DNA from: Pseudoclavibacter sp.
GTDB taxonomy: Bacteria; Actinomycetota; Actinomycetes; Actinomycetales; Microbacteriaceae
Reading direction: 5' to 3'
Length of the DNA stretch: 64,000 nucleotides
NCBI GenBank assembly: GCA_052099095.1
Contig: JBQDTF010000008.1
Coordinates: forward strand, 26,164 to 90,163
Part shown: positions 1-64,000 of the stretch, piece after piece
How the letters are laid out: each line of letters opens with the position of its first letter
How positions within the stretch are numbered: the stretch's first letter is position 1
The notes under the pieces: model-generated
Databases searched by the model: none
Told to the model about the DNA's origin: nothing
Seen by the model: only the letters and a program-made list of their open reading frames with translations
Program-made: the position numbers and the translations under genes

Positions 1-1084
1 AGTCCTTGTACGCCTGGTCCCAGGCGGTGACGTGAGGGATGGAGCGGATGCAGTTGATGCAGGAGTACGCCCAGAAGTCGATGAGCACGACCTTGCCCTC
101 AGCGGCCTGCGCCGCGAGCTGCACTTCTTCGCCGTCGGGCGTGTTCATCCACTCCTGGATGTCGACGAGGTCGGGGGCCGGTCCGCAGTCGCCGAGTTCT
201 GGATCACCTGGCGTGCAGTTCGTGAGCTGCTCGTTCTGGTCGTTGACGAGGCCTCCGAATGCGAGAGCCTCCTCGACCTGCTCGTTTGAGTTGAACTGCT
301 CCTGCAGCCCGGCCGTGTAGTCGGGCACGAGGCGCTGGAGCAGCTGCGGGAGGTTGAAGACGAGGCCGATCGCGAGGGCGATCATGACGACGCCCGCCGT
401 GATGCGGATGCCGCGCTGGTGCTTGCGGAAGGCCTTCACGCGCTCGCCGACTCGACGCCCAGCGAGGGCGAAGATGAGGAGCGGGATAGCGGCGCCGATA
501 CCGAAGGTCACCGTGAGGATGACGGTTTCGATGCCGATCTGGCCGGTCGAACCCGCAACCGTGATGGCGGCGAGCACTGGGCCGGCGCACGGGACGTAGA
601 CGGCACCGAGCGCGATGCCGAGGAGGAAGCCGCCGCGGTCGGTGTTGACCTGCTTCTGCGGGATCCACGAGAAGGGCTTCTCGAGCAGGTGCTCGAACTT
701 CGGCACGATGAGGCCGATGCCGATGAGCACCAGGACGATGATGCCGGCCCAGCGCAGCACGTCTTGGGGAAGCCCAAGGAGGCTGAGGAGCAGCGAACCC
801 AGCAGCGTGAAGACGCTGAAGCTTGTAACGAGGCCCAGGATGACGAGGTAGGGACGTGCAGATGCGCGCCGCTTCGTCGCCTGCTCGCTCTTGACTCTCG
901 TCTTGAGCGCGCCCTCGTCGGGCCCATCGGCCCCGGGATCCTGGGCCTCGGCCTGCATCTCCTCGTCGCTGCGTGCACCCTGCACGCCGCCCGAGAAGAA
1001 GATGACGGGCAGCACCGGGAGGATGCACGGCGATATGCCCGTGATGAGGCCTCCGAGGAAGCCGATGAGTCCTAGCGAGATCAT
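1..1084 (-). CDS. dipZ: CcdA/DsbD-type membrane thiol:disulfide transporter fused to a C-terminal thioredoxin-like domain (DipZ-like); 3' end runs off the window
   Basis: Own translation from ATG (rc of 1082-1084): [30 protein letters not shown]..., later ..[14 protein letters not shown].., and near the window edge ..[21 protein letters not shown] (CxxC redoxin motif). Absent from the ORF track because there is no stop inside the window. Confidence 0.85.
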
Positions 1085-1368
1085 GTTGCGCTCCCTGCAG
1101 CGTGGCTGTCAGGCGGTCGTTCATGCCTGTGCACTGCATTCGGAGCGGTGTGCCTTTCGGTTTGGTCTCGCCGCCGTCAATTGCGTGGAACGGTCCGAAT
1201 TCGACCCCGGAGAGCCCCCTATACGAAGAGGACTCTGCACACGCGATTTCGGCAGCCCAGAATTTATTCCGAACTTTTCCAATCCGCTTCACGAGGGCCT
1301 CCGAATGTCTCAGTGAACCGCAACGGATGCGGCTCCGGCCCCCCGGCCGAGAAATGAGGAGTGAAGTT

Positions 1369-2058
1369 ATGCGCACTATCACCAGGAAGGGCTCACTCGC
1401 CCTCCTCTCGCTGGCGGCCATCTCGACCTTCGGCCTGGCAGCCTGCTCGAACTCGGCCCCCATGGCTGAGACCGACGCCTCCACGGAAGCCTCCCCAATG
1501 GAGACCACGATGGAGTCGCCTATGGAAACCACCATGGAGACGATGGACCCCGCAGCAAACCTCGTTGGCCCCGGCTGCGCCGACTACGCGGCACAGGTGC
1601 CGGACGGCGCAGGCTCGGTTCAGGGCATGTCCCAGGACCCGGTCGCGGTTGCGGCTTCCAACAACCCGCTGCTCACGCAGCTCACGGCAGCTGTCTCCGG
1701 CCAGCTCAACCCTGATGTTGACCTCGTCTCGACGCTGAACGGCGGCGAGTTCACGGTGTTCGCACCGGTGGATGAGGCCTTCGGCAAGATCGACGCAGGC
1801 ACCATCGAGACGCTCAAGACCGACGCGGACCTGCTCTCGGGCATCCTGACCTACCACGTCGTCGAGGGACAGATCCTGCCTGACGAGATCGCTGGAGACC
1901 ACACGACCGTTCAGGGCGAGACCCTGACCGTTGCGGGCTCCGGTGACGACCTGACTGTCGGTGCCGGCGGCGCCAAGGTCATCTGCGGTGGAGTCCAGAC
2001 CGCGAACGCAACCGTCTACCTGATCGACTCGGTGCTCATGCCGCCGTCGAAGATGTAA
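1369..2058 (+). CDS. Fasciclin (FAS1) domain lipoprotein, MPT70/MPT83-like, with a Met-rich N-terminal repeat
   Basis: ATG 1369 preceded by GAGGAG. Signal peptide with lipobox LAAC. FAS1-like blocks [11 protein letters not shown] and [16 protein letters not shown]. In frame with track ORF 1102..2058. Confidence 0.9.
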
Positions 2059-2088
2059 GACAGTAGCAACTAGCACGAACAACAGATA

Positions 2089-2120
2089 AGGCCCCGGATC
2101 TTGCATCCGGGGCCTTTCTC
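2089..2120 (+). terminator. Intrinsic terminator after the fasciclin gene
   Basis: aggccccggat / atccggggcct 11-bp stem, 5-nt loop, followed by ttctc. Confidence 0.7.
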
Positions 2121-2342
2121 TGATTCATTTCCGCGCACCAGGCGGATATGCGCGCGAATATCACAAGTCGGGCACGGCTTTCCGAGGATTTCCACACAGG
2201 ATTTCGTTATACGGATATCCGGGGGACACAATGGGTTGTCCGGTGAAGAACGCGGTCGCACCAACTGAGCGCCACAAGCGCCACAGGGGAGACCGGCGTC
2301 CGACACCGGCGACTACAGTCACCAACGAACTCTGGAGCTCTC

Positions 2343-2615
2343 ATGGGATTCCTCGCATTCCTCCTTCTCGGACTCATCGCCGGGGCCATCGCGAAGCTCA
2401 TCCTGCCCGGCAAGCAGGGCGGCGGATGGATCGCAACCCTCATCCTCGGCGTCATCGGAGCACTGCTCGGTGGATGGATCGGCACCGCGCTCTTCGGCGC
2501 AGACGTCGATGCATTCTTCTCGCTCAGCAGCTGGCTCCTCGCCATCGGCGGATCGCTCATCGTGCTCCTCATCTGGGGATTCATCACGAACCGCGGCAGC
2601 AAGAACAGGGCCTAA
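2343..2615 (+). CDS. GlsB/YeaQ/YmgE family (transglycosylase-associated) small stress membrane protein
   Basis: 90 aa, three Gly-rich TM helices: GLIAGAIAKLILPGKQGGGWIATLILGVIGALLGGW, typical of the family. Confidence 0.9.
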   Translation: MGFLAFLLLGLIAGAIAKLILPGKQGGGWIATLILGVIGALLGGWIGTALFGADVDAFFSLSSWLLAIGGSLIVLLIWGFITNRGSKNRA

Positions 2616-2635
2616 CAGCCTCAGCATGACCTCGA

Positions 2636-2668
2636 CTGCGGGCCCCGGCACATCGCCGGGGCCCGCAG
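2636..2668 (+). terminator. Hairpin terminator (I-shaped, weak T tract)
   Basis: ctgcgggccccggc / gccggggcccgcag perfect 14-bp stem, 5-nt loop. Confidence 0.65.
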
Positions 2669-2722
2669 TTGTCGCACTCCCCAAGCCGCACCGGCCCAGC
2701 CTCACCCCTCTCGGAGGAGCCC

Positions 2723-3214
2723 ATGAACGACGTGACCGCCGAGCGCTCGCAGCGCGCTTTCCGAGCTGGACATGTCCGAGTCCGCGTCGTCGGTCCGTTC
2801 GACCGCGACGTGCGACTCGAAGGGCCCGCCGGTGAGCTCGCCGATGAGGTCGTCCTGCTCGTGTCACGCACAGGCTCCGTCTCGAGCATGCAAGGCGCGA
2901 GATCGATGGTCTTGAGCCCGCTGGACGCCACCTTCGTCCTGAATTCCTTGCCGCACGCGCACCGCATCCCGGCAGGTTCGGCACTGTACTGCTTCACCCT
3001 CCCCCGCAAGCTGCTCAACGCGGCCACGACGCAGCGACGGATGCTCACGACCTCCCGCGCCGGCGACCGGACGGCCCTCCAGCACTCGGCAGCCGCGTTC
3101 CTCACTGCCTACGGCGATTCCCTGATCGCCGGCGCCAACGCCCAGCCAGGCGACGAAGCCACGCTCGTCCGCTTCGCGGCCATGCTCATCCTCGAGGAGC
3201 CTTCGAGCGCCTGA
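2723..3214 (+). CDS. Hypothetical protein; possibly an AraC-type effector-binding-like domain without an HTH
   Basis: High GC3 codon pattern. GGAGGA 4 nt upstream of ATG 2723. No recognisable catalytic or DNA-binding motif. Vague resemblance to the N-terminal halves of the AraC regulators at 33901 and 36909. Confidence 0.45.
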   Translation: MNDVTAERSQRAFRAGHVRVRVVGPFDRDVRLEGPAGELADEVVLLVSRTGSVSSMQGARSMVLSPLDATFVLNSLPHAHRIPAGSALYCFTLPRKLLNAATTQRRMLTTSRAGDRTALQHSAAAFLTAYGDSLIAGANAQPGDEATLVRFAAMLILEEPSSA

Positions 3215-3258
3215 AGCCGGGCGAGGAACGCGAGCAGTGCTCGCGCCTTGCCGTCGAC

Positions 3259-4014
3259 ATGTGGTTCGCTCGAGGCATGAGCCCGAGCGCGACCCTCCCC
3301 CATTCGACCCGTGCCGCAGCCCGCTGGCGAGCCCTCGAACGCTGGGAGCGGCTCGCGGCGCTCCCGATGTTCTTCATCGCTGTCGCCTTCTTCGCCGCGT
3401 CGTCGATGCTGCTCATCGACGTGCAGCTGTCGACGGATGCGCAGAGCAAGCTCACAACGCTCGTGTCGGTCAGCTGGATGCTCTTCATCGCCGAGTTCGT
3501 CGCACGCCTCGTGATCAGCCCATCCAAGCTCACCTTCGTGCGGACACGCTGGTTCGACCTGCTCTCCGTGTTCGTCGTCGTCCTGCGGCCGTTCCTCATC
3601 GTCACCTACCTGTGGCGGCTGCCGTTCTTCCGCAACGGTGGCGCGAGGGCGAAGCGCACCCGCAACGTGCTCGCCGTCTCCATCGCCTCACTCCTGTACG
3701 TCTACACGGCCTCACTCGGCGTCTACCTGGTCGAGCACAACACACCCGGCGCGACCATCGTGAGCATGGGCGACGCCCTCTGGTGGGGCTTCACCACCAT
3801 CACGACCGTCGGCTACGGCGACTTCACGCCCGTCACGATCGCCGGACGGGCGCTCGCCGTCTCGCTCATGGTCTCCGGAGTGCTCATCGTGGGCTTCGTG
3901 AGCGCGACGATCATGTCGGCCATCCGCGAAGACGCGCACACGATCGCCGCGAAGCTGACCGCGAAGGCAGCGAGCGAGCCGGAGGCCGCCCACCCGGAAC
4001 AGACAGCGAGCTGA
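3259..4014 (+). CDS. Potassium channel (ion transport protein family)
   Basis: Selectivity filter TTVGYGD within WWGFTTITTVGYGDFTPVT. Upstream TM helices include an Arg-spaced S4-like segment. Confidence 0.9.
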   Translation: MWFARGMSPSATLPHSTRAAARWRALERWERLAALPMFFIAVAFFAASSMLLIDVQLSTDAQSKLTTLVSVSWMLFIAEFVARLVISPSKLTFVRTRWFDLLSVFVVVLRPFLIVTYLWRLPFFRNGGARAKRTRNVLAVSIASLLYVYTASLGVYLVEHNTPGATIVSMGDALWWGFTTITTVGYGDFTPVTIAGRALAVSLMVSGVLIVGFVSATIMSAIREDAHTIAAKLTAKAASEPEAAHPEQTAS

Positions 4015-4090
4015 GCCTCGAGCACCCTCGGCACTCGGAGCGCCCCGGCACTCAGAGCAGCTCGAGTACGCGAGCACCCCGCGAATGCAG

Positions 4091-4123
4091 AAGACCCGGT
4101 TGCCAGAACGGCAACCGGGTCTT
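4091..4123. terminator. Bidirectional hairpin between the K+ channel gene and the tRNA genes
   Basis: aagacccggttgcc / ggcaaccgggtctt 14-bp perfect stem, 5-nt loop. Confidence 0.65.
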
Positions 4124-4129
4124 CATCGG

Positions 4130-4203
4130 TAGCTGGAGAGAGATTCGAACTCTCGACCTCACGATTATGAGTCGTGCGCTCTCACCAACTGAGCTACCCA
4201 GCC
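4130..4203 (-). tRNA. tRNA-Met (anticodon CAT), elongator type
   Basis: rc reads GGCTGGGTAGCTCAGTTGGTGAGAGCGCACGACTCATAATCGTGAGGTCGAGAGTTCGAATCTCTCTCCAGCTA. Cloverleaf folds by hand (two G-U pairs in the acceptor stem). The anticodon stem lacks the initiator GGG/CCC. Confidence 0.85.
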
Positions 4204-4235
4204 AAGGGTTTCTGCAACATTCAACTGCTCCAGAA

Positions 4236-4310
<75 letters not shown>

Positions 4311-4406
4311 AAGATGCCAATCGAGCTTGTGGCTCGGAATGGCACCAGATGAGGATAGCACCTCACGGAACCCCGTGAGAACACCACCCTCGTGGCGTGC
4401 CGCGTG

Positions 4407-5678
4407 TTACGCGCCTGTGCTTTCGCCTGGCATCGTGACGACGGTGGACGTGACGTTGAACTGCGTGAGGAACGCGATCGGGTCGATCTTGTTGCCATCA
4501 GCCGTGTGCACCTCGAGGTGCAGGTGAGGGCCAGTGGATGCGCCCGTGTTGCCGACCTTGCCGAGCTCGTCGCCGACCTTGACGACATCGCCGACCTTGA
4601 CCGCGATGGAACCCGTGAGCATGTGCCCGTAGACGCTCTCGTAGCTCTGGCCGTTGATGACGTGCTGCACGATGACGTGGACGCCGAGGCCGCCGTTGTC
4701 GGTCGGGGTGACGCTCGTGACGGTTCCGCCGGCAATCGCGCCGATCGGGGTGCCCTGCGCGGGAGCGAAGTCGATGCCCATGTGGTTCGTGCTTCCGATG
4801 CCGCCTGGCGAGACACGAGGACCGAAGTCGTCGGTGATCGCGACGCCGACCGGGAAGGGCCACTGGACCGTCGAGGAGAGGTCGTTCTTGTACGTGCCTC
4901 GATCGACGAGGCTCATGAGGTTCGCAGCCGTGGCCGATCCCATCGTGGTGACGGCGTACGCGTCTTCGCGCTCGACCGTCGTGCCTTCGCCGCCCGAGAC
5001 CGTGAGGGTCTGGCCCGGTACCGAGGAGACGGCATCGGCGAGCGCTGCTGCGCTGTCGCCTGCGACCTGGTCTTCCTGGGTGGACGTGGCGTTCGCGGGC
5101 ATCGTCGATACGACGGCGATGGTCGCTGCGAAGCCGAGAGCCGTGACACCAGCAGCACCGCGGAGGAGAGCGCCGCGCTTCTTGTGCGACTTCTCGGAGT
5201 TCTTGACGCGGACGAGGCCGCGACGACCGGTCTTGCTGTCGACCTCTGGGCGGAGGGCCTCTTCGTTGCGAGCGAAGCTCAGCGGAACCTCGAGAACTGC
5301 GACGGATGCCCGCTCGATGCGTGCGGTCGACTCGGTCTCGTCAGAGCGGATCTGTGCGACCTCGGCGATGCTCGGGGTGATGAGAGAAGCGGGAGCGGGG
5401 GCAGGGGCCGAAACCACCGCGGAAGCCTTGGCGATGGGAGCCGTCTCGACCACCGACACGACCTTCGGGGCGAGAGCAGCGGTGATGACCGGAGCTGTCG
5501 GAGCCGGAGTCGTTGCTCGCTCTGCTTCGCGACGAGCACGACGCGAGCTGAATGCCTCTGGCGTCGCCTCTGGTGCGCTAGCTGCGAGCGATGCGAGACG
5601 CTCTGCTTCGCGGAGTTCTCGACGGGTCATGGGCGCCGGCTGAGCCTGCTCCTGGCCCGATGTGAGAAGGGAAGTCAA
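4407..5678 (-). CDS. M23 family metallopeptidase (secreted peptidoglycan hydrolase)
   Basis: C-terminal HMGIDFAPAQGTPI ... GASTGPHLHLEV motifs (HxxxD and HxH). TM/signal segment ALGFAATIAVV. TTG start at 5678 with AAGGA 9 nt upstream; start uncertain. Confidence 0.85.
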   Translation of the reverse strand: MTSLLTSGQEQAQPAPMTRRELREAERLASLAASAPEATPEAFSSRRARREAERATTPAPTAPVITAALAPKVVSVVETAPIAKASAVVSAPAPAPASLITPSIAEVAQIRSDETESTARIERASVAVLEVPLSFARNEEALRPEVDSKTGRRGLVRVKNSEKSHKKRGALLRGAAGVTALGFAATIAVVSTMPANATSTQEDQVAGDSAAALADAVSSVPGQTLTVSGGEGTTVEREDAYAVTTMGSATAANLMSLVDRGTYKNDLSSTVQWPFPVGVAITDDFGPRVSPGGIGSTNHMGIDFAPAQGTPIGAIAGGTVTSVTPTDNGGLGVHVIVQHVINGQSYESVYGHMLTGSIAVKVGDVVKVGDELGKVGNTGASTGPHLHLEVHTADGNKIDPIAFLTQFNVTSTVVTMPGESTGA

Positions 5679-5907
5679 CGATTCAAATCCTTACCGCGGT
5701 TTATAACGAACTGGTAAATAGTAACGCGGAGGTCACGGAAACTTCAAGGTCTCCGGAGAATCCACGCGGACGATAGTCCGCTCGGACGTCCGATGCACCC
5801 ACCGGTTCGCTTGGAAACACTGGGCAGGGCCCCCACATCTCGGTCGAATCGAGATCGCAGTTTTTCACCCCGCACGAGCGCGCGTCGGGCGTGCCGCCGT
5901 TACAAAC

Positions 5908-6777
5908 TCAGAGCCCGGCCCCAGGAAGCGCCGTCACCAGACCGGCGAGCTCGAGCTCGAGCCCCGGCTTCGCGGCGATGATCAAGCCGCGCCCTTCTCG
6001 CCCGAGCCCCTCGCCGACCACGACGGCGCCCGCCTCGCGGGCGACCAGCGCGGCTCCCGCGTGATCCCACGGATTCAGACCCGACTCGTAGTAGGCATCG
6101 AGCCGGTTGATCGCGATGTTGCAGAGATCAAGGGACGCCGCACCGACTCGACGGAGGTCCCGGACGCGACCCGCGAGCGTCTTCCACTGCTCCGCTTGCT
6201 GCACTCGACGCTCGGCCGAGTAGCTGAACCCGGTGCCGACGAGTGCGAGCTCGAGGGGCGGGGCAGCATCCACTCGCAACCGGCGGCCATTGCACCAGGA
6301 CCCCTGCCCGCGCACGGCGGTGAAGGACCCTCGCCCCTCAGGGTTGACGACTGCAGAGGCGAGCGTCGTGAAGCTGGACGGCTCCGACCCCGGGTCCCCG
6401 AGAACCACAGCGACACTGACCGCGTAATTGGGGTAGCCGTAGAGGTAGTTGACGGTGCCGTCGATGGGATCGACCACCCAGGTCAACCCCGTCTCGCTCG
6501 CCGTCGCATCAGACTCCTCGCCGAAGAAGCCGTCTCCGGGGCGCAGCTCCACGAGGCGACGACGGATATGCGCCTCCGATTCACGGTCTGACGCCGTGAC
6601 GATGTCGACGGACGACGACTTCGTATCCGCGACCGCCACCCCTTCCTTCCGACGCGCGGCAACGAGGTCGCCGGCCTCCGTCGCAAGCGTGAGCGCGATG
6701 TCGAGCAGCTCGCGGAGCTGCTCTGCAGTGAACTGGTCGGCGTCTGGCGTGAGAGAGGAAGCGTCGAGATGGGTCAC
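5908..6777 (-). CDS. Inositol monophosphatase family protein (SuhB/ImpA/HisN-like)
   Basis: GEE..., WVVDPIDGTVNY and GAASLDL motifs. GTG start at 6777 (VTHLDAS...). The longer track ORF to 7584 is an out-of-context extension. Confidence 0.85.
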   Translation of the reverse strand: MTHLDASSLTPDADQFTAEQLRELLDIALTLATEAGDLVAARRKEGVAVADTKSSSVDIVTASDRESEAHIRRRLVELRPGDGFFGEESDATASETGLTWVVDPIDGTVNYLYGYPNYAVSVAVVLGDPGSEPSSFTTLASAVVNPEGRGSFTAVRGQGSWCNGRRLRVDAAPPLELALVGTGFSYSAERRVQQAEQWKTLAGRVRDLRRVGAASLDLCNIAINRLDAYYESGLNPWDHAGAALVAREAGAVVVGEGLGREGRGLIIAAKPGLELELAGLVTALPGAGL

Positions 6778-6810
6778 CGCTGGAGCGTAGCAAGACCGCC
6801 CTCCCCGGCC

Positions 6811-6853
6811 GTTTCTGTGTTTGTGTTTGTTTCTCTTGTTTTGTCTCCGTTTG
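6811..6853 (+). promoter_or_regulatory. T/G-rich tract with iterated TGTTT units upstream of deoR-fruK-fruA (candidate DeoR operator array/promoter)
   Basis: gtttctgtgtttgtgtttgtttctcttgttttgtctccgtttgg, compositionally very atypical for this genome, 50-90 nt upstream of ATG 6904. Confidence 0.4.
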
Positions 6854-6903
6854 GCGCGTACGCTCTCCACCAGAACCAACACCCGGATCGCACAGGAGCA
6901 TCC

Positions 6904-7689
6904 ATGTACGCAACGGAGCGGCACGCGCTCATCCTCGAACGCATCGCGCAGCACGGAAAAGTCGCCGTGCGAGAACTCGCGGGCGACCTCGACGTCACCC
7001 CGGAGACCATCCGACGCGACCTCGACCAGCTCGAGCTCGAGAGTCTCGTCAGACGAGTCCACGGTGGCGCCGTCAGCAGCTCCCTCGGCAGCCTCGCCGA
7101 GACCGCAGTCGCCGAACGCCAGCCCCTCAACCACGACGCCAAGGTGCGCATCGGCGAGGCCGCAGAGCAGCTCATCCCACGCGGCTTCACCGGCTCGATC
7201 CTCATCGACGCCGGCACCACCACCGCTGAGATCGCAGCCGCCCTCGTGCGACGCCCAGCCAGCGAACTGGCGCAGCTGCAGGTCATCAGCAACTCCCTGC
7301 CTATTCTGGCGCTCCTCGCGGCACGCAGCGAGCTCACAACCATCGCCATCGGCGGCCGCGTCCGCGGACTCACGAGCGCCGCCGTCGGCCCAAGCGCCCT
7401 CGCCCAGCTCGCAGCGCTCCGCCCCGACCTCGCCTTCGTCGGGACCAACGGCATCAGCGCCGAATTCGGGCTCAGCACACCAGACCCGGACGAAGCCGCC
7501 GTGAAATCGGCCATGTGCCGAGGAGCCCGCCGCGTCGTCGTCGCCGTCGACGCCTCCAAGTTCGACCAAGACGCCCTCACCCACATCGCGCCCCTCTCGA
7601 GCGTCGATGCCCTGGTCACCAACCAGCCCCCGCGTGCGGCACTCGCCGCCGCGCTCACCGAGAACGACGTGGAAGCAGTGCTCGCATGA
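6904..7689 (+). CDS. fruR: DeoR family transcriptional repressor (fructose operon regulator)
   Basis: N-terminal HTH ERHALILERIAQHGKVAVRELAGDLDVTPETIRRDLDQLE plus DeoR C-terminal sensor domain. Stop overlaps the fruK start. Confidence 0.85.
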   Translation: MYATERHALILERIAQHGKVAVRELAGDLDVTPETIRRDLDQLELESLVRRVHGGAVSSSLGSLAETAVAERQPLNHDAKVRIGEAAEQLIPRGFTGSILIDAGTTTAEIAAALVRRPASELAQLQVISNSLPILALLAARSELTTIAIGGRVRGLTSAAVGPSALAQLAALRPDLAFVGTNGISAEFGLSTPDPDEAAVKSAMCRGARRVVVAVDASKFDQDALTHIAPLSSVDALVTNQPPRAALAAALTENDVEAVLA

Positions 7690-8693
7690 TCGTCACCGTC
7701 ACCGCCAACCCGGCCATCGACAGAACCCTCGCCCTCCCCCACGAACTCGCCCGCGGCGAAGTCCAGCGACTCACCGGCAGCGAATCGCAGGCAGGCGGCA
7801 AAGGCATCAACGTGTCCCGCGCCCTCCGCGCCTCCAAGCTCGACAACCTCGCCGTCTTCCCCGCATCCGCCGAAGACGACTTCACGCACCTCGTCGAAGC
7901 AGAAGGACTCCGGATGCTGCCCGTGCGCATCGAGGGCAACGTGCGCACCAACTTCGCCGTCACCGAGACCGACGGCACCACGACCAAGCTCAACGAGCCG
8001 GGCCCGCACCTCAGCGCAGACGAAGCCGAAGCCCTCGTCGCCGCCGTCGTCGCCGCGTCCCGGGACGCCGACTGGCTCGTGCTGGCAGGCTCCCTCCCGC
8101 TCGGGGTCGACTCCTCCTTCTATGCAGTGCTCATCGAAGCCGTCCGCGCCGAACTCGGCGACGCCGCCCCGCGGGTCGCCGTCGACAGCTCCGACGCTCC
8201 GCTCGAGGCGCTCCTCGCATCCGGAACCCGCGTGCAGCTCATCAAGCCCAACGCATTCGAGCTCGCCGAACTGAGCGGCATCGCCGACGGAGACACCCTC
8301 GAAGGCGACCCCCAGCTCGCCGCAGACGCCGCAGGCTGGGCACTCGACAACGGCGCAGACGCAGTCCTCGCCACCCTCGGCGGCGCAGGCGCCATCTACC
8401 GAGACGCCACCACCAGCCTCTTCGCCACCCCGCCACCCACTCGCGTGCGCAGCACCGTCGGAGCGGGCGACTCGTCGCTCGCCGGCTACCTGCTCGCGAG
8501 CGTCACCGGGGCCACCCCCGAACGCGCCCTCGCCCAAGCCGTCGCCCACGGAAGCGCCGCCGCTTCCCTGCCAGGCAGCGGAGTCCCATCCCCCGAGCAG
8601 ACACAGCCGGACCTCGTCCGCATCACCCACCTCGCCGTACCCGGCGAACACAGCAACAGCATCGCCACCAGCACCAAGGAGAACGCATCATGA
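7686..8693 (+). CDS. fruK: 1-phosphofructokinase (PfkB family)
   Basis: MIVTVTANPAIDRT..., GGKGINVSR and C-terminal VGAGDS motifs. ATGA overlap with the upstream gene. Confidence 0.9.
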   Translation: MIVTVTANPAIDRTLALPHELARGEVQRLTGSESQAGGKGINVSRALRASKLDNLAVFPASAEDDFTHLVEAEGLRMLPVRIEGNVRTNFAVTETDGTTTKLNEPGPHLSADEAEALVAAVVAASRDADWLVLAGSLPLGVDSSFYAVLIEAVRAELGDAAPRVAVDSSDAPLEALLASGTRVQLIKPNAFELAELSGIADGDTLEGDPQLAADAAGWALDNGADAVLATLGGAGAIYRDATTSLFATPPPTRVRSTVGAGDSSLAGYLLASVTGATPERALAQAVAHGSAAASLPGSGVPSPEQTQPDLVRITHLAVPGEHSNSIATSTKENAS

Positions 8694-10726
8694 CCACCTA
8701 CATCACGCCAGGGCTCGTCGCCCTCGACGTCGACCTGGGTGCGGACAAGACCGATGTCATCCGCAACCTCGCCGAACGCGTCGTCTCGCAGGGCCGCGCG
8801 ACCGACGCCGCAGGGCTCGCCGCAGACGCCCTCGCCCGCGAAGAACAGGGAGCCACCGGCGTCCCCGGCGGCATCGCAATCCCCCACTGCCGCTCAGGCG
8901 CCGTCACCGAAGCCACCCTCGCCATGTCGCGCCTCACCCCGGGGGTCGACTTCGGCGCCCACGACGGCCCAAGCGACCTCGTCTTCTTCATCGCCGCCCC
9001 GGACGGCGCCCACGACGAGCACCTCCAGATGCTCTCCAAGCTCGCCCGCTCCCTCATGGTGCCCGAGTTCAACGACTCGCTCCGCGCCGCAACCACGCCG
9101 GAAGAGATCGTCGCGATCGTCGAGAAGGCACTCGAGCCCGAGGAAGAGAAGCCCGCAGCGGCTGCCGCACCCGCAGCCCCCGCCGCGAGCGGCGCATCCA
9201 CCGGCCCCGTCATCGTCGCCGTCACCTCCTGCGCGACCGGCATCGCTCACACCTTCATGTCAGCGGACGCCCTCACCGCGAAGGCCAAGGAGATGGGCAT
9301 CGAGTTCTACGTCGAACCGCAGGGCTCCTCGAAGGTCACCCCCCTCGACCCCGCCATCATCAAGCGCGCCGACGCCGTCATCTTCGCGAACGACGTCGAC
9401 GTGCGCGACCGCGGCCGCTTCGCCGGCAAGCCGGTCGTGCAGTCACCCGTGAAGCGCGGCATCGACCACCCGGACGAGCTCCTCAACGAGGCCGTCGCAG
9501 CTGCCAAGGACCCGAACGCCAAGCGTGTCCCCGCATCCGACGCCGCCGACTCCTCCGAGAACACCGCCAACGAGAGCGTCGGCGCCCGCATCAAGCGCTG
9601 GCTGCTCACCGGTGTCAGCTACATGATCCCGTTCGTCGCAGGTGGCGGACTCCTCATCGCCCTCGGCTTCCTCCTCGGCGGCTACGACATCGTCAGCGAC
9701 GGCCGCAACACCGACATCATCCTGCAGAACTCCCTCTTCAACCTGCCGCCGGACGAGGCAACCCGCTCGGGCCTCCTCGTCTACCTGGGTGCCGTCGCAT
9801 CCGCCATCGGGCAGGCATCGATGGGCTTCCTCGTGCCAGCTCTCGCCGGCTACATCGCCTACGCCATCGCAGACCGGCCAGGCATCGCGCCCGGCTTCGT
9901 CGCCGGTGCCGTCGCAGGCATCATGGGCGCCGGCTTCATCGGCGGCATCGTCGGTGGCCTCATCGCAGGTGGCGCCGCATACTGGATCGGCTCCTGGAAC
10001 GTGCCCCGCTGGATGCGCGGACTCATGCCGGTCGTCATCATCCCGCTCGTCGGCTCCATCATCGCCTCTGGCCTCATGGTCATCCTCCTCGGCGGGCCCA
10101 TCGCGGCCCTCACCAACGGCCTCAACACCTGGCTCACCGGCCTGACCGGCGCAAGCGCTGTCCTCCTCGGCATCATCCTCGGCACCATGATGTGCTTCGA
10201 CCTCGGAGGCCCCGTCAACAAGGTCGCCTACGCGTTCGCAGTCGCAGGCCTCGGCGCCGGTTCCTTCGACAACCAGGCACCGTGGATGATCATGGCGACC
10301 GTCATGGCCGCCGGCATGGTCCCGCCGCTCGCCATGGCACTCGCCACGACGATCGCACCCCGTCTCTTCTCCCCCGTCGAGAAGGAGAACGGCCGCGCGG
10401 CATGGCTCCTCGGAGCGGCCTTCATCTCCGAAGGCGCCATCCCCTTCGCGGCAGCCGACCCGCTGCGAGTGATCCCCGCGAGCATCCTCGGCGGCGCGGC
10501 CACCGGCGCCCTCACCATGGCGATGGGTGTCACCTCGCAGGCACCCCACGGCGGAATCTTCGTGTTCTTCGCCATCGGCAACCTGCTCTGGTTCGTCCTC
10601 GCGATCCTCATCGGAACCGTGATCTCCGGCCTCACCGTCATCGCCCTCAAGAAGTGGGTGCGCAAGGCACCGGTCGACGCCGATGTGCCAGCCGCGGCAT
10701 CGCTGCAGGGCGAGCTCGCGCACTAG
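8690..10726 (+). CDS. fruA: PTS fructose transporter subunit IIABC
   Basis: IIA domain with GIAIPHCRS, IIB with VTSCATGIAHTFM, then a multi-TM IIC. Real start is ATG 8690 (ATGA overlap with fruK). The first 361 aa of track ORF 7607.. are Arg/Pro junk. Confidence 0.9.
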   Translation: MTTYITPGLVALDVDLGADKTDVIRNLAERVVSQGRATDAAGLAADALAREEQGATGVPGGIAIPHCRSGAVTEATLAMSRLTPGVDFGAHDGPSDLVFFIAAPDGAHDEHLQMLSKLARSLMVPEFNDSLRAATTPEEIVAIVEKALEPEEEKPAAAAAPAAPAASGASTGPVIVAVTSCATGIAHTFMSADALTAKAKEMGIEFYVEPQGSSKVTPLDPAIIKRADAVIFANDVDVRDRGRFAGKPVVQSPVKRGIDHPDELLNEAVAAAKDPNAKRVPASDAADSSENTANESVGARIKRWLLTGVSYMIPFVAGGGLLIALGFLLGGYDIVSDGRNTDIILQNSLFNLPPDEATRSGLLVYLGAVASAIGQASMGFLVPALAGYIAYAIADRPGIAPGFVAGAVAGIMGAGFIGGIVGGLIAGGAAYWIGSWNVPRWMRGLMPVVIIPLVGSIIASGLMVILLGGPIAALTNGLNTWLTGLTGASAVLLGIILGTMMCFDLGGPVNKVAYAFAVAGLGAGSFDNQAPWMIMATVMAAGMVPPLAMALATTIAPRLFSPVEKENGRAAWLLGAAFISEGAIPFAAADPLRVIPASILGGAATGALTMAMGVTSQAPHGGIFVFFAIGNLLWFVLAILIGTVISGLTVIALKKWVRKAPVDADVPAAASLQGELAH

Positions 10727-10780
10727 GCACGCACACACGACGCGAACGCCGACGCCTCCACGCCCGGCACGCACTCGATA

Positions 10781-10850
10781 TCTCGGGATGGGTTTCTCGC
10801 TCTCGGATGGGTAACTTCCCATCCCGAAGCGAGTTACCCATCCCGAGACT
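10781..10850. repeat. R1 palindromic intergenic repeat, copy 1 (variant, opposite orientation)
   Basis: tctcgggatgggtttctcgct..cccatcccgaagcgagttacccatcccgagact; matches the rc of the copies at 23295, 24038 and 24189. Confidence 0.7.
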
Positions 10851-11111
10851 CGTTAACGCGGGACGATTTCTGAGGCCCGTCGCACCAGCGCCGCTCCTCG
10901 AGGAGTCCGGCGCGGGGTTCGCGGGCGGCCGCTTCCAACTTGGGTGATAACTCGGCCCCGACCGCTCGATCTGTGAGCTCCTTGAACGAGTTAGCACCGA
11001 AGTTCAGCGTGCGCATCCGCGCCGAGCCACGGCCCGGAATCGCCGCGCGCAACCGATACGCCGAAGCCCAACCGATCGGGCGAGTCGGGATGGTCGACGC
11101 CGGAAGCCCGC

Positions 11112-12485
11112 TCAGCGGATGGGGGTCGTGTCGATGTCGGGGACACCGTCCTCGTTCATGTCCGCGCTGCGCGCGCGCCGCGCGTCGAGGCGCAAGGTGA
11201 CCGCAGCGAGCGTCGCCGCGACAAGCGTGCCGACGAGCACGGCGAGCTTCGCCGCGGCCGTGTGCTCACCGTCGGGGAACGAGAGCTCCGCGATGAGCAG
11301 CGACACCGTGAAGCCGATGCCGGTGAGGAAGCCGACGGGGAGCAGGTCGCGGAGGCCGATCGCATCGGGGAGCCGGAGCGGAGTGAGCTTGGTGACGAGT
11401 GCCGTCATGCCGAGTACGCCGATCAGCTTGCCGATCACTAGCGCTCCCGCGACGGCGATGAAGACGGGCTGGGCGATGACCTCGCCGACCCCGTCGCCAT
11501 CGACGACGTTCACACCGGCTGCGAAGAACGCGAACACAGGCAGCGCGAATCCTGCGGAGAGCGGCCCGATGCGCTCGGCGAAGCGATGCGTGCGCGCCGA
11601 TGCTTCTCCGTGCACGTGCTTCGCCGGCACCGTGAAGCCGAGCAGCACGCCGGCGATCGTGGCGTGCACCCCTGACTCGTGCATGAGCGCCCACGCGATG
11701 ATCGCGAGCGGCACGAGCAGCCACCAGACGGGCCGCTTCGAGCGCACGACCACCGCGAACACGGCAATCACGGCAAGGGACGAGGCGAGGGCCAGCAGGT
11801 TCACGCCCGCCGTGTAGAAGACGGCGATGATGACGATCGCGAGCAGGTCGTCGACGACGGCGAGTGTCAGCAGGAACGTGCGAAGCCCGCGCGGAAGTCC
11901 CTTGCCGAAGATGGCGAGCACGCCGACCGCGAAGGCGATGTCGGTCGCGGTCGGGATGGCCCAGCCGCCGACGGCGGCGGGGTCGCCGAGCAGCGTCACC
12001 GCGAGTACGAAGAGCAGCGCCGGGGCAGCCATGCCACCGACCGCTGCCAGGACGGGCACCGCCGCTTCCCGCGGGTTGCGGAGACTGCCGGTGACGAACT
12101 CCTGCTTGAGCTCGACCCCCACGACGAAGAAGAAGATCGCGAGGAGGCCGTCTGCCGCCCAGGTCGAGAGCGAGAGATCGAGGTGCAGAGATGCGGGGCC
12201 GACGACCACTCCGGAGAGCGCCGCGTACCCGTCGCGCCACGGAGAGTTTGCCCACGCGAGTGCAAACGCCGCCGCGAGGAGGAGGAGAATACCGCCCGTC
12301 GTCTCGCGTGAGATCCACGCGCTCACCTTGGCGAAAGGCCCGCCGACGGAGACGGGGGCAGCGAGAGGCTTCCGGGCCGCCGCGCTCTCGCCTTGGGAGC
12401 CCTGTGCCTGCGAGGGCACTGCCTGCGAGGGCGCGTCCCCGGGGCCCGGCTGGGCTGGTGAGGTCGGTTCATGTGGTGCGTTCAA
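11112..12485 (-). CDS. nhaA: Na+/H+ antiporter NhaA
   Basis: 457 aa, about 12 TM. Blocks ETTGGILLLLAAAFALAWANSPW and PTATDIAFAVGVLA are characteristic of NhaA. Confidence 0.9.
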   Translation of the reverse strand: MNAPHEPTSPAQPGPGDAPSQAVPSQAQGSQGESAAARKPLAAPVSVGGPFAKVSAWISRETTGGILLLLAAAFALAWANSPWRDGYAALSGVVVGPASLHLDLSLSTWAADGLLAIFFFVVGVELKQEFVTGSLRNPREAAVPVLAAVGGMAAPALLFVLAVTLLGDPAAVGGWAIPTATDIAFAVGVLAIFGKGLPRGLRTFLLTLAVVDDLLAIVIIAVFYTAGVNLLALASSLAVIAVFAVVVRSKRPVWWLLVPLAIIAWALMHESGVHATIAGVLLGFTVPAKHVHGEASARTHRFAERIGPLSAGFALPVFAFFAAGVNVVDGDGVGEVIAQPVFIAVAGALVIGKLIGVLGMTALVTKLTPLRLPDAIGLRDLLPVGFLTGIGFTVSLLIAELSFPDGEHTAAAKLAVLVGTLVAATLAAVTLRLDARRARSADMNEDGVPDIDTTPIR

Positions 12486-12708
12486 AGGGTCTCCCTAGGG
12501 TTCGGACCCGTCGTATCCCGACCGGGCCGCCGACCAGACTTCCCGGCACACCGTGGTCGATTCTACTCGGTTGGGGGCCCCGCGCGCGGGCGCGCTCTCC
12601 GGATCGCCACCAGCCGAAGTGCCGCTCTGAAGCACTGGGAAGGGCCGTTTGACTGGCAGCGATGGCGTCGGGGGCGGCTCGGAGGTCAGCGCAGGTCGGC
12701 GCGACGCA

Positions 12709-15700
12709 CTAGAGGCCGCGAGTGAGAACCTCGTCGAGGGCGGCCACGAAGGTGTCGGCGCTTTCCTTCGTGAAGCACAGCGGCGGCTTCACCTTCAGCA
12801 CGTTCCCACGGTCGCCGGTGGGCTGCACCACGATGCCGAGGGCGAGCATCCGGTCGCAGAGGGCGCGGGTCTCGCTGTCGGCAGCCTCGAGGGTCTCGCG
12901 GTCGCGCACCAACTCGATGCCCTGATACAGCCCCCGCCCGTGGATCTTGCCGATGAGCGGCTGTCGTTCCGCGAGCGCCAGCAGCTGCTCGTGCAGGTAG
13001 CCTCCGATCTCCCTGGCTTTCTCCTGCAGGCGGTCGTCGCGCATGATGTCGAGCACGGTCACGCCGAGCTTCGCGCTGAGCGTCGAGCCGCCGGCGGATG
13101 AGAAGAAGGTGCCCTGGTCGGCGAGCGCCTGGGCGATCTCGGATCGTGTGATGACAGCCCCGAGCGGATGCCCGTTCCCCATGGCCTTCGCGACGGTCAC
13201 GACGTCCGGCACGATCGCCTCGCCGTTCGGCCCGGAGTGCTGCTCGAAGCCCCAGAACACGTCGCCCTGCCGCCCGTATCCGACCTGGACCTCGTCGGCG
13301 ATGACAACTGCGCCGCCCGCGCGGACCGCGTCGTAGACCGCGGCCAGGTAACCGGCCGGCACTTCAATGGCCCCGGCGTTGCCGTTGCGTGGCTCGGCGA
13401 TGAAGGTACCGATGGGTGTGCCGGCGACGGCGAGACGGTCGATCTCGGCGATCGCATCCGCCGCGTACCGCTCGCCTGCTCTTTCGCCGCGGTGGGTTCC
13501 GCGGTAGGCGTTCGGGGCGTCGAACGCGTGCACCCAGGGCGCCCGCAGCTCAGCGGCGAGCGGGTTGTCGGAGGTGGACGTGGAGACGGCATCGGCCGCG
13601 TGCGACCAGCCGTGGTACGACTCCTCCACGCACGCGACGTCGTCCCGGCCCGTGAACGCCTTCGTGAGCCGGAGCGCGAGGTCGACGGCTTCGGTGCCGC
13701 TGTTGACGAGCAGCACGGTGTCGAAGCTGTCCGGCAGCGTCTCGAGGAGCCGCTCGCTGAGCTCGGCGACCGACGAGTAGTTGAAACGCGAGTTGGTGTT
13801 GAGCATGCGCCACTGCTGCGCGACCGCGTCGGCGAGCACTGGGTGCCCGTGGCCGAGGGCCGTCACGTTGTTGACCATGTCGAGGTAGTGGCGGCCGTCG
13901 GTGTCGATGAGCATCTCGCGCCAGCCTCGCTCGATCTGCGGCGGATGCGCGTAGTAGTGGCCTTGCAGGGGCGCGTAGGCGTCGAGTCGCGCACGCAGCG
14001 TCTCCTCTGCTGCTGTTCCACGCACGTCGCTCGGCGCGAGTCCGATGAGCTCGCTCGGGTCGCCGATCACGGAGAGCCAAGAGGGGAACTCCTCGGCCGT
14101 CACGAAGCGCGGGACGGGTGCCGCGGCAGCTTCCAGCGCGGACACTTCTCCGAGCTGGAGGGAGACCTGCGCCCAGCCAGCGATCTCGGCGAAGGGTTCC
14201 CCCGCTTCGACGTTCGTAGGCGTCGCGATGCTGTCGCCTTCGAGCGAACGACCCTCGATGAGTCCCCTGGCACCCGCGATGACCAGCGTTCGCTCGCCGT
14301 CGGTGAGGGTGACATGGCCCTCGACTGCGGACACGAGTCCGGCGAAGGGCGCCGTGAGCGCCAGGTCGCCCTTGCTGTACAGCTCGACGCCGAGAGCGAC
14401 ATTGACGGGCGCGTCATGGGTGACGCCGACGGCACGCGTGAGCCGCGCTTCCCCGAAGCGCGTCGCGGCGAGGCCGGAGGTGCGGGCCGCGAGAAGCAGC
14501 ATCTGCGCTTCGACCTCGGGCCCCTCGTCGCCGAGCCAGGACCCGTCGCGCAGGGCCGTGCTCGTGTAGTCGAGCGTGACGACGCGGGCGCGACGCGCGA
14601 GCTCGGCGCCGAGGAGCGTCGCACCTCCGGCCGGAGAGGATGCGGGGCCGGGAGCGGTGCTGCGCCCGAGGGTTCGCCGGATCGCTGCCGTCGCGACGCG
14701 CGAGTCCAGAGCGGCCGGCACCGCGAAGATGGTCCACTCTCGTTCGAGCGCCTCCTCGGCGTAGTCGTTTCCTTCATCGATGGCGACCTGCTGCAGGCCG
14801 CTGACCACGAGCGTCGCACCGCGCAGCACGATGAGCGACCAGAGCGCGTCGACCTCGGCGTCGGTGAGGTGCACGACTTCGTCGAACGCGCGGATAAGCG
14901 GCAGCACCGCGAGCGGGCGCGCGGGGTCGTGGTGGAACACCGCCGTGCACGCGACGGCCAGCTCGGCGATGCGCCAGCCAGTGCCGACGTCACCGAAGTC
15001 GATGATGCCCGAGAGCTGGGGGCGCCCGAGTTCGCCCGCGGTCGCGACGAGGTTGTCGTCGGTCAGGTCGCCGTGGATGGCCTGCAGGGGCAGCGAGTCC
15101 TTGAGCGGTGCCAGCACAGCCGTGGCGTCCTCGAGCGCGCCGAGCACAAGCGCACGCCGCTCGGGGTCGGCGACGTAGTTGATGAGCTCATCGACGAGCC
15201 GCTCGCCGACTCGCAGGTCCCACTGCAACTCGCGGTCGAGTCCCGGATGGTCGAAGTCGCCGAGCGTCGCGACAACCTGCCCGACGAGTGTGCCCATGGC
15301 GGCGATCGTCTCCGCAGAGAAGTGCTCGAAGTCGATGAGCGGCGTGCCCTCGACAAAGGTCAGGAGGCGGATGCTGTGCCGAGCCCCGTCGACCTCGGCC
15401 GTCTCGATCTCGCGGCCATGGACGCTCGGGATTGGGGCGGGCGACGGGTGGCCCGCCGCGTGCATCCGCTGCATCGCCTCGTTCTGCGCCTCGATCTCGT
15501 CGCGACGCACGGCGCGGTTGCTGATCTTGAACAGCACCCGGCGGCCTTCAGGCTCGGATGCTGAACTCGGCGCGGTGAACAAGAAGTTGCGGTCTTGCTG
15601 GCTGCCGAGCTCGCGCACCTCGCCGGAGACGCCGTAGAGCTCGCCCGCGAGGCGACGAACCTCGTCGACGGTGACGTTCGGGCGCGGCAGGCCCTCCGAG

Positions 15701-15732
15701 AATGATGGAATGCCCTCTGCGAATTCGACCAT
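12709..15732 (-). CDS. Tripartite fusion: phosphotransferase (APH/hydroxylysine-kinase-like) + degenerate M23/LytM-like barrel + class III PLP aminotransferase-fold domain
   Basis: N-terminal kinase motifs (IHGDLTDDNL, IIDFGD). Middle beta-rich region. C-terminal Aminotran_3 blocks (NSGTEAVDLALRL, IADEVQVGYGRQG, VTVAKAMGNGHPL with the PLP Lys). Confidence 0.85.
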   Translation of the reverse strand: MVEFAEGIPSFSEGLPRPNVTVDEVRRLAGELYGVSGEVRELGSQQDRNFLFTAPSSASEPEGRRVLFKISNRAVRRDEIEAQNEAMQRMHAAGHPSPAPIPSVHGREIETAEVDGARHSIRLLTFVEGTPLIDFEHFSAETIAAMGTLVGQVVATLGDFDHPGLDRELQWDLRVGERLVDELINYVADPERRALVLGALEDATAVLAPLKDSLPLQAIHGDLTDDNLVATAGELGRPQLSGIIDFGDVGTGWRIAELAVACTAVFHHDPARPLAVLPLIRAFDEVVHLTDAEVDALWSLIVLRGATLVVSGLQQVAIDEGNDYAEEALEREWTIFAVPAALDSRVATAAIRRTLGRSTAPGPASSPAGGATLLGAELARRARVVTLDYTSTALRDGSWLGDEGPEVEAQMLLLAARTSGLAATRFGEARLTRAVGVTHDAPVNVALGVELYSKGDLALTAPFAGLVSAVEGHVTLTDGERTLVIAGARGLIEGRSLEGDSIATPTNVEAGEPFAEIAGWAQVSLQLGEVSALEAAAAPVPRFVTAEEFPSWLSVIGDPSELIGLAPSDVRGTAAEETLRARLDAYAPLQGHYYAHPPQIERGWREMLIDTDGRHYLDMVNNVTALGHGHPVLADAVAQQWRMLNTNSRFNYSSVAELSERLLETLPDSFDTVLLVNSGTEAVDLALRLTKAFTGRDDVACVEESYHGWSHAADAVSTSTSDNPLAAELRAPWVHAFDAPNAYRGTHRGERAGERYAADAIAEIDRLAVAGTPIGTFIAEPRNGNAGAIEVPAGYLAAVYDAVRAGGAVVIADEVQVGYGRQGDVFWGFEQHSGPNGEAIVPDVVTVAKAMGNGHPLGAVITRSEIAQALADQGTFFSSAGGSTLSAKLGVTVLDIMRDDRLQEKAREIGGYLHEQLLALAERQPLIGKIHGRGLYQGIELVRDRETLEAADSETRALCDRMLALGIVVQPTGDRGNVLKVKPPLCFTKESADTFVAALDEVLTRGL

Positions 15733-15850
15733 GACTGCTCCCCCTCGAGTCGCCGACCAGCGACCGGTCGAACCGAGGCAATGGTATCGGCGGCCACCGA
15801 CATCGCGCGGGCGGCGCCACTCTCACGATTCACGACTCCCGGCTCACGAC

Positions 15851-16105
15851 TCACGCCACGCGGTCGGAACTCGCCGGGCCAACGCTCGTATCGTCCGGGT
15901 TGTCGGAGCCGTCGCCACGGTAGAACAGCACGCTTGTCAGGAAAGACGCGACGAACATTCCCGCGCTTATCGACGCAACCGCTGTCCAATCGAGCCCGAA
16001 GAGCGACTCTCCGAGGACCCCAGCGGCGAATAGTGCTTGTATGACGGTCTTCAGTGCGCGTTCCCCGGCGTAGTCCAGGAACCCGAGGGACCAGTACTTC
16101 AGCAT
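15851..16105 (-). CDS. Holin (phage r1t-holin-like)
   Basis: 84 aa. AGERALKTVIQALFAAGV... plus a second TM AVASISAGMFVASFLTSVLFY and a charged tail. Last gene of the lysin operon. Confidence 0.7.
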   Translation of the reverse strand: MLKYWSLGFLDYAGERALKTVIQALFAAGVLGESLFGLDWTAVASISAGMFVASFLTSVLFYRGDGSDNPDDTSVGPASSDRVA

Positions 16106-16159
16106 GATGCTCCTTTTATATCTTTGAGATGTTGTGCTCCCGCCTGTTCAGCGCCAGCC

Positions 16160-16477
16160 TCACTTCGGCAGATGAGACGGCCACTCCGGGGGAGGCGGCT
16201 CTTTGCCGTCCCAGATGTGGGCGCGCAGCTCATGGGCGTGCGTGCGGTACCCGTCCACATAGGTGTCGAGCCTGTTGAGGCGCTCGGCATCGGAGGCACG
16301 GATAGCGGCCTGCTGCTCGCGGTAGGTGGCGAGCTCCTCCTGCAGCTGGTCGACGAGGGTCTGGGCGTCCGCGCGACGCGCTGACCGAGCAGCCGTCGCG
16401 TGCCCGAAGATGGCCCCCACTGCCGTGAACCCTGCAGCGATGGCGATGGCAACTTCGGGCCCCACCCAGCCGATCAT
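16160..16477 (-). CDS. Small N-terminally anchored membrane protein with a coiled-coil tail (lysis accessory or second holin-like)
   Basis: One TM (VAIAIAAGFTAVGAIFG) followed by helical LVDQLQEELATYREQQAAI. ATGA overlap with the upstream amidase. Confidence 0.55.
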   Translation of the reverse strand: MIGWVGPEVAIAIAAGFTAVGAIFGHATAARSARRADAQTLVDQLQEELATYREQQAAIRASDAERLNRLDTYVDGYRTHAHELRAHIWDGKEPPPPEWPSHLPK

Positions 16478-17274
16478 GCGCCGCTCCGGATCTTGGCCGC
16501 GAGCTCGAGCAGCTCACGTTCGCCGCTCAGCGCACTGTCGTCCGCGTTGCCAGCATTGATCTCTTGCCACATGGCAAAGAACTCTGCGAACCCAAGTTTC
16601 ACGATGGGTCGGCCAGTCAGTCTGACGATGCCGGATACGGCTTCTGGGCTCCCCGTCCACCTCACGAAGTTCGCGGTGACGATGTACTGGCGCCCGAGTT
16701 CGGGCACTTCTGCTATCCACATTTCCTTGTCCTGTTCTGCGTTGCCTCCGGCTCCTTCCTCTCCGCTTGCCCTGTCCGCGGCGCGTGCCTTCGCGAGCTC
16801 CACCACGCGATCGAGGTCGATACCACCGGGGCAGACGGTCGCGTAGGAGCGACCGTGCCGCTGGAAGACCTCACGGTGACCGAGCACGGCACCACGATCG
16901 ATGGGAAATCCGAAGCGCTGCGCGCAGTCGGCGATCAGCATCGCCAACGACGTGGAGCTCGCCTCTGAGATGGGCCAGCCGCTCGCATCCCCCGTGAGCT
17001 CGTTGCACACCTCCACGGTGATTGCTCTGGCATCCCATTCGGGACTCGCCAGCGACCAGGAGCGGAATTCCTCTGGTACGACGCCGACGACCTGCTGATC
17101 CTTGATCACGTAGTTCGAGCTCACTTCGCGCGATCGGTTTCCCATCATGCTGAGCACAGCCGAGAGGGACGCCGTCGCAGCGTGGTGCACGACGAACCTG
17201 TCGACACGGACGGTTCTCGGGCCGAGCTGATCGGCGTGCGAGGAGACATCCGTGATGAGTTCTGAGAAGCTCAT
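16474..17274 (-). CDS. N-acetylmuramoyl-L-alanine amidase (Amidase_2/PGRP fold) endolysin, unique C-terminal domain
   Basis: VDRFVVHHAAT...SSNYVI...ITVEVCN...VLGHREV...TVCPG motifs. Confidence 0.85.
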   Translation of the reverse strand: MSFSELITDVSSHADQLGPRTVRVDRFVVHHAATASLSAVLSMMGNRSREVSSNYVIKDQQVVGVVPEEFRSWSLASPEWDARAITVEVCNELTGDASGWPISEASSTSLAMLIADCAQRFGFPIDRGAVLGHREVFQRHGRSYATVCPGGIDLDRVVELAKARAADRASGEEGAGGNAEQDKEMWIAEVPELGRQYIVTANFVRWTGSPEAVSGIVRLTGRPIVKLGFAEFFAMWQEINAGNADDSALSGERELLELAAKIRSGA

Positions 17275-17373
17275 GGCATCCTCTCCATTGCTGGGCTCAG
17301 CCCAGCGACGCGGGCGATGGCCCGCGGGGGCCGGGGCGATTGCGGCGCCCCGGCCCCCACGAGTTCCGTTCTG

Positions 17374-18168
17374 CTACTCAGCGGTGCCGAGCTCGCGGTA
17401 GACGCTGAACATCCACGCGAGGTTGTCCTTGTGGACGGTCTCGATCGCGTCCTGTCCCGGGATGATCCCGAGGATGTTGAGCGAGCTGAGAGCTGCGGGG
17501 CTCGGGATGTGCCAGTAGCCTCCTGCGATCGGGTTGACGGCGTAGATGGCGCCCGTCTGCTCGTTCTTCAGGAGCCGGAACCCCGTGATCTTCTTGATCG
17601 CGGCCACGTCAGCCTTGAGCTTGTTCTGTTCTGCGTCGGTCAGTGCCATGAGGAATCCTCCGTTGTTGTTCTGCTGGATGCCGATCGCCAGGTTGACGAG
17701 TCGGTCGAGGTTGATGCCACCGGGGCACGCGGTGGCGTACGAGGCGCCGTGGCGCGTGTACACCTCCTTGTGCCCGATGACGGTGTTGCGGTTGATGGGG
17801 AACCCGTACCTGGTCGCACAGTCGGCGATCAGTCGTGCGAGCGATTGGTACGAGGCCTCCGAGATCGGCCAGCCGGATGCGTCTCCGGTTGCCGAGTTGC
17901 AGGTCTCGACGGTGATCGAGCGCCCATCCCACTCGTCGCTCCCCAGCGACCAGGCCCGGTACTCCTCGGGCACGACGCCGACGATCTGGGCGTCTTTCAC
18001 CACGTAGTTCGCGCTGACCTCGCGCGAGCCGGACGACATCATCGCGAGCACGTTGGCGAGCGACGAGTCGGCGGCGTGGTGCACGACGAAGTGGTCGACG
18101 GCCTGCGAGCGGGCGTTGAACTGGTTGCCGTTACCCGAGGTCGAGGTCGTGAGCTTGGAGAAGGTCAT
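17374..18168 (-). CDS. N-acetylmuramoyl-L-alanine amidase endolysin with a shared C-terminal (putative wall-binding) module
   Basis: VDHFVVHHAAD...SANYVV...ITVETCN...VIGHKEV...TACPG. The C-terminal ~95 aa are nearly identical to the C-terminus of 18221..18922. Confidence 0.85.
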   Translation of the reverse strand: MTFSKLTTSTSGNGNQFNARSQAVDHFVVHHAADSSLANVLAMMSSGSREVSANYVVKDAQIVGVVPEEYRAWSLGSDEWDGRSITVETCNSATGDASGWPISEASYQSLARLIADCATRYGFPINRNTVIGHKEVYTRHGASYATACPGGINLDRLVNLAIGIQQNNNGGFLMALTDAEQNKLKADVAAIKKITGFRLLKNEQTGAIYAVNPIAGGYWHIPSPAALSSLNILGIIPGQDAIETVHKDNLAWMFSVYRELGTAE

Positions 18169-18220
18169 GCGTGGCTCTCCTCTCTCTTCCGCGAGCCGTG
18201 CGCCCGCTGGTGGCTTCGGC

Positions 18221-18922
18221 TCACTCGGGTGTGCCGAGCTCGCGGTAGACGGAGAACATCCAGGCGAGGTTGTCCTTGTGGACCGTCTCGATCGCGTCCG
18301 GTCCGGGGATGATCCCGAGCATGTTCAGGGAGCTGAGGACTGCAGGACTCGGAATGTGCCAGTAGCCTCCCGCGATCGGGTTGACCGCGTAGGTCTCCCC
18401 GGTCTGCTCGTTGCGCAGGAGCCGGAACCCGGTGATCTTCTTGATCGCGACCACGTCGGCCTTGAGCTTGTTCTGTTCGGCATCGGTAAGTGCCATGAGG
18501 AATCCCCCTTCTTCGGGAATGTTGACGAGAGGCGGGCCGACGATTGCGGCGTGCCATGATTCGGATGCGATGGTCTGGCCGAGGCCGGCGAGGCGCATGT
18601 ACTCGGAGCGGACGGCCATGTTGTTGGTGTCCCAGTCGACGGCTTCGCCGCGACCGTGGGGTGAGGTGCCGGGGTATGCCGCTTCCGGCGTCTCCCCGCG
18701 ATTCATGCGGCCCCACTGGAACCACTGGTTGGAGCCGCCTGTCGAGGTCTTGGACTCGACGAGGACGTACTGGTCTGCAGGGACCCCGACGGGGCGGTAG
18801 CCCTCGGTGATCTTGAGGGTGAATCCCCTCGCGCGGACCTGTGCTGCGACCCAGCGAACTCGGCGTGCGAGATCTCTGGTGAACAGTTGCCCCTCGACGT
18901 TGACGAGGGTGGAAATATCCAT
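18221..18922 (-). CDS. M15 (VanY/D-Ala-D-Ala carboxypeptidase-like) peptidase endolysin with the same C-terminal module
   Basis: ATG at 18922 with AGGAGG upstream. ITEGYRP...SPHGRGEAVDW...ESWHA fits the M15 H-D-H zinc site. C-terminus GGFLMALTDAEQNKLKADV..WMFSVYRELGT shared with 17374..18168. Confidence 0.75.
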   Translation of the reverse strand: MDISTLVNVEGQLFTRDLARRVRWVAAQVRARGFTLKITEGYRPVGVPADQYVLVESKTSTGGSNQWFQWGRMNRGETPEAAYPGTSPHGRGEAVDWDTNNMAVRSEYMRLAGLGQTIASESWHAAIVGPPLVNIPEEGGFLMALTDAEQNKLKADVVAIKKITGFRLLRNEQTGETYAVNPIAGGYWHIPSPAVLSSLNMLGIIPGPDAIETVHKDNLAWMFSVYRELGTPE

Positions 18923-19144
18923 TGATGCCTCCTTTGGGCATGGGTAGAGATAGGTATGCCGATCGGCCCGTTCGGTCGATCGACGGGACGGGCACGAGTG
19001 CCCGGAATCGGTTCGCGAAGTGCGAACGGATGCACGCGAGGGGTGACGCTTCACCCGGCTCTGCGTGGACGTGATCCGTGAGGATCAGTGCGACGGCGGT
19101 GGCTTGCACACCGCTGGGGACTTTCCGCGTCGCGGATGCTCGTG

Positions 19145-19426
19145 CTATCCGGTGGTGGTCAGGTCGTTGCCGACGTCGCTGTGGTGCGGAGTCGGAATCG
19201 GATTGGCCTGGTCGTCGTCGGTCATGAACTGACTTGGGGAGACGCCGAGTGCTTCTGCGAGCAGCAGAAGCTCTCGAAGGCTGAAGTGTGCGCCGAACGC
19301 GAGTTTTCGAGTGATGGTCGAGTACGGGATTCCGACTTGTTCGGCCACGAATCTCCTGGATCGGCCTGTCTGATCGATCGCCCTCTTGACTCTCACTGCA
19401 CACCTCCTCGGTTCGTCGTTGCTCAT
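19145..19426 (-). CDS. XRE/Cro-like HTH regulator heading the lysin operon
   Basis: RFVAEQVGIPYSTITRKLA...LSLRELLLLAEALGVSPSQF; HTH_3-like. Confidence 0.75.
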   Translation of the reverse strand: MSNDEPRRCAVRVKRAIDQTGRSRRFVAEQVGIPYSTITRKLAFGAHFSLRELLLLAEALGVSPSQFMTDDDQANPIPTPHHSDVGNDLTTTG

Positions 19427-19504
19427 ATGAACAATCTACATACCCGAACGAGCATGCGCAAGCCGGATCCGTTATCGGATCGAGCATTGCTGTTGCTGGT
19501 TTGG

Positions 19505-19519
19505 GGACATAGAATGTCC
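19505..19519. promoter_or_regulatory. Candidate operator palindrome in the divergent XRE/XRE intergenic region
   Basis: ggacat-aga-atgtcc, 2 nt upstream of ATG 19522, within a 95-bp AT-shifted divergent promoter region. Confidence 0.35.
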
Positions 19520-19521
19520 TT

Positions 19522-19917
19522 ATGAACATGCAGCAGCGAGCGGAGACGTTCACGACCTATGTGGGACTCGCGCTCAAGGGCGCCATCGTCGAGCGGGGAA
19601 TGAGCGCAACGCACGTTGCGACCACGATGAAGCGCTCCCCTGCGGCTTTCAGCCGGTGGCTCAATGGCCACGTGGCCATCCCCCTTGCGGTGCTCTACGA
19701 AGCGAGCGAGATCGTCGGTGTCGACCCCGCGCAGCTCGTCGAGAACGCGCACCGTCGGCTCACCGCGACCCTGGGCGCCCCCACAGCCACGGTCACCCCC
19801 TTGGCCGCGGCATCCAAGAGGCGCGCGAAACGTGCGAGTGACGACTCTGCCTCCGAACAGCCGTTCGCGGCACACAGCGCCGACATCGGCGGAGACCTCG
19901 ACGACGACCTGGTGTGA
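19522..19917 (+). CDS. XRE/CI-like HTH regulator
   Basis: ERGMSATHVATTMKRSPAAFSRWLNGHVAIPLAVLYEASEIVGVDPAQL. GTGA overlap with the downstream ImmA-like gene. Confidence 0.75.
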   Translation: MNMQQRAETFTTYVGLALKGAIVERGMSATHVATTMKRSPAAFSRWLNGHVAIPLAVLYEASEIVGVDPAQLVENAHRRLTATLGAPTATVTPLAAASKRRAKRASDDSASEQPFAAHSADIGGDLDDDLV

Positions 19918-20363
19918 ATGTCGGTGGCCAGTCGCACGATGGGCACATGACCAACTGGGAGCCATTCGACTACGCAAGCGAATTGGGAATCAGCGTGCAG
20001 TTCTGCGGCGAGCTCGGCGGAGACCTCGGGCGCTGGTACCCAGAGCAGGGCACGATCCTGATCCTCGATTCACTGCCGTTCTTCGTCGAGCGCTCGGTAC
20101 TGGCACACGAGATCGCCCACGCCGTGCTCGGGCACGAGACGACGACACCGAAGACAGAGCGGCAGGCGGACCGGTGGGCGGCTCGCAGGCTCATCAGCGT
20201 CGAGGATTTCCGCACCGTCGCTGCCCGGTCGCCCGATCCGGGGCAGTGGTGCGTCGACCTGCAGGTCACCCCGCGGCTCCTCGTCACCGCAGCCGACCTC
20301 TACGCTTCGCGACGCCACGCTCGCCACGACGCTGCCACGAGTGACGCCGGACTCACTGGCTAG
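19914..20363 (+). CDS. ImmA/IrrE family metallopeptidase (DUF955)
   Basis: HEIAHAVLGH (HExxH) followed by E..ADRWAARRLI. Classic pairing with an upstream XRE repressor. Start is GTG 19914 or ATG 19947. Confidence 0.8.
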   Translation: MNVGGQSHDGHMTNWEPFDYASELGISVQFCGELGGDLGRWYPEQGTILILDSLPFFVERSVLAHEIAHAVLGHETTTPKTERQADRWAARRLISVEDFRTVAARSPDPGQWCVDLQVTPRLLVTAADLYASRRHARHDAATSDAGLTG

Positions 20364-20433
20364 GCCAAGTGCCATCCAAGCGAGTCACCGCACGACGAAG
20401 ACTCGGGATGGGCTTCCCGCGCGAGATCCCCTG

Positions 20434-21165
20434 TCAGGACGCGCGTTGAATCCAGACCTGAACGTCGACGATCCCGGCTGGCAGGCGGTCTCGCTCGGAT
20501 ACGAAACCGCTTGGGAGTTGGGTCGTCAAGGCATGTACGTACGGCTCACCTCGGCCGGTTGTACCCTCTCCGACCGTCAGTACCTGCTCTGGCTGCAGGG
20601 ACTCCACGAGAGCTCGCGCCTCATCGAGCTGGGTCGCATCCCATCGACTCTGCAAGACGACGCTGGGACCTGCGGGCCCCCGCGCGAGAAGAGCCTCGAC
20701 CCTCGCCGGCTCGCGCGACGTCAGTGCACACACGCGGCCGTGCTCGGTCGTGGACACATAAGTCGCCGCGAGCACGGACGGACAATCAGCCAAGGTGGCA
20801 ACGAAGGCTTCGAACTCGGCATTCTCTGGGTCCCCACCCGAATACGCATCCGCAACTCGCCGAGCAAGCTCTCGGTACGCGGACTCAACCGGATCGACGA
20901 CATCATCCGCGGCGCAGCGCGAGACCAGAAGTGCTTTTCCACCCCAGACGCCGTCCACCTCCACACGCATCCCGAGAGGAGGAAACTCCGTGTTCGCGCT
21001 GCCCTGGAATTGGAGCGGAAGCAGACGCTCATCCCAGACGAAAACTCGCGAGGGGCGAAACGGAGTGAGGTACGCCTGCGCCCACGCCTCGTCATGCACT
21101 ACCCACCCGCTCGCACGGAATCTGTGGCCGACTTCCAGGCCGGCGGCTGCAGCTGCGTCAGCCAC
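20434..21165 (-). CDS. Hypothetical protein (243 aa), no recognisable domain
   Basis: Long ORF with a coding-like composition; convergent with the ImmA gene. Confidence 0.5.
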   Translation of the reverse strand: MADAAAAAGLEVGHRFRASGWVVHDEAWAQAYLTPFRPSRVFVWDERLLPLQFQGSANTEFPPLGMRVEVDGVWGGKALLVSRCAADDVVDPVESAYRELARRVADAYSGGDPENAEFEAFVATLADCPSVLAATYVSTTEHGRVCALTSREPARVEALLARGPAGPSVVLQSRWDATQLDEARALVESLQPEQVLTVGEGTTGRGEPYVHALTTQLPSGFVSERDRLPAGIVDVQVWIQRAS

Positions 21166-21385
21166 AGCTCACCTTGATCATGACTACTCCTCTGAGTTGG
21201 CCTGCCTACTCGCCGAGTCACCCTCTGACACATCGGCGTCCGCGGGCACGCTTCTTGACTCGTTGTACGTAGACAAACTGTCACCCCCTGCCGCAATATA
21301 TGGGTTACGTCCATAATGTTCACAGTGGGCGACAGGTCGTGCGTTTACCTGGCTGCCGACCAGGCGGCGCGGGGTAGCATCTGGG

Positions 21386-22366
21386 ATGCTTCAGCGAACC
21401 CTCGGTCGCACTGACCGCAACGTGTCCATCGTCGGCCTCGGCACCTGGCAGCTCGGCGCCGACTGGGGCGATGTCGACGAAAGGTCGGCGCTCGACGTAC
21501 TCAGCGCATCCGTCGACGCCGGCGTCACCTTCTTCGACACGGCCGATGTCTACGGTGATGGTCGCAGTGAGGCGATCATCGGCACATTCCGCCGCGAGCG
21601 ACCAGACGCGGACGTGTTCGTCGCCACGAAGATGGGCCGCCGCGGCCCGCAGGATCCGGCCGAGTTCACGCTCGCCAACTTCCGTGCGTGGACCGACCGG
21701 TCGCGAAAGAACCTCGGGGTCGACACCCTCGACCTCGTGCAGCTGCACTGCCCTCCGACGCCGGTGTTCTCCAACGACGCCGTCTACGACGCTCTCGACA
21801 CGCTCGTCGAAGACGGCGCGATCGCGGCATACGGCGTGAGCGTCGAGACCGAAGCGGAAGCACTCGCGGCCATCGCCCGGCCTGGTACCGCATCCGTGCA
21901 GATCGTCTTCAACGCGTTCCGGCTGAAGCCCCTCGACCGTGTGCTCCCCGCGGCGCGGGAGGCAGGGGTCGGCATCATCGCTCGGGTCCCGCTTGCCTCG
22001 GGGCTCCTGAGCGCCAAGTACGCGAAAGACACGACATTCGCGGCCGACGACCACCGCACCTACAACCGCGACGGCAGCGCGTTCGACGTGGGAGAGACGT
22101 TCGCGGGCGTCGACTTCGCGACGGGGGTCGAGGCGGCGCAGGCCTTCGCAGCCGCGCTTCCCGAGGGCGTCTCGCCTGCCGCAGCCGCCATTGCCTGGGT
22201 CGCCGCGCAGGACGGGGTGAGCAGCGTCATCCCCGGTGCTCGCAATCGCCGCCAGGCAGACTCGAACGCCGCGGCCGGATCGCTGGAACTCCCCGAAGGC
22301 CTCGACTCGAGCGTGCACCAGATCTACGACGAGTACTTCCGGGGTGCGGTGCACAACCGCTGGTGA
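21386..22366 (+). CDS. Aldo/keto reductase
   Basis: LGTWQLG...FFDTADVYGDGRSE...LDLVQLHCP... AKR signature blocks. Confidence 0.9.
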   Translation: MLQRTLGRTDRNVSIVGLGTWQLGADWGDVDERSALDVLSASVDAGVTFFDTADVYGDGRSEAIIGTFRRERPDADVFVATKMGRRGPQDPAEFTLANFRAWTDRSRKNLGVDTLDLVQLHCPPTPVFSNDAVYDALDTLVEDGAIAAYGVSVETEAEALAAIARPGTASVQIVFNAFRLKPLDRVLPAAREAGVGIIARVPLASGLLSAKYAKDTTFAADDHRTYNRDGSAFDVGETFAGVDFATGVEAAQAFAAALPEGVSPAAAAIAWVAAQDGVSSVIPGARNRRQADSNAAAGSLELPEGLDSSVHQIYDEYFRGAVHNRW

Positions 22367-22404
22367 ACCGAGCGCGGCGGCGCACGCCGGGCCAGGTGAA
22401 CCGC

Positions 22405-23160
22405 TCAGCTGATCGCCCGCGCGATCGGCAGCCCTCCGCCGTGCGAGGTGAGGCCGCCGTCGATGGCGAGCTCGGCGCCCGTCACAAACGACGTCGCAGG
22501 GGAGAGCAGGCTTACGACGACATCGGCGACCTCGCTCGGTGAGCCCGTGCGGCCGAGGGGTGTCAGCTCCACGTTGATGTCCCGGAACGCCTGCGAAGCG
22601 CTCGCGGTCATGGGCGTCTCGATGTAGCCGGGATGCACGATGTTCACGCGGATCCCCCGCGGGCCGAGTTCCATGGCCGCCGTCTTCGTGATGCCGCGCA
22701 ACGCCCACTTGCTCGCGGCGTAGGCGACCGCGTAGTGGGCGGTCACCGCGGCTGCCGAGCCGACGTTAACGATGGATGCGCCGCTCACCATGAGCGGGGC
22801 GAGCGTTTTGATTCCCAGGGCCGGGCCCGTCGCGTTCACGGCGAAGGCCAGCTCGAAATCTTCGGCGCTGACTGTCTCGAGCCTTGCGCGTCTCGTGACG
22901 CCGGCGGCGTTGACAAGCCCCGCGAGCGCGCCGGAGGCCGCGACAAGCTCGGCGACGGCCGCCCAGCCCTCTGGGTCGCGCACGTCGAGGGCGACTCGTT
23001 CCAGTCCCGGCTGGTCGCGCGCATCCGCTGGCCGCGCCAGGTCTGCTGCAATGACGGAGATGCCGCCCGCGAGGAGCCGCTCGACGACCGCGGCCCCGAT
23101 GCCCGACGCGGCGCCCGTCACGACAATCGGTGCGACTGCTGGGCCGGTGATCTCTGGCAC
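22405..23160 (-). CDS. SDR family oxidoreductase
   Basis: VTGAASGIGAA (TGxxxGxG), NVGS, YAASKWAL (YxxxK). GTG start at 23160 chosen; the track M at 23214 is possible. Confidence 0.85.
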   Translation of the reverse strand: MPEITGPAVAPIVVTGAASGIGAAVVERLLAGGISVIAADLARPADARDQPGLERVALDVRDPEGWAAVAELVAASGALAGLVNAAGVTRRARLETVSAEDFELAFAVNATGPALGIKTLAPLMVSGASIVNVGSAAAVTAHYAVAYAASKWALRGITKTAAMELGPRGIRVNIVHPGYIETPMTASASQAFRDINVELTPLGRTGSPSEVADVVVSLLSPATSFVTGAELAIDGGLTSHGGGLPIARAIS

Positions 23161-23294
23161 GAGGCTCCTCTCGGCGCAGCTCTGCGCATCCACCCCAACC
23201 CAAGCAGGCGGCACGTGACCTGCAAACGAGAGATTGCTGATCCGCGTATCGGTGAGATCGATACGGCACGCGGGCGGGCGCCGAACAACCGCGG

Positions 23295-23360
23295 TCTCGA
23301 GATGGAAACATCACTTCGTGCTGGAGAACTTCCCAGCACGAAGTGAGAAACCCATCCCGA
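23295..23360. repeat. R1 palindromic intergenic repeat, copy 2
   Basis: tctcgagatggaaacatcacttcgtgctggagaacttcccagcacgaagtgagaaacccatcccga. Inner 13-bp stem cacttcgtgctgg/ccagcacgaagtg. Confidence 0.8.
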
Positions 23361-23403
23361 AACGTGCGAGTGGATGCGAGCCCGGGCAAAACTCAAACCT
23401 GCG

Positions 23404-23886
23404 TCAGGCTAGCCGCGCGTCGCCTCGCCATCGGAGCCAGACGGCGTCAGTGCCAGGCCACGGCGCTGCGGTCGTGTCGAACCCTTCGCGCTGGTAGAAG
23501 CCGCGAACCTTTTCGTTGCTTGGCTCGAATTCGGTGACGAGATCGCCACCACGCGCGCGAGCTCGCGCCTTTGCCGCGTCGACCAGGGATCGCCCAACTC
23601 CCCGGTGCTGCTGGTCCGGCAAGACGTACAGCTTCCACATCACCAGATCCTCACCGAGCGCTTCCACATGGGTCATGCCGATGATCTCGCCACCTTCTTC
23701 TGCGACGTCGATATCCCCACTCTGGATCGCCGCCGAAATCGCCTCAGCGTTCCAATACTCGTCAAGCCCCGCCAGCACGTAGGCGCGCCCCTTGAGCGGC
23801 CCGTAGGTTGCTGGCCAGGCGACAAGCCCGACGAATCTCACGTCAGCAACATCTTCAGGCCGAGCGCAACGAACCGTGACTGTCAT
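23404..23886 (-). CDS. GNAT family N-acetyltransferase
   Basis: LYVLPDQQHRGVGRSLVDAAKARA (Q/RxxGxG/A acetyl-CoA motif). ATG at 23886. Confidence 0.85.
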   Translation of the reverse strand: MTVTVRCARPEDVADVRFVGLVAWPATYGPLKGRAYVLAGLDEYWNAEAISAAIQSGDIDVAEEGGEIIGMTHVEALGEDLVMWKLYVLPDQQHRGVGRSLVDAAKARARARGGDLVTEFEPSNEKVRGFYQREGFDTTAAPWPGTDAVWLRWRGDARLA

Positions 23887-24037
23887 GGCAGCAGTTTCCA
23901 GGGCTTTCGGGCGCCGCGTCCAGAGACTTCCCGAGGCCAGAGATCCATGGCGACGGCACGTGGTCTCGTGGTTGATGGGGCGCGGGCTCGCCAGCCGGGC
24001 CAATCACGTCGATGCCTCCAGGCCAGCGACCCTGCCA

Positions 24038-24101
24038 TCTCGGGATGGAAACATCGCTTCGTGCTGGGGAACTTCCCACCACGAAGCGAGAAACCCACCC
24101 C
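24038..24101. repeat. R1 palindromic intergenic repeat, copy 3
   Basis: tctcgggatggaaacatcgcttcgtgctggggaacttcccaccacgaagcgagaaacccacccc. Confidence 0.8.
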
Positions 24102-24188
24102 AAAACAGAGGAGGGGCAAACCCCCGACATCCGGCACCTCGACGAGCGCACCACGCGAGCCCGGCACCACAAGACCCGACCCCCAGAA

Positions 24189-24256
24189 TCTCGGGGTGGC
24201 AACATCACTTCGTGCTGGAGAACTTCCCAGCACGAAGTGAGAAACCCATCGCGAGA
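24189..24256. repeat. R1 palindromic intergenic repeat, copy 4
   Basis: tctcggggtggcaacatcacttcgtgctggagaacttcccagcacgaagtgagaaacccatcgcgaga; 20 nt downstream of the pcaF stop. Confidence 0.8.
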
Positions 24257-24275
24257 CGCCCGCGCCGCGCCGCGG

Positions 24276-25490
24276 CTACACGCGCTCGAAGACCGCCGCG
24301 AGGGCTTGGCCGCCGCCGATGCACATGGTCTCGAGGGCGAGGCTGGCGTCGAGGGCGGGGAGTTCGTTCGCGAGGGTCGCGAGCATGCGGATGCCCGTGG
24401 CCCCGATGGGGTGGCCGATGGAGATGCCGGAGCCGCGCGGGTTGAGGCGTGGGTCTTCGGCGTCGATGCCCCAGTCGGCGAGGCACGCGAGCACCTGCAC
24501 CGCGAAGGCCTCGTTGAGTTCGATGACGTCGAGGTCGTCGAGTCCGAGGCCGGCGCGCGACAGGGCAAGCGAGGTCGCAGGCACCGGTGCGACGCCGAAC
24601 AGCCGCGGGTCGTTGCCGGCGACGGCCCACGAGACCAGTCGAACCGATGGTGTGAGCCCGAGCGAGGCGGCCCGCGAAGGCGTCGTCACGATGCAGGCCG
24701 CGGCGGCGTCGTTCTGCCCGCTCGAGTTGCCGGCGGTCACAGTGGATGCTGCATCCTTCTTCCCGAGGATCGGCCGCAGGCGGGCGAGGGCCTCGAGCGT
24801 CGAGTCGGCGCGCGGATGCTCGTCCCGGTCGACGAGCACGTCGCCTTTGCGTCCTGGCACGGTGACGGGCACGAGCTCGGCGTCGAACGCGCCGGACTCC
24901 TGCGCTGCGACCGCGCGCTGGTGCGACTGCAGGGCGAAGCGGTCCTGCGCGTCGCGGGAGATGCCGTACTCGGTGCGCAGCAGCTCGGCGCTGCCGACGT
25001 TGCCGTCTGGGCTCGGGTAGTTGACGCCGCCGACCGTCTCGCGGCCGCGCGCGAGGGCGTCGTGCAGCATGAGGCCGGCCGGCGGGGTGCCGCGGCGACC
25101 CTGCTCCGTATAAAGAGGAGCGTTCGACATCGACTCGGCGCCGAGCGCGACGACCACGTCGGCGACGCCCGTCTGCACCTCCATGGCCGCGTTCATGACG
25201 GCCTGCAGGCCGGAGCCGCAGCGGCGGTCGAGCTGGTAGCCGGTTGTGGTGATGGGGAAGCCCGCGTCCAGTGCCGCGACCCGACCGAAGGCCGGCGACT
25301 CCATGGAGGGGTAGCCCTGCGCGGCGATGACCGAGTCGACGGCGTCGACGTCGAGGCCGGTGCGCGCGACGAGCGCCTCGAGCACGGCGACGCCGAGCGC
25401 ACGAGCCGAAAGCGGGGCGAGCGATCCGCCGAGCCGCCCGACCGGCGTGCGCAGGGGCGAGCAGATGACAACCTCGCGCAGCTCGGTCAC
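24276..25490 (-). CDS. pcaF: Beta-ketoadipyl-CoA thiolase (acetyl-CoA C-acyltransferase)
   Basis: Thiolase blocks: [14 protein letters not shown] (active Cys), [24 protein letters not shown] 25490 overlaps the pcaJ stop (GTGA). Confidence 0.9.
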
Positions 25491-26143
25491 GCGACGGCCT
25501 CCTCGAGCGCGGGGGCGACCGTGAACGCGGCGCCGGTCGCATCCCGGACCTCGTCGACCGTCACGCCGGGCGCGAGCTCGACGAGCACGAGCCCCACCTC
25601 GGTCACGTCGAGGACGGCGAGGTCGGTGATGATGCGGTCGATGCATCCCTTGCCCGTCAGGGGAAGCGTGCACTGCTCGACGATCTTCGGCGAGCCGTCC
25701 TTCGCGACGTGCTCCATGACGACCAGCACGTGCTCGGCGCCGTTGACGAGGTCCATGGCCCCGCCCATGCCCTTCACCATCTTGCCCGGCACGGCCCAGT
25801 TGGCGATGTCGCCCGCGGCGGAGACCTGCATGGCGCCGAGGACGGCGTTGGTGACGCGGCCGCCGCGGATCATGCCGAAACTCGCCGCCGAGTCGAAGAA
25901 CGACGCCCCGGGCAGCACGGTCACGGTCTCCTTGCCGGCGTTGATGAGCTTCGGGTCCGCCTCGCCTTCCCACGGGTAGGGGCCGACGCCGAGGATGCCG
26001 TTCTCGGAGTGCAGCACCACCTCGATGCCGTCGTCGATGTAGTTCGGGATGAGCGTCGGCAGCCCGATGCCGAGGTTGACGTACGAGCCGTCCTTGAGCT
26101 CCTTCGCGGCGCGAGCCGCCATCTCGTTTCTGGTGAGCGGCAT
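25487..26143 (-). CDS. pcaJ: 3-oxoadipate CoA-transferase subunit B
   Basis: [23 protein letters not shown]...SENG...GGAMDL blocks of CoA-transferase family I beta subunits. Confidence 0.9.
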
Positions 26144-26961
26144 CAGGCCTGTCCCCTCGAGTCGTTGGATGAAGTGGATGCGCCAGCGCCGACGCGCGGC
26201 CGCACGGTGGTCTTCTCGATGGGCAGCTCGCCCGCCTGCTCCGGCGAGAGCACGACGACCCGGTCGACGTAGATGCCCGGCAGGTGGATCTCGTCCGGCC
26301 CGAGCTCGCCGGGTTCGACGAGCCGGTCGACTTCGGCGATCGTGATGCGCCCGGCCATGCCGGCGAGCGGGTTGAAGTTGCGGGTCGATTTCTCGAAGCG
26401 CAGGTTGCCGTGGCGGTCGCCGACCGCGGCGCGCACGAGCCCGTAGTCGGTGCTGATGGCGGTCTCGAGCACGTACTCCTTGGCGGCGCCGAACACGTCG
26501 AACGGGCGCTGCTCCTTGGGTTCGCTCACGAGCCCGACGGTGCCGTCGGAGTTGTAGCGGATGGGCATGCCGCCTTCGGAGACCATGGTGCCTGCCCCGG
26601 TCGCCGTGTAGAAGGCGGGGATGCCCACGCCGCCGGCGCGGAGGCGTTCGGCGAGCGTGCCCTGCGGGGTGAGCTCGACCTCGATCTCGCCGGACAGGTA
26701 TTGGCGCGCGAACTCCTTGTTGTCGCCGATGTAGCTCGCGATGACGTGGCGGATGCGTCCCTCGGAGAGCAGCTCGCCGAGGCCCCAGCCGTCGACCCCG
26801 CAGTTGTTGGAGACGACCTCGAGGCCGTCGACGCCGAGCGCCTGGATGGCCCGGATGAGGGTGATCGGCACGCCGGAGAGGCCGAAGCCTCCGACGGCGA
26901 GCGATGCGCCCGCCGGGATGTCGGCGACGGCGTCCGCCGCGGAGGCGTAGGTCTTATCCAC
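26143..26961 (-). CDS. pcaI: 3-oxoadipate CoA-transferase subunit A
   Basis: [26 protein letters not shown]...[20 protein letters not shown]. Confidence 0.9.
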
Positions 26962-28222
26962 GTTCTGCTCCTTCGTTGGGGCTGGAATCTGGTTCGGCGC
27001 CGGTGCCGTCGGCGGGACCGGTCGCGACCTCCGCGTCGAGCTCGGCGAACACGCCGCGAGCGATACCGAGGGCCCCGTTGGCGGGCGGCAGCCCGGCGTA
27101 GAGGGCGGTGTGCAGGATGACTTCGGCGATCTCGGCGCGGGTCAGGCCGTTCGTGAGGGCGGCGCGCACGTGCATCCGGATCTCGGCCTCGTGTGATCCG
27201 GTGACGAGGCTCGCGAGGGTCGCGATCGACCGCTCGCGGCGGGAGAGCTCGTCGCGCGCCCAAATCTCGCCCCACGCGTAGCGGGTGATGAAGTCCTGGA
27301 ACGGCGCCGTCTCGGCGGTGGTGCCGGCCACGGCCCGGTCGACGTGGGCGTCGCCGAGCACCTCGCGGCGCACGCGCATCCCCAGCTCGTGGGCGCTTGC
27401 CTGCGTCGACGCGCCTTCCGAAGCGGACGCGCGCAGGTGCGTCGTGAGGAGGCGGGCGGCGGCGTCCGGGTCTTCGAGCGCAGCGAGGTGGGCGGTGCCA
27501 GCGATGGTCGAGTGGTAGGCATTGGGGATGCGCTCGGTGAGCGCCTGCATGGCCTCGGGCGTCGTGACGACGTCGTGTTCGCCGCTCACGACGAGGGTCG
27601 GAGCCGTGAGCGAGCCGAGCGATGCGGTGCGGTCGAAGGCGGCGAGGGCCTCGTTGCAGCGAGCGTACGACTCGTCGTCGATGTCGATGAGCGTCGACAG
27701 CGATCGAGCGGCGGCCGAGAGCGGGTTCTGCTCGAGGAAGCCGGGCGCGAACCAGCGCTCGGCGCTGCCCGTGACGAGCGACGCGGTGCCGGATGCGCGC
27801 ACGGCGGCGGCGCGCTGCTCCCAGCCTTCGGTGGTTCCAATCTTCGAGTCGGTGCAGAAGAGGGCGAGGCTCTTCACGCGGTCGGGGTGCGCGAGGGCGA
27901 GCTCGAGCGCGATGGCCCCGCCGAGCGAGAGCCCGGCGAGGTGGAACGCGCCTCCCCCTGCCTCGTCGACAACCCCGAGCACCGCATCCGCGAGCTCGGC
28001 GATCGTGAACGCCTCGGCGGCGGCCGGGCTGGAGCCGTGACCTGGCAGGTCGATGCGCAGGATGCGCAGGGAGCTGCCGGGCGTCGAGGCGCGGAGGGCC
28101 GCGACGGTGCCGTCCCAGAGCGCCATCGTGGTACCGAGCGAGGGCAGCAGGACAAGGAGATCGTTCTGCTCGGCGGGCTTCGTGCCCGGAGCGAAGGCGC
28201 CCCTGAGGCGTGGGATCGTCAT
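26954..28222 (-). CDS. pcaL: Fused 3-oxoadipate enol-lactonase / 4-carboxymuconolactone decarboxylase
   Basis: N-terminal alpha/beta hydrolase (HLAGLSLGG nucleophile elbow) and C-terminal CMD domain (RERSIATLASLVTGSHEAEIRMHV). ATGA overlap with pcaB. Confidence 0.9.
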   Translation of the reverse strand: MTIPRLRGAFAPGTKPAEQNDLLVLLPSLGTTMALWDGTVAALRASTPGSSLRILRIDLPGHGSSPAAAEAFTIAELADAVLGVVDEAGGGAFHLAGLSLGGAIALELALAHPDRVKSLALFCTDSKIGTTEGWEQRAAAVRASGTASLVTGSAERWFAPGFLEQNPLSAAARSLSTLIDIDDESYARCNEALAAFDRTASLGSLTAPTLVVSGEHDVVTTPEAMQALTERIPNAYHSTIAGTAHLAALEDPDAAARLLTTHLRASASEGASTQASAHELGMRVRREVLGDAHVDRAVAGTTAETAPFQDFITRYAWGEIWARDELSRRERSIATLASLVTGSHEAEIRMHVRAALTNGLTRAEIAEVILHTALYAGLPPANGALGIARGVFAELDAEVATGPADGTGAEPDSSPNEGAERG

Positions 28223-29421
28223 GCGGTCTCCTCGCTGTTCGTACTTTCGTCGGAGTCGCCGTCGCGTTCTCGGTCCCCTCGGGAGTCCTGGTACAGGAAC
28301 CGACTGATGGCCGCGTTCACGACCCGGTTGGCTGCCTGCAGCGTGACCCGGTCGGCACCCGCGATGGCCGAGTCGGCGAGGTGGTGACGGGCCGTCTCTC
28401 GCTCGACGCGCACGCCCTCGAGGGATGCGGCGAGGCGTCGCGCGGACACTCCCGCGAGCTCGAGAAGCCGTCGCAGGGCATCCCATTCGGCGTGCCACTC
28501 GCCGGCCGGCCGCTCGTCCTGCGAGATCGCGGCGGACGCGACCGTGGCCAGGAGGCCGGGCGCCTGGAGGGCGTTCGAGACGACGACGACGGGGGCGACG
28601 GGGTTCTGCTTGTGCGGCATCGCCGACGAGGAGCCACCGCCTGGGAGGCTGATCTCGCCGACTCGCTCGCCCGAGGCGGTCACGAGGTCGCGGCCGATGC
28701 GGCCGAGCGCGACCAGCACTGCCGTGGCGGCGCTGGCGACGGCGAGCACGGGGGTGCGCTCGGCGTGCCAGGAGCGGCGGGGGTCGTCGAGGCCGAGACT
28801 GTCGGCGAGGTGTGCGCGCAGGATGCTCGTGGTCTGCGCGCCGGACCCGAGCCGGTCTGCGGCTTCGCCGGTGCCGACGGCTCCCCCGAACTGCACGGGG
28901 AAGCTGAGGCCGTCGATGGCCGCGATAGCTGAAGTGACGCCGTCGAGCCACCCGGCGAACTGCACACCGATGGTGGTCGCTGCGGCCTGCCGACCGAGCG
29001 TGTAGGCGACGCGGGGCGAGCGGCGCTCGGCGTCGGCGAGGCCCTGCAGGCGCGTGCCCGCGGAGACCAGGTCGGCGCGGACTGTCGCGAGCGCGTCGCG
29101 TGCGCGGAGCATGCTCGCGGAGTCGACGATGTCCTGGCTCGTCGCGCCGGCGTGCAGGCGCGGGGCATCAATGCCGGAGGCGGCGAGGGAGGCGCGGAGC
29201 TGGCGCACGAGCTCAGGGACGACAACCCCGTCGGCTTCGAGGCCGTCGCAGAGCGCGTCAGCATCGAGGTCGGAGGCTTCGACCGCGGCCGCGGCCGCGC
29301 GTGCGTCGCGCGTCTCGAGGTCCGCCCATGCTCGCAGCAGCTCGGCCTCGACGACGAGCATGCCCCGCACGAGGTCGCCGACCTCGCCGGAGCCCGCCGA
29401 ACCTGCCGTCCCCACGCTCAC
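28219..29421 (-). CDS. pcaB: 3-carboxy-cis,cis-muconate cycloisomerase (fumarate-lyase superfamily)
   Basis: GATSQDIVDS..., GSSAMPHKQNP signature. GTG 29421 overlaps the pcaG stop; start uncertain. Confidence 0.85.
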   Translation of the reverse strand: MSVGTAGSAGSGEVGDLVRGMLVVEAELLRAWADLETRDARAAAAAVEASDLDADALCDGLEADGVVVPELVRQLRASLAASGIDAPRLHAGATSQDIVDSASMLRARDALATVRADLVSAGTRLQGLADAERRSPRVAYTLGRQAAATTIGVQFAGWLDGVTSAIAAIDGLSFPVQFGGAVGTGEAADRLGSGAQTTSILRAHLADSLGLDDPRRSWHAERTPVLAVASAATAVLVALGRIGRDLVTASGERVGEISLPGGGSSSAMPHKQNPVAPVVVVSNALQAPGLLATVASAAISQDERPAGEWHAEWDALRRLLELAGVSARRLAASLEGVRVERETARHHLADSAIAGADRVTLQAANRVVNAAISRFLYQDSRGDRERDGDSDESTNSEETA

Positions 29422-30029
29422 AGCTCCTGCCCGAAGTCGAAGAAGACGGTCTCGCCGTCGCCCTGCAGGCGGATGTCGAAGCGGTAGCTGCCTGGCGCAT
29501 CCGGTACCGCGATGAGTGTGGGGCGGCGTTCTGCTGCGATGCCCGCGAGCACCGGGTCCGCCGCGTTTTCGTCTGGCTGGTCGCCGAAGTACGCGCGCGT
29601 GAAGAGGTGGTGCAGCAGGCCCCGCGCGAAGATCGTGACGAGCAGGTAGGGCGCGGCTCCCGTATCCCGTCGGCCCGGCTTGATGGTCGTGAACGAGTAG
29701 TGGCCGTCGCGGTCGGCGGGGGTGCGCCCGAAGCCCGTGAAGGTGTAGCCGTCGCGCTCGAGGCTGCCGCGCTGCGCGACCGGGGCACCGTCGGCGTCGA
29801 GGCCCCACAGCTCGAGGATCGCATCCGGAACCGTCTCCCCTGCCCCGTCGGTGACGGTGCCGTGGAGGCGGATCACGTCGGGCCGCCAGGGCGCGGCGAT
29901 CTCGCCGCCGCGCTCGTATGGGAGCGCGTAGCCGTAGAAGGGGCCGACCGTCTGCGAGGGCGTCTGGCCGAGCGGCGCCTCCGCATCCGCCTCGATCGTC
30001 GCGGCCTCGCTTGTCGTGGGTTCAGGCAT
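29418..30029 (-). CDS. pcaG: Protocatechuate 3,4-dioxygenase alpha subunit
   Basis: TPSQTVGPFYGYALP..., HYSFTTIKPG..., TIFARGLLHHLFTRAYF. Confidence 0.9.
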   Translation of the reverse strand: MPEPTTSEAATIEADAEAPLGQTPSQTVGPFYGYALPYERGGEIAAPWRPDVIRLHGTVTDGAGETVPDAILELWGLDADGAPVAQRGSLERDGYTFTGFGRTPADRDGHYSFTTIKPGRRDTGAAPYLLVTIFARGLLHHLFTRAYFGDQPDENAADPVLAGIAAERRPTLIAVPDAPGSYRFDIRLQGDGETVFFDFGQEL

Positions 30030-30867
30030 GATTGTCGTCCTCCGGTTCCATCCACGTGGACTTCGAGCCGGTGAGCACGATGTCCCACTTGTAGCCGATC
30101 GCCCACTCGTGCTCGCTGACGTCGTGGTCGTAGTTGGCGACGAGTCTTGCGCGCGCGGCTGGGTCGACGATGGACTGGTAGATCGGGTCAAGCGCGAAGA
30201 GCGGGTCGCCGGGGAAGTACATCTGCGTGATGAGGCGCTGCGTGAACTGCGTGCCGAACAGCGAGAAGTGGATGTGCGCGGGCCGCCACGCGTTGCGGTG
30301 GTTCTTCCACGGATACGCGCCGGGCTTGATGGTGGTGAGGCGGTACTCGCCGTCGTCGCCTGTGATGATGCGGCCGACGCCCGTGAAGTTCGGGTCGAGC
30401 GGGGCGGGGTGCTGGTCGCGCTTGTGCACGTAGCGTCCGGCGGCGTTGGCCTGCCAGATCTCGACGAGCTGGCCGCGCACGGGGCGCCCTTCTCCGTCGA
30501 GGATGCGGCCGGAGACGATGATGCGCTCGCCGATGGGTTCGCCGTTGTGCTGGATCGTCAGGTCGGATTCCTCTGCCGCGACGTCCGTGTGCCCGAAGGC
30601 TGGCGAGACGAGCTCGATCTCCTCGGGGTCGGCCCGCACGAGCTGATGCGTGGGGTGGCGCAGCGCCACGGAGCGGTAGGGCGCGAAGTCGCGCAGCGGG
30701 TGGCTGCGGGCATCGCCGGCGTGCGCCGCGTGGGTGTCGGCGATCTGCTGCGAGATGAACGACTGCGTCACGAGCGATGAGACGGGGCCGTCGAGCTTCT
30801 CGGTGGCGTGCACTGGTGGGAAAGTCTCGGCGGCCTTACCGGCGCCACTGTCCTGCGGGGCGTTCAT
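30022..30867 (-). CDS. pcaH: Protocatechuate 3,4-dioxygenase beta subunit
   Basis: VEIWQANAAGRYVHKRD..., YRLTTIKPGAYPW..., RPAHIHFSLFG (Fe ligands). Confidence 0.9.
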   Translation of the reverse strand: MNAPQDSGAGKAAETFPPVHATEKLDGPVSSLVTQSFISQQIADTHAAHAGDARSHPLRDFAPYRSVALRHPTHQLVRADPEEIELVSPAFGHTDVAAEESDLTIQHNGEPIGERIIVSGRILDGEGRPVRGQLVEIWQANAAGRYVHKRDQHPAPLDPNFTGVGRIITGDDGEYRLTTIKPGAYPWKNHRNAWRPAHIHFSLFGTQFTQRLITQMYFPGDPLFALDPIYQSIVDPAARARLVANYDHDVSEHEWAIGYKWDIVLTGSKSTWMEPEDDNHA

Positions 30868-32105
30868 CGTGCATCCACGAACGGGAGGCCGGCGTATTGC
30901 TCGGCGAGGCTGACCTGGGCGGCGTGGGAGGAGGTGACGTAGCGGATCTGCCCGAGCTGGCGTTGGAAGTCGAAGGCGCTCTGTTCGGCGGAGCCGTCGG
31001 CGGGGTGCACGTGGAGCATGTCGGTCATCCACTGCGAGAAGTGCTGCACCTTCCACTGTCGGTCGAGGGCTTTGTCGCTGTACTGCTCGAGGCCCGTGTC
31101 ATCGCCGGCGTAGTGGGCTTGGAGGGCTTCGGCGAGGAGGGCGACGTCGGCGATGGCCGAGTTGAGGCCTTTCGCGCCGGTCGGGGGCACGATGTGGCCG
31201 GCGTCGCCGACGAGGTAGAGGCGGCCGTGGTTGAGGGTGGAGACGACGAAGCTGCGCATGGGCAGGATCGACTTCTCGGTGATGGGGCCTTCTGTGAGGG
31301 TCCAGCCTTCGGTGCCGAGGCGTGTCTGCAGGGCTTCCCAGATGCGTTCGTCGCTCCAGTTGGCGATGTCGTCGTCGGGGCTGACCTGCAGGTAGAGGCG
31401 GGAGAGGGTGGTGGAGCGCATGGAGTGCATAGCGAAGCCGTCGTGGTGGAGCGCGTAGATGAGGTCGTCGGTGGAGGGGGCGACGTCGGCGAGGATGCCG
31501 AGCCACGCGAAGTCGTAGACGCGTTCGGCGACGTCGAGGGTGCCTTCGGGGAAGCTGCGGCGGCAGACGCCGTGGTAGCCGTCGGCGCCGATGATGTAGT
31601 CGCAGTCGAGGGTGATGCGCTCGCCGTTCGGGGCCGTGTAGGTGACGGATGCGCGTGGGCCGTCGATCTCGATCGGCTTGACGTCGGTGGCCTCGAAGAC
31701 GAGTTGCGAGCCGAGGCGTTCGTGTTCTTCGACGAGGTGGTGGACGAGCGCCTGCTGGCCGTAGATGGTGACGGTGCGGCCGGTGAGCTCGGCGAAGTCG
31801 ATGTGGTGGCGCTCGCCTTCGTGCTGCAGGTAGATGCCGTGGTGGGTGAGGCCGTTGGCTTTGAGGTCGGCGTCGAGGCCGAACCTAGCGAGGAGGTCGA
31901 CGGAGTCCTGTTCGAGTACGCCGGCGCGGATGCGGCCGAGCACGTACTCCCTGTCGCGCGCTTCGAGGATGCGGTAGTCGATGCCCGCCTGCCCCAGGAT
32001 GTGGCCGAGCAGCAGGCCGGCCGGCCCGGCTCCGATGATCGCCACCTGCGTGGACTGGCGGGCGCCGGTGTCGGCGGCCTGGGCGGGGCTCTCGTCGCTC
32101 GTCAT
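30864..32105 (-). CDS. pobA: 4-hydroxybenzoate 3-monooxygenase
   Basis: VAIIGAGPAGLLLG (GxGxxG), RIRAGVLE, LVGDAGHIVPPTGAKGLN blocks typical of PobA. Confidence 0.9.
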   Translation of the reverse strand: MTSDESPAQAADTGARQSTQVAIIGAGPAGLLLGHILGQAGIDYRILEARDREYVLGRIRAGVLEQDSVDLLARFGLDADLKANGLTHHGIYLQHEGERHHIDFAELTGRTVTIYGQQALVHHLVEEHERLGSQLVFEATDVKPIEIDGPRASVTYTAPNGERITLDCDYIIGADGYHGVCRRSFPEGTLDVAERVYDFAWLGILADVAPSTDDLIYALHHDGFAMHSMRSTTLSRLYLQVSPDDDIANWSDERIWEALQTRLGTEGWTLTEGPITEKSILPMRSFVVSTLNHGRLYLVGDAGHIVPPTGAKGLNSAIADVALLAEALQAHYAGDDTGLEQYSDKALDRQWKVQHFSQWMTDMLHVHPADGSAEQSAFDFQRQLGQIRYVTSSHAAQVSLAEQYAGLPFVDAR

Positions 32106-32500
32106 CGAACGCCTCTCGTCGTTGGGAAGGATGAGACGAGTGTGCGGGGCGAGCGGATGCTGGGGGCGGAGGTTTCCGCTGAGTGGAAGGTTCGAGAAGT
32201 TGCGAAGGCAGGCAGATGGCGAGAAGAAGGTGCCCTTCGTGCCAGCTCAGCACTGTCGCAAAACCGACGGCGGCGACACGTTTCCGTCGATGAAGTTGTG
32301 ACACATAGTTTTGAGAATCGAGCCGCGCGGCCGCGCGCGAGAACTGGGCCGGGTGCCACTCCAGAAGTGAGACGTCTCGAAACCCTAAGGTTGCGAGAAC
32401 CGCTCGCCCGTCTGACTGGAGATGTGGGCCAACCCGGCGTTCGGTCATCCGAGCGGCATTCTGTCCAGTTTTGTCGGTGGTGGTTGATAGCGTGCCCGGC

Positions 32501-33130
32501 GTGAAGATCTTGTTGCTTTCTCGCTGTATGGGCGCGATGGCTCCCTTCCTGGCGGAATCGATCGATCCAGGAACCGCGCTTCGCCTTGGCTACGTTGACG
32601 ACGCCCAGGTGTCCTTTGGAGATGCTCCGTTCGTGCGAGCTGAACGCGACTCGGTGCTGAAGCTCGGTCACGAGGTCGTCGGGATCACCGTCCGAGGGTT
32701 GAGCGCCACTGAGTTCGAGCGCACCCTGGGAGGGATTGACGCACTGTACGTTGCCAGCGGCAGTACCTTCGCTCTCCTCGAGGCGCTCCGAGTGTCGGGC
32801 TGCGACGTGCCCTTGGTCAAACATGTGCGAGCAGGGCTCCCCTACGTCGGCTCCAGTGCCGGGTCGATCATCGCGGGGCCCGACGTCACGCCTGCATCCT
32901 TGATGGACGATCCTGCAGATGGGCCCGCGCTCACTGATCACGATGGCCTCGGATTGATCGACCAAACGGTCATCCCGCATGCGGATGGGAAACTACCGCC
33001 GTACCCGCCGGACCTTATTCGCCGGACGTTGGAGGCCTACGGTGCCGACTATCCGCTGGTGCCCCTCTCCGATGACCAGGCCCTGCTGGTTGACGAGACT
33101 CACACGAGGGTGATCGACTCAGGCTGCTAA
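32501..33130 (+). CDS. Peptidase S51 (dipeptidase E-like)
   Basis: VKILLLS..., ALYVASGSTFALL, YVGSSAGSIIAGP (Ser nucleophile context). GTG 32501 chosen; start uncertain. Confidence 0.7.
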   Translation: MKILLLSRCMGAMAPFLAESIDPGTALRLGYVDDAQVSFGDAPFVRAERDSVLKLGHEVVGITVRGLSATEFERTLGGIDALYVASGSTFALLEALRVSGCDVPLVKHVRAGLPYVGSSAGSIIAGPDVTPASLMDDPADGPALTDHDGLGLIDQTVIPHADGKLPPYPPDLIRRTLEAYGADYPLVPLSDDQALLVDETHTRVIDSGC

Positions 33131-33194
33131 GCGTGGCCGGCTGAGGTCAATGACGGTGCGAAGAATCTGAAATTCTCCTCGTTGTCGTTGTGCA

Positions 33195-33229
33195 GTGAGA
33201 CACCTCAAAACCTATGGGTTTCGAGACTC
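33195..33229 (+). repeat. R2 repeat, core-only copy
   Basis: gtgagacacctcaaaacctatgggtttcgagactc. Confidence 0.7.
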
Positions 33230-33900
33230 TGTAGAGGCAGCGCTTGGCACGCTGCCCAGGCTTACACACGGTGTTGTCTGCTGCGGGACGGTCCGTTCAG
33301 TGGTGAGGGTTGCGTGAAACCCAGACCCAGAACTTCCCTCGCTCTGACTGGGGAGCTGCGCTGAACTCGGTCCCGTCGGGCATCGCAGATCGCCCGTCCT
33401 TGCAGGCTTTGAGAAGAACGTCATAACTGACTGGTGTGCGCAGAGCGTTTTCGACGGCCGCGACAGTCTGCTGTCGCGAGGCTTCCGTGGCTGAGGTGGC
33501 AGGCCAAGCGCGGCTGGGAGTAAAGGCGGCTCGTCGCACCCTGGCATGTGTCATGGTTGGTGGGTCCCAGCGCGGTGAGCGCTCGGTATCGGCTTCTTCT
33601 CGCTGGGGGCCGGTTGCCACCTCCTTCAGATGTCTCGACACCAGCGGGGAACTTTCTTTGGGGGTTGGGTCCATGAGGGTGCGCGTGAAGGCAAGGGGCC
33701 TCCTGGTTGAAGTAGTGAAGTGGCCGCTATTCCTCGGAGTGGGGGCGGTTCTGGTCGCATGTGCGCATGTGAGGGGCATGTCGGAGCCTGGCTCAACTCT
33801 TGTCGACGCGATGACTTCGGTTGATGTCGTGACTCGAATTGCGCAGGGTTTGGCTGCCTGCCTGCACAATCTGGTCGACGTTTCGGGTTCGCGGTGAAGA

Positions 33901-34761
33901 TCAGTCGTGACGGCTTGGCTTTTCGGCACGTTGGAGTGCTGCGCGGGCTTGGGTCGATGTGACGAATCCGGCAGTGTTGGCGAGTATCGCGAACGCGCGC
34001 CGGTTGGCGAGCGCTTCTGTTGTCGCGGTGCTGAGTGCGTCGCGGAGGTCTTGCACGCGTTGGCGTTCGAGCTCGCGCCGTGGGGTGGTGGAGTAGCGCG
34101 AGAAGATTCTTTGGAGTCGTCGGTCGGACATGTTGAAGTGGTCGGCGACGTCGCGGACGGTGAAGGCCGGGAGGTGTTTGTTCTGCTCCATGAACGCCAT
34201 TGCCGCTCTGAAGGCCTGCGAGGTGTCGGTGCGTTCGATGGGAGGTGTTTGTTGTGGTGCGGTTTCGAGGAGCGCCGCGACGAGGTGTTCGAGGGAGCGT
34301 GCCGTGTGTAAGGAATTAGTCATGACGGGTTCCGCGGCGAGGAGTGCGTTGCTCAGGGACGTGAGGGGGAGCCAGGCGGGGCGTCGCACAGGGTGTGTGA
34401 TCCCGACGCCGTGTTGGACGAGCGGGTTGCGGAGGATGCCCGCTTGGAGGTGCCAGAGGTAGCGAACCGTCGGCGTCAACACGGAGAGGCGCGTGGGGAT
34501 TGCACTGTCCAGGAGTACGACGTGGTTCTCGGTGATCGCGAATTCTCGTGCCCCGTACTGGATGAGGCACGCACCCTCGGTGACCAGGAGCACGGAGAGC
34601 CGGCCGGGCGCGGGAATCGAGTCCCAAGTGCCGTGTGGTGACCAGGCCCGGCCGATCTGGAAGTCTCGTGGACCGGTCGTATCGAGGCGGAGGCCGTCGG
34701 TGCTGGACGCGTGCCAACCGAGGGCGCTGAGCGCGTCGGCGGTGTCGGTGGGGCGCTGCAT
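33901..34761 (-). CDS. AraC family transcriptional regulator
   Basis: C-terminal HTH_18: FTVRDVADHFNMSDRRLQRIFSRYSTTPRRELERQRV. Confidence 0.85.
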   Translation of the reverse strand: MQRPTDTADALSALGWHASSTDGLRLDTTGPRDFQIGRAWSPHGTWDSIPAPGRLSVLLVTEGACLIQYGAREFAITENHVVLLDSAIPTRLSVLTPTVRYLWHLQAGILRNPLVQHGVGITHPVRRPAWLPLTSLSNALLAAEPVMTNSLHTARSLEHLVAALLETAPQQTPPIERTDTSQAFRAAMAFMEQNKHLPAFTVRDVADHFNMSDRRLQRIFSRYSTTPRRELERQRVQDLRDALSTATTEALANRRAFAILANTAGFVTSTQARAALQRAEKPSRHD

Positions 34762-35210
34762 TAAGGATGCGTCGCTTTGTTGTCACGGGGGGGGGTGCTG
34801 GTGTCGGGGAATTCTGCGTCCCATGCCCACGCCCACGTCGGTATGGTGCGGAGGATTCCGGAGGTCTGAGGCTCCCCAATCCAGAACGTTGTTCTGCGTC
34901 GCTCGAATGGGCCTGGCCCGAACGCGCCCCAGACGAGGTACACGCGCCCGGAACGAGGGGTTACGCCGTGAAACCACGCACGCTGGTACGTACCGTCGGT
35001 GAACACGACCGCGCAGGATGCCCCTTTGGGGTAGGTGTGGGGCGTGGTGACTACACGGACGAGCGCTCCCCCGCTATCGCGGGCTGCAGCCAAGAGGTCT
35101 TGGGAGAATGCAGCTCGCTGTGCCAGCGGAGCGAGTCGCCCCCAGCGAGGTGCCGACGGGAACGGTACCGCGGGGCTCCTATCGATGCGAGCCGACGTGA
35201 CTCGGCACAT
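34761..35210 (-). CDS. Hypothetical protein (149 aa) translationally abutting the AraC gene (TAATG)
   Basis: Coding-like codon pattern. No recognisable domain. Carries a 9-nt homopolymer near its 3' end. Confidence 0.4.
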   Translation of the reverse strand: MCRVTSARIDRSPAVPFPSAPRWGRLAPLAQRAAFSQDLLAAARDSGGALVRVVTTPHTYPKGASCAVVFTDGTYQRAWFHGVTPRSGRVYLVWGAFGPGPFERRRTTFWIGEPQTSGILRTIPTWAWAWDAEFPDTSTPPRDNKATHP

Positions 35211-35848
35211 TCGAGCCTCCTACTCGGTGTCGCATGATCGAAGGGGAGAACTGGCCCGCTGCTGCGGACGGGCAGGAGCGGACCAGTCGTACTGTCAACC
35301 GGGACTCCCCAGAACCGTGATTGACAGGTTGGTGGGTCCGGTGCGTGCCAAGTCCCCCGACTTGGCGCACACCGGACGGGTGTGGGCTCCACGGCCGTGT
35401 TCATTGGCGCGTAGCCCAGCCAGCTCTTCATGCTCGCTTCATCGAGCAAACCCGAGGCAGCCTCAAGGAGTGCGGTGTGGGGGCTCGCTCGGAACGTGTC
35501 AGAGGATGCCCCGCAGCTCGCAGACGGAGCCGAACTTAAACTGCGGGGCGGCGTCGTCTGGGACTTCTCAGTGCCTCAGGTGACGGTTATGGGTGCCGGT
35601 TCGTTCCGTATGCCCCCCGGGCCTAGAACGAACCGGCAAGAGAGCGGAACCACGTAGAGATGGTCCCGCTTCTCGTCTCAGGCGGGTTCCCCAACGCGAC
35701 CTGAGACGTGCGACGACGAACCAACCGAAACCGATCGGCGTCGCCGAGTCAGTACCCGCAACCCCTACGTGAAGCGGGGGTGGGGCTGCGGGTACGTCTG
35801 TGGAAAAGGTGCCAGCTAACCGTGGACGCCCACGTAGGTGCGTGGTGT

Positions 35849-36583
35849 TTAGCAGGGAACTTCGAAGCCGAAATCACTGAGACGCACGCCGTGCGACACT
35901 CCGGTTCCCGAGGCAACCGTTCCTGGCGTGGTGATGTCGATGTTCAGGGAGGTGACGTTTCCGGCAACTACATACTGCACAGTGCCGGCTGGGTCAGTTT
36001 CGTCAATCGGATTGTCGGTCAGCGGGCGGTAGGTGTCCGCCGCAGTACTCAACACAACCTGTGCGCCTGGCGTGGCCGTAGCGGTGACTCCGGTGACGGC
36101 AACGTACTCGCGGTAGAAGCTGCCTCCGCTGTTGATGCCGTCAACGTCAGCGATGCTGAAGCGGAGGTTCTGGATGGGGGTGTCGAAGGTTATGGTGACG
36201 CGCTGCCGGTAGCGCGTGTCGTAGCTGAGATCGGCGGCGGCGACGGTCTGTCGATCCGAGATGAGCAGTCCGGCCGCATTAGTGCCGAGGCTGCTGCCGG
36301 CCGGGATGGAGAGGCGTGGCCCGAGTGCCGACGACAAAGTGAATGTGATGACCTCGCCGGCCGGTGTCGTCACGCTGCCTGTGCCGGACACGTTGCTCGT
36401 GCGCGTGAAGTTGCTCGCCCAATCGAGGGTGACGTTTGGGTCGCATTGCGAGGCGGCGTGCGCAGGGGCAGCCATGGTTGCCGCGATGACCGGAATGGAC
36501 CAGGCAGCACCGGCGACGATGGTACGGCGTGAAGGGGCGAGGGTCGTTGGCTCGTCCGTGCCGGGAGTGTTGTGGTGGGCCAT
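35849..36583 (-). CDS. Tat-signal secreted protein of unknown function
   Basis: ATG 36583. SRRTIVAGAAWSIPVIAATMAAPAHA signal with twin-Arg. Mature protein is beta-rich, with Cys near the N-terminus (ASQC) and as the last residue (EVPC). Confidence 0.65.
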   Translation of the reverse strand: MAHHNTPGTDEPTTLAPSRRTIVAGAAWSIPVIAATMAAPAHAASQCDPNVTLDWASNFTRTSNVSGTGSVTTPAGEVITFTLSSALGPRLSIPAGSSLGTNAAGLLISDRQTVAAADLSYDTRYRQRVTITFDTPIQNLRFSIADVDGINSGGSFYREYVAVTGVTATATPGAQVVLSTAADTYRPLTDNPIDETDPAGTVQYVVAGNVTSLNIDITTPGTVASGTGVSHGVRLSDFGFEVPC

Positions 36584-36908
36584 GTGTGAATCTCGTTTCG
36601 TCTGGGTGAGAGGGGGAACAGATGCGCGATTCGGTGGCTGGGAGTCGCGTCTGATGAGGAGGCGGACGGAGGTGTCCATAAGCGGCTTGCGCTCTTCGCT
36701 AACCCCTGTCCTTCCCTGCAACAGCGGCCGAGGTAACTGTGACGTGGGCAGAGTTCCGGTGGCGCTGCTTGGGGCGAAACGTGCACGATTTGGTTTTATG
36801 TCTGCACAGAATGGACAGAATCCCCATGCACCCCGAGAGTGTCGCAATATAGAACTCGGGTGGACCCAGATGCGTCGGCCTTAGGCCGCGTGAAGGGGTT
36901 TGCCGCGA

Positions 36909-37763
36909 ATGGTGATGGGTGAAGAGGCTGGCGAGAACTGCAACGATTTCGGGTGGACACCTACCGGGAGTGTTGATCCGTCCTTGGTCGCGGAGGTCAC
37001 ACAACACTCCAGATACGGGGCGGGTCGCGCCTGGTCGACGCGAGCGAGCTACACGCTCGCGAAAGCGCCGAAACGCGTGTATCTGGTGCACACAGTCGAG
37101 GGTGGGTTCAACTTCACTGTGGACGGGAAAACGGAGGTCACCGAGCCTGGACAACTGGTGCTGCTTGACGGAGATGCGCCGACAACCGCGCGCACTATCG
37201 CCGAGACGGCTCGGTTCGTCTGGTACTTCGAACCGACTTTCCTCCAGCCGGGCAAGACCCGCTTCGGGTTCCATGACCCCATCGCAGTGCGCAACGCGTC
37301 GATTCGGGCGCTGATGGCGATGACGAACTCCATCCTCAATGCTGAGTCGCCGGTCACTCGCAATGCGCAAGCGCATCTCGGGATCGCCATGGAACACCTC
37401 GTCGCCGGGGCGCTCGACGAAACCGGCGTTCTGGAGGATCGCAACGCGTCGATGCACCGTGACGGCCTGTTCACCTCTGCGCAGCTCGTCATCGAGTCGC
37501 ACTTCCGGAACCCAGGATTCAACGCGCAACAACTTGCGAAAGAACTCTCCGTGAGTACGAGAACGGTCTACGTGGCGTTCAGCGCGTTCGGGACTTCCCC
37601 GCGCCGAGAAATCGAGCGTCGACGCCTGAGTGAGGTCGAGCGCCTGGCCGAGCGCGTGCCCTTGACGACACAGAACGCCGAGTCGTTCGGTTTCACGTCC
37701 ATGCGCCAGTACCGGCGTGCCGTGGACCGGTCGGCGCTCCCCTCCCCCGATCCCGAGGGTTAG
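36909..37763 (+). CDS. AraC family transcriptional regulator
   Basis: C-terminal FNAQQLAKELSVSTRTVYVAFSAFGTSPRREIERRRL. Start is ATG 36909 or TTG 36900. Confidence 0.85.
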   Translation: MVMGEEAGENCNDFGWTPTGSVDPSLVAEVTQHSRYGAGRAWSTRASYTLAKAPKRVYLVHTVEGGFNFTVDGKTEVTEPGQLVLLDGDAPTTARTIAETARFVWYFEPTFLQPGKTRFGFHDPIAVRNASIRALMAMTNSILNAESPVTRNAQAHLGIAMEHLVAGALDETGVLEDRNASMHRDGLFTSAQLVIESHFRNPGFNAQQLAKELSVSTRTVYVAFSAFGTSPRREIERRRLSEVERLAERVPLTTQNAESFGFTSMRQYRRAVDRSALPSPDPEG

Positions 37764-37803
37764 TGCCTTTGGATGTTCGACGAGTACGGAGCTGACGGAT
37801 TCA

Positions 37804-37829
37804 CCCTTGCGACCCAAGGGTCGCAAGGG
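37804..37829 (+). terminator. Hairpin after the AraC gene
   Basis: cccttgcgaccc-aa-gggtcgcaaggg (near-perfect 26-nt palindrome). Confidence 0.5.
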
Positions 37830-37835
37830 TGGGCT

Positions 37836-38123
37836 TCTCAGAAATCATTAGGTTTTCGAGACACGGTGGCCGCTTGGTGGGTGGCGAGACCGCTCCCCGA
37901 GCGACTTGCATCTGGTCGGTTCCGGCAGGCGGCATGTCTCAAAATCTCCCTGTCGCGAAACCCATGGGTTTTGCGACGAACCTGGTGGTGGCGGGGAAAG
38001 TGGGAGCCTCGCACCCGCAGTACGAGGCTCCACGCGTCTGGCCCGGCTCAAACGGACTGCCACTCTCTCCATACTGCGGGCAGGACGCCCCCGTGAGGAT
38101 TGGAGGACGCCTTGGGTGGACGC
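37836..38123 (+). repeat. R2 repeat, full composite copy (A module + core palindrome + B module)
   Basis: A: tctcagaaatcattaggttttcgagacacgg...ggcatgtctcaaaatctcc. Core: gtcgcgaaacccatgggttttgcgac. B: ..gggagcctcgcacccgcagtacgaggctcc..ggctcaaacgg..ctgccactctc..ctgcgggcagg. Confidence 0.8.
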
Positions 38124-38250
38124 TAGGAGTGGTATCGGTTACTCATCTGCGCTAAGACGCACCCCCGCCTGCCGCGAGAAGGGGCGTCTCGGCGAGCGCC
38201 GAAAGAAGCCACCGCGCGCTATCCCGAAGACCCCACAGTCGCGCCCAACC

Positions 38251-38286
38251 GCCGTAACTATACCTTTCGTAAGGTATAGTTACGGC
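38251..38286. promoter_or_regulatory. Perfect 16-bp inverted repeat (candidate TetR operator) abutting the MFS start codon
   Basis: gccgtaactatacctt-tcgt-aaggtatagttacggc, immediately followed by GTG 38287. AT-rich relative to its surroundings. Confidence 0.65.
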
Positions 38287-39804
38287 GTGACGAACCAAAC
38301 GCATTCCGCTCCCAGGAGCATCTCGAAGACGCACCGCTGGGCACTTCTGGCGACGGTGAGCGCCGGCCTCCTGCTGATCGCACTCGACAACTCGATCCTC
38401 TACACCGCCCTCCCGACACTGACGGAAGAACTCGGCGCCTCGCCGACTCAGGGCTTGTGGATCATCAATGCCTACCCGCTCGTGATGGCCGGGCTGCTGC
38501 TGGGTTCCGGCACGCTCGGTGATCGCGTCGGCCACCGCAAGATGTTCCTCATCGGGCTTGTTATCTTCGGGCTCGCATCGCTGATGGCGGCGTTCTCTCC
38601 GACCGCCGGCCTGCTGATCGCGGCTCGCGCGATCCTGGCTGTCGGGGCCGCGATGATGATGCCGGCGACGCTTGCGCTGCTGCGCGCAACGTTCACGGTC
38701 GAGCGGGAGCGCAACATCGCCATCGCGATCTGGGGCATGATCGCGGTCATCGGGTCGGCCCTAGGCCCCATCGTCGGCGGCGCGCTGCTCGAGTTCTTCT
38801 GGTGGGGTTCAGTGTTCCTCATCAACGTGCCCGTCGTGATCGCGGCGCTCATCGCCACACCGATCTTCGCTCCGACCAACGACCCCGACCCGTCCAAGAA
38901 GTGGGACCTCATCTCCTCGCTGCAGGTGATGGTCGGTCTCGCCGGCACGGTCTTCGCGATCAAGGAGCTCGCGCACATTCCCCAGAACTGGCCGCTCTTT
39001 GCGGCGTCCGTCGTGGCAGCCGCCATCGGCTTCACCCTGTTCGTGCGGCGTCAACGGCGCCTGGAGCAGCCACTGCTCGAGTTCTCCGTCTTCAAGAACG
39101 CAGCTTTCACCTCCGGGGTGCTCGCGGCGGCGTTCGCGATGTTCGCGATCGGTGGCATGCAGCTCACGACGACGCAGCGTTTCCAGTTCGTGGAGGGCTT
39201 CACGCCCCTCGAAGCCGGCTTGCTCGTCGCAGCCGTAGCCGTCGGGTCCCTCCCGATGGCGCTGTTGGGCGGGGCGTTCCTTCACGTCATCGGCCTTCGC
39301 ATCCTCATCGGCGGCGGCCTGGCGCTGAGCGCGCTGGGTGTCGCCGTCACGATCTTCGGCCTGAACGGCAGCTTCGGCTGGTTCGTGGCGGGGCTCCTCG
39401 TGACCGGTGCCGGCGCGGGTGCGGCCATGTCCGTCGCGTCCAGCGCGATCATCGGCAATGTTCCCGTTCGGCGCGCGGGCATGGCTGCATCCGTCGAGGA
39501 GGTCTCCTACGAGTTCGGGAGTCTGACCGCGGTCGCCGTCCTCGGCAGTCTCCTGACCCTCATGTACACAGCGACGGTGTCGCTGCCCGAGGGGGCTCCG
39601 GATGCCGCCCGTGAGAGCATCGCCGAGGCTCTCGCCAACGGTGACCCGGCCATCATCAACGCCGCTGGCAGCGCGTTCGATGCCGGCTATCTGCTGGTCC
39701 TGATCGTCATCGCGGCAGTGCTCGCGGTGGGCGCGACGATCACGACCTGGATGCTCCGCCGCTACGGGCCCGGCAGCCAATCGCAGCTGCACTCCGGCCA
39801 CTGA
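38287..39804 (+). CDS. MFS transporter, DHA2 (EmrB/QacA, 14-TMS) type
   Basis: LDNSILYTALPTL..., GTLGDRVGHRKMFL (motif A). About 14 hydrophobic segments. GTG 38287. Confidence 0.85.
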   Translation: MTNQTHSAPRSISKTHRWALLATVSAGLLLIALDNSILYTALPTLTEELGASPTQGLWIINAYPLVMAGLLLGSGTLGDRVGHRKMFLIGLVIFGLASLMAAFSPTAGLLIAARAILAVGAAMMMPATLALLRATFTVERERNIAIAIWGMIAVIGSALGPIVGGALLEFFWWGSVFLINVPVVIAALIATPIFAPTNDPDPSKKWDLISSLQVMVGLAGTVFAIKELAHIPQNWPLFAASVVAAAIGFTLFVRRQRRLEQPLLEFSVFKNAAFTSGVLAAAFAMFAIGGMQLTTTQRFQFVEGFTPLEAGLLVAAVAVGSLPMALLGGAFLHVIGLRILIGGGLALSALGVAVTIFGLNGSFGWFVAGLLVTGAGAGAAMSVASSAIIGNVPVRRAGMAASVEEVSYEFGSLTAVAVLGSLLTLMYTATVSLPEGAPDAARESIAEALANGDPAIINAAGSAFDAGYLLVLIVIAAVLAVGATITTWMLRRYGPGSQSQLHSGH

Positions 39805-39829
39805 CACCGAGTCTCGAAAGGACGCACCT

Positions 39830-40426
39830 ATGCGCACCAGCAAGCGAGAGCACATCCTCGACGCCGCCTACCGAGTGATCGAACGCGAGGGCGTGACGGC
39901 CCTCACCTACGATTCCGTCGCCGCCGAGGCGGACCTCACGAAGGGCGGCTTGCTCTACCACTTCCCTTCGCGTGAGGCGCTCATCGTCGCGATCCACGAG
40001 CACCGCGCGGCCCTGTGGGAGGCTCAGCTCGAGTCGGCGCTCGGCTCGTCGCCAGAAGGGGCGTCGGCGCAGGAGAAGCTCGCCGCGTACGCACGGGTCG
40101 CGATCCACTCCTCGCACCGCAGCGAACTTCTTCTCATGCTCGAGACCTCCAACGATCCCGCACTAAACCGCATCTGGACGGACGTGCTCGACCGGTGGGC
40201 ACCCGACAGCCCGGCCACTCCCCCGACAGGCCCCGAGCTCGAGCAGTTCGTCGCCCGCTTGGCCGCCGACGGCCCCTGGCTCTACGAGGCGCTTACGCAC
40301 ACCCCGCTCCCGCGGGACGTGCGCGAGCACGTGGCCAACCACCTGGCAGATCGGATCCAGGCCGCTGAACGCCAGGAGCCAGCTGACAGGCGAACGCACA
40401 CTCCCGCGGAAGGGCCGACGTCATGA
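39830..40426 (+). CDS. TetR/AcrR family transcriptional regulator
   Basis: REHILDAAYRVIEREGVTALTYDSVAAEADLTKGGLLYHFPSREAL. Confidence 0.9.
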   Translation: MRTSKREHILDAAYRVIEREGVTALTYDSVAAEADLTKGGLLYHFPSREALIVAIHEHRAALWEAQLESALGSSPEGASAQEKLAAYARVAIHSSHRSELLLMLETSNDPALNRIWTDVLDRWAPDSPATPPTGPELEQFVARLAADGPWLYEALTHTPLPRDVREHVANHLADRIQAAERQEPADRRTHTPAEGPTS

Positions 40427-41778
40427 CCACGACGAACGGTTCGGATGCGCCGCTTCACTCCCCCTACTTGCCTTTTGATCCCGAGGTGTCGCTGTACAGC
40501 AGCTCTCTCGGTAGCTTCACCCCCTACGAGTTCTCCGATTTCCGAACGGAAGAAGAGTCGTGGAAGACCAGCGCCTACCTCCACGCCGGCCTGAACCCAC
40601 CCATGCCACATCGACTCAGCGGGCCAGGGGCGCTCGAGCTGCTGCGCGATGCGTGCATCAACGACTTCACCAGGTTCTCCATCGGCGCGTCCAAACACGC
40701 GGTCATGTGCAACGAGAACGGTCGGGTCATGGCCGACGGCATGGTGCTGCGCACGGGCGAGGACGAGTTCATCAGCTTCTTCCTGACTCCCTACCTCGAC
40801 TACCTCGTCGCTGCGGGCCACTACGACGTGGTCGGGGAAGACCTCAGCGCCGACCTGTTCCTGTTCCAGGTCGGCGGCCCAGGTTCGCTCGAGGTCATCC
40901 AATCCGCGACGGGTGACGACTTCCGTGACCTCGACTTCATCTGGCACCGCATGGCGAACATCCCGCACCCCGACACGCAGGAGCCGCTGCCCGTGCGCAT
41001 CTTCCGGCTGGGTGTAGCTGGGACCCTCGCCTATGAAGTACACGGCCGCACCTCGGACGCGCCGGACGTCTACCGGGCGCTGCTCCAGGCAGGCCAGGAC
41101 ATCGAAATCAAGCGCCTCGGGCTCCGCGCATACGGGCTCAATCACACGCAGAACGGATTCGCGCAGTCCTATCTGCACTTTCTGCCCGCGTACACGGAGG
41201 ACCCGGACTTCATGAACTTCCTCGGCGTCACCTCGGAGACCGCGTTCCCTTCCCTGCCCGGCAGCGCAGGCCCGGATGTCTCGAAGCGATACTTCACCCC
41301 CAAGGAGCTCGGCTGGCAGCACATGATCGACACCAGTCGAGATTTCCGCGGGCGAGACGCCCTCGAATCCTCCCCAGCAACCCGCGGACCGGTCACGCTC
41401 GTCTGGAATCCGGATGACATCCTCGCGGTCTACGCGTCGCAGTTCCAGCCCGGGAACGAGGCCCAGTTCATGGACTTCCCCGCCAACCCCATCTGGACCG
41501 GCCAGAACTCCGTCGTCTTCAGCGACGACGTCCTCGTCGGCGGCGAACTGGTCGGGATCTCCAGCGGACGTGGGTTCAGCAGCACCTACAGCGCGATGCT
41601 GTCGCTCGCAATCATCGACCACGCGCATGCCCAAGTCGGCACCGAGGTCGAGGTCATCTGGGGAGATCCGGGCACACGACAGAAGCTGATTCGCGCGACC
41701 GTCGCCCAATATCCGATGCTGCATCTCCCCAAAAACCGGAACATCGACACGGCCGGGACCGACTTCCTGCTCCACTGA
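40423..41778 (+). CDS. Aminomethyltransferase (GcvT) family protein, LigM/DesA-like tetrahydrofolate-dependent aryl O-demethylase
   Basis: By-eye alignment to remembered Sphingobium LigM: EFSDFRTEEESWKTSAYL vs EFSNWRTEQWAWRNSAVL; RDFRGRDALESSPATRGPVTLVWNPDDILAVYASQF vs [38 protein letters not shown]. ATGA overlap with the TetR gene. Confidence 0.7.
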   Translation: MTTTNGSDAPLHSPYLPFDPEVSLYSSSLGSFTPYEFSDFRTEEESWKTSAYLHAGLNPPMPHRLSGPGALELLRDACINDFTRFSIGASKHAVMCNENGRVMADGMVLRTGEDEFISFFLTPYLDYLVAAGHYDVVGEDLSADLFLFQVGGPGSLEVIQSATGDDFRDLDFIWHRMANIPHPDTQEPLPVRIFRLGVAGTLAYEVHGRTSDAPDVYRALLQAGQDIEIKRLGLRAYGLNHTQNGFAQSYLHFLPAYTEDPDFMNFLGVTSETAFPSLPGSAGPDVSKRYFTPKELGWQHMIDTSRDFRGRDALESSPATRGPVTLVWNPDDILAVYASQFQPGNEAQFMDFPANPIWTGQNSVVFSDDVLVGGELVGISSGRGFSSTYSAMLSLAIIDHAHAQVGTEVEVIWGDPGTRQKLIRATVAQYPMLHLPKNRNIDTAGTDFLLH

Positions 41779-41843
41779 ACAGCGGTCCCCATGTAGAGGG
41801 CGATCGGGTAGAGGTTCCGGCGCGGTTGGCTGTTCTGAGGTTC

Positions 41844-42020
41844 GTGAGACATCTCAAAACCCATGGGTTTCGCGACAACCCTGGCGGCGGTGAAGGTAGG
41901 CGGGAGCCTCGCGCCCGCAGCACGAGGCTCCACACATCTGGCCTGGCTCAAACGGGCTGCCACTCTCGCCATGCTGCGGGCAGGACGCCCCCGCACTGGC
42001 GAGAAGCACTTTGGGTTGAC
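41844..42020 (+). repeat. R2 repeat, core + B module
   Basis: gtgagacatctcaaaacccatgggtttcgcgac + ..gggagcctcgcgcccgcagcacgaggctcc..ggctcaaacgggctgccactctcgccatgctgcgggcagg.. Confidence 0.8.
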
Positions 42021-42138
42021 TCAGGGGCGTTACCGACCACCATCGTGGCGTGGTGCATATACATCGGAGTTTCCGCGCCAATTCGGTGCAGACGAGCAAC
42101 TCTTCGAGATGCAGTAAGCCGCGCTAGCTGATGATGGG

Positions 42139-43872
42139 TCAGACGTTTTCTCCACCACTCGAAAGTCCATCGATCTGGTCAAGCACTGCCTCAGTTATCT
42201 CTCTGCAACGTGTGGCGTTCTTGAATAGGCTGGCGAGGTAGTTCTCGGCGAATTTCTGTGCGACTACTTGGATCACTACGACGTAAGCAAGTTCCGTTGC
42301 CTTGCCGAGATCCTTCAATGCAGTTTGGAACTGTGATTCGTCTCCCCCGATGATGCCGTGGCCCAGGGACCGGAAAGCGAGGTGTGCAATCAGGCGATTG
42401 CCATGAATGCCAATAAGTTTCTCACGTCCGTCGAGGCCAGAACGAGTCTCGGCGATTGACTCATCGATGACGCGTAGGCACTGGACCGCGTGCCACAATG
42501 TCGTCTCTGAGAGGGCCGAGTTGAACAGCTGTCGATACTGGCTACCGGGCTTGGGGGTCTCTGCGCCCGCCCATAGGCGGCCCACTTCTCGTTTGGCCTG
42601 AACTGCATACTCAGGGTCACGTTGGGCGCAGGCCAGTGCAAGCGTCGCCTCTTGGACCGTGAATCCAGATGTGCGCGTAGGTGCCTCTGATCCACTTTTG
42701 ATCGCATAGGTGATGCCTTCTAAAGCAAGGGCAGACGCCAAGCGCTCTTGTTCGGGGTCGAGGGAAACAAAGTCCCGTCGTTCAACGCGATTTTGAGTGT
42801 TCGTGCCACGAGTGACTTCAGCAGCGAATCCGGGAGGACAGTTCTCCAGAGAGATGAAACGCACTGTGACGCGTGCGTCAGCAACGGTTTCGGGGTTTTC
42901 TTTCGCAAGTTCGCCAATACTACCCACTGTTTGAGCACCGTTGACCACAGAAACCTCGCGGAACTCGAAGTGGCCACTCTTGCGCGTATTCGCGCCCAAG
43001 GCCTTTTTTCCAATGGAATTGCAGAGGACCGTAATTCCGTTGTTGAAGAACCAGAAGTGTTGCGGGTCCTCTTGCAGTGTTTGCCTGATCGAGTCGTTCA
43101 CTTCTGAGTCGGCTCCGAGAAATTGTCTGATGTTGTCGTCGAAAAGACGTACGCCGTTCTGGTGATACCAGGATGCGACTTGGGATGCCTCGACTTGCCC
43201 ATAGAAAGCCTGGTAAGGCTCGTTTACCGAGCCCCAGTCGTAGATGTCTGCCGCGATGTTCGGTCGCGGACCGGACGCTGTCTGCCGAAGTAGAGTGTGA
43301 ATCTCAGCTTGAGAGTAAGTCGAGAAGGAGACTGTCTCGATTGGATCATTCATGTCCCCAAGGAGATTCCTAATTATCGTTTCCGCTTCATTGGATACCT
43401 TTTGAGTGCCGGTGTATGCCAGAACCAGTACGATCCTCAAATCAACGTCTTCCAAGGATCGTTCGATGTCAGAACGATGGTTCCTCATCTTAGCGTTGAA
43501 GCTATCCCAGTTAGCATTCACCAGGTCCCGGACGCCTTGTACGAACTTGTGGACCTCGCCAAGCGCAGGGGCTTTGGTGCCTCCTTTAGTCCATTTGGTT
43601 TGCACTATGTGTATGGTCTTGGCGTCGTGATCTGTCCACACAGCGTCGATGCCGTTGTCACCAAAACCATCTGTGACAGCGCCGGCCGCCTTCTGATCAG
43701 TGATGCCGCAGAGGCGGACCAGCATCCAGGCGGCCAGGCCACGCGTAAGTCGAGCGTCCTCAAGGTTCTCGGGTTTGACATCCGTCAAGTCCACTAGCGA
43801 TCCAACACTGGATCGAATGTTCTTGCTGATTTGGTTTAGTTGCACGTCTCCCATGGTGAGCAGAATACCCAC
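42139..43872 (-). CDS. AIPR-family abortive-infection/phage-resistance protein
   Basis: N-terminal GDNGIDAVW...IHIVQTKW (PD-(D/E)xK-like D...QxK) and FWFFNNGITVLCNS block remembered as typical of AIPR (PF10592). Gene is markedly AT-shifted versus its neighbours. Confidence 0.65.
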   Translation of the reverse strand: MGILLTMGDVQLNQISKNIRSSVGSLVDLTDVKPENLEDARLTRGLAAWMLVRLCGITDQKAAGAVTDGFGDNGIDAVWTDHDAKTIHIVQTKWTKGGTKAPALGEVHKFVQGVRDLVNANWDSFNAKMRNHRSDIERSLEDVDLRIVLVLAYTGTQKVSNEAETIIRNLLGDMNDPIETVSFSTYSQAEIHTLLRQTASGPRPNIAADIYDWGSVNEPYQAFYGQVEASQVASWYHQNGVRLFDDNIRQFLGADSEVNDSIRQTLQEDPQHFWFFNNGITVLCNSIGKKALGANTRKSGHFEFREVSVVNGAQTVGSIGELAKENPETVADARVTVRFISLENCPPGFAAEVTRGTNTQNRVERRDFVSLDPEQERLASALALEGITYAIKSGSEAPTRTSGFTVQEATLALACAQRDPEYAVQAKREVGRLWAGAETPKPGSQYRQLFNSALSETTLWHAVQCLRVIDESIAETRSGLDGREKLIGIHGNRLIAHLAFRSLGHGIIGGDESQFQTALKDLGKATELAYVVVIQVVAQKFAENYLASLFKNATRCREITEAVLDQIDGLSSGGENV

Positions 43873-44567
43873 AAGCGAGAGTTCGCGAGACCATGACCGT
43901 CCTCGTGTTCCGAGTCACAGAAAATTCCCCGGGTGTAGGCATGGGTGAACACTCGTATTTAAGTATCGTGTTTACGCGCCCTGGCTCTCTGATCCGATGT
44001 ACTCACATTTTGCACGCACACCCAGGGCACATGTCTCCCTGCGCCATGCGCAGGATTCGACGGCTGCTAGGTACAAGTGCTTTTAGGTCCTACTGAGCGG
44101 GCCAGTGTCCGCTAGCCGGGCAGCACTGACATGAACGCCGGCAGTATCAACCACATCAGGCCGACCGTTGCCACTGCGCCCACCAGCGGCAGCACGAGGC
44201 CTGCCCGTCTGTTACTTTCACGTCCGGCCTCGACACGATTCGCGTCAATGACGGCATCCGACGCCCGGAGCAGCCCGTCTACGAGCTCCAACGACCTCGC
44301 CGCTGACCGGCCCGGCTAGCGAAGACGGCCAGCGGCAATCCCCTTCCGTAAGCCCGCAAGCTCTCCCAGAGGCCTCCCAGCCTGTCCGCGACCGTAGGTC
44401 ATGCCTGAGAGCACAGTCAACACTTCTGCATCGCTCGCTGTCGCCCTGAGCTGGCCGTTACTCGGGAACACGCGGCCCTCCCAGAACGCACGAGCCCCCC
44501 TCTCTCCCTCCGGCTCCCCCCAGGCGCGCGAGCGCATCCGCAAACCTGCCGCGTCCCGTCGCGTCGC

Positions 44568-45005
44568 TCATCGCGTCATCGCCTCATCCTTCGAGCGCAC
44601 GTCGAGCTGCTGCACGCGCTGGCGCGTGACGCCGAGCGCCTGCGCGACCGCCTCGACGGGATAGCCCTCGTCGCGGAGCTTGTGTACTGCACCACGGCGG
44701 AGCAGCGCTGCACGCTCGAGAACTTGACGTCCCTCAGCCTCGGCCGCGATCCCCTCGGCCCACAGCTTCGTGACTGACTCGGCGGCGTCGATGCGCACCG
44801 TCACGTCTACCTCGCTCGGTTCAACGTCGAGCCACACCGACGCGAGTTCGTGGGCTGCTTTCGCGACACCGCGCCAGGTGGTCGCGGAACCCGTCGCGGT
44901 GATGGTGCGGCCACCGGGGCCGGCCGATGTGAGCTCAGGAATGCGGATGGTCCACCAGCCATCAGTGTCTCGACTGACGAGCGCTTCGAGAGTGCGTGTG
45001 CTCAT
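44568..45005 (-). CDS. HicB-like antitoxin-fold protein with a C-terminal HTH
   Basis: ATG 45005. LEALVSRDTDGWWTIRIPEL.. resembles a HicB N-terminal domain. C-terminal GYPVEAVAQALGVTRQRVQQL is an HTH. No HicA partner found. Confidence 0.5.
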   Translation of the reverse strand: MSTRTLEALVSRDTDGWWTIRIPELTSAGPGGRTITATGSATTWRGVAKAAHELASVWLDVEPSEVDVTVRIDAAESVTKLWAEGIAAEAEGRQVLERAALLRRGAVHKLRDEGYPVEAVAQALGVTRQRVQQLDVRSKDEAMTR

Positions 45006-45201
45006 GGTCAGAACTCCTCTCAGTTCCAATTCTTCGGCGTCTCGGAAAACACCTGCTATAGCTGGCGAACGATCCCCGACGACGTCGACACGACCGCGCA
45101 GACGCGGATCGGAGCCACGCCACGGTGCTGACGCCGTCATGTGCATCTGGGGCCGACGCCCAAGGAGTGAGAAACAAACTGCACACGGCGCTACATCCGT
45201 A

Positions 45202-45354
45202 TCTGAAAACATAAGGTTTTCGAGACACGGCAGCCGCCAGTTGATGAAGAAACCGCCTCCGAGGAACTCGTGTCTGTGAGATCGGCGCCGGGGCCGGTCT
45301 CAGCAGGCGGAATGTCTCAAAACCTCCTTGTCGCGAAACCCATGGGTTGTGAGA
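45202..45354 (+). repeat. R2 repeat, A module + core
   Basis: tctgaaaacataaggttttcgagacacgg...ggaatgtctcaaaacctcc ttgtcgcgaaacccatgggttgtgag. Confidence 0.8.
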
Positions 45355-45543
45355 ATTTCCACCGGTTGTCACGGATTCCGCCGATGTCAGTCGCGGCAAT
45401 ACGCGGCGGAAAATTCGCGACGCTAGATGCGTGCGCCCATGTACCAGGTTGAGGTGTCAGCCCGTCGTGAGATCAGCGTTCCGGGGGCTGTGCGGGATCG
45501 CCTTGAGGGGTGTGTCACCGTCGGTAGGGCGAGGTTGTCTCGA

Positions 45544-46380
45544 TCAGGGGTGGATGGTTGGTGGAGTGCCTGTCGAGCCGAGGCGTTCGTTCGCGCCGCG
45601 CACGACGAAGGCGACGCTGATGAGCGCGAGGACTCCGGCGGCGATGTTGATGATGGCCCCGATCCCGGCGAGGGGGCTGGGGGCGCCGTGGGTGACTGCG
45701 AAGGTGGAGAAGTCCCAGAACCCGTGGAGCAGCATCGGCCAGATCAGGGATCCCGTGACGCGGCGGAGCACGTAGAGGACGGTTCCGGCGAAGAAGGCGA
45801 AGATGACCTGCTGGATGGTGGGGCCGAGGTCTTGGCCTGAGGTCGCGTTCAGCAGGTGCATGCCCGCGAAGAGGGCAGTGCTGATGAGCCACACCCAGAC
45901 TTCGTTGAAGCGGCTGCGGAGCCCGGTGAGGAGGAGTCCTCGGGTGGTGAGTTCTTCGGTGAAACCGACGAGGACGATGACGAAGAGGGCGGCGATGAGG
46001 GCGCCGTCGAAGGCACCCCAGTCGGTGGAGACGATGTTGATGATCAGGGCGACGACCATCAGGATGGGCGCGATGATCGGCCAGCGCGTGCTGCGGTGCT
46101 GGTCGAAGAGCGCGGGCCGCCACCAGCCGAGGAGTGTCGTCGTGATCGCAAGCAGTACGGCGGCGATGATGAGGGAGAGGCCTGCGCCGAAGAACAGGTT
46201 GCTGCCGCTGTCACCGAGCTCGTCGTATCGCACGTTCGAAAATGCCTGGACGGTGTAGACGACGACCAGGTAGCCGACGTAGATCGCCAGGCCGATCCAG
46301 ACCCTTGGGCGAACCTTCAGTGCTTGATCCATGGACGTTTCCTTTTTCGTGAGTGTGGCGTCAACTGCGGAAGTAGGCAT
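45544..46380 (-). CDS. CPBP family intramembrane glutamic endopeptidase (CAAX/Abi)
   Basis: GFTEELTTRG (EExxxR), FAGMHLLN (FxxxH), LLHGFWDF (HxxxD/N). Confidence 0.85.
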   Translation of the reverse strand: MPTSAVDATLTKKETSMDQALKVRPRVWIGLAIYVGYLVVVYTVQAFSNVRYDELGDSGSNLFFGAGLSLIIAAVLLAITTTLLGWWRPALFDQHRSTRWPIIAPILMVVALIINIVSTDWGAFDGALIAALFVIVLVGFTEELTTRGLLLTGLRSRFNEVWVWLISTALFAGMHLLNATSGQDLGPTIQQVIFAFFAGTVLYVLRRVTGSLIWPMLLHGFWDFSTFAVTHGAPSPLAGIGAIINIAAGVLALISVAFVVRGANERLGSTGTPPTIHP

Positions 46381-46509
46381 TCGACTTCGCGGTGTCGAGC
46401 AGACTGAGACCGTTCACGGCGAAGAAGCCGCGATGTTCGGCGAGACGAGATTGAACGGATGAGCAACGTTGGACCTGATCGGCGAGGGCACGAACGAGTC
46501 GTGGCTAAC

Positions 46510-46534
46510 TAGACGGCTGATCGCCGTCTATTTT
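46510..46534 (+). terminator. Orphan hairpin + T tract in the CPBP/CPBP divergent intergenic region
   Basis: tagacggc-tgatc-gccgtcta-tttt. No annotated plus-strand gene upstream. Confidence 0.35.
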
Positions 46535-46809
46535 AGTCTCTGATTCGTCGCCAGCGCGCAGCATGTTTCGAAAGTCAACACAGCAGTGGTGCTCAACCGA
46601 CAGCTTCTCGCGACTGTGACCGAACGTACCGTGGGACGTCTAGAACCCATCGATTTCGCGATGCTTTACGCGACAATCTTTCTGGATAACTGAGTCGTCT
46701 CGGTTGCCGTCGTAGCGCGTCGTGCAGGTCGCCAGTCGCAGGTCTCGGCGCTCTCTGGTCGGCACGGTCATGCCCGCATCGACGGCGTCATCTGGGTGAT
46801 ACTGCAGGT

Positions 46810-47628
46810 ATGCCCTCACGCGACCAGCAGGAACAGAGCAGTGGACCGATTCCTCGAACTTTCTGGGTTGGAGTCGCGGCTGCTTCCTTCTATGTACTGA
46901 TCGCGGCCGTGGTCGGCAATCTGCTGGATCCTCTTGCGGGTGGCGACGACGCCCTGGATTTCGTCATCGCGACCTGGATCCCGGTCGCCGTGCTCATCAT
47001 CGTCGGGCTGCTGTTCGCGCGCAGAGCCGGCTGGCTCCGCGAGGCCTGGAGTGCATCGTCGCCCTTCGTCGAACGGCGACGGTGGTGGTTGCTTGCCATT
47101 CCGGTTGTGTTGGTAGTGCAGATCATCCTCATACTTGTCGATGTGCCTTGGTCGGAGCGGGCGGTGCCGGTTGTGCTGATCTACCTCGTGGGCTCCCTGC
47201 TGATCGGGATCGGTGAGGAGTTCTATTTCCGGGGCATCTTCCGAATCGCGATGCGTGGTCACCACGGCGAGCTTGCTGCCTTGCTGGTCACTTCGATGGC
47301 GTTCGGGCTTGCTCACACGGTCGGGTACTTCTTCAACGGGGTTCCCATCGGCGCAACCGCGCTGAGTGTTGCTTTTCTCGCAATGAACGGTGCGCTCTTC
47401 TACGGGGCACTCCGAGCGACCGGAACGCTCTGGGTTCCCATCCTGCTCCACGGGCTCGGCGATTTCGCCCGTTTCATGCAGAGCGGCGGTGACGCGCACG
47501 AGGAAGCCCAAGGGCTGAGTGGAGATGCCGGGACGGCGGTCGTGGAGTACGTGCTCATCGGACTCTCCATCGCGCTCGTGATCAGCGTCGCGCGCGGCGA
47601 GCGCCGTTCGGCACCGGTCGTTCGATGA
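46810..47628 (+). CDS. CPBP family intramembrane glutamic endopeptidase (second, divergent copy)
   Basis: GIGEEFYFRG, FGLAHTV, LLHGLGDF. Confidence 0.85.
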   Translation: MPSRDQQEQSSGPIPRTFWVGVAAASFYVLIAAVVGNLLDPLAGGDDALDFVIATWIPVAVLIIVGLLFARRAGWLREAWSASSPFVERRRWWLLAIPVVLVVQIILILVDVPWSERAVPVVLIYLVGSLLIGIGEEFYFRGIFRIAMRGHHGELAALLVTSMAFGLAHTVGYFFNGVPIGATALSVAFLAMNGALFYGALRATGTLWVPILLHGLGDFARFMQSGGDAHEEAQGLSGDAGTAVVEYVLIGLSIALVISVARGERRSAPVVR

Positions 47629-48820
47629 CCAGCAGTGTCCCGATCGCCGCGACGCTGACCAGCACCGCGGTAGCGGCCGGGAACGAGCCGACCGCTGCTG
47701 CGAGGCTGACTCCTCCGACCGGGGCGAGCGCGATGGCCGCCGTGATCGGTGCGCTGAACACTCCGTTGAGGGTGCCGAGCCGGTTGGTTCCCCACCGTTC
47801 GACGACGGCGGTGGCCTGTACGAGGGTGAGCGAGCCGCGGGCAGCGCCGGCGAGGAGCGCCACGACGACCAGTACGGCCAGAGGGCCGGGAACAAATGCG
47901 AACGCGGCCAGCACGAGGATCGCGATCACGCCCACGAGCAGGGGGCGAAGCTGCAGGGAGATCAGTCGGTTGAGGGCGGTGAAGAGGATGCGCCCCACGA
48001 CCTGTCCCACGCCCACGAGCCCGAGCACAAGGGCCGCGGTTCTCGCGTCGATGCCCCGTTCCGAGAGCAGCGGGATGAGGTTGAGTGTGACGGCGTAGAC
48101 GCTGAACGACAGCAGCGTCACCCCGACGCAGAGCTTGATGAAGCGACCGCTGCGGATCACCACCGGAGGCGCCGCGCGGTCCGTGTTCCGCGTCCTGGAA
48201 GCTGAAGGAGCACGTTTCGGGAGGAGGAAGGTGTGCACTGGAATGGTGACGAGCGCGAAGATCGCCCCGAGCACGAGGTAGGTACCGCGCCAGCCGACGA
48301 CCTCGGCAAGCATCGTCGCAACGGGGACGTAGAGCGTGGAGGCGAGGCCGGCGACGAGGGTGACCACCAGGAGAGGCTTTCCGGCGGCTGCTCCGTAACG
48401 AAGCCCGATGACCGTGAAGGCGGCCTGGTAGAGCACGCCGGCCTGCGCGACACCGATGACTGCCCAGGCGACGACGAATATGGGGAAGGTGCTGGCTGTG
48501 GAGACGAGGGCGATGCCGGCTGTGGCGAGTACGGACGACCAGGCCATGACGACGCGGCCCCCGAAGCGGTCGAGTAGCCGCCCCGACCCGATGCCGACGC
48601 CGGCCGAGACGAGGAGCCCAGCGGAAAAGGCGGCCATGACGGCCACCAGGCTCCATCCGGTGTCGGTGACGATGTGCGCGGCGATCGCGGGGAGCGTGTA
48701 GTACAGCGTGCCCCAGCTGATGATCTGTGTCACGCAGAGCGCGATCAGCACCCGGTCAGGCCGCCCCGGCTTCGTGGCCGGTTGGGAATTCGCCTGAGCT
48801 GTGGCCGTGGGTGAGCTCAT
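47582..48820 (-). CDS. MFS transporter (12-TMS), last gene of the phosphonate operon
   Basis: ATG 48820 overlaps the ADH stop (ATGA). SGRLLDRFGGRVVM motif A-like. About 12 hydrophobic segments. Confidence 0.8.
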   Translation of the reverse strand: MSSPTATAQANSQPATKPGRPDRVLIALCVTQIISWGTLYYTLPAIAAHIVTDTGWSLVAVMAAFSAGLLVSAGVGIGSGRLLDRFGGRVVMAWSSVLATAGIALVSTASTFPIFVVAWAVIGVAQAGVLYQAAFTVIGLRYGAAAGKPLLVVTLVAGLASTLYVPVATMLAEVVGWRGTYLVLGAIFALVTIPVHTFLLPKRAPSASRTRNTDRAAPPVVIRSGRFIKLCVGVTLLSFSVYAVTLNLIPLLSERGIDARTAALVLGLVGVGQVVGRILFTALNRLISLQLRPLLVGVIAILVLAAFAFVPGPLAVLVVVALLAGAARGSLTLVQATAVVERWGTNRLGTLNGVFSAPITAAIALAPVGGVSLAAAVGSFPAATAVLVSVAAIGTLLVIERPVPNGARRARR

Positions 48821-50037
48821 CCGAGACGGCTGGGCGCGCTCGGCGCGCGAGTGTCCTGCCAGTCGTGGTGCGCATCCGCGCCACGGGCTGGTGGCGCAAG
48901 GTCGATGCCGACGCGGATGGGCCCGCCGTCGGCGGCCAGCGCGACGCCGTCGCTGAGCTTGTCGAGGGGGAACGTCGCCCCGACGAGCTCCCTGAACGGC
49001 CACCGTGCGGAGCTCGTCGTGACGAACTCAACCGCCGCCGAGAGATCAGCTGCCGTGTAGTTGTGCACGCCGCGGACGGTGACGAGGCCTCGGACGAGGT
49101 GCTCCGGATCGAGGGCGATGGGTTCGGTGGGGAAGACGCTGCCGACGAGCACGACGGCGCCGCCGATCTCCACGGCGTCGAGGGCGCTGGCCACGGCAAC
49201 GCGTGACCCCGAGGCCTCGATGACGATGTCCGGACCCGACCGGCCGAGTCTCACCCACGCTTCCTCCGCGGCATCGGAAGCACCTGGGTCGATGGTCGCG
49301 TGCGCGCCGAAGCGTTCGGCGAGGTCTCGTCGCGCACCGTCTGGGTCGGCGACGATGACCGTGCAGCCCCGGTCGCGAGCGAGGGCCGCGACGGTGAGGC
49401 CGATCAGGCCGGCGCCGGAGACCAGGACCGCGGGTGCGTCGATGTCGACCATGTGCAGCGCGGCGCGAAGGGCGGCGACCGCGGTCGCCGTACCGCAGGT
49501 GACGGGCGCCAGGGCAGCAGCCGGGGTCGTCTCGTCGACCGCGACGATGTCCGTCCCCGGGCGCAGGTGCATGTGCGTCGCGAACCCTCCGCTGAGCTCC
49601 CACCTCGTGGTGAGGCGCTCGTGTCCGTACTTGAGCAGCGTCCGGCATTTCTGCGTCAGCCCGCGTGCGCATCGGTCGCAGTCACCGCAGCTCGCCATCA
49701 CCGACCACACGACGCGAGCCCCCGGCGCGAGGGGCTCCCCGTTGATCGTGTGCGCGCCGCCAGCCCCGATCGCGATCACCCGGCCCACGTACTCGTGCCC
49801 GAGCACGCCCGGTGTCGGCGACTGCCGATGCCCGAGCATCGTGTGCACGTCCGATCCGCAGATCGTCGCGAACTCGAGGGCCACAAGCACTTCCCCCTGC
49901 CCCAGCAGGACGTCGGGGACGGCGACGGCTTCAAGGGGCTTGCCGACACCGAGCCACACCATGGCCGTCGCGGCTGGCCGCAGTTGGATGGGCCGCGCCG
50001 AGGTGGTCTCCGCGCGCGACGGCGCGACCGGGCTCAT
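48817..50037 (-). CDS. Zinc-type alcohol dehydrogenase (phosphonate-catabolism-associated type)
   Basis: ICGSDVH, GHEYVGRV, CGDCDRCARG (structural Zn), VSGAGLIGL. Confidence 0.8.
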   Translation of the reverse strand: MSPVAPSRAETTSARPIQLRPAATAMVWLGVGKPLEAVAVPDVLLGQGEVLVALEFATICGSDVHTMLGHRQSPTPGVLGHEYVGRVIAIGAGGAHTINGEPLAPGARVVWSVMASCGDCDRCARGLTQKCRTLLKYGHERLTTRWELSGGFATHMHLRPGTDIVAVDETTPAAALAPVTCGTATAVAALRAALHMVDIDAPAVLVSGAGLIGLTVAALARDRGCTVIVADPDGARRDLAERFGAHATIDPGASDAAEEAWVRLGRSGPDIVIEASGSRVAVASALDAVEIGGAVVLVGSVFPTEPIALDPEHLVRGLVTVRGVHNYTAADLSAAVEFVTTSSARWPFRELVGATFPLDKLSDGVALAADGGPIRVGIDLAPPARGADAHHDWQDTRAPSAPSRLG

Positions 50038-50768
50038 GATGCGGAGCGCTGGAAGGCCGGCAGTCCGCGCAGCGCGGCGACGCTGTCGATGACGGCGTGG
50101 GCGCCGCTGGCCTCGAGCGTGTCCCGGTCGTGGGCGCCGCTGAGGACACCGACTGTGAGGCCGACGCCGGCGCGGAGCCCGGACTGCACGTCGCTCGCGG
50201 TGTCGCCGACGACGGCGACAGCCTCGACGCTCGACGCTCCGGTGCGGAGGATGGCTCCGAGCACGAGGTCGGGCGCGGGGCGGCCTCGGCCGACATCGAT
50301 GGGCGACAGTGCGAGGTCGACGAGCTGCTCCCAGCCGAGGGCGCGCAGGATCGCGTCTCGGGTCACGGGAGCGAAGCCCGTCGTCAGCACGACCGCGATG
50401 CCTGCCTCGCGCAGCGCCTCGATGGTTCCGCGTGCGCCGGGAACCTCCTGCACTCCCTCTTCTTCGACGAGCTCCGCATAGGCGTCTTCGAAGGCTGCGG
50501 TCGCCGCTGTAGCCGCCTCGACGTCGCCGTTCGCGAGGTGCGTGAACACGTCGAGCTTCGACTGCCCCATGGTTTCGCGCACGTAGGCGAGCGCTTCCGG
50601 CCAGGGCAGGTGCGCGGCGACGCCTGTGCGGTTGGCGGCGCGCTCGAACGCGCGCTCGACAACGCCGTCGTCGAGCACCGTGGTGCCTGCCATGTCCAGC
50701 ACGACGAGCTCGAGCGGGATGCTCGCGGACGTGGTGGGCTGCGAGGGGGTTGGGACGGTGGTGGTCAT
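50034..50768 (-). CDS. HAD-superfamily phosphonatase-like hydrolase (PhnX-like)
   Basis: VVLDMAGTTV (DxxGT motif I variant), later VVGDTASDVQSG (motif IV). Confidence 0.8.
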   Translation of the reverse strand: MTTTVPTPSQPTTSASIPLELVVLDMAGTTVLDDGVVERAFERAANRTGVAAHLPWPEALAYVRETMGQSKLDVFTHLANGDVEAATAATAAFEDAYAELVEEEGVQEVPGARGTIEALREAGIAVVLTTGFAPVTRDAILRALGWEQLVDLALSPIDVGRGRPAPDLVLGAILRTGASSVEAVAVVGDTASDVQSGLRAGVGLTVGVLSGAHDRDTLEASGAHAVIDSVAALRGLPAFQRSAS

Positions 50769-51949
50769 CTCAGGCCTTTCGAGGTTGCAGCGTGTGGGGT
50801 CGGAGCGGACACAGCGTCCAGCTCAAGAGCAAGGTGGTGTTCGGCGAGGCCGAGGCCGGTGGTCATGCCGATGCCGGTGGTCGCGGCGATCGCGAGGACG
50901 CCCGGCTGCGGTCGTTCGACGAGGAACTCGTTCGGTGCGGCCGCGTAGACGCCCTGCCAGCGTTCGCGTACCAGCAGCGGGCCGGTCTGCAGGAGGCGCT
51001 CGGCTTCGGCGAGCATGAGGTTCGCTGCGGCCTCAGATTGGAAGGGCGAGACGGAGATGCCTCGCCAGTGGGTGTCGCCCACGAGAAGCGAGCCGTCCGG
51101 CAGCTGCGTGAGCATCTGGTTCAGGTCGATCGCCGCGAGGTCGGGGCGATCACCGTGCAGGCGCTCGCGCACCGCTGCGGCTTCGGGGAGCCCGGCGAAC
51201 CCGCGGTAGCGGATGAGCGACCAGCCCGTGAGCATCGGCGCGCTGAGAGGAGTTGCGAGCGGAGCGTCCACGCGCAGCATGTCGAGCGCGCACCGCTCGA
51301 CGCCGTGCCGTTCCGCGATATCGGGGAGCAGCTGGTCGATGTCGTGGTTGACGGCGACCACCGTGAGGCCCGTCGCGATGTCGCCGCGGCTGGTTTCGAC
51401 GAGGCCGCTGCGGACGCGGCCGACGGCCGTGCGCATCCGGAACTCGACGCCCATGCGCTGCAGGTGGCGGACGATCGCCGCGGCGGCCGTGCGTGGGTCG
51501 GTCTGCAGATCGGCCGGAAGGAGCGCACCGCCGGTCGCGACGCCGTTCCTGACCGGGACACGTGCGGCGACCTCGGCCGCGGTGAGCAGCTGGATCTCCT
51601 CGTCGACGGGCAGCTGGGCGTTGTCGCCCGGCGGAGTGTGGCGAGCGGCGTCGAGGAGCGCGAGCTCATCGTCGTGGCGGGCCACGACGACAGTCCCGGA
51701 TTCGCGTAGCCAGAACCCCGCATCGGTGGCGAGCTGCAGCCACAGTTCGCGGGCCAGGACTCCGTAGGTGCGGGCGTCGCCCGTCTGCGGCGTGAAGCAC
51801 AGGTGCCCGAAGTTGCGGATGCTCGCACCGGCCGGCTCGCTCGTGCGGTCGAGTACGACGACCGAGAGTCCGCGCTTGGCTGCAGCGTAGGCGGCACCGA
51901 GACCGACGATGCCGGAGCCGACGACGGTGACGTCGAAGCCGCGGCTCAT
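50765..51949 (-). CDS. FAD-dependent oxidoreductase (DAO family; phosphonate-cluster-associated)
   Basis: FDVTVVGSGIVGLGAAYAAAKRG Rossmann motif. ATG 51949 overlaps the phnE stop (ATGA). Confidence 0.8.
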   Translation of the reverse strand: MSRGFDVTVVGSGIVGLGAAYAAAKRGLSVVVLDRTSEPAGASIRNFGHLCFTPQTGDARTYGVLARELWLQLATDAGFWLRESGTVVVARHDDELALLDAARHTPPGDNAQLPVDEEIQLLTAAEVAARVPVRNGVATGGALLPADLQTDPRTAAAAIVRHLQRMGVEFRMRTAVGRVRSGLVETSRGDIATGLTVVAVNHDIDQLLPDIAERHGVERCALDMLRVDAPLATPLSAPMLTGWSLIRYRGFAGLPEAAAVRERLHGDRPDLAAIDLNQMLTQLPDGSLLVGDTHWRGISVSPFQSEAAANLMLAEAERLLQTGPLLVRERWQGVYAAAPNEFLVERPQPGVLAIAATTGIGMTTGLGLAEHHLALELDAVSAPTPHAATSKGLR

Positions 51950-53691
51950 CGGAACACCCGGCGCATCCACATCGCGATGCCCTCGACCAGGAGCACGGTC
52001 GTGAGGATCATGAGGACGATCGCCGTGACTAGCGGGTAGTTCGAGCCCTGGCCGGCGTTGAGGAGGTAGTAGCCGACGCCACCGCCTCCGACGATGCCGA
52101 GCAGCGTCGCCGCGCGGATGTTCGTGTCGAGCAGGTAGAAGGTGTGGCCGATGAGGGCGGGAGCGCCCTGCGGGAGCGTCGCGCTGGCATAGGTCTGCAG
52201 GCGGGTTGCGCCAGTGGCTCGGAGGGCCGTCTCGGGTCCGCGGCGTACTTCTTCGAAGGAGTCGGCGATGAGCTTGCCGAGGAGGCCGATGCCGCCGATG
52301 GCGAGCGCGATGGTGCCCGCCTGCGTGCCGAGCCCCGTGATGATGATGAGCACGATCGCGAGGATCACCTCGGGGATGCCGCGGATGCCGACCAGCAGCA
52401 GGCGCATGCCGCCTTGGGTGGAGCGGGTCGGGGCGACGTTGCGTGCCGCGAGTGAGCCGATCACGAGCGACACGACGAACGTGAGGAGCGTGGCCGCGAA
52501 CGCGATGGCGATCGTGTCGCGCATCGCCTCGAGCATGGTCGCGAGGTCGTAGACGCCGAACGACGGCGGCCAGAACTGCACGGCGATCTCGGGGATGCGA
52601 GCCCAGAACGTGAGGAAGTCGAGCCAGTTGATGTCAGCGAACGTGACCGCCGCGACCACGACGAGGGCGGCAACCCAGCCCCACACGACGTGACCGAGAC
52701 GGGTCGAGTTCCAGGGGCGCTTGATCGCGTCCCTCGGGGACTTGAAGCGCGGTGCCCCGCCGATCTGGCGGCTCGTCGCGGAACCGCGGTTGCCCCGCAT
52801 CCGGTCGACGAGCTTGTCGATGGGGTTGCGGCTGCCCTCGTGCCCGCCGAGCATCGCGGCGCGCACCAGGCTCGAGACCACCTCCATCGCGACGCACAGG
52901 ACGAAGATGATCAGCGCGATGCCAAGGCCCAGCGAGTAGTCGAGCGACTTGAACGCGGTCGACATCTCGAGGCCTAGGCCGGCGACGCCGACGTAACCGA
53001 GGATCACGGAGCCGCGGAGGTTGATGTCGTTACGGTGGAGCACGGTCGCAACCCAGGAGGGCAACACCTGCGGGAGCACCCCGGATGTGAATTCCTGCAG
53101 CTTCGAGCCGCCTGCGGCCCGGATCGCGAGCCGCGGTCCTTCGTCGATCTGCTCGATGGCGTCGGCGAACATCTTGGAGATCATGCCGATCGAGTGGATG
53201 CCGATCGCGAGGATTCCGGGCAGGGAGCCGAGCGAGAACATGAGCACGAACACCATGGCGAGGACCACATCGGGAAGTGCGCGGGTGAAGACGCCGATGA
53301 AGCGAGCAGCGCCGCGCCAGGCGTGGCCCGGAGTGGTGTTCGCGGCGGCGAGGTACGCGAGGGGCACGGAGACGACGGCGGCGAACAGGGTGCCGCAGAG
53401 CACGAGGCCCAGGGTGAGGCCGGTGAGCTCGAGCAGCTCGGGCCATTCGGGGAAGCTCAGGCCCCCGACGCGGGTGAAGAATCGTTCGGCGTTGGACCAG
53501 CTCTCGATCATTGCCGGCACCGAGATATCGATCTCGATGAGGGCGGCGACCGCGATGCCGGCAAGTGCGAGGAGCGTGAGGACGGCCGCGATGCGCTCTG
53601 GGGCTCGGCGCTGTCGAGGCGCGCGCGCCTCGACCCCCGTCTGGTGCGGGGTGGATGCGTGCGGGGGCGCGGGGGCGACGGTCGCGGTCAT
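51946..53691 (-). CDS. phnE: Phosphonate ABC transporter permease (fused double PhnE)
   Basis: Two tandem permease halves, each with an EAA-like loop (IEQIDEGPRLAIRAAGGS; FEEVRRGPETALRATGAT). Confidence 0.85.
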   Translation of the reverse strand: MTATVAPAPPHASTPHQTGVEARAPRQRRAPERIAAVLTLLALAGIAVAALIEIDISVPAMIESWSNAERFFTRVGGLSFPEWPELLELTGLTLGLVLCGTLFAAVVSVPLAYLAAANTTPGHAWRGAARFIGVFTRALPDVVLAMVFVLMFSLGSLPGILAIGIHSIGMISKMFADAIEQIDEGPRLAIRAAGGSKLQEFTSGVLPQVLPSWVATVLHRNDINLRGSVILGYVGVAGLGLEMSTAFKSLDYSLGLGIALIIFVLCVAMEVVSSLVRAAMLGGHEGSRNPIDKLVDRMRGNRGSATSRQIGGAPRFKSPRDAIKRPWNSTRLGHVVWGWVAALVVVAAVTFADINWLDFLTFWARIPEIAVQFWPPSFGVYDLATMLEAMRDTIAIAFAATLLTFVVSLVIGSLAARNVAPTRSTQGGMRLLLVGIRGIPEVILAIVLIIITGLGTQAGTIALAIGGIGLLGKLIADSFEEVRRGPETALRATGATRLQTYASATLPQGAPALIGHTFYLLDTNIRAATLLGIVGGGGVGYYLLNAGQGSNYPLVTAIVLMILTTVLLVEGIAMWMRRVFR

Positions 53692-54527
53692 CGTGCCGAC
53701 TCCGCGGCCAGAAGTTCGTTCTGCACGGCTTCGAGTTCGGCGGTGCTGGTCGCGACGCGACCGTAGATCTCCATCACCTCGGCCTTGGTGAGGCCCTCCA
53801 CGGGGGTGTCGAGCACGACTGCCCCGTGGCGGAGCCCGACGATACGGTCGGCCCAGGAGATGGCGAGGTCAACCTGGTGGAGGCTGCACACGACGGTGAG
53901 ACCGTCGGCGGCCGCGATCTCCCGGATGAGCCGCATGACTTGTTCACTAGATTCCGGGTCGAGGGAGGCGACGGGCTCGTCGGCGAGGAGAATGTCGGGG
54001 CGTTGCATGAGGGCGCGGGCTATGGCGACGCGCTGCTGTTGGCCACCGGAAAGGGTATCAGCGCGCTGGTAGGCGCGGTCGAGCAGGCCGACGCGGTCGA
54101 GGTGTCCGAGCGCCTCGAGCTTGTTCGCCTTGGAGTAGCCGAACAACCCGAGCCGCGGACCTCGGATGGTGGCGAGCGCTCCCGTCAGAACGTTCTCGAG
54201 CACCGTCAGCGACGGCACGAGCTCGAACTGCTGGAAGATGAACCCAACCCTGCTGCGCAGCCGCCGGAGCGGGCGGCCGCGCAGTCGCGACACCTCGTGG
54301 CCGAGCACGTTCACGTCACCGGACGTGGGCAGCTCGAGCGCGTTGAGGTGGCGCAGCAGGGTGGACTTGCCGGAACCGGAGAGGCCGAGCAGCACGACCA
54401 TCTCACCGCGAGCCACCTCGAGGTTCACGCCGTCGAGCGCAGTGGTCTCGCCGAAGCGCTTGGTGACGTCGGCAAGCGAGATCACTGGGGACGTGGTGTC
54501 AGCGGTGGTGCTCATGTCGGTGCTCAT
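53688..54527 (-). CDS. phnC: Phosphonate ABC transporter ATP-binding protein
   Basis: GLSGSGKST (Walker A), LSGGQQQRVAIARAL, LLADEP (Walker B). Confidence 0.9.
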   Translation of the reverse strand: MSTDMSTTADTTSPVISLADVTKRFGETTALDGVNLEVARGEMVVLLGLSGSGKSTLLRHLNALELPTSGDVNVLGHEVSRLRGRPLRRLRSRVGFIFQQFELVPSLTVLENVLTGALATIRGPRLGLFGYSKANKLEALGHLDRVGLLDRAYQRADTLSGGQQQRVAIARALMQRPDILLADEPVASLDPESSEQVMRLIREIAAADGLTVVCSLHQVDLAISWADRIVGLRHGAVVLDTPVEGLTKAEVMEIYGRVATSTAELEAVQNELLAAESAR

Positions 54528-54563
54528 CTCTGGTGTCGGCTGATCAGACGGGTCAGTCGTGGG

Positions 54564-55484
54564 TCAGCTCTGGCACTGCGTGGCGTTGGTCGCCTCGCAG
54601 ATGTCGCGGACCGTGTCGTAGTACTGGTCGTCGACCGGCTTCGTCTCGAAGAAGACGCTCCGGAACCCCTCGCTGTCGGCGCTCTCCACGCCGGCGGCGA
54701 TGATGTCGTCGATCGTGACCTCGGAGAGGATGTCGCGCAGCTGCTGCTTCAGGTCGTCCGGCAGCTTGTCCGACTCGACGATGGGGGCACCGGGGACCAT
54801 GGTCTCGGCGATGACCTTCACCTTGTCGGACTTCTCGACCTCGCTGTCTTCGGCGAAGCCTGCCTCGCACTCGACGCCTTCGCCGACCTTCTGCACGCTG
54901 ACGTCGTGCTTGCCCGCCATGACGGGAATGATGTCCGCTTCGGGGTCGATGCCTGCTTCGAGGAGGTTGTAGCTCGGGAACAGGTAGCCGGAGGTGGAGG
55001 AGGGGTCGACGAAGCAGACCTTCTTGCCTGCGAGGTCTTCGATCGATGCGATGTCGCTGTCAACGGGCACGATGGCCTGCGAGTAGTAGCCGGGCTCCTG
55101 ACCCTCGGACGTCACGATGGAGGAGATCGGGGTGAGCTCGGCACCGTTGTTCGTGGCGGTGACGTAGGTGAACCCGGAGAAGGAGGCCACGTCGACCTTG
55201 CCGGCGATCGCGGCTTCGATGAGCGCCGCGTAGTCCGTGGACTCGTGGTACTCGACGGTCTTGCCCGTCTCGAGCGCGATGTAGTCCATGAGTGGCTGGT
55301 AGTTGGTCTCGGTGTCGACGGAGTCGGGGACGACGCCGAAGACGAGGGTGTTCGAGTCGACGGCGAAGCCTGACGAGTCATCTGATCCGGATGCGTCTGC
55401 GGCGGGGGTCGAGCAGGCGGCGAGGCTGAGTGCGAGGATGCCGGCGCCTGCGAGGGCGATCGCGGGCTTGAGGGCGCGGGTCAT
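54564..55484 (-). CDS. phnD: Phosphonate ABC transporter substrate-binding lipoprotein
   Basis: Lipobox LAAC. LVFGVVPDS..., YAALIEAAIAGKVDVASFSGFTYV PhnD-like blocks. Confidence 0.85.
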   Translation of the reverse strand: MTRALKPAIALAGAGILALSLAACSTPAADASGSDDSSGFAVDSNTLVFGVVPDSVDTETNYQPLMDYIALETGKTVEYHESTDYAALIEAAIAGKVDVASFSGFTYVTATNNGAELTPISSIVTSEGQEPGYYSQAIVPVDSDIASIEDLAGKKVCFVDPSSTSGYLFPSYNLLEAGIDPEADIIPVMAGKHDVSVQKVGEGVECEAGFAEDSEVEKSDKVKVIAETMVPGAPIVESDKLPDDLKQQLRDILSEVTIDDIIAAGVESADSEGFRSVFFETKPVDDQYYDTVRDICEATNATQCQS

Positions 55485-55585
55485 GTGCTGTGCCTTTCGG
55501 GCGGGGGTGTCGGAGCGGGACGTGAAGAGACTGCCAGAAGTGAGAGCACTTGTATGCCTATCTTGTCAGGATTCACGAGTTGTTC

Positions 55586-55597
55586 ACCTACGTAGGT
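55586..55597. promoter_or_regulatory. 12-bp perfect palindrome in the phnD/GntR divergent region (candidate GntR-HutC operator)
   Basis: acctacgtaggt; lies in the 208-bp divergent intergenic region. Confidence 0.3.
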
Positions 55598-55692
55598 CGG
55601 GGAGTTCGGAAGAACCGCGATCAGCCACGCCGGTTTTCGTCGGAAACGGGTGACAATGCCCGTGAGGCCACGAAGGCAAGTAGTATTCCTAT

Positions 55693-56442
55693 GTGACCGA
55701 CGTTATGTACAAGCAGATCGCCGACGACCTCCGACGTCGCATCGCGAGCGGTCAATTAGCCCCTGGCTCGGACGTGCCCTCCGAAGGCGAGCTTGCAGAG
55801 CGCTGGAGCACCTCCCGGGGTCCGATTCGCAACGCCCTGGCTGCCCTGCGCAGTGAGGGGCTCATCGAGACGGGGCGCGGGCGGCCCGCTCGCGTCGTTG
55901 AGCGCAAGGCGCATCAGGCGGTGGATGTGTCGATCCCCTTCACGAAGTGGGCGAAGGAGATCGGGACGGTGCCGGGCGCTGAGACGCAGGAGATAAGCCT
56001 GCGCCGCCCCGATCCAGCCCAGGCGGAGATCTTCGGCATCGAGCCGACGCAGCTCGTCGTGCACGTACTCCGACTCCGCAGCCTCGATGGGCGGCCGACG
56101 ATGCTGGAGCGCCTCACCTTCACGGAGGACGTCGGCCGGCACCTCTTCGATGTCGACCTCAACACGATCTCGATCACCGAGTTCCTCGACAGCCGCGGCT
56201 ACGGCTACACGGACATCGACCACGAGATCGATGCGAAGGCCGCCGACGACCTCGACGCGCGACTGCTGCAGATCGAGGAGGGCTCCCCCGTGCTCCGGCT
56301 GCGACGCGTCACGCGAGACGACGATGGCCGTGTATTCGAGGTATCAGATGACCGCTACCGCAGCGACATCGTCCGCTTTACCGTCTCAGCATCCGGCCGG
56401 TCACAGCGGGGCTCACACTACGTGCGGCCCATCGCGTTCTGA
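55693..56442 (+). CDS. GntR family regulator, HutC/PhnF subfamily (UTRA domain)
   Basis: YKQIADDLRRRIASGQLAPGSDVPSEGELAERWSTSRGPIRNALAALRSEGLI plus a UTRA-like C-terminus. GTG 55693 or ATG 55705. Confidence 0.85.
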   Translation: MTDVMYKQIADDLRRRIASGQLAPGSDVPSEGELAERWSTSRGPIRNALAALRSEGLIETGRGRPARVVERKAHQAVDVSIPFTKWAKEIGTVPGAETQEISLRRPDPAQAEIFGIEPTQLVVHVLRLRSLDGRPTMLERLTFTEDVGRHLFDVDLNTISITEFLDSRGYGYTDIDHEIDAKAADDLDARLLQIEEGSPVLRLRRVTRDDDGRVFEVSDDRYRSDIVRFTVSASGRSQRGSHYVRPIAF

Positions 56443-56488
56443 GGGAGTCGACCGCGCCCGGCGGGACAGATGACACCAACTCAGCACC

Positions 56489-56636
56489 CTAGAAAACACT
56501 AGGTTTCGAGACGCGGTGGCCGCTAGTTGGCGACAAGAACGCCCTCCCGAGCGACTTGGGTCTATGAGATCTGGGCCAGTTCCGGCAGGAGGCCTGCCTC
56601 AAACCTCCGCCTCGCGAAACCCATGGGTTTCGAGAC
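56489..56636 (+). repeat. R2 repeat, A module + core
   Basis: ctagaaaacactaggtttcgagacgcgg...ggcctgcctcaaacctcc gcctcgcgaaacccatgggtttcgagac. Confidence 0.8.
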
Positions 56637-56688
56637 TGAGCGCATAGGCATCAATTTCATGGGCATCAGTTCCGTAGGCTGTTGCGCC

Positions 56689-57243
56689 ATGGTCAAGACG
56701 TACGTGGGCGTGGAGCAGGGCCGCCTTGAGGATGTGGCGGCTGTGCGGGTTCTGATCGGAGAGGCTGGGGGCTGGCTCCGATCTCAGGGGATCGACCAGT
56801 GGCAGGACTCGGTGCCGGAGTCTCTGCTGCGAAGTGATGCTGAGGCCGGCCGCCTTCTCGTTGTTCGGGAGGCGGGGACTGTTGTAGCAAGCGTCACTCT
56901 CCACGACACGGACCCAGAAATTTGGGGGATCAGTGACTCTCCGGCCACATATGTACATCACCTGGTTGTGGCGCAGTCCCACCGAGGGCAGCAGATGGGA
57001 GCAAGAATCTTGGGCTGGGTTACTTCTCACGCGCTGCAGCAGGGAGTTCTGGCGGTCCGCCTCGATTGTGCGACTGAGAATCAGGCGCTTCGGCGCTTCT
57101 ACGAGTGCCAGGGTTTCCGGCATCTTCGGGATGTCCTCGTCGCTTCCCCGGACGGCGCGCGCGAACTGCGTTCGAGCCTTTATGAGCGGAATGCCCGATT
57201 GAGTCCCGCTGGTGGCGCTACTGAGCATCGAGGAACTGTTTGA
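56689..57243 (+). CDS. GNAT family N-acetyltransferase
   Basis: HLVVAQSHRGQQMGARILGWV (acetyl-CoA motif). ATG 56689. Upstream part of the track ORF is R2 repeat sequence. Confidence 0.8.
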   Translation: MVKTYVGVEQGRLEDVAAVRVLIGEAGGWLRSQGIDQWQDSVPESLLRSDAEAGRLLVVREAGTVVASVTLHDTDPEIWGISDSPATYVHHLVVAQSHRGQQMGARILGWVTSHALQQGVLAVRLDCATENQALRRFYECQGFRHLRDVLVASPDGARELRSSLYERNARLSPAGGATEHRGTV

Positions 57244-58003
57244 GTGCGCTGGACCACGCTTCAAAGGCGTCGAGATGGGCGTCGTGCGAGGCATTGAAGA
57301 GATCGACTCTGCGAACATTACGGCCTCGTCGGACGAACTCGTCCTTCTGGGCTTCCGTGAACATGCCGCCGTCCGCGTAGATGACGAGCGTGGAAGCAGT
57401 GACATTCTCCCAGTCCGCCCAGCGCAGCTCGGTCATGCTCTCCGCGATTGCTTGCATCACGTCTGGATCGAAGGGCGGGCGGAGCCCGTCTGAGTGCGGT
57501 TGGAGGTCTTCTATCCAGGCTGTTTGGAGTGGCCCGTCTCCTAACGCGGCGGCGGCAGCGGCACGATCCGGGAATGGAACCGGCCACGATCGAAAGAAAT
57601 CTCCGAGCGCGCGCGCTTCGTCGGCGCTACCGCCTCCCTGGTTTCCTTCGAGCATGACAAGGCTCTTCACGAGGTCGGGACGCGTGGCCGCAACGAGCAT
57701 CGCGGTGTGCGCACCCATCGATTGACCGACCAGAGTCACGGGTTCCGTGGAGACCGCTTCGATCACGAGCGCGACGTCTTCGACGAACGCCCTGCGGGAG
57801 GTATCTCCCGGACGAGTGGTGCTGCACCCATGTCCGCGCTGATCGACGAGGACAACCCGATGCTGGTCCAGGACGTCGGCGGTTCGTTGCATTTCGCGGC
57901 TGCTACCGGCGAGACCGTGCAGAAGGACGACGGTCTCACCCTCACTTGGTGTGACGGTGTACGAGATCGTCACGCCGTCGGGCGCTACAAGCTGCTCCCT
58001 CAT
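57218..58003 (-). CDS. Alpha/beta hydrolase
   Basis: VVLLHGLAGS, LVGQSMGAH (GxSxG), C-terminal SHDAHLD. 26-nt convergent overlap with the GNAT gene. Confidence 0.85.
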   Translation of the reverse strand: MREQLVAPDGVTISYTVTPSEGETVVLLHGLAGSSREMQRTADVLDQHRVVLVDQRGHGCSTTRPGDTSRRAFVEDVALVIEAVSTEPVTLVGQSMGAHTAMLVAATRPDLVKSLVMLEGNQGGGSADEARALGDFFRSWPVPFPDRAAAAAALGDGPLQTAWIEDLQPHSDGLRPPFDPDVMQAIAESMTELRWADWENVTASTLVIYADGGMFTEAQKDEFVRRGRNVRRVDLFNASHDAHLDAFEAWSSALKQFLDAQ

Positions 58004-58101
58004 GGGTGACACTCTCGCACTGATGGATAGCGAAACACGCTGGCGTTCCTCTCCCGACCGTCCAGCTGCACGCATCGCGCGGACAGCAGTACCAGGTGCT
58101 G

Positions 58102-58283
58102 GTGAGGCATCTCAAGCCCATGGGTTTCACAACGACCCTGCCGTTGGTGAAGGTGGGTGGGGGTCCCGCGCCCGCAGCGCGAGACCCCACGCATCCGGCC
58201 CGGCTCAAACGGGCTGCCACTCTCGCCATGCTGCGGGCAGGACGTCCCCCGTGAGGATTGACGGACGCCTTGGGCAGACGCGA
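58102..58283 (+). repeat. R2 repeat, core + B module (divergent copy with compensatory stem changes)
   Basis: gtgaggcatctcaagcccatgggtttcac + ..ggggtcccgcgcccgcagcgcgagacccc..ggctcaaacgggctgccactctcgccatgctgcgggcagg.. Confidence 0.8.
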
Positions 58284-58368
58284 ACAGCCTACGACCCACT
58301 CCCCTGCGGTGCACGACAAGCGGTTCGGTGCAGGCTCATACCCGGTCTACACCGCGCGACGGTGAGGC

Positions 58369-58929
58369 TTATGCGAGGCCTTCGAGCTTGCGGATCTCGT
58401 ACGCGGCAGCGTCAAAGTCTGTTTTGAGCTCTGCTATCGTCGCTCCGTTTCGACTGTTGCCGTCGACGAAGCCAACGTTGAACGTGTCCCCGTTCTGTTC
58501 GCACCAGATGTCGGCGTTGTCGTCTTCGATGAGTGTGTCGACGTAGGCGGCCACGTCAGGGTCGGCGTACGGGTAACCGGGGAAGTAGTTGTAGTTGCCG
58601 CTCTGGTTCTCGTAGACATAACGGTTGCCTTCGACTCGCACGTCGTTGAGATTGAAGCGTGCGTTGAAGTTCCCATCGAGATAGAAGTAGTAGAGCGCAT
58701 CGCCACAGACGCTGATCGCCTCGGCGCTCCCGACTTCCGGGGGCGGAGCCTCTTGCTCGTTGGGACCCGCGGTCGGGACCGTAGGAGCGGAGGTCGTCTC
58801 GACGGGAGATGGTGGCGTTGTCGTCCCGTCGACGGTCTCGGTGTCGGTACAGCCTGAAGCGATCATGACGATGGCCCCCGCGGTGAGGGAAGTCATCGCA
58901 AGCCGTGTTCGGAGGTCCATAGCAGGCAC
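58369..58929 (-). CDS. Lipoprotein of unknown function
   Basis: Signal peptide with lipobox IASGC, Pro/Thr linker, and a Tyr/Asn/Asp-rich globular domain with 2 Cys. Confidence 0.65.
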   Translation of the reverse strand: MPAMDLRTRLAMTSLTAGAIVMIASGCTDTETVDGTTTPPSPVETTSAPTVPTAGPNEQEAPPPEVGSAEAISVCGDALYYFYLDGNFNARFNLNDVRVEGNRYVYENQSGNYNYFPGYPYADPDVAAYVDTLIEDDNADIWCEQNGDTFNVGFVDGNSRNGATIAELKTDFDAAAYEIRKLEGLA

Positions 58930-58989
58930 TTTACGCAGGTCTCAACCGTCGGTTTCAACGTGAACGTGAGCGTGGTGCAGTGGCAGCTC

Positions 58990-59023
58990 GTGAGACATCT
59001 CGAAACCCCTGGGTCGTGAGACT
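58990..59023 (+). repeat. R2 repeat, degenerate core-only copy
   Basis: gtgagacatctcgaaacccctgggtcgtgagact. Confidence 0.6.
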
Positions 59024-59197
59024 TCCTGAGTGCGGAGGTTGAGGTTGAGCAAGCTCCGTAGCGTCGGCGTCTGAGACGCGGTCGGGCGATGGGCTCGACC
59101 TAAGTCACTGGGGCCAGGAGTCGGCGTGAGGTTTCCCCACGCAGCCTCCCGTCGCTCCGTGAGTGGTTGGCCGAGTTCGTGATGTTGGAAGGTTTCC

Positions 59198-60658
59198 CTA
59201 GTCGAGGAAGTAGGCGTGGGTCTTCGCCTCCGTGTCCAGAACATCTTCGGGCACGACGCCGAGATCGAGCGCCAACTCAGCCGACCCGAGCAGAGCAGAG
59301 CTAAGGTCGGGCGAGAACGACCGATCGAGAACGTCGAGGTAGGCGGACATGCTCGTGTCGAGCTGTTGGATGAGGTCGTCGTATTCGTCTGCGAGAAGTC
59401 CGGCTAGGGCCTGCTGGTCGCGCAGGTAACGCTCGATGAGTGCTGCTTCGCGAGCGGCGAGCGAGTCTTTGACGGCCTTGTACATGATGGTGCCGACGGT
59501 GTTTCCAATGACGGCACCCAGTACGGGCACGGGGATGAGCGCCTGGCCGATGAACGAGGACAAGGCGCTCACAGCGGAGTCCAGGCAGACGAGTTCCGCG
59601 TTCTCGATGAACTCTGTTTCGGTGATCTCGCCTCGACGCAGTTGGTTCGCTTGTTCCGCGATCGCGAAGCTCGCGGTGACGACTGCACTGGCGACCGCTG
59701 CTGAGGTCTTGGTGAAGTTCGTCAGGGAGTAGATGGTGAGGCCGCGCACGCCGCCCTTAACGGAGCCCAGTCCTGTGGCGCCCGCGATGTCGGTCCAATC
59801 TTCTCGTGTGAAGTCCTTGAGCTGTGTCCCTTGGCGGCGCTTCTCGATGACGGCAAGCACGAAGGCGGTCCCGCCTTCGATGGCGGCGGCGGCGAGGGTT
59901 GCTTTCGCGCCTTCCTGCAGGTTCGCGCGGCTCGCTTGCGCGGCGTCTGTGCGGAGGTCCTGGTCGGTGGCGCGGAGGGATTCTTGCTCTGCCTCGAATG
60001 TCTGCTCGTAGGCTCCGCGTTGCGCCTGGCGATAATCGAGTTTGGAGGGCTCGAGGGAGTCGATGTCGACAGCGCCTGGCTCGAAGAAGGCCTGGACCCG
60101 TTTCCAGTCCCTGAAGGATGGGCCGTCGCCGGAACTGTTCAGGAGCTTGCCCGCGTCTTCGGGGCTCATGGCGTGTAGTTGCTGGATTATTTCGAAGTGG
60201 TCTGCCGGGATCTGGTACTTCGCACCGTTCTTGAGGAAGTCCGGGTACTTCTCGAGGTGGTCGGCGATCGCGCCGAGCCCGAGCCGCCCGCCGGCTGCGA
60301 CGAACTTCTGCTGGATCTCGACGCCGTCACGTAGGAGGTCCACCGGTCCGTTGTCGTTGACCCACTGGTACGCGGCTTCGCCACCGACGATCTTGCTTCG
60401 CGCGTTGCTGATACCGACTTCGGCGACCTCGGCGATGAAGCCATGCATACCTTTAGTGCCGCCGCGGTTGGTAGCGATGACCTCGAGATCGATCTTCTTG
60501 ATCGCGGAGTCGAGGGTGAAGAGCGCGTCCTGCAGGTTCAGGTCCTGCTGCCCGAGGGCGTCGAGGAGGGTATCCAGCCGGACTTGGTTGAGGTGACTGA
60601 TCCAGGCGGCGACGGCCTGTTCCTGGTTGCTCTTGACGAGCTTGGGTGCGTCACTCAT
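59198..60658 (-). CDS. Unknown 486-aa protein: soluble N-terminal domain followed by hydrophobic helices (partner B of the two-gene module)
   Basis: ATG 60658 overlaps the upstream stop by 8 nt. Block NRGGTKGMHGFIAEVAEVG. Hydrophobic stretches ATLAAAAIEGGTAFVLAVI, SAAVASAVVTASFAIA, ALSSFIGQALIPVPVLGAVIGNTVGTIMY. No family recognised. Confidence 0.7.
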   Translation of the reverse strand: MSDAPKLVKSNQEQAVAAWISHLNQVRLDTLLDALGQQDLNLQDALFTLDSAIKKIDLEVIATNRGGTKGMHGFIAEVAEVGISNARSKIVGGEAAYQWVNDNGPVDLLRDGVEIQQKFVAAGGRLGLGAIADHLEKYPDFLKNGAKYQIPADHFEIIQQLHAMSPEDAGKLLNSSGDGPSFRDWKRVQAFFEPGAVDIDSLEPSKLDYRQAQRGAYEQTFEAEQESLRATDQDLRTDAAQASRANLQEGAKATLAAAAIEGGTAFVLAVIEKRRQGTQLKDFTREDWTDIAGATGLGSVKGGVRGLTIYSLTNFTKTSAAVASAVVTASFAIAEQANQLRRGEITETEFIENAELVCLDSAVSALSSFIGQALIPVPVLGAVIGNTVGTIMYKAVKDSLAAREAALIERYLRDQQALAGLLADEYDDLIQQLDTSMSAYLDVLDRSFSPDLSSALLGSAELALDLGVVPEDVLDTEAKTHAYFLD

Positions 60659-61664
60659 GGTTGCCGGCGGGAACAATGCGGTGCCCGAGCAGCGCCGCGC
60701 ATGCCATGGTGTTGTTCACCAACGCTGCGAGCTGGGATTGCTGCGTAGTGGTCAGGGCGCGGAAGTCGGCTGCGTAGAACTGCAGAGTGGTGCTGTACGT
60801 CTTGACAAGAAGTTCGCGTATGGATGCAGTTCGTTGGTGGAGGTCACCGATCTGGGCATCCATCGTGCGTACGAGCGCGGTGTTCTGCATCACGGCCTTC
60901 AGCGCTTCTTGTTTCGCTTCCCGATTCTCGAACTTCTTCTTCGCGAACAACGCGATGGAGGTGAGCAGTGCTGCGCCCGCCACGGTCCAGCCGATCGGGC
61001 CGGCGAGAGCGAGGAGCGCGCCGCCAGCGGCGGTGCCTCCCCCGCCTGCGGCGGCTGCTCCCCCACCGAGCCATGCGATAGCTGCGTTGCTCGCGGCGGC
61101 GCCAGAGAGCGTCGAGATCGCGGTTCCGGTGGATGCGGTCCCAAAGGTGGTTGCGACCCACATCGCTGCGGTCGGAGCAACGCTGGCAACCGCGGCCCCT
61201 GCGGTGATGCCCGCCCCGGCCCCAGCAGCTGAAGCTCGAGCGGCTTGGAGGTCACTCTGCGCGAATGCTTCGGCCTCGAGGAACTGCGCTTTGAGGATGT
61301 CGATCTCCTGGAAGTCTGTGTCAAACGACTTCGGGGTATTCGCGACGCTGTTCACCAGGAACTCGACGAGCTCGATCAGGTCTGTCGAACGCTCGCGCTG
61401 GCGCAGGAGGGAGAAACCCTTATCGCTCATCGCAGTGAAGGCCGCGTTGTACTCAGCGATTGCGTCTTCGTACGGGTCCGACTTTGGAGCGTTGAGTTTC
61501 TCAACGGTCTCGACCGTCGCGTCCTTCAGATCTCCAGCCTGCTCAACGAGTTGCACTGATGCGTGGCGCGCGAACTTCCCCAGCCCACCGAATGCCTTCG
61601 AGAGGCCCTCCTTAGCCTCATCCAAGCCGTTCTTGCCATCGTCCGACCTGACTGAGCTGTCCAT
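60651..61664 (-). CDS. Unknown 337-aa protein with a central Gly/Ala/Thr-rich glycine-zipper-like membrane region flanked by helical domains (partner A)
   Basis: ATG 61664. ...AGAGAGITAGAAVASVAPTAAMWVATTFGTASTGTAISTLSGAAASNAAIAWLGGGAAAAGGGGTAAGGALLALAGPIGWTVAGAALLTSIALF... No family recognised. Confidence 0.7.
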   Translation of the reverse strand: MDSSVRSDDGKNGLDEAKEGLSKAFGGLGKFARHASVQLVEQAGDLKDATVETVEKLNAPKSDPYEDAIAEYNAAFTAMSDKGFSLLRQRERSTDLIELVEFLVNSVANTPKSFDTDFQEIDILKAQFLEAEAFAQSDLQAARASAAGAGAGITAGAAVASVAPTAAMWVATTFGTASTGTAISTLSGAAASNAAIAWLGGGAAAAGGGGTAAGGALLALAGPIGWTVAGAALLTSIALFAKKKFENREAKQEALKAVMQNTALVRTMDAQIGDLHQRTASIRELLVKTYSTTLQFYAADFRALTTTQQSQLAALVNNTMACAALLGHRIVPAGNHE

Positions 61665-61871
61665 TCGTGCCTCATGTTCTTTTCGAGTTCGCGTCTGGCA
61701 CGAGCGTAACGAGCGCCCCCGACATTGTGGAAAGCGAGGGCGGCAAACGGACGTTGCCTCGACCGTGAATCGGCCTGAACGGCAACTAGTCCGAGCATGT
61801 GCGGAGAGACGCATGGCTGCGTCAGGCAGAACCTCAAGAGTTGACAGCGCGTTTCGGTCTACGTTGGGGCC

Positions 61872-62138
61872 ATGACTCGCCGCGCATCGAGATTGATCGC
61901 CGCTATCGGCGCATCGGCGGCGCTGGTCGGGGCCGCGACGTCAGTCTTGTTCTTCTTCCAACCGTGGAGAAGATGCTCTTACGAGGACACGTCCGTCGGG
62001 TGCGCGATGTTACCTCTCGATGCCGCGGGCATGGCGGCCGCGTTTGGTGTTGCCGTCGTCGGCGTCGCGGTCTGCGCTTTCGGCATGCTTCACACTCGCC
62101 AGTCGGATACTGCGAGACCTTCGACCCCTGAGGCCTAA
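61872..62138 (+). CDS. Small two-TM membrane protein, divergent from the two-gene module
   Basis: 88 aa. [22 protein letters not shown] and [19 protein letters not shown]. Confidence 0.45.
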
Positions 62139-62283
62139 TGTCCGGCACGCTCGTCAGCTTGTCGCAGCGAGCCGACCGGACTCCCGAAGCTGTGCGTTCG
62201 CCCAACTCAGCCGCGATTCGCGGCACCCGGGGGAACTCTTTCACCACATCGAGCGTTGTCCTGACTTCGGAGAGGACATTGTG

Positions 62284-62739
62284 ATGACGCAATACACGAA
62301 AAACCAGGAAGCTATCGCCCGGCTCACGCCGGAGCAGTTCGCGGTGACGCAGCAGTCGGCGACGGAGCGGCCGTTCAGCAACGAGTTCTGGAACACGAAG
62401 GACGCGGGGCTTTATGTCGACATCGTTTCGGGCGAGCCGCTGTTCGCGTCGACCACGAAGTACGACAGCGGATGCGGGTGGCCGAGCTTCACGAAGCCGC
62501 TGAACGCGGACAACATCGTCGAGAACTCCGACACCTCACTCGGCATGAGACGCACCGAAGTGCGCTCAGCTGCAGGCGACAGCCACCTCGGGCACGTTTT
62601 CGAGGACGGCCCGGTCGATGAGGGAGGGCTGCGCTACTGCATCAACTCAGCGGCGCTGCGCTTCGTGCCGCTCGCTGACCTCGAGTCTGCGGGCTACGGC
62701 GAGTTCGCGTCGCTGTTCGACAAGGAAGGTGGTCGCTGA
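62284..62739 (+). CDS. msrB: Peptide-methionine (R)-S-oxide reductase
   Basis: GCGWPSF and RYCINSAAL motifs. ATG 62284. Confidence 0.9.
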
Positions 62740-63248
62740 TGGCTGACGAGCGCGCGATTCTCGCCGGCGGCTGTTTCTGGGGTCTCGAGGAGCTCATCCG
62801 CGACCTGCCCGGCGTGCACAGCACGCGCGTCGGCTACGCGGGCGGGACCACCCCGAACGCCACCTACCGGCACCACGGTGATCACGCCGAGGCCGTGGAG
62901 GTCGAGTTCGACGGGGAGCACACCACGTACCGGGAGCTGCTCGAGTTCTTCTTCCAGGTGCACGACCCGACGACCAAGAACCGGCAGGGCAACGATCGCG
63001 GCGCGAGCTACCGTTCGGTGATCCTGACGCTGACGCCCGAGCAGGAGCGCATCGCGCGCGAGACGATCGCGGAGATCGACGCGTCTGGCCGGTGGCCCGG
63101 CAAGGTCGTCACCCAGGTCCAGGCGGCCGGCGAGTTCTGGGATGCGGAGGAAGAGCACCAGAACTACCTGCGGAAGCATCCCGGCGGCTACACGTGCCAC
63201 TACGTGCGTCCGAGCTGGGTGCTCGACGAGGCAACCCAGCAGAACTAG
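62739..63248 (+). CDS. msrA: Peptide-methionine (S)-S-oxide reductase
   Basis: [13 protein letters not shown] (GCFWG active site). TGATG junction with msrB. Confidence 0.9.
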
Positions 63249-63272
63249 GTCGAACTGTGCAGAGCTGAAACG

Positions 63273-63300
63273 GTCGGGCGGGATGCACATCCCGCCCGAC
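63273..63300. terminator. Bidirectional hairpin between msrA and the convergent membrane-protein gene
   Basis: gtcgggcgggat-gcac-atcccgcccgac, 12-bp perfect stem. Confidence 0.65.
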
Positions 63301-63407
63301 CCGACAATTGCTCGGCAGACAACCGCCAAAAGTTGAGAGCGAGCTTTTCGGTATCAGTTGGATGCGCCATGCTTCCGAACTACGCCGCCGGCCAAGACTC
63401 AGGACGC

Positions 63408-63878
63408 CTAGTTGAGTGGAGGCGGCCCTGAAGTGCTGCTCGTCGCGACGCTTGCTTGCGACTCCTCGACGATCGGCCGACCGCGCAGCCACCCGGAGAG
63501 GATCAAGACAAGCGCGCTCCCAGTCAGGAGGCCATCGATCAGCCCTGGCGGGAGGAGGAAGATCATCAGCACGAGCGTCACACCGCAGTTGAACAACGAG
63601 AGCACGAGCCCCCACAGCTGACCGCGAGCCATCGCGACGGCACCGGTGACCCGCAGCGCGCCGAAGATGCCGCTCATCGCCATCATCAGGTACAGGTTCT
63701 CGTTCAAATAGGGCAGCGCGAAGATATCGACGCGTTGAGTGATCGCGTCCTGCGGAATCCCAAGTACGAGCAAGACGACGAGTCCAACCAGGACGGACAT
63801 CTCCATGAGCACGCCTTGCGTGATCAGGAGGCCGCTGGCCCAACGAAGTCGCGCAGACCGATTCCGAGATGATGACAC
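63408..63878 (-). CDS. Hypothetical four-TM membrane protein
   Basis: 156 aa with four clear hydrophobic helices. No motif recognised. Confidence 0.55.
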   Translation of the reverse strand: MSSSRNRSARLRWASGLLITQGVLMEMSVLVGLVVLLVLGIPQDAITQRVDIFALPYLNENLYLMMAMSGIFGALRVTGAVAMARGQLWGLVLSLFNCGVTLVLMIFLLPPGLIDGLLTGSALVLILSGWLRGRPIVEESQASVATSSTSGPPPLN

Positions 63879-64000
63879 TCACCCAAAGTAGTGCCTGCGA
63901 AAGTGCCTGTGCTTCGCAGAGAAGTAGAAGTGCACGAGGTCTGGCCTGGCCTCTTCGGCGTAGCCTTCGCGTCGACACGCTAGGCAGGAAGAGCTCGAGT

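Follow-up and report, generated by a model that had tools for sequence, protein, structure and literature searches.

The DNA that we analysed, a 64,000-nt stretch of a Pseudoclavibacter contig (hereafter the window), contains two adjacent minus-strand genes, A and B, whose products belong to a catalogued candidate defence system, PDC-M09 (Table 1). The first-pass annotation had noted that the two reading frames overlap by 8 nt, and this was confirmed: the junction reads ...AAC CAT GAG TGA, with B's ATG at 60658-60656, an arrangement that suggests translational coupling. The peptides that it quoted, the Gly/Ala/Thr core of A and the NRGGTKGMHGFIAEVAEVG block, are also present as written. Longer versions of both ORFs are possible (B from TTG 60676, A from ATG 61814). 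We favor the shorter starts because the PADLOC profile matches run end to end, a GAGG precedes the ATG at 61664 by 5 nt, and the 61665-61814 region is non-coding by its GC content at the three codon positions. That A and B are real genes under strong purifying selection follows from their dN/dS ratios relative to P. helvolus (0.05 and 0.16, respectively). Both have a GC content of 0.63; the earlier remark that the locus is less GC-rich therefore holds against blocks elsewhere in the window (0.70-0.73) but not against the surrounding 10 kb (0.62-0.65).

Table 1. Features of the A-B locus, in window positions
Feature	Position	Strand	Remarks
Whole mobile cassette	59198..61760	-	Upstream region of ~96 nt, A and B; ends exactly at the B stop codon
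Upstream region	61665..61760	-	GAGG ribosome-binding site 61670-61673; TAnnnT-type -10-like TACGCT 61703-61708
Gene A (PDC-M09A)	60651..61664	-	337 aa, ATG 61664; disordered N-terminus, helical stalk, hydrophobic Gly/Ala core, helical stalk
A residues 144-241, core (APTAAMWVATTFGTASTGTAISTLSGAAASNAAIAWLGGG...LAGPIGW)	60942..61235	-	Presumed membrane-inserted hairpin or paddle
A stop/B start overlap, ATGAGTGA	60651..60658	-	8 nt, read from the sequence; probable translational coupling
Gene B (PDC-M09B)	59198..60658	-	486 aa, ATG 60658; long N-terminal helix, alpha/beta head, helical and hydrophobic hairpin region, C-terminal helices
B head, residues ~62-205	60044..60475	-	Predicted alpha-beta-beta-beta-alpha-beta order
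Codons of D107-LLRDGVEI-Q116-Q-K118 in B	60305..60340	-	Putative catalytic beta-hairpin (D...QxK)
B residues 247-394	59477..59920	-	Hydrophobic helices, including the conserved AAVASAVVTASF and the GQALIPVPVLGAVIGN proline-kinked hairpin (from hydropathy)

Are these proteins members of a family? The first-pass annotation held them to be unassignable, which proved wrong. Protein A matches PADLOC profiles PDLC04406 (E = 6.8e-150, residues 14-333 on profile positions 7-326 of 330) and PDLC04407 (E = 1.9e-82), and B matches PDLC04408 from end to end (E = 1.1e-247, 1-486 of 486). The two profile matches are adjacent, on one strand and in the order A then B, as PDC-M09 is defined, so by its sequence the locus holds all of this candidate anti-phage or anti-mobile-element system in one self-contained copy. 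PDC-M09 is one of the phage defence candidates of PADLOC-DB v2 that were predicted by guilt-by-embedding, i.e. drawn from genes found inside BREX, DISARM or type I RM loci (Payne et al. 2024, bioRxiv 10.1101/2024.01.29.577857); M09 is cassette CAS_00055, with a count of 380. The pair is already catalogued, so it is not a new discovery but a member of an uncharacterised candidate family. The term PDC-M09 was absent from the paper texts that we searched, which yielded no experimental report. The family is large (1044 cluster representatives for B at E<=1e-3, clusters at 50% identity), and scans of A, B and their subdomains against Pfam, NCBIfam and PHROGs returned nothing meaningful, with no PHROG match for either protein.

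In 79 of 80 genomes A immediately precedes B, and 66 of 87 related loci retain the 8-nt overlap; its length is 8 nt in Lactococcus plasmids and 1 nt in Klebsiella. In a few organisms A and B are fused into one polypeptide, and two such natural fusion proteins (P0277 and P0301) each match both the M09A and the M09B profile. This constancy of order, the retained overlap and the fusions support a single translationally coupled unit, as had been claimed from the window alone, and the two genes consistently occur together. When all ORFs within +/-6 kb of 88 loci were clustered no conserved third gene emerged, the commonest neighbor family being found in 6 loci. The small divergent ORF with two predicted transmembrane segments (61872-62138), which the pair had been said to face, was rejected as part of the system: it falls beyond the limits of the conserved cassette, the annotation of the contig's public copy has no gene call there, and its GC2 of 0.61 is not coding-like.

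Three Pseudoclavibacter genomes carry the 2.56-kb cassette in three unrelated contexts. In blastn comparisons the window aligns with P. helvolus DSM 20419 only over 59198-61760 (90% identity) and with Pseudoclavibacter VKM Ac-2867 only over 59198-61665 (77%), and in both cases all flanks are unrelated to those in the window. The accessory, mosaic location first proposed was thus upheld, only 59198-61760 being common to the three genomes. The upstream region is conserved with DSM 20419 and its core, ATGTCG...GCTCG.TA, with VKM Ac-2867; a sigma-70 consensus scan of this region found nothing, and TACGCT is at most a putative promoter element. No inverted or direct repeat, promoter consensus or terminator around the cassette delimits it. 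The R2 repeat core reported just beside the pair (58990-59023, 34 nt) has no second copy in the window when up to 3 mismatches are allowed.

The pair was found on 62 plasmids, from Rhodococcus, Curtobacterium, Lactococcus, Leptolyngbya and Klebsiella, and 46 Klebsiella plasmids carry it beside the ter operon. Its distribution is patchy (176 matches among 185,579 species genomes, a count obtained with close-relative patterns), and it is close to absent from viruses: a single phage genome among 50,697 records has the pair, and 3 of 2.9 million viral contigs have a match when a closer-relative alignment is used. The unrelated flanks and the plasmid copies support the view that the locus is an accessory, horizontally mobile element. 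In Rhodococcus equi the pair is kept beside recBCD in 39 contigs, a position that looks like a core-genome location in that species.

The evidence from neighboring genes is mixed. In the window the cassette lies not in a defence island but between ordinary genes (msrB/msrA, a lipoprotein and a hydrolase) with no phage genes around; the AIPR gene that was also pointed out is real (42139-43872) and is about 15 kb from the pair. In other genomes the adjoining genes include PDC-S48, mREase_IV, NERD+UvrD, SngC, a type I REase, BrxHI, AbiEi/Eii, PD-Lambda-1 and UzuA. Enrichment for defence in the immediate neighbors is modest, since control genes 6.5-10 kb away also match defence profiles, and many neighbors of the pair are metabolic genes. 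The initial guess of abortive infection or defence agrees with the candidate listing and with the defence genes beside other copies; its holin-like and toxin-immunity variants found no specific support. We rejected a holin/lysis cassette because the proteins have 337 and 486 residues (versus a transmembrane protein of <150 beside an endolysin), no phage genes are nearby and the pair is nearly absent from phages, and a classical toxin-antitoxin system was rejected on size, context and absence from phages.

The core of protein A (residues 144-241) has no charged residue and one Asn, and 34 Ala, 19 Gly and 11 Thr were counted among 101 residues. It is about 90% conserved across phyla and hardly varies between Actinomycetota, Clostridia, Lactococcus and Klebsiella. 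The description of this segment as a stacked glycine zipper is a loose one: the Gly/Ala/Thr core is real, but there are only 3 strict GxxxG motifs, and small-xxx-small-xxx-small starts number 23 versus 15.2 +/- 3.8 in shuffled sequences. What is exceptional about the segment is its conservation, not its periodicity. AlphaFold2 models built from alignments of 50-53 sequences are weak for the two proteins (mean pLDDT 63 and 55.5, with hydrophobic regions <50), helices 91-130 and 271-320 of A being modeled at pLDDT 79-91. Membrane association, as first suggested, was supported for both proteins. In each, soluble helical parts flank a highly conserved hydrophobic segment, a topology that places the two soluble halves on one side, the cytoplasmic, and a hairpin in the membrane.

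Protein A has a weak likeness to the half of LeoBC dynamin-like proteins that forms stalk and paddle, and it has no GTPase. The LeoBC profile is matched by 34 of 37 A-family members (best E = 5.3e-9), in a compositionally biased segment; the region matched is the C-terminal half of the profile (about 306-560 of 601). In the A protein of the window the match spans residues 198-274, overlapping the hydrophobic core, and a block-shuffle test gave z = 0.7. For the Klebsiella A protein, alignment to the stalk and paddle at the C-terminus of a dynamin family protein from Lactococcus gave E = 3e-7 and a block-shuffle z of 5.3. A comparison of A with one dynamin sequence using hhalign had a probability of 22%, a C-terminal profile started from the Lactococcus dynamin gathered only 4 matches, too few for use, and searches of A against the PDB gave no sequence match to LeoA, BDLP1 or DynA. 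The earlier statement that there is no P-loop stands: neither protein has a Walker A motif, nor a Dynamin_N or other GTPase match in Pfam or NCBIfam. No LeoA-type partner recurs in the 88 loci, and dynamin neighbors occur only in L. lactis plasmids.

Protein B carries a small alpha/beta head in which G66, H72, G73, E77, N85, D107, Q116, K118, H134, Y138, P151 and D153 are conserved. In an alignment of 116 B proteins at 25-53% identity, D107, Q116 and K118 are the only invariant columns; E77, H72 and G73 are each conserved in at least 97% of the sequences, E77 in 99%. Secondary structure assigned to the AlphaFold2 model places helices at 67-90 and 128-137 and strands at 97-100, 107-110, 113-116 and 148-150, with a pLDDT of only 42-48 there. 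The E77...D107...Q116-x-K118 series looks like the signature of PD-(D/E)xK nucleases, and the first-pass statement that there is no nuclease motif is accordingly questionable as regards the D...QxK signature, although no profile or fold search confirms a nuclease. A consensus HMM of the head and eight diverse heads found nothing meaningful in Pfam; sequence-profile searches of the PDB, run for each protein with a close and a diverse alignment, brought up nothing beyond coiled-coil noise; and Foldseek gave no match at E<=1e-3 (A and B against PDB, B against BFVD). An Mrr-type head was rejected for want of support, hhalign against E. coli Mrr and against a 4-sequence Mrr alignment giving a probability of <1%. 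The PD-(D/E)xK-like head is putative, every statistical test of a nuclease assignment (Pfam, PDB, Foldseek, hhalign) having failed. Downstream of the head, the hairpin IPxPxLGxxxG has G371, I375, P376, P378, G381 and G385 conserved in at least 90% of sequences, and hhalign weakly aligns the hydrophobic region (residues 247-394) with the core of A (probability 30%, E = 5.6e-4).

We read the pair as a membrane-embedded conflict module. A and B would form a hetero-oligomer in which the hydrophobic hairpins, conserved and made of small residues, pack against one another within the cytoplasmic membrane. A would combine a dynamin-like stalk with a membrane paddle, lack a GTPase and serve as scaffold or gate, and B would supply the active head, a small alpha/beta domain whose E...D...QxK site is most likely metal-binding and nucleic-acid-cutting. 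The complex would sit at the inner membrane face and be activated there by a phage-caused event (genome entry or membrane perturbation), upon which incoming DNA would be destroyed or the cell would be killed before the phage matures. To this reading taken whole, i.e. a mobile membrane A-B defence module with a nuclease-like B head, we assign a probability of roughly 0.4.

A different outcome is conceivable for the same complex. On a signal sensed by the B head, the hairpins of A (with those of B) would oligomerise into a channel that depolarises the cell, making the pair an abortive-infection pore with the D...QxK head as sensor or regulatory enzyme; RexAB and alpha-pore-forming toxins work by a parallel logic. 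The hydrophobic core is the most conserved part of A across phyla; such conservation is typical where channel helices pack tightly and unusual in a simple anchor. A is predicted to be a helical bundle with an inserted hydrophobic tip, its weak top Foldseek matches being the alpha-pore formers TcdA1, SmhB, AhlB and ClyA (E = 0.4-3), and the C-terminal helices of B are weakly like Tim17/NDUFA11-type four-helix membrane domains (probability up to 0.93, E about 1); candidate status and mobility are also in keeping with a pore. However, all these fold matches are non-significant (for a ClyA/AhlB/YaxAB bundle, probability <=0.2 and TM <=0.29), the hydrophobic regions are modeled at very low pLDDT, and strict glycine-zipper periodicity is weak. 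Moreover, the invariance of exactly D, Q and K in the B head argues that catalysis has been retained, something a pure sensor could do without. We consider a pore unlikely, if the foremost of the rivals. Less likely again is that the pair has no role in defence and is an accessory membrane complex (an addiction module that stabilises plasmids, a two-component toxin delivered by contact or in vesicles, or a niche-specific envelope function) that guilt-by-embedding caught through mobility alone. PDC-M09 has candidate status only, and of the candidates tested in two studies 7 of 9 and 4 of 8 proved active, so many may fail; the frequency of the pair on plasmids, including those with the ter operon, its many metabolic neighbors and its rarity in phage genomes all fit such a role. 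Against it are the large size of the proteins, neither of which is toxin- or antitoxin-like in Pfam, NCBIfam or PADLOC, their polar N-termini, which do not resemble signal peptides, and the repeated adjacency to bona fide defence genes.

The dynamin-like features of A could also mean membrane maintenance or remodeling without cell death, with GTPase-less relatives of paired dynamin-like proteins binding damaged or curved membrane, stabilising or resealing it, and thereby giving tolerance to stress or phage in place of immunity through destruction. Membrane stabilising or resealing has reportedly been proposed for Bacillus DynA. The LeoBC matches and the Klebsiella A comparison favor this idea, as do the perhaps distantly paralogous hydrophobic parts of A and B (as in tandem dynamin pairs), the location of the pair between dynamin family genes on L. 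lactis plasmids and its core-like location in R. equi; DynA requires membrane binding for phage protection (PMC12998192). Yet neither protein has a GTPase domain or P-loop, so there is no obvious energy source, the PDB searches gave no sequence match to LeoA, BDLP1 or DynA, dynamin adjacency is limited to one plasmid lineage, and the invariant D...QxK head has no dynamin counterpart. We judge remodeling improbable.

The pair is real and is an intriguing candidate module, with a mechanism that we infer. The family has 1044 clusters and no Pfam domain or solved or confidently predicted structure, and its precisely bounded 2.5-kb cassette moves between phyla and onto clinical Klebsiella and dairy Lactococcus plasmids. 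Should the pair prove to act in defence, its architecture of two proteins embedded in the membrane would be unlike those characterised and would tie dynamin-like membrane paddles to immunity without GTP hydrolysis. Beyond the catalogue entry there are now experimental handles: the D107/Q116/K118 triad of B, the 65-residue nearly invariant hydrophobic motif of A, and the natural A-B fusions. It is rather doubtful that PDC-M09 represents a mechanistically new class of immune complex, in which a GTPase-less dynamin-paddle-like protein and a distant paralog with an unrecognised PD-(D/E)xK-type head would assemble within the membrane, sense phage genome entry there, and cut DNA or open a pore, the module having spread horizontally out of soil Actinomycetota into Clostridia of the gut, plasmids of dairy Lactococcus and conjugative plasmids of Klebsiella.

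How does the locus compare with known systems? It has no structural difference from PDC-M09, whose profiles it matches end to end with identical gene order, strand and adjacency; the catalogue entry, however, is a label without domain annotation or mechanism. With the two-component and ClyA-family alpha-pore formers (AhlB/SmhB, ClyA, YaxAB-type) it shares an adjacent gene pair and, by prediction, a helical bundle with a hydrophobic segment that could enter the membrane, and the sensor-plus-channel logic of lambda RexAB is compatible with an A-B pair; unlike these systems, to which no sequence relationship was found, it has an enzymatic-looking head in B. With Eleos/LeoBC and dynamin-like proteins (LeoABC, PMC4159319; DynA, PMC12998192), A may have in common a helical stalk whose hydrophobic, glycine-rich tip, set between helical segments, binds the membrane; A and B are likewise paired and co-expressed, perhaps as paralogs. 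A and B differ in lacking a GTPase, P-loop, Dynamin_N domain and LeoA partner and match none of the solved dynamin-like structures, and the B head is unrelated to a GTPase. Relative to Mrr-type PD-(D/E)xK endonucleases, the D-to-Q spacing is 9 in B versus 14 in Mrr and profile comparison does not align the motifs (<1%), whereas the helix glutamate, the Asp at a strand start, the QxK on the next strand and the predicted alpha-beta-beta-beta-alpha-beta order are the same. Shield ShdA, a membrane-bound PD-(D/E)xK (RmuC) defence nuclease (PMC10270631), offers a precedent for the proposed B head. B differs from it in having no RmuC or other Pfam match, internal hydrophobic hairpins in place of an N-terminal transmembrane helix, and a need for its partner A; if the B head is a nuclease, each would have a domain of restriction-endonuclease fold on the cytoplasmic side, anchored to the inner membrane and possibly activated by membrane events during infection.

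Scans of the two minus-strand proteins, A (upstream gene) and B (its partner), against Pfam, NCBIfam and PHROGs gave no match. The first-pass annotation had called them unassignable, but this is wrong, because PADLOC-DB places A in PDC-M09A (E 6.8e-150) and B in PDC-M09B (E 1.1e-247). The pair is thus assignable to the candidate family PDC-M09, although the family name is a mere label. PDC is short for 'phage defence candidate', a set of 145 cassettes of one or more genes that Payne et al. (bioRxiv 10.1101/2024.01.29.577857) first met inside BREX, DISARM or type I RM loci, after which they looked for them across genomes. In Table S8 of that work M09 is cassette CAS_00055 (FAM_02775>>FAM_02807, count 380). 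In a later study four of eight PADLOC candidates, M09 not being among the eight, were protective in E. coli; the term 'PDC-M09' was absent from all paper text searched. As a typical representative of a candidate family that the catalogue already lists, the locus is not a new kind.

Both ORFs are present as first described, with the same coordinates and 8-nt overlap; the junction reads AAC CAT GAG TGA. A mechanical ORF list offers longer alternatives (TTG 60676 for B, ATG 61814 for A). The shorter starts are favoured because the PADLOC profiles cover residues 14-333 of A (on a 330-position model) and 1-486 of 486 of B, because GAGG lies 5 nt 5' of ATG 61664, and because GC by codon position in the 150-nt extension of A is 0.60/0.70/0.50, which is not coding-like, versus 0.64/0.51/0.74 in A proper. 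Relative to the Pseudoclavibacter helvolus copy, A has a dN/dS of 0.05 and B of 0.16 (dS 0.32-0.38), values that indicate strong purifying selection. Two other ORFs were set aside. GC by position (0.53/0.64/0.69) marks a 362-aa plus-strand ORF antisense to gene A (60787-61875) as a high-GC artefact. A divergent 88-aa ORF with two predicted membrane helices (61872-62138, plus strand) is probably no gene: it falls beyond the conserved cassette, the contig's public copy does not call it, and its second-position GC (0.61) is unlike that of coding sequence.

Coordinates of the paired genes and of the AIPR stretch in the window
Feature	Position	Strand	Remarks
Gene B	59198-60658	minus	486 aa, ATG at 60658
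Gene A	60651-61664	minus	337 aa, ATG at 61664
AIPR-family gene	42139-43872	minus	Pfam E 1e-36
Rce1-like/CPBP intramembrane protease gene	45544-46380	minus	adjoins AIPR gene
Rce1-like/CPBP intramembrane protease gene	46810-47628	plus	adjoins AIPR gene

That A and B are one unit, as was claimed from the overlap, is borne out by the relatives. Of 80 genome loci, 79 have A immediately 5' of B, the sole exception being on a 1.6-kb contig; the 8-nt overlap is kept in 66 of 87 loci, and two natural fusions, P0277 (778 aa) and P0301 (758 aa), match both the M09A and M09B profile sets. In both, a complete B follows an A-like N-terminal portion, whose transmembrane hairpins are simpler than the Gly/Ala core in the window's A. 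When all ORFs within 6 kb of the pair were clustered at 88 loci, no further gene proved to be conserved: even the most widespread neighbour family occurs in just six. With P. helvolus DSM 20419 the window has only 59198-61760 in common (90% identity), and with Pseudoclavibacter VKM Ac-2867 only 59198-61665; the flanks are mutually unrelated across the three genomes. The mobile unit therefore begins about 96 nt 5' of A and ends exactly at the B stop codon. A TAnnnT-type hexamer and a ribosome-binding site lie in this upstream stretch of about 96 nt. Searches around the cassette for flanking repeats, a consensus promoter and a terminator gave nothing.

In the window the pair is bordered by ordinary genes: those for GntR, GNAT, alpha/beta hydrolase and lipoprotein at one end, msrB and msrA at the opposite end. 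The locus had been thought less GC-rich than the core genes; its GC is 0.63, equal to that of the neighbouring 10 kb. The AIPR gene noted earlier is genuine, though 15 kb from the pair. It is located in the window's only low-GC stretch (GC 0.53-0.56) and, with the Rce1-like/CPBP genes, probably forms a separate horizontally acquired islet. The supposed 'R2 repeat core' (58990-59023, 34 nt) occurs once in the window, allowing up to three mismatches, and within it CGTGAGAC stands twice as a direct repeat. Elsewhere the pair is found among IS elements and Fic and NYN genes (Microbacterium lacticum), among plasmid partition and resolvase genes (R. fascians), with a MarR regulator and an MFS transporter, or beside recBCD, a species-wide locus in R. 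equi. On Rhodococcus equi/Prescottella equi chromosomes (39 contigs) it is fixed directly 3' of recBCD and followed by SIMPL, OGG, NfeD/Band_7 and a DUF4011-AAA_11/12-MTES_1575 helicase. When 144 immediate neighbours from 76 genomes were scanned with PADLOC profiles, strong matches included PDC-S48, DEDDh and PDC-S02 (four each), mREase_IV and NERD+UvrD (two each), SngC, type I REase, BrxHI, AbiEi/Eii, PD-Lambda-1 and UzuA; type I and IIG RM, AbiEi and mad2/3 were also present among control genes at 6.5-10 kb. A sizeable minority of copies thus lie inside defence islands, and by this crude comparison defence enrichment at immediate neighbours is modest.

At the level of 90%-identity clusters the relatives of B number 1347; a profile search of 1.84 billion representatives gave 1044 B clusters with E<=1e-3, of which 306 reach E<=1e-30. 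Genome matches come from Microbacteriaceae, Micrococcaceae, Nocardiaceae, Propionibacteriaceae and Coriobacteriia, and from Clostridia, Lachnospiraceae and Erysipelotrichales. Plasmids carry copies in Rhodococcus, Curtobacterium, Lactococcus, Leptolyngbya and Klebsiella (46 plasmids, among them K. pneumoniae p298-1, with the pair at 7123-9419 of locus L093); the Lactococcus and Klebsiella pairs are true M09A plus M09B by profile. The Klebsiella carriers are large IncFIB-type conjugative plasmids, with a VWA gene and the terZABCDE tellurite-resistance cluster a few kb away from the pair. Phages almost lack the family (one small fecal contig in 50,697 records, three of 2.9 million viral contigs). 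A shorter B subfamily (P0317 and relatives of about 400-415 aa; PADLOC PDLC04410, 385 positions) is without the last ~80 residues, the C-terminal helices, and retains the head and hydrophobic region.

Residues 144-241 of A are free of charge and consist chiefly of Ala, Gly, Thr and Ser. This much of the proposed 'stacked glycine zippers' stands; the pattern itself was overstated, there being just three strict GxxxG motifs and 23 small-xxx-small-xxx-small runs against 15.2 +/- 3.8 in shuffles. In the AF2 model (mean pLDDT 55.5) the first 60 residues are disordered, the hydrophobic middle is unmodelled, and helices 91-130 and 271-320 are confident (pLDDT 79-91); since the two helical halves are packed against each other, the middle has to enter and exit the membrane from one and the same side. 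Across 37 aligned sequences from Actinomycetota, Clostridia, Lactococcus and Klebsiella the flanks fall to 37-50% identity while the stretch AP.AA..VATTFG.ASTGTAIS.LSGAAA.NAALAWLGGGA.AAGGGG.AAG.ALLALAGP(I/V)GW is near-invariant, a degree of conservation that points to a specific packed structure and not to a generic anchor. The PADLOC LeoBC profile (Eleos, dynamin-like) is matched by 34 of the 37 (best E 5.3e-9, positions ~306-560 of 601), and in LeoB that half contains a domain predicted to bind membranes, lying between middle domain and GED (PMC4159319). A Lactococcus dynamin family protein can be aligned, over its C-terminal stalk and paddle, with Klebsiella A (E 3e-7, block-shuffle z 5.3), whereas for the window's A z is only 0.7; hhalign to this one dynamin gives 22% probability. 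PDB sequence-profile searches with A matched no solved dynamin-like structure, and A has no GTPase domain or P-loop. Homology of A to a dynamin-like stalk and paddle without the GTPase is plausible but unproven. On L. lactis plasmids pSD96_06 (L092) and pDRC3A the pair is flanked by two near-identical, inverted 'dynamin family' genes (3819-5846 and 9289-11475 in L092), one copy missing a ~55-aa hydrophobic paddle segment.

In the AF2 model of B (mean pLDDT 63) a long helix (4-61) forms the N-terminus and a small alpha/beta domain (62-205, strands at pLDDT 42-48) the head; long helices broken by hydrophobic ones (247-394) come next, and the C-terminus is helical. Among 116 relatives (25-53% identity) only D107, Q116 and K118 are invariant; at least 90% conserved are G66, H72, G73, E77, N85, H134, Y138, P151, D153, Y209 and Q213 and, in the hydrophobic region, D287, W288, G302, G306, Y310, G371, I375, P376, P378, G381 and G385. 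In the predicted hairpin D107 starts a strand, a two-residue turn follows, and Q116 and K118 sit on the return strand, placing all three on one face, with E77 on the preceding helix. PD-(D/E)xK nucleases of the D...QxK type have this same arrangement, and the B head may hold such a site. Pfam scans of B sub-domains and the family consensus, PDB profile searches, Foldseek with the model and hhalign of the head against Mrr gave no support for a nuclease. Aligned by hhalign, the A and B families match in their hydrophobic parts (probability 30%, E 5.6e-4), A 'APTAAMWVATTFG...LAGPIGW' pairing with B 'AAVASAVVTASF...IPVPVLG', a hint that the membrane parts are perhaps ancient paralogues.

Co-translation, obligate pairing with occasional fusion, cassette mobility, the conserved polar triad of B and the same-side topology of both proteins with conserved hydrophobic hairpins are the firm ground for any mechanism. 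The earlier observation of a coupled membrane pair is confirmed, and its interpretation supported in part. We propose that A and B would form a membrane-embedded hetero-oligomer on the cytoplasmic face, with the B head as a catalytic, probably nucleolytic, module and A as a paddle-type scaffold or gate. The main rival makes the conserved hydrophobic assembly itself the effector, a pore acting in abortive infection; the near-invariant core of A would suit it, the polar triad of B would suit an enzyme, and we give this rival about one chance in four. A function outside defence is rather doubtful. Non-lethal, dynamin-like membrane repair, which the LeoBC likeness recalls and for which A offers no GTPase, is improbable. 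With its large size, spread across phyla and carriage on plasmids PDC-M09 is a worthwhile experimental target, and this analysis supplies particular residues and motifs for mutagenesis. The closest functional precedent for the proposed nuclease-and-gate module is ShdA of Shield, a membrane-bound PD-(D/E)xK defence nuclease presumed to be controlled by its membrane attachment (PMC10270631).
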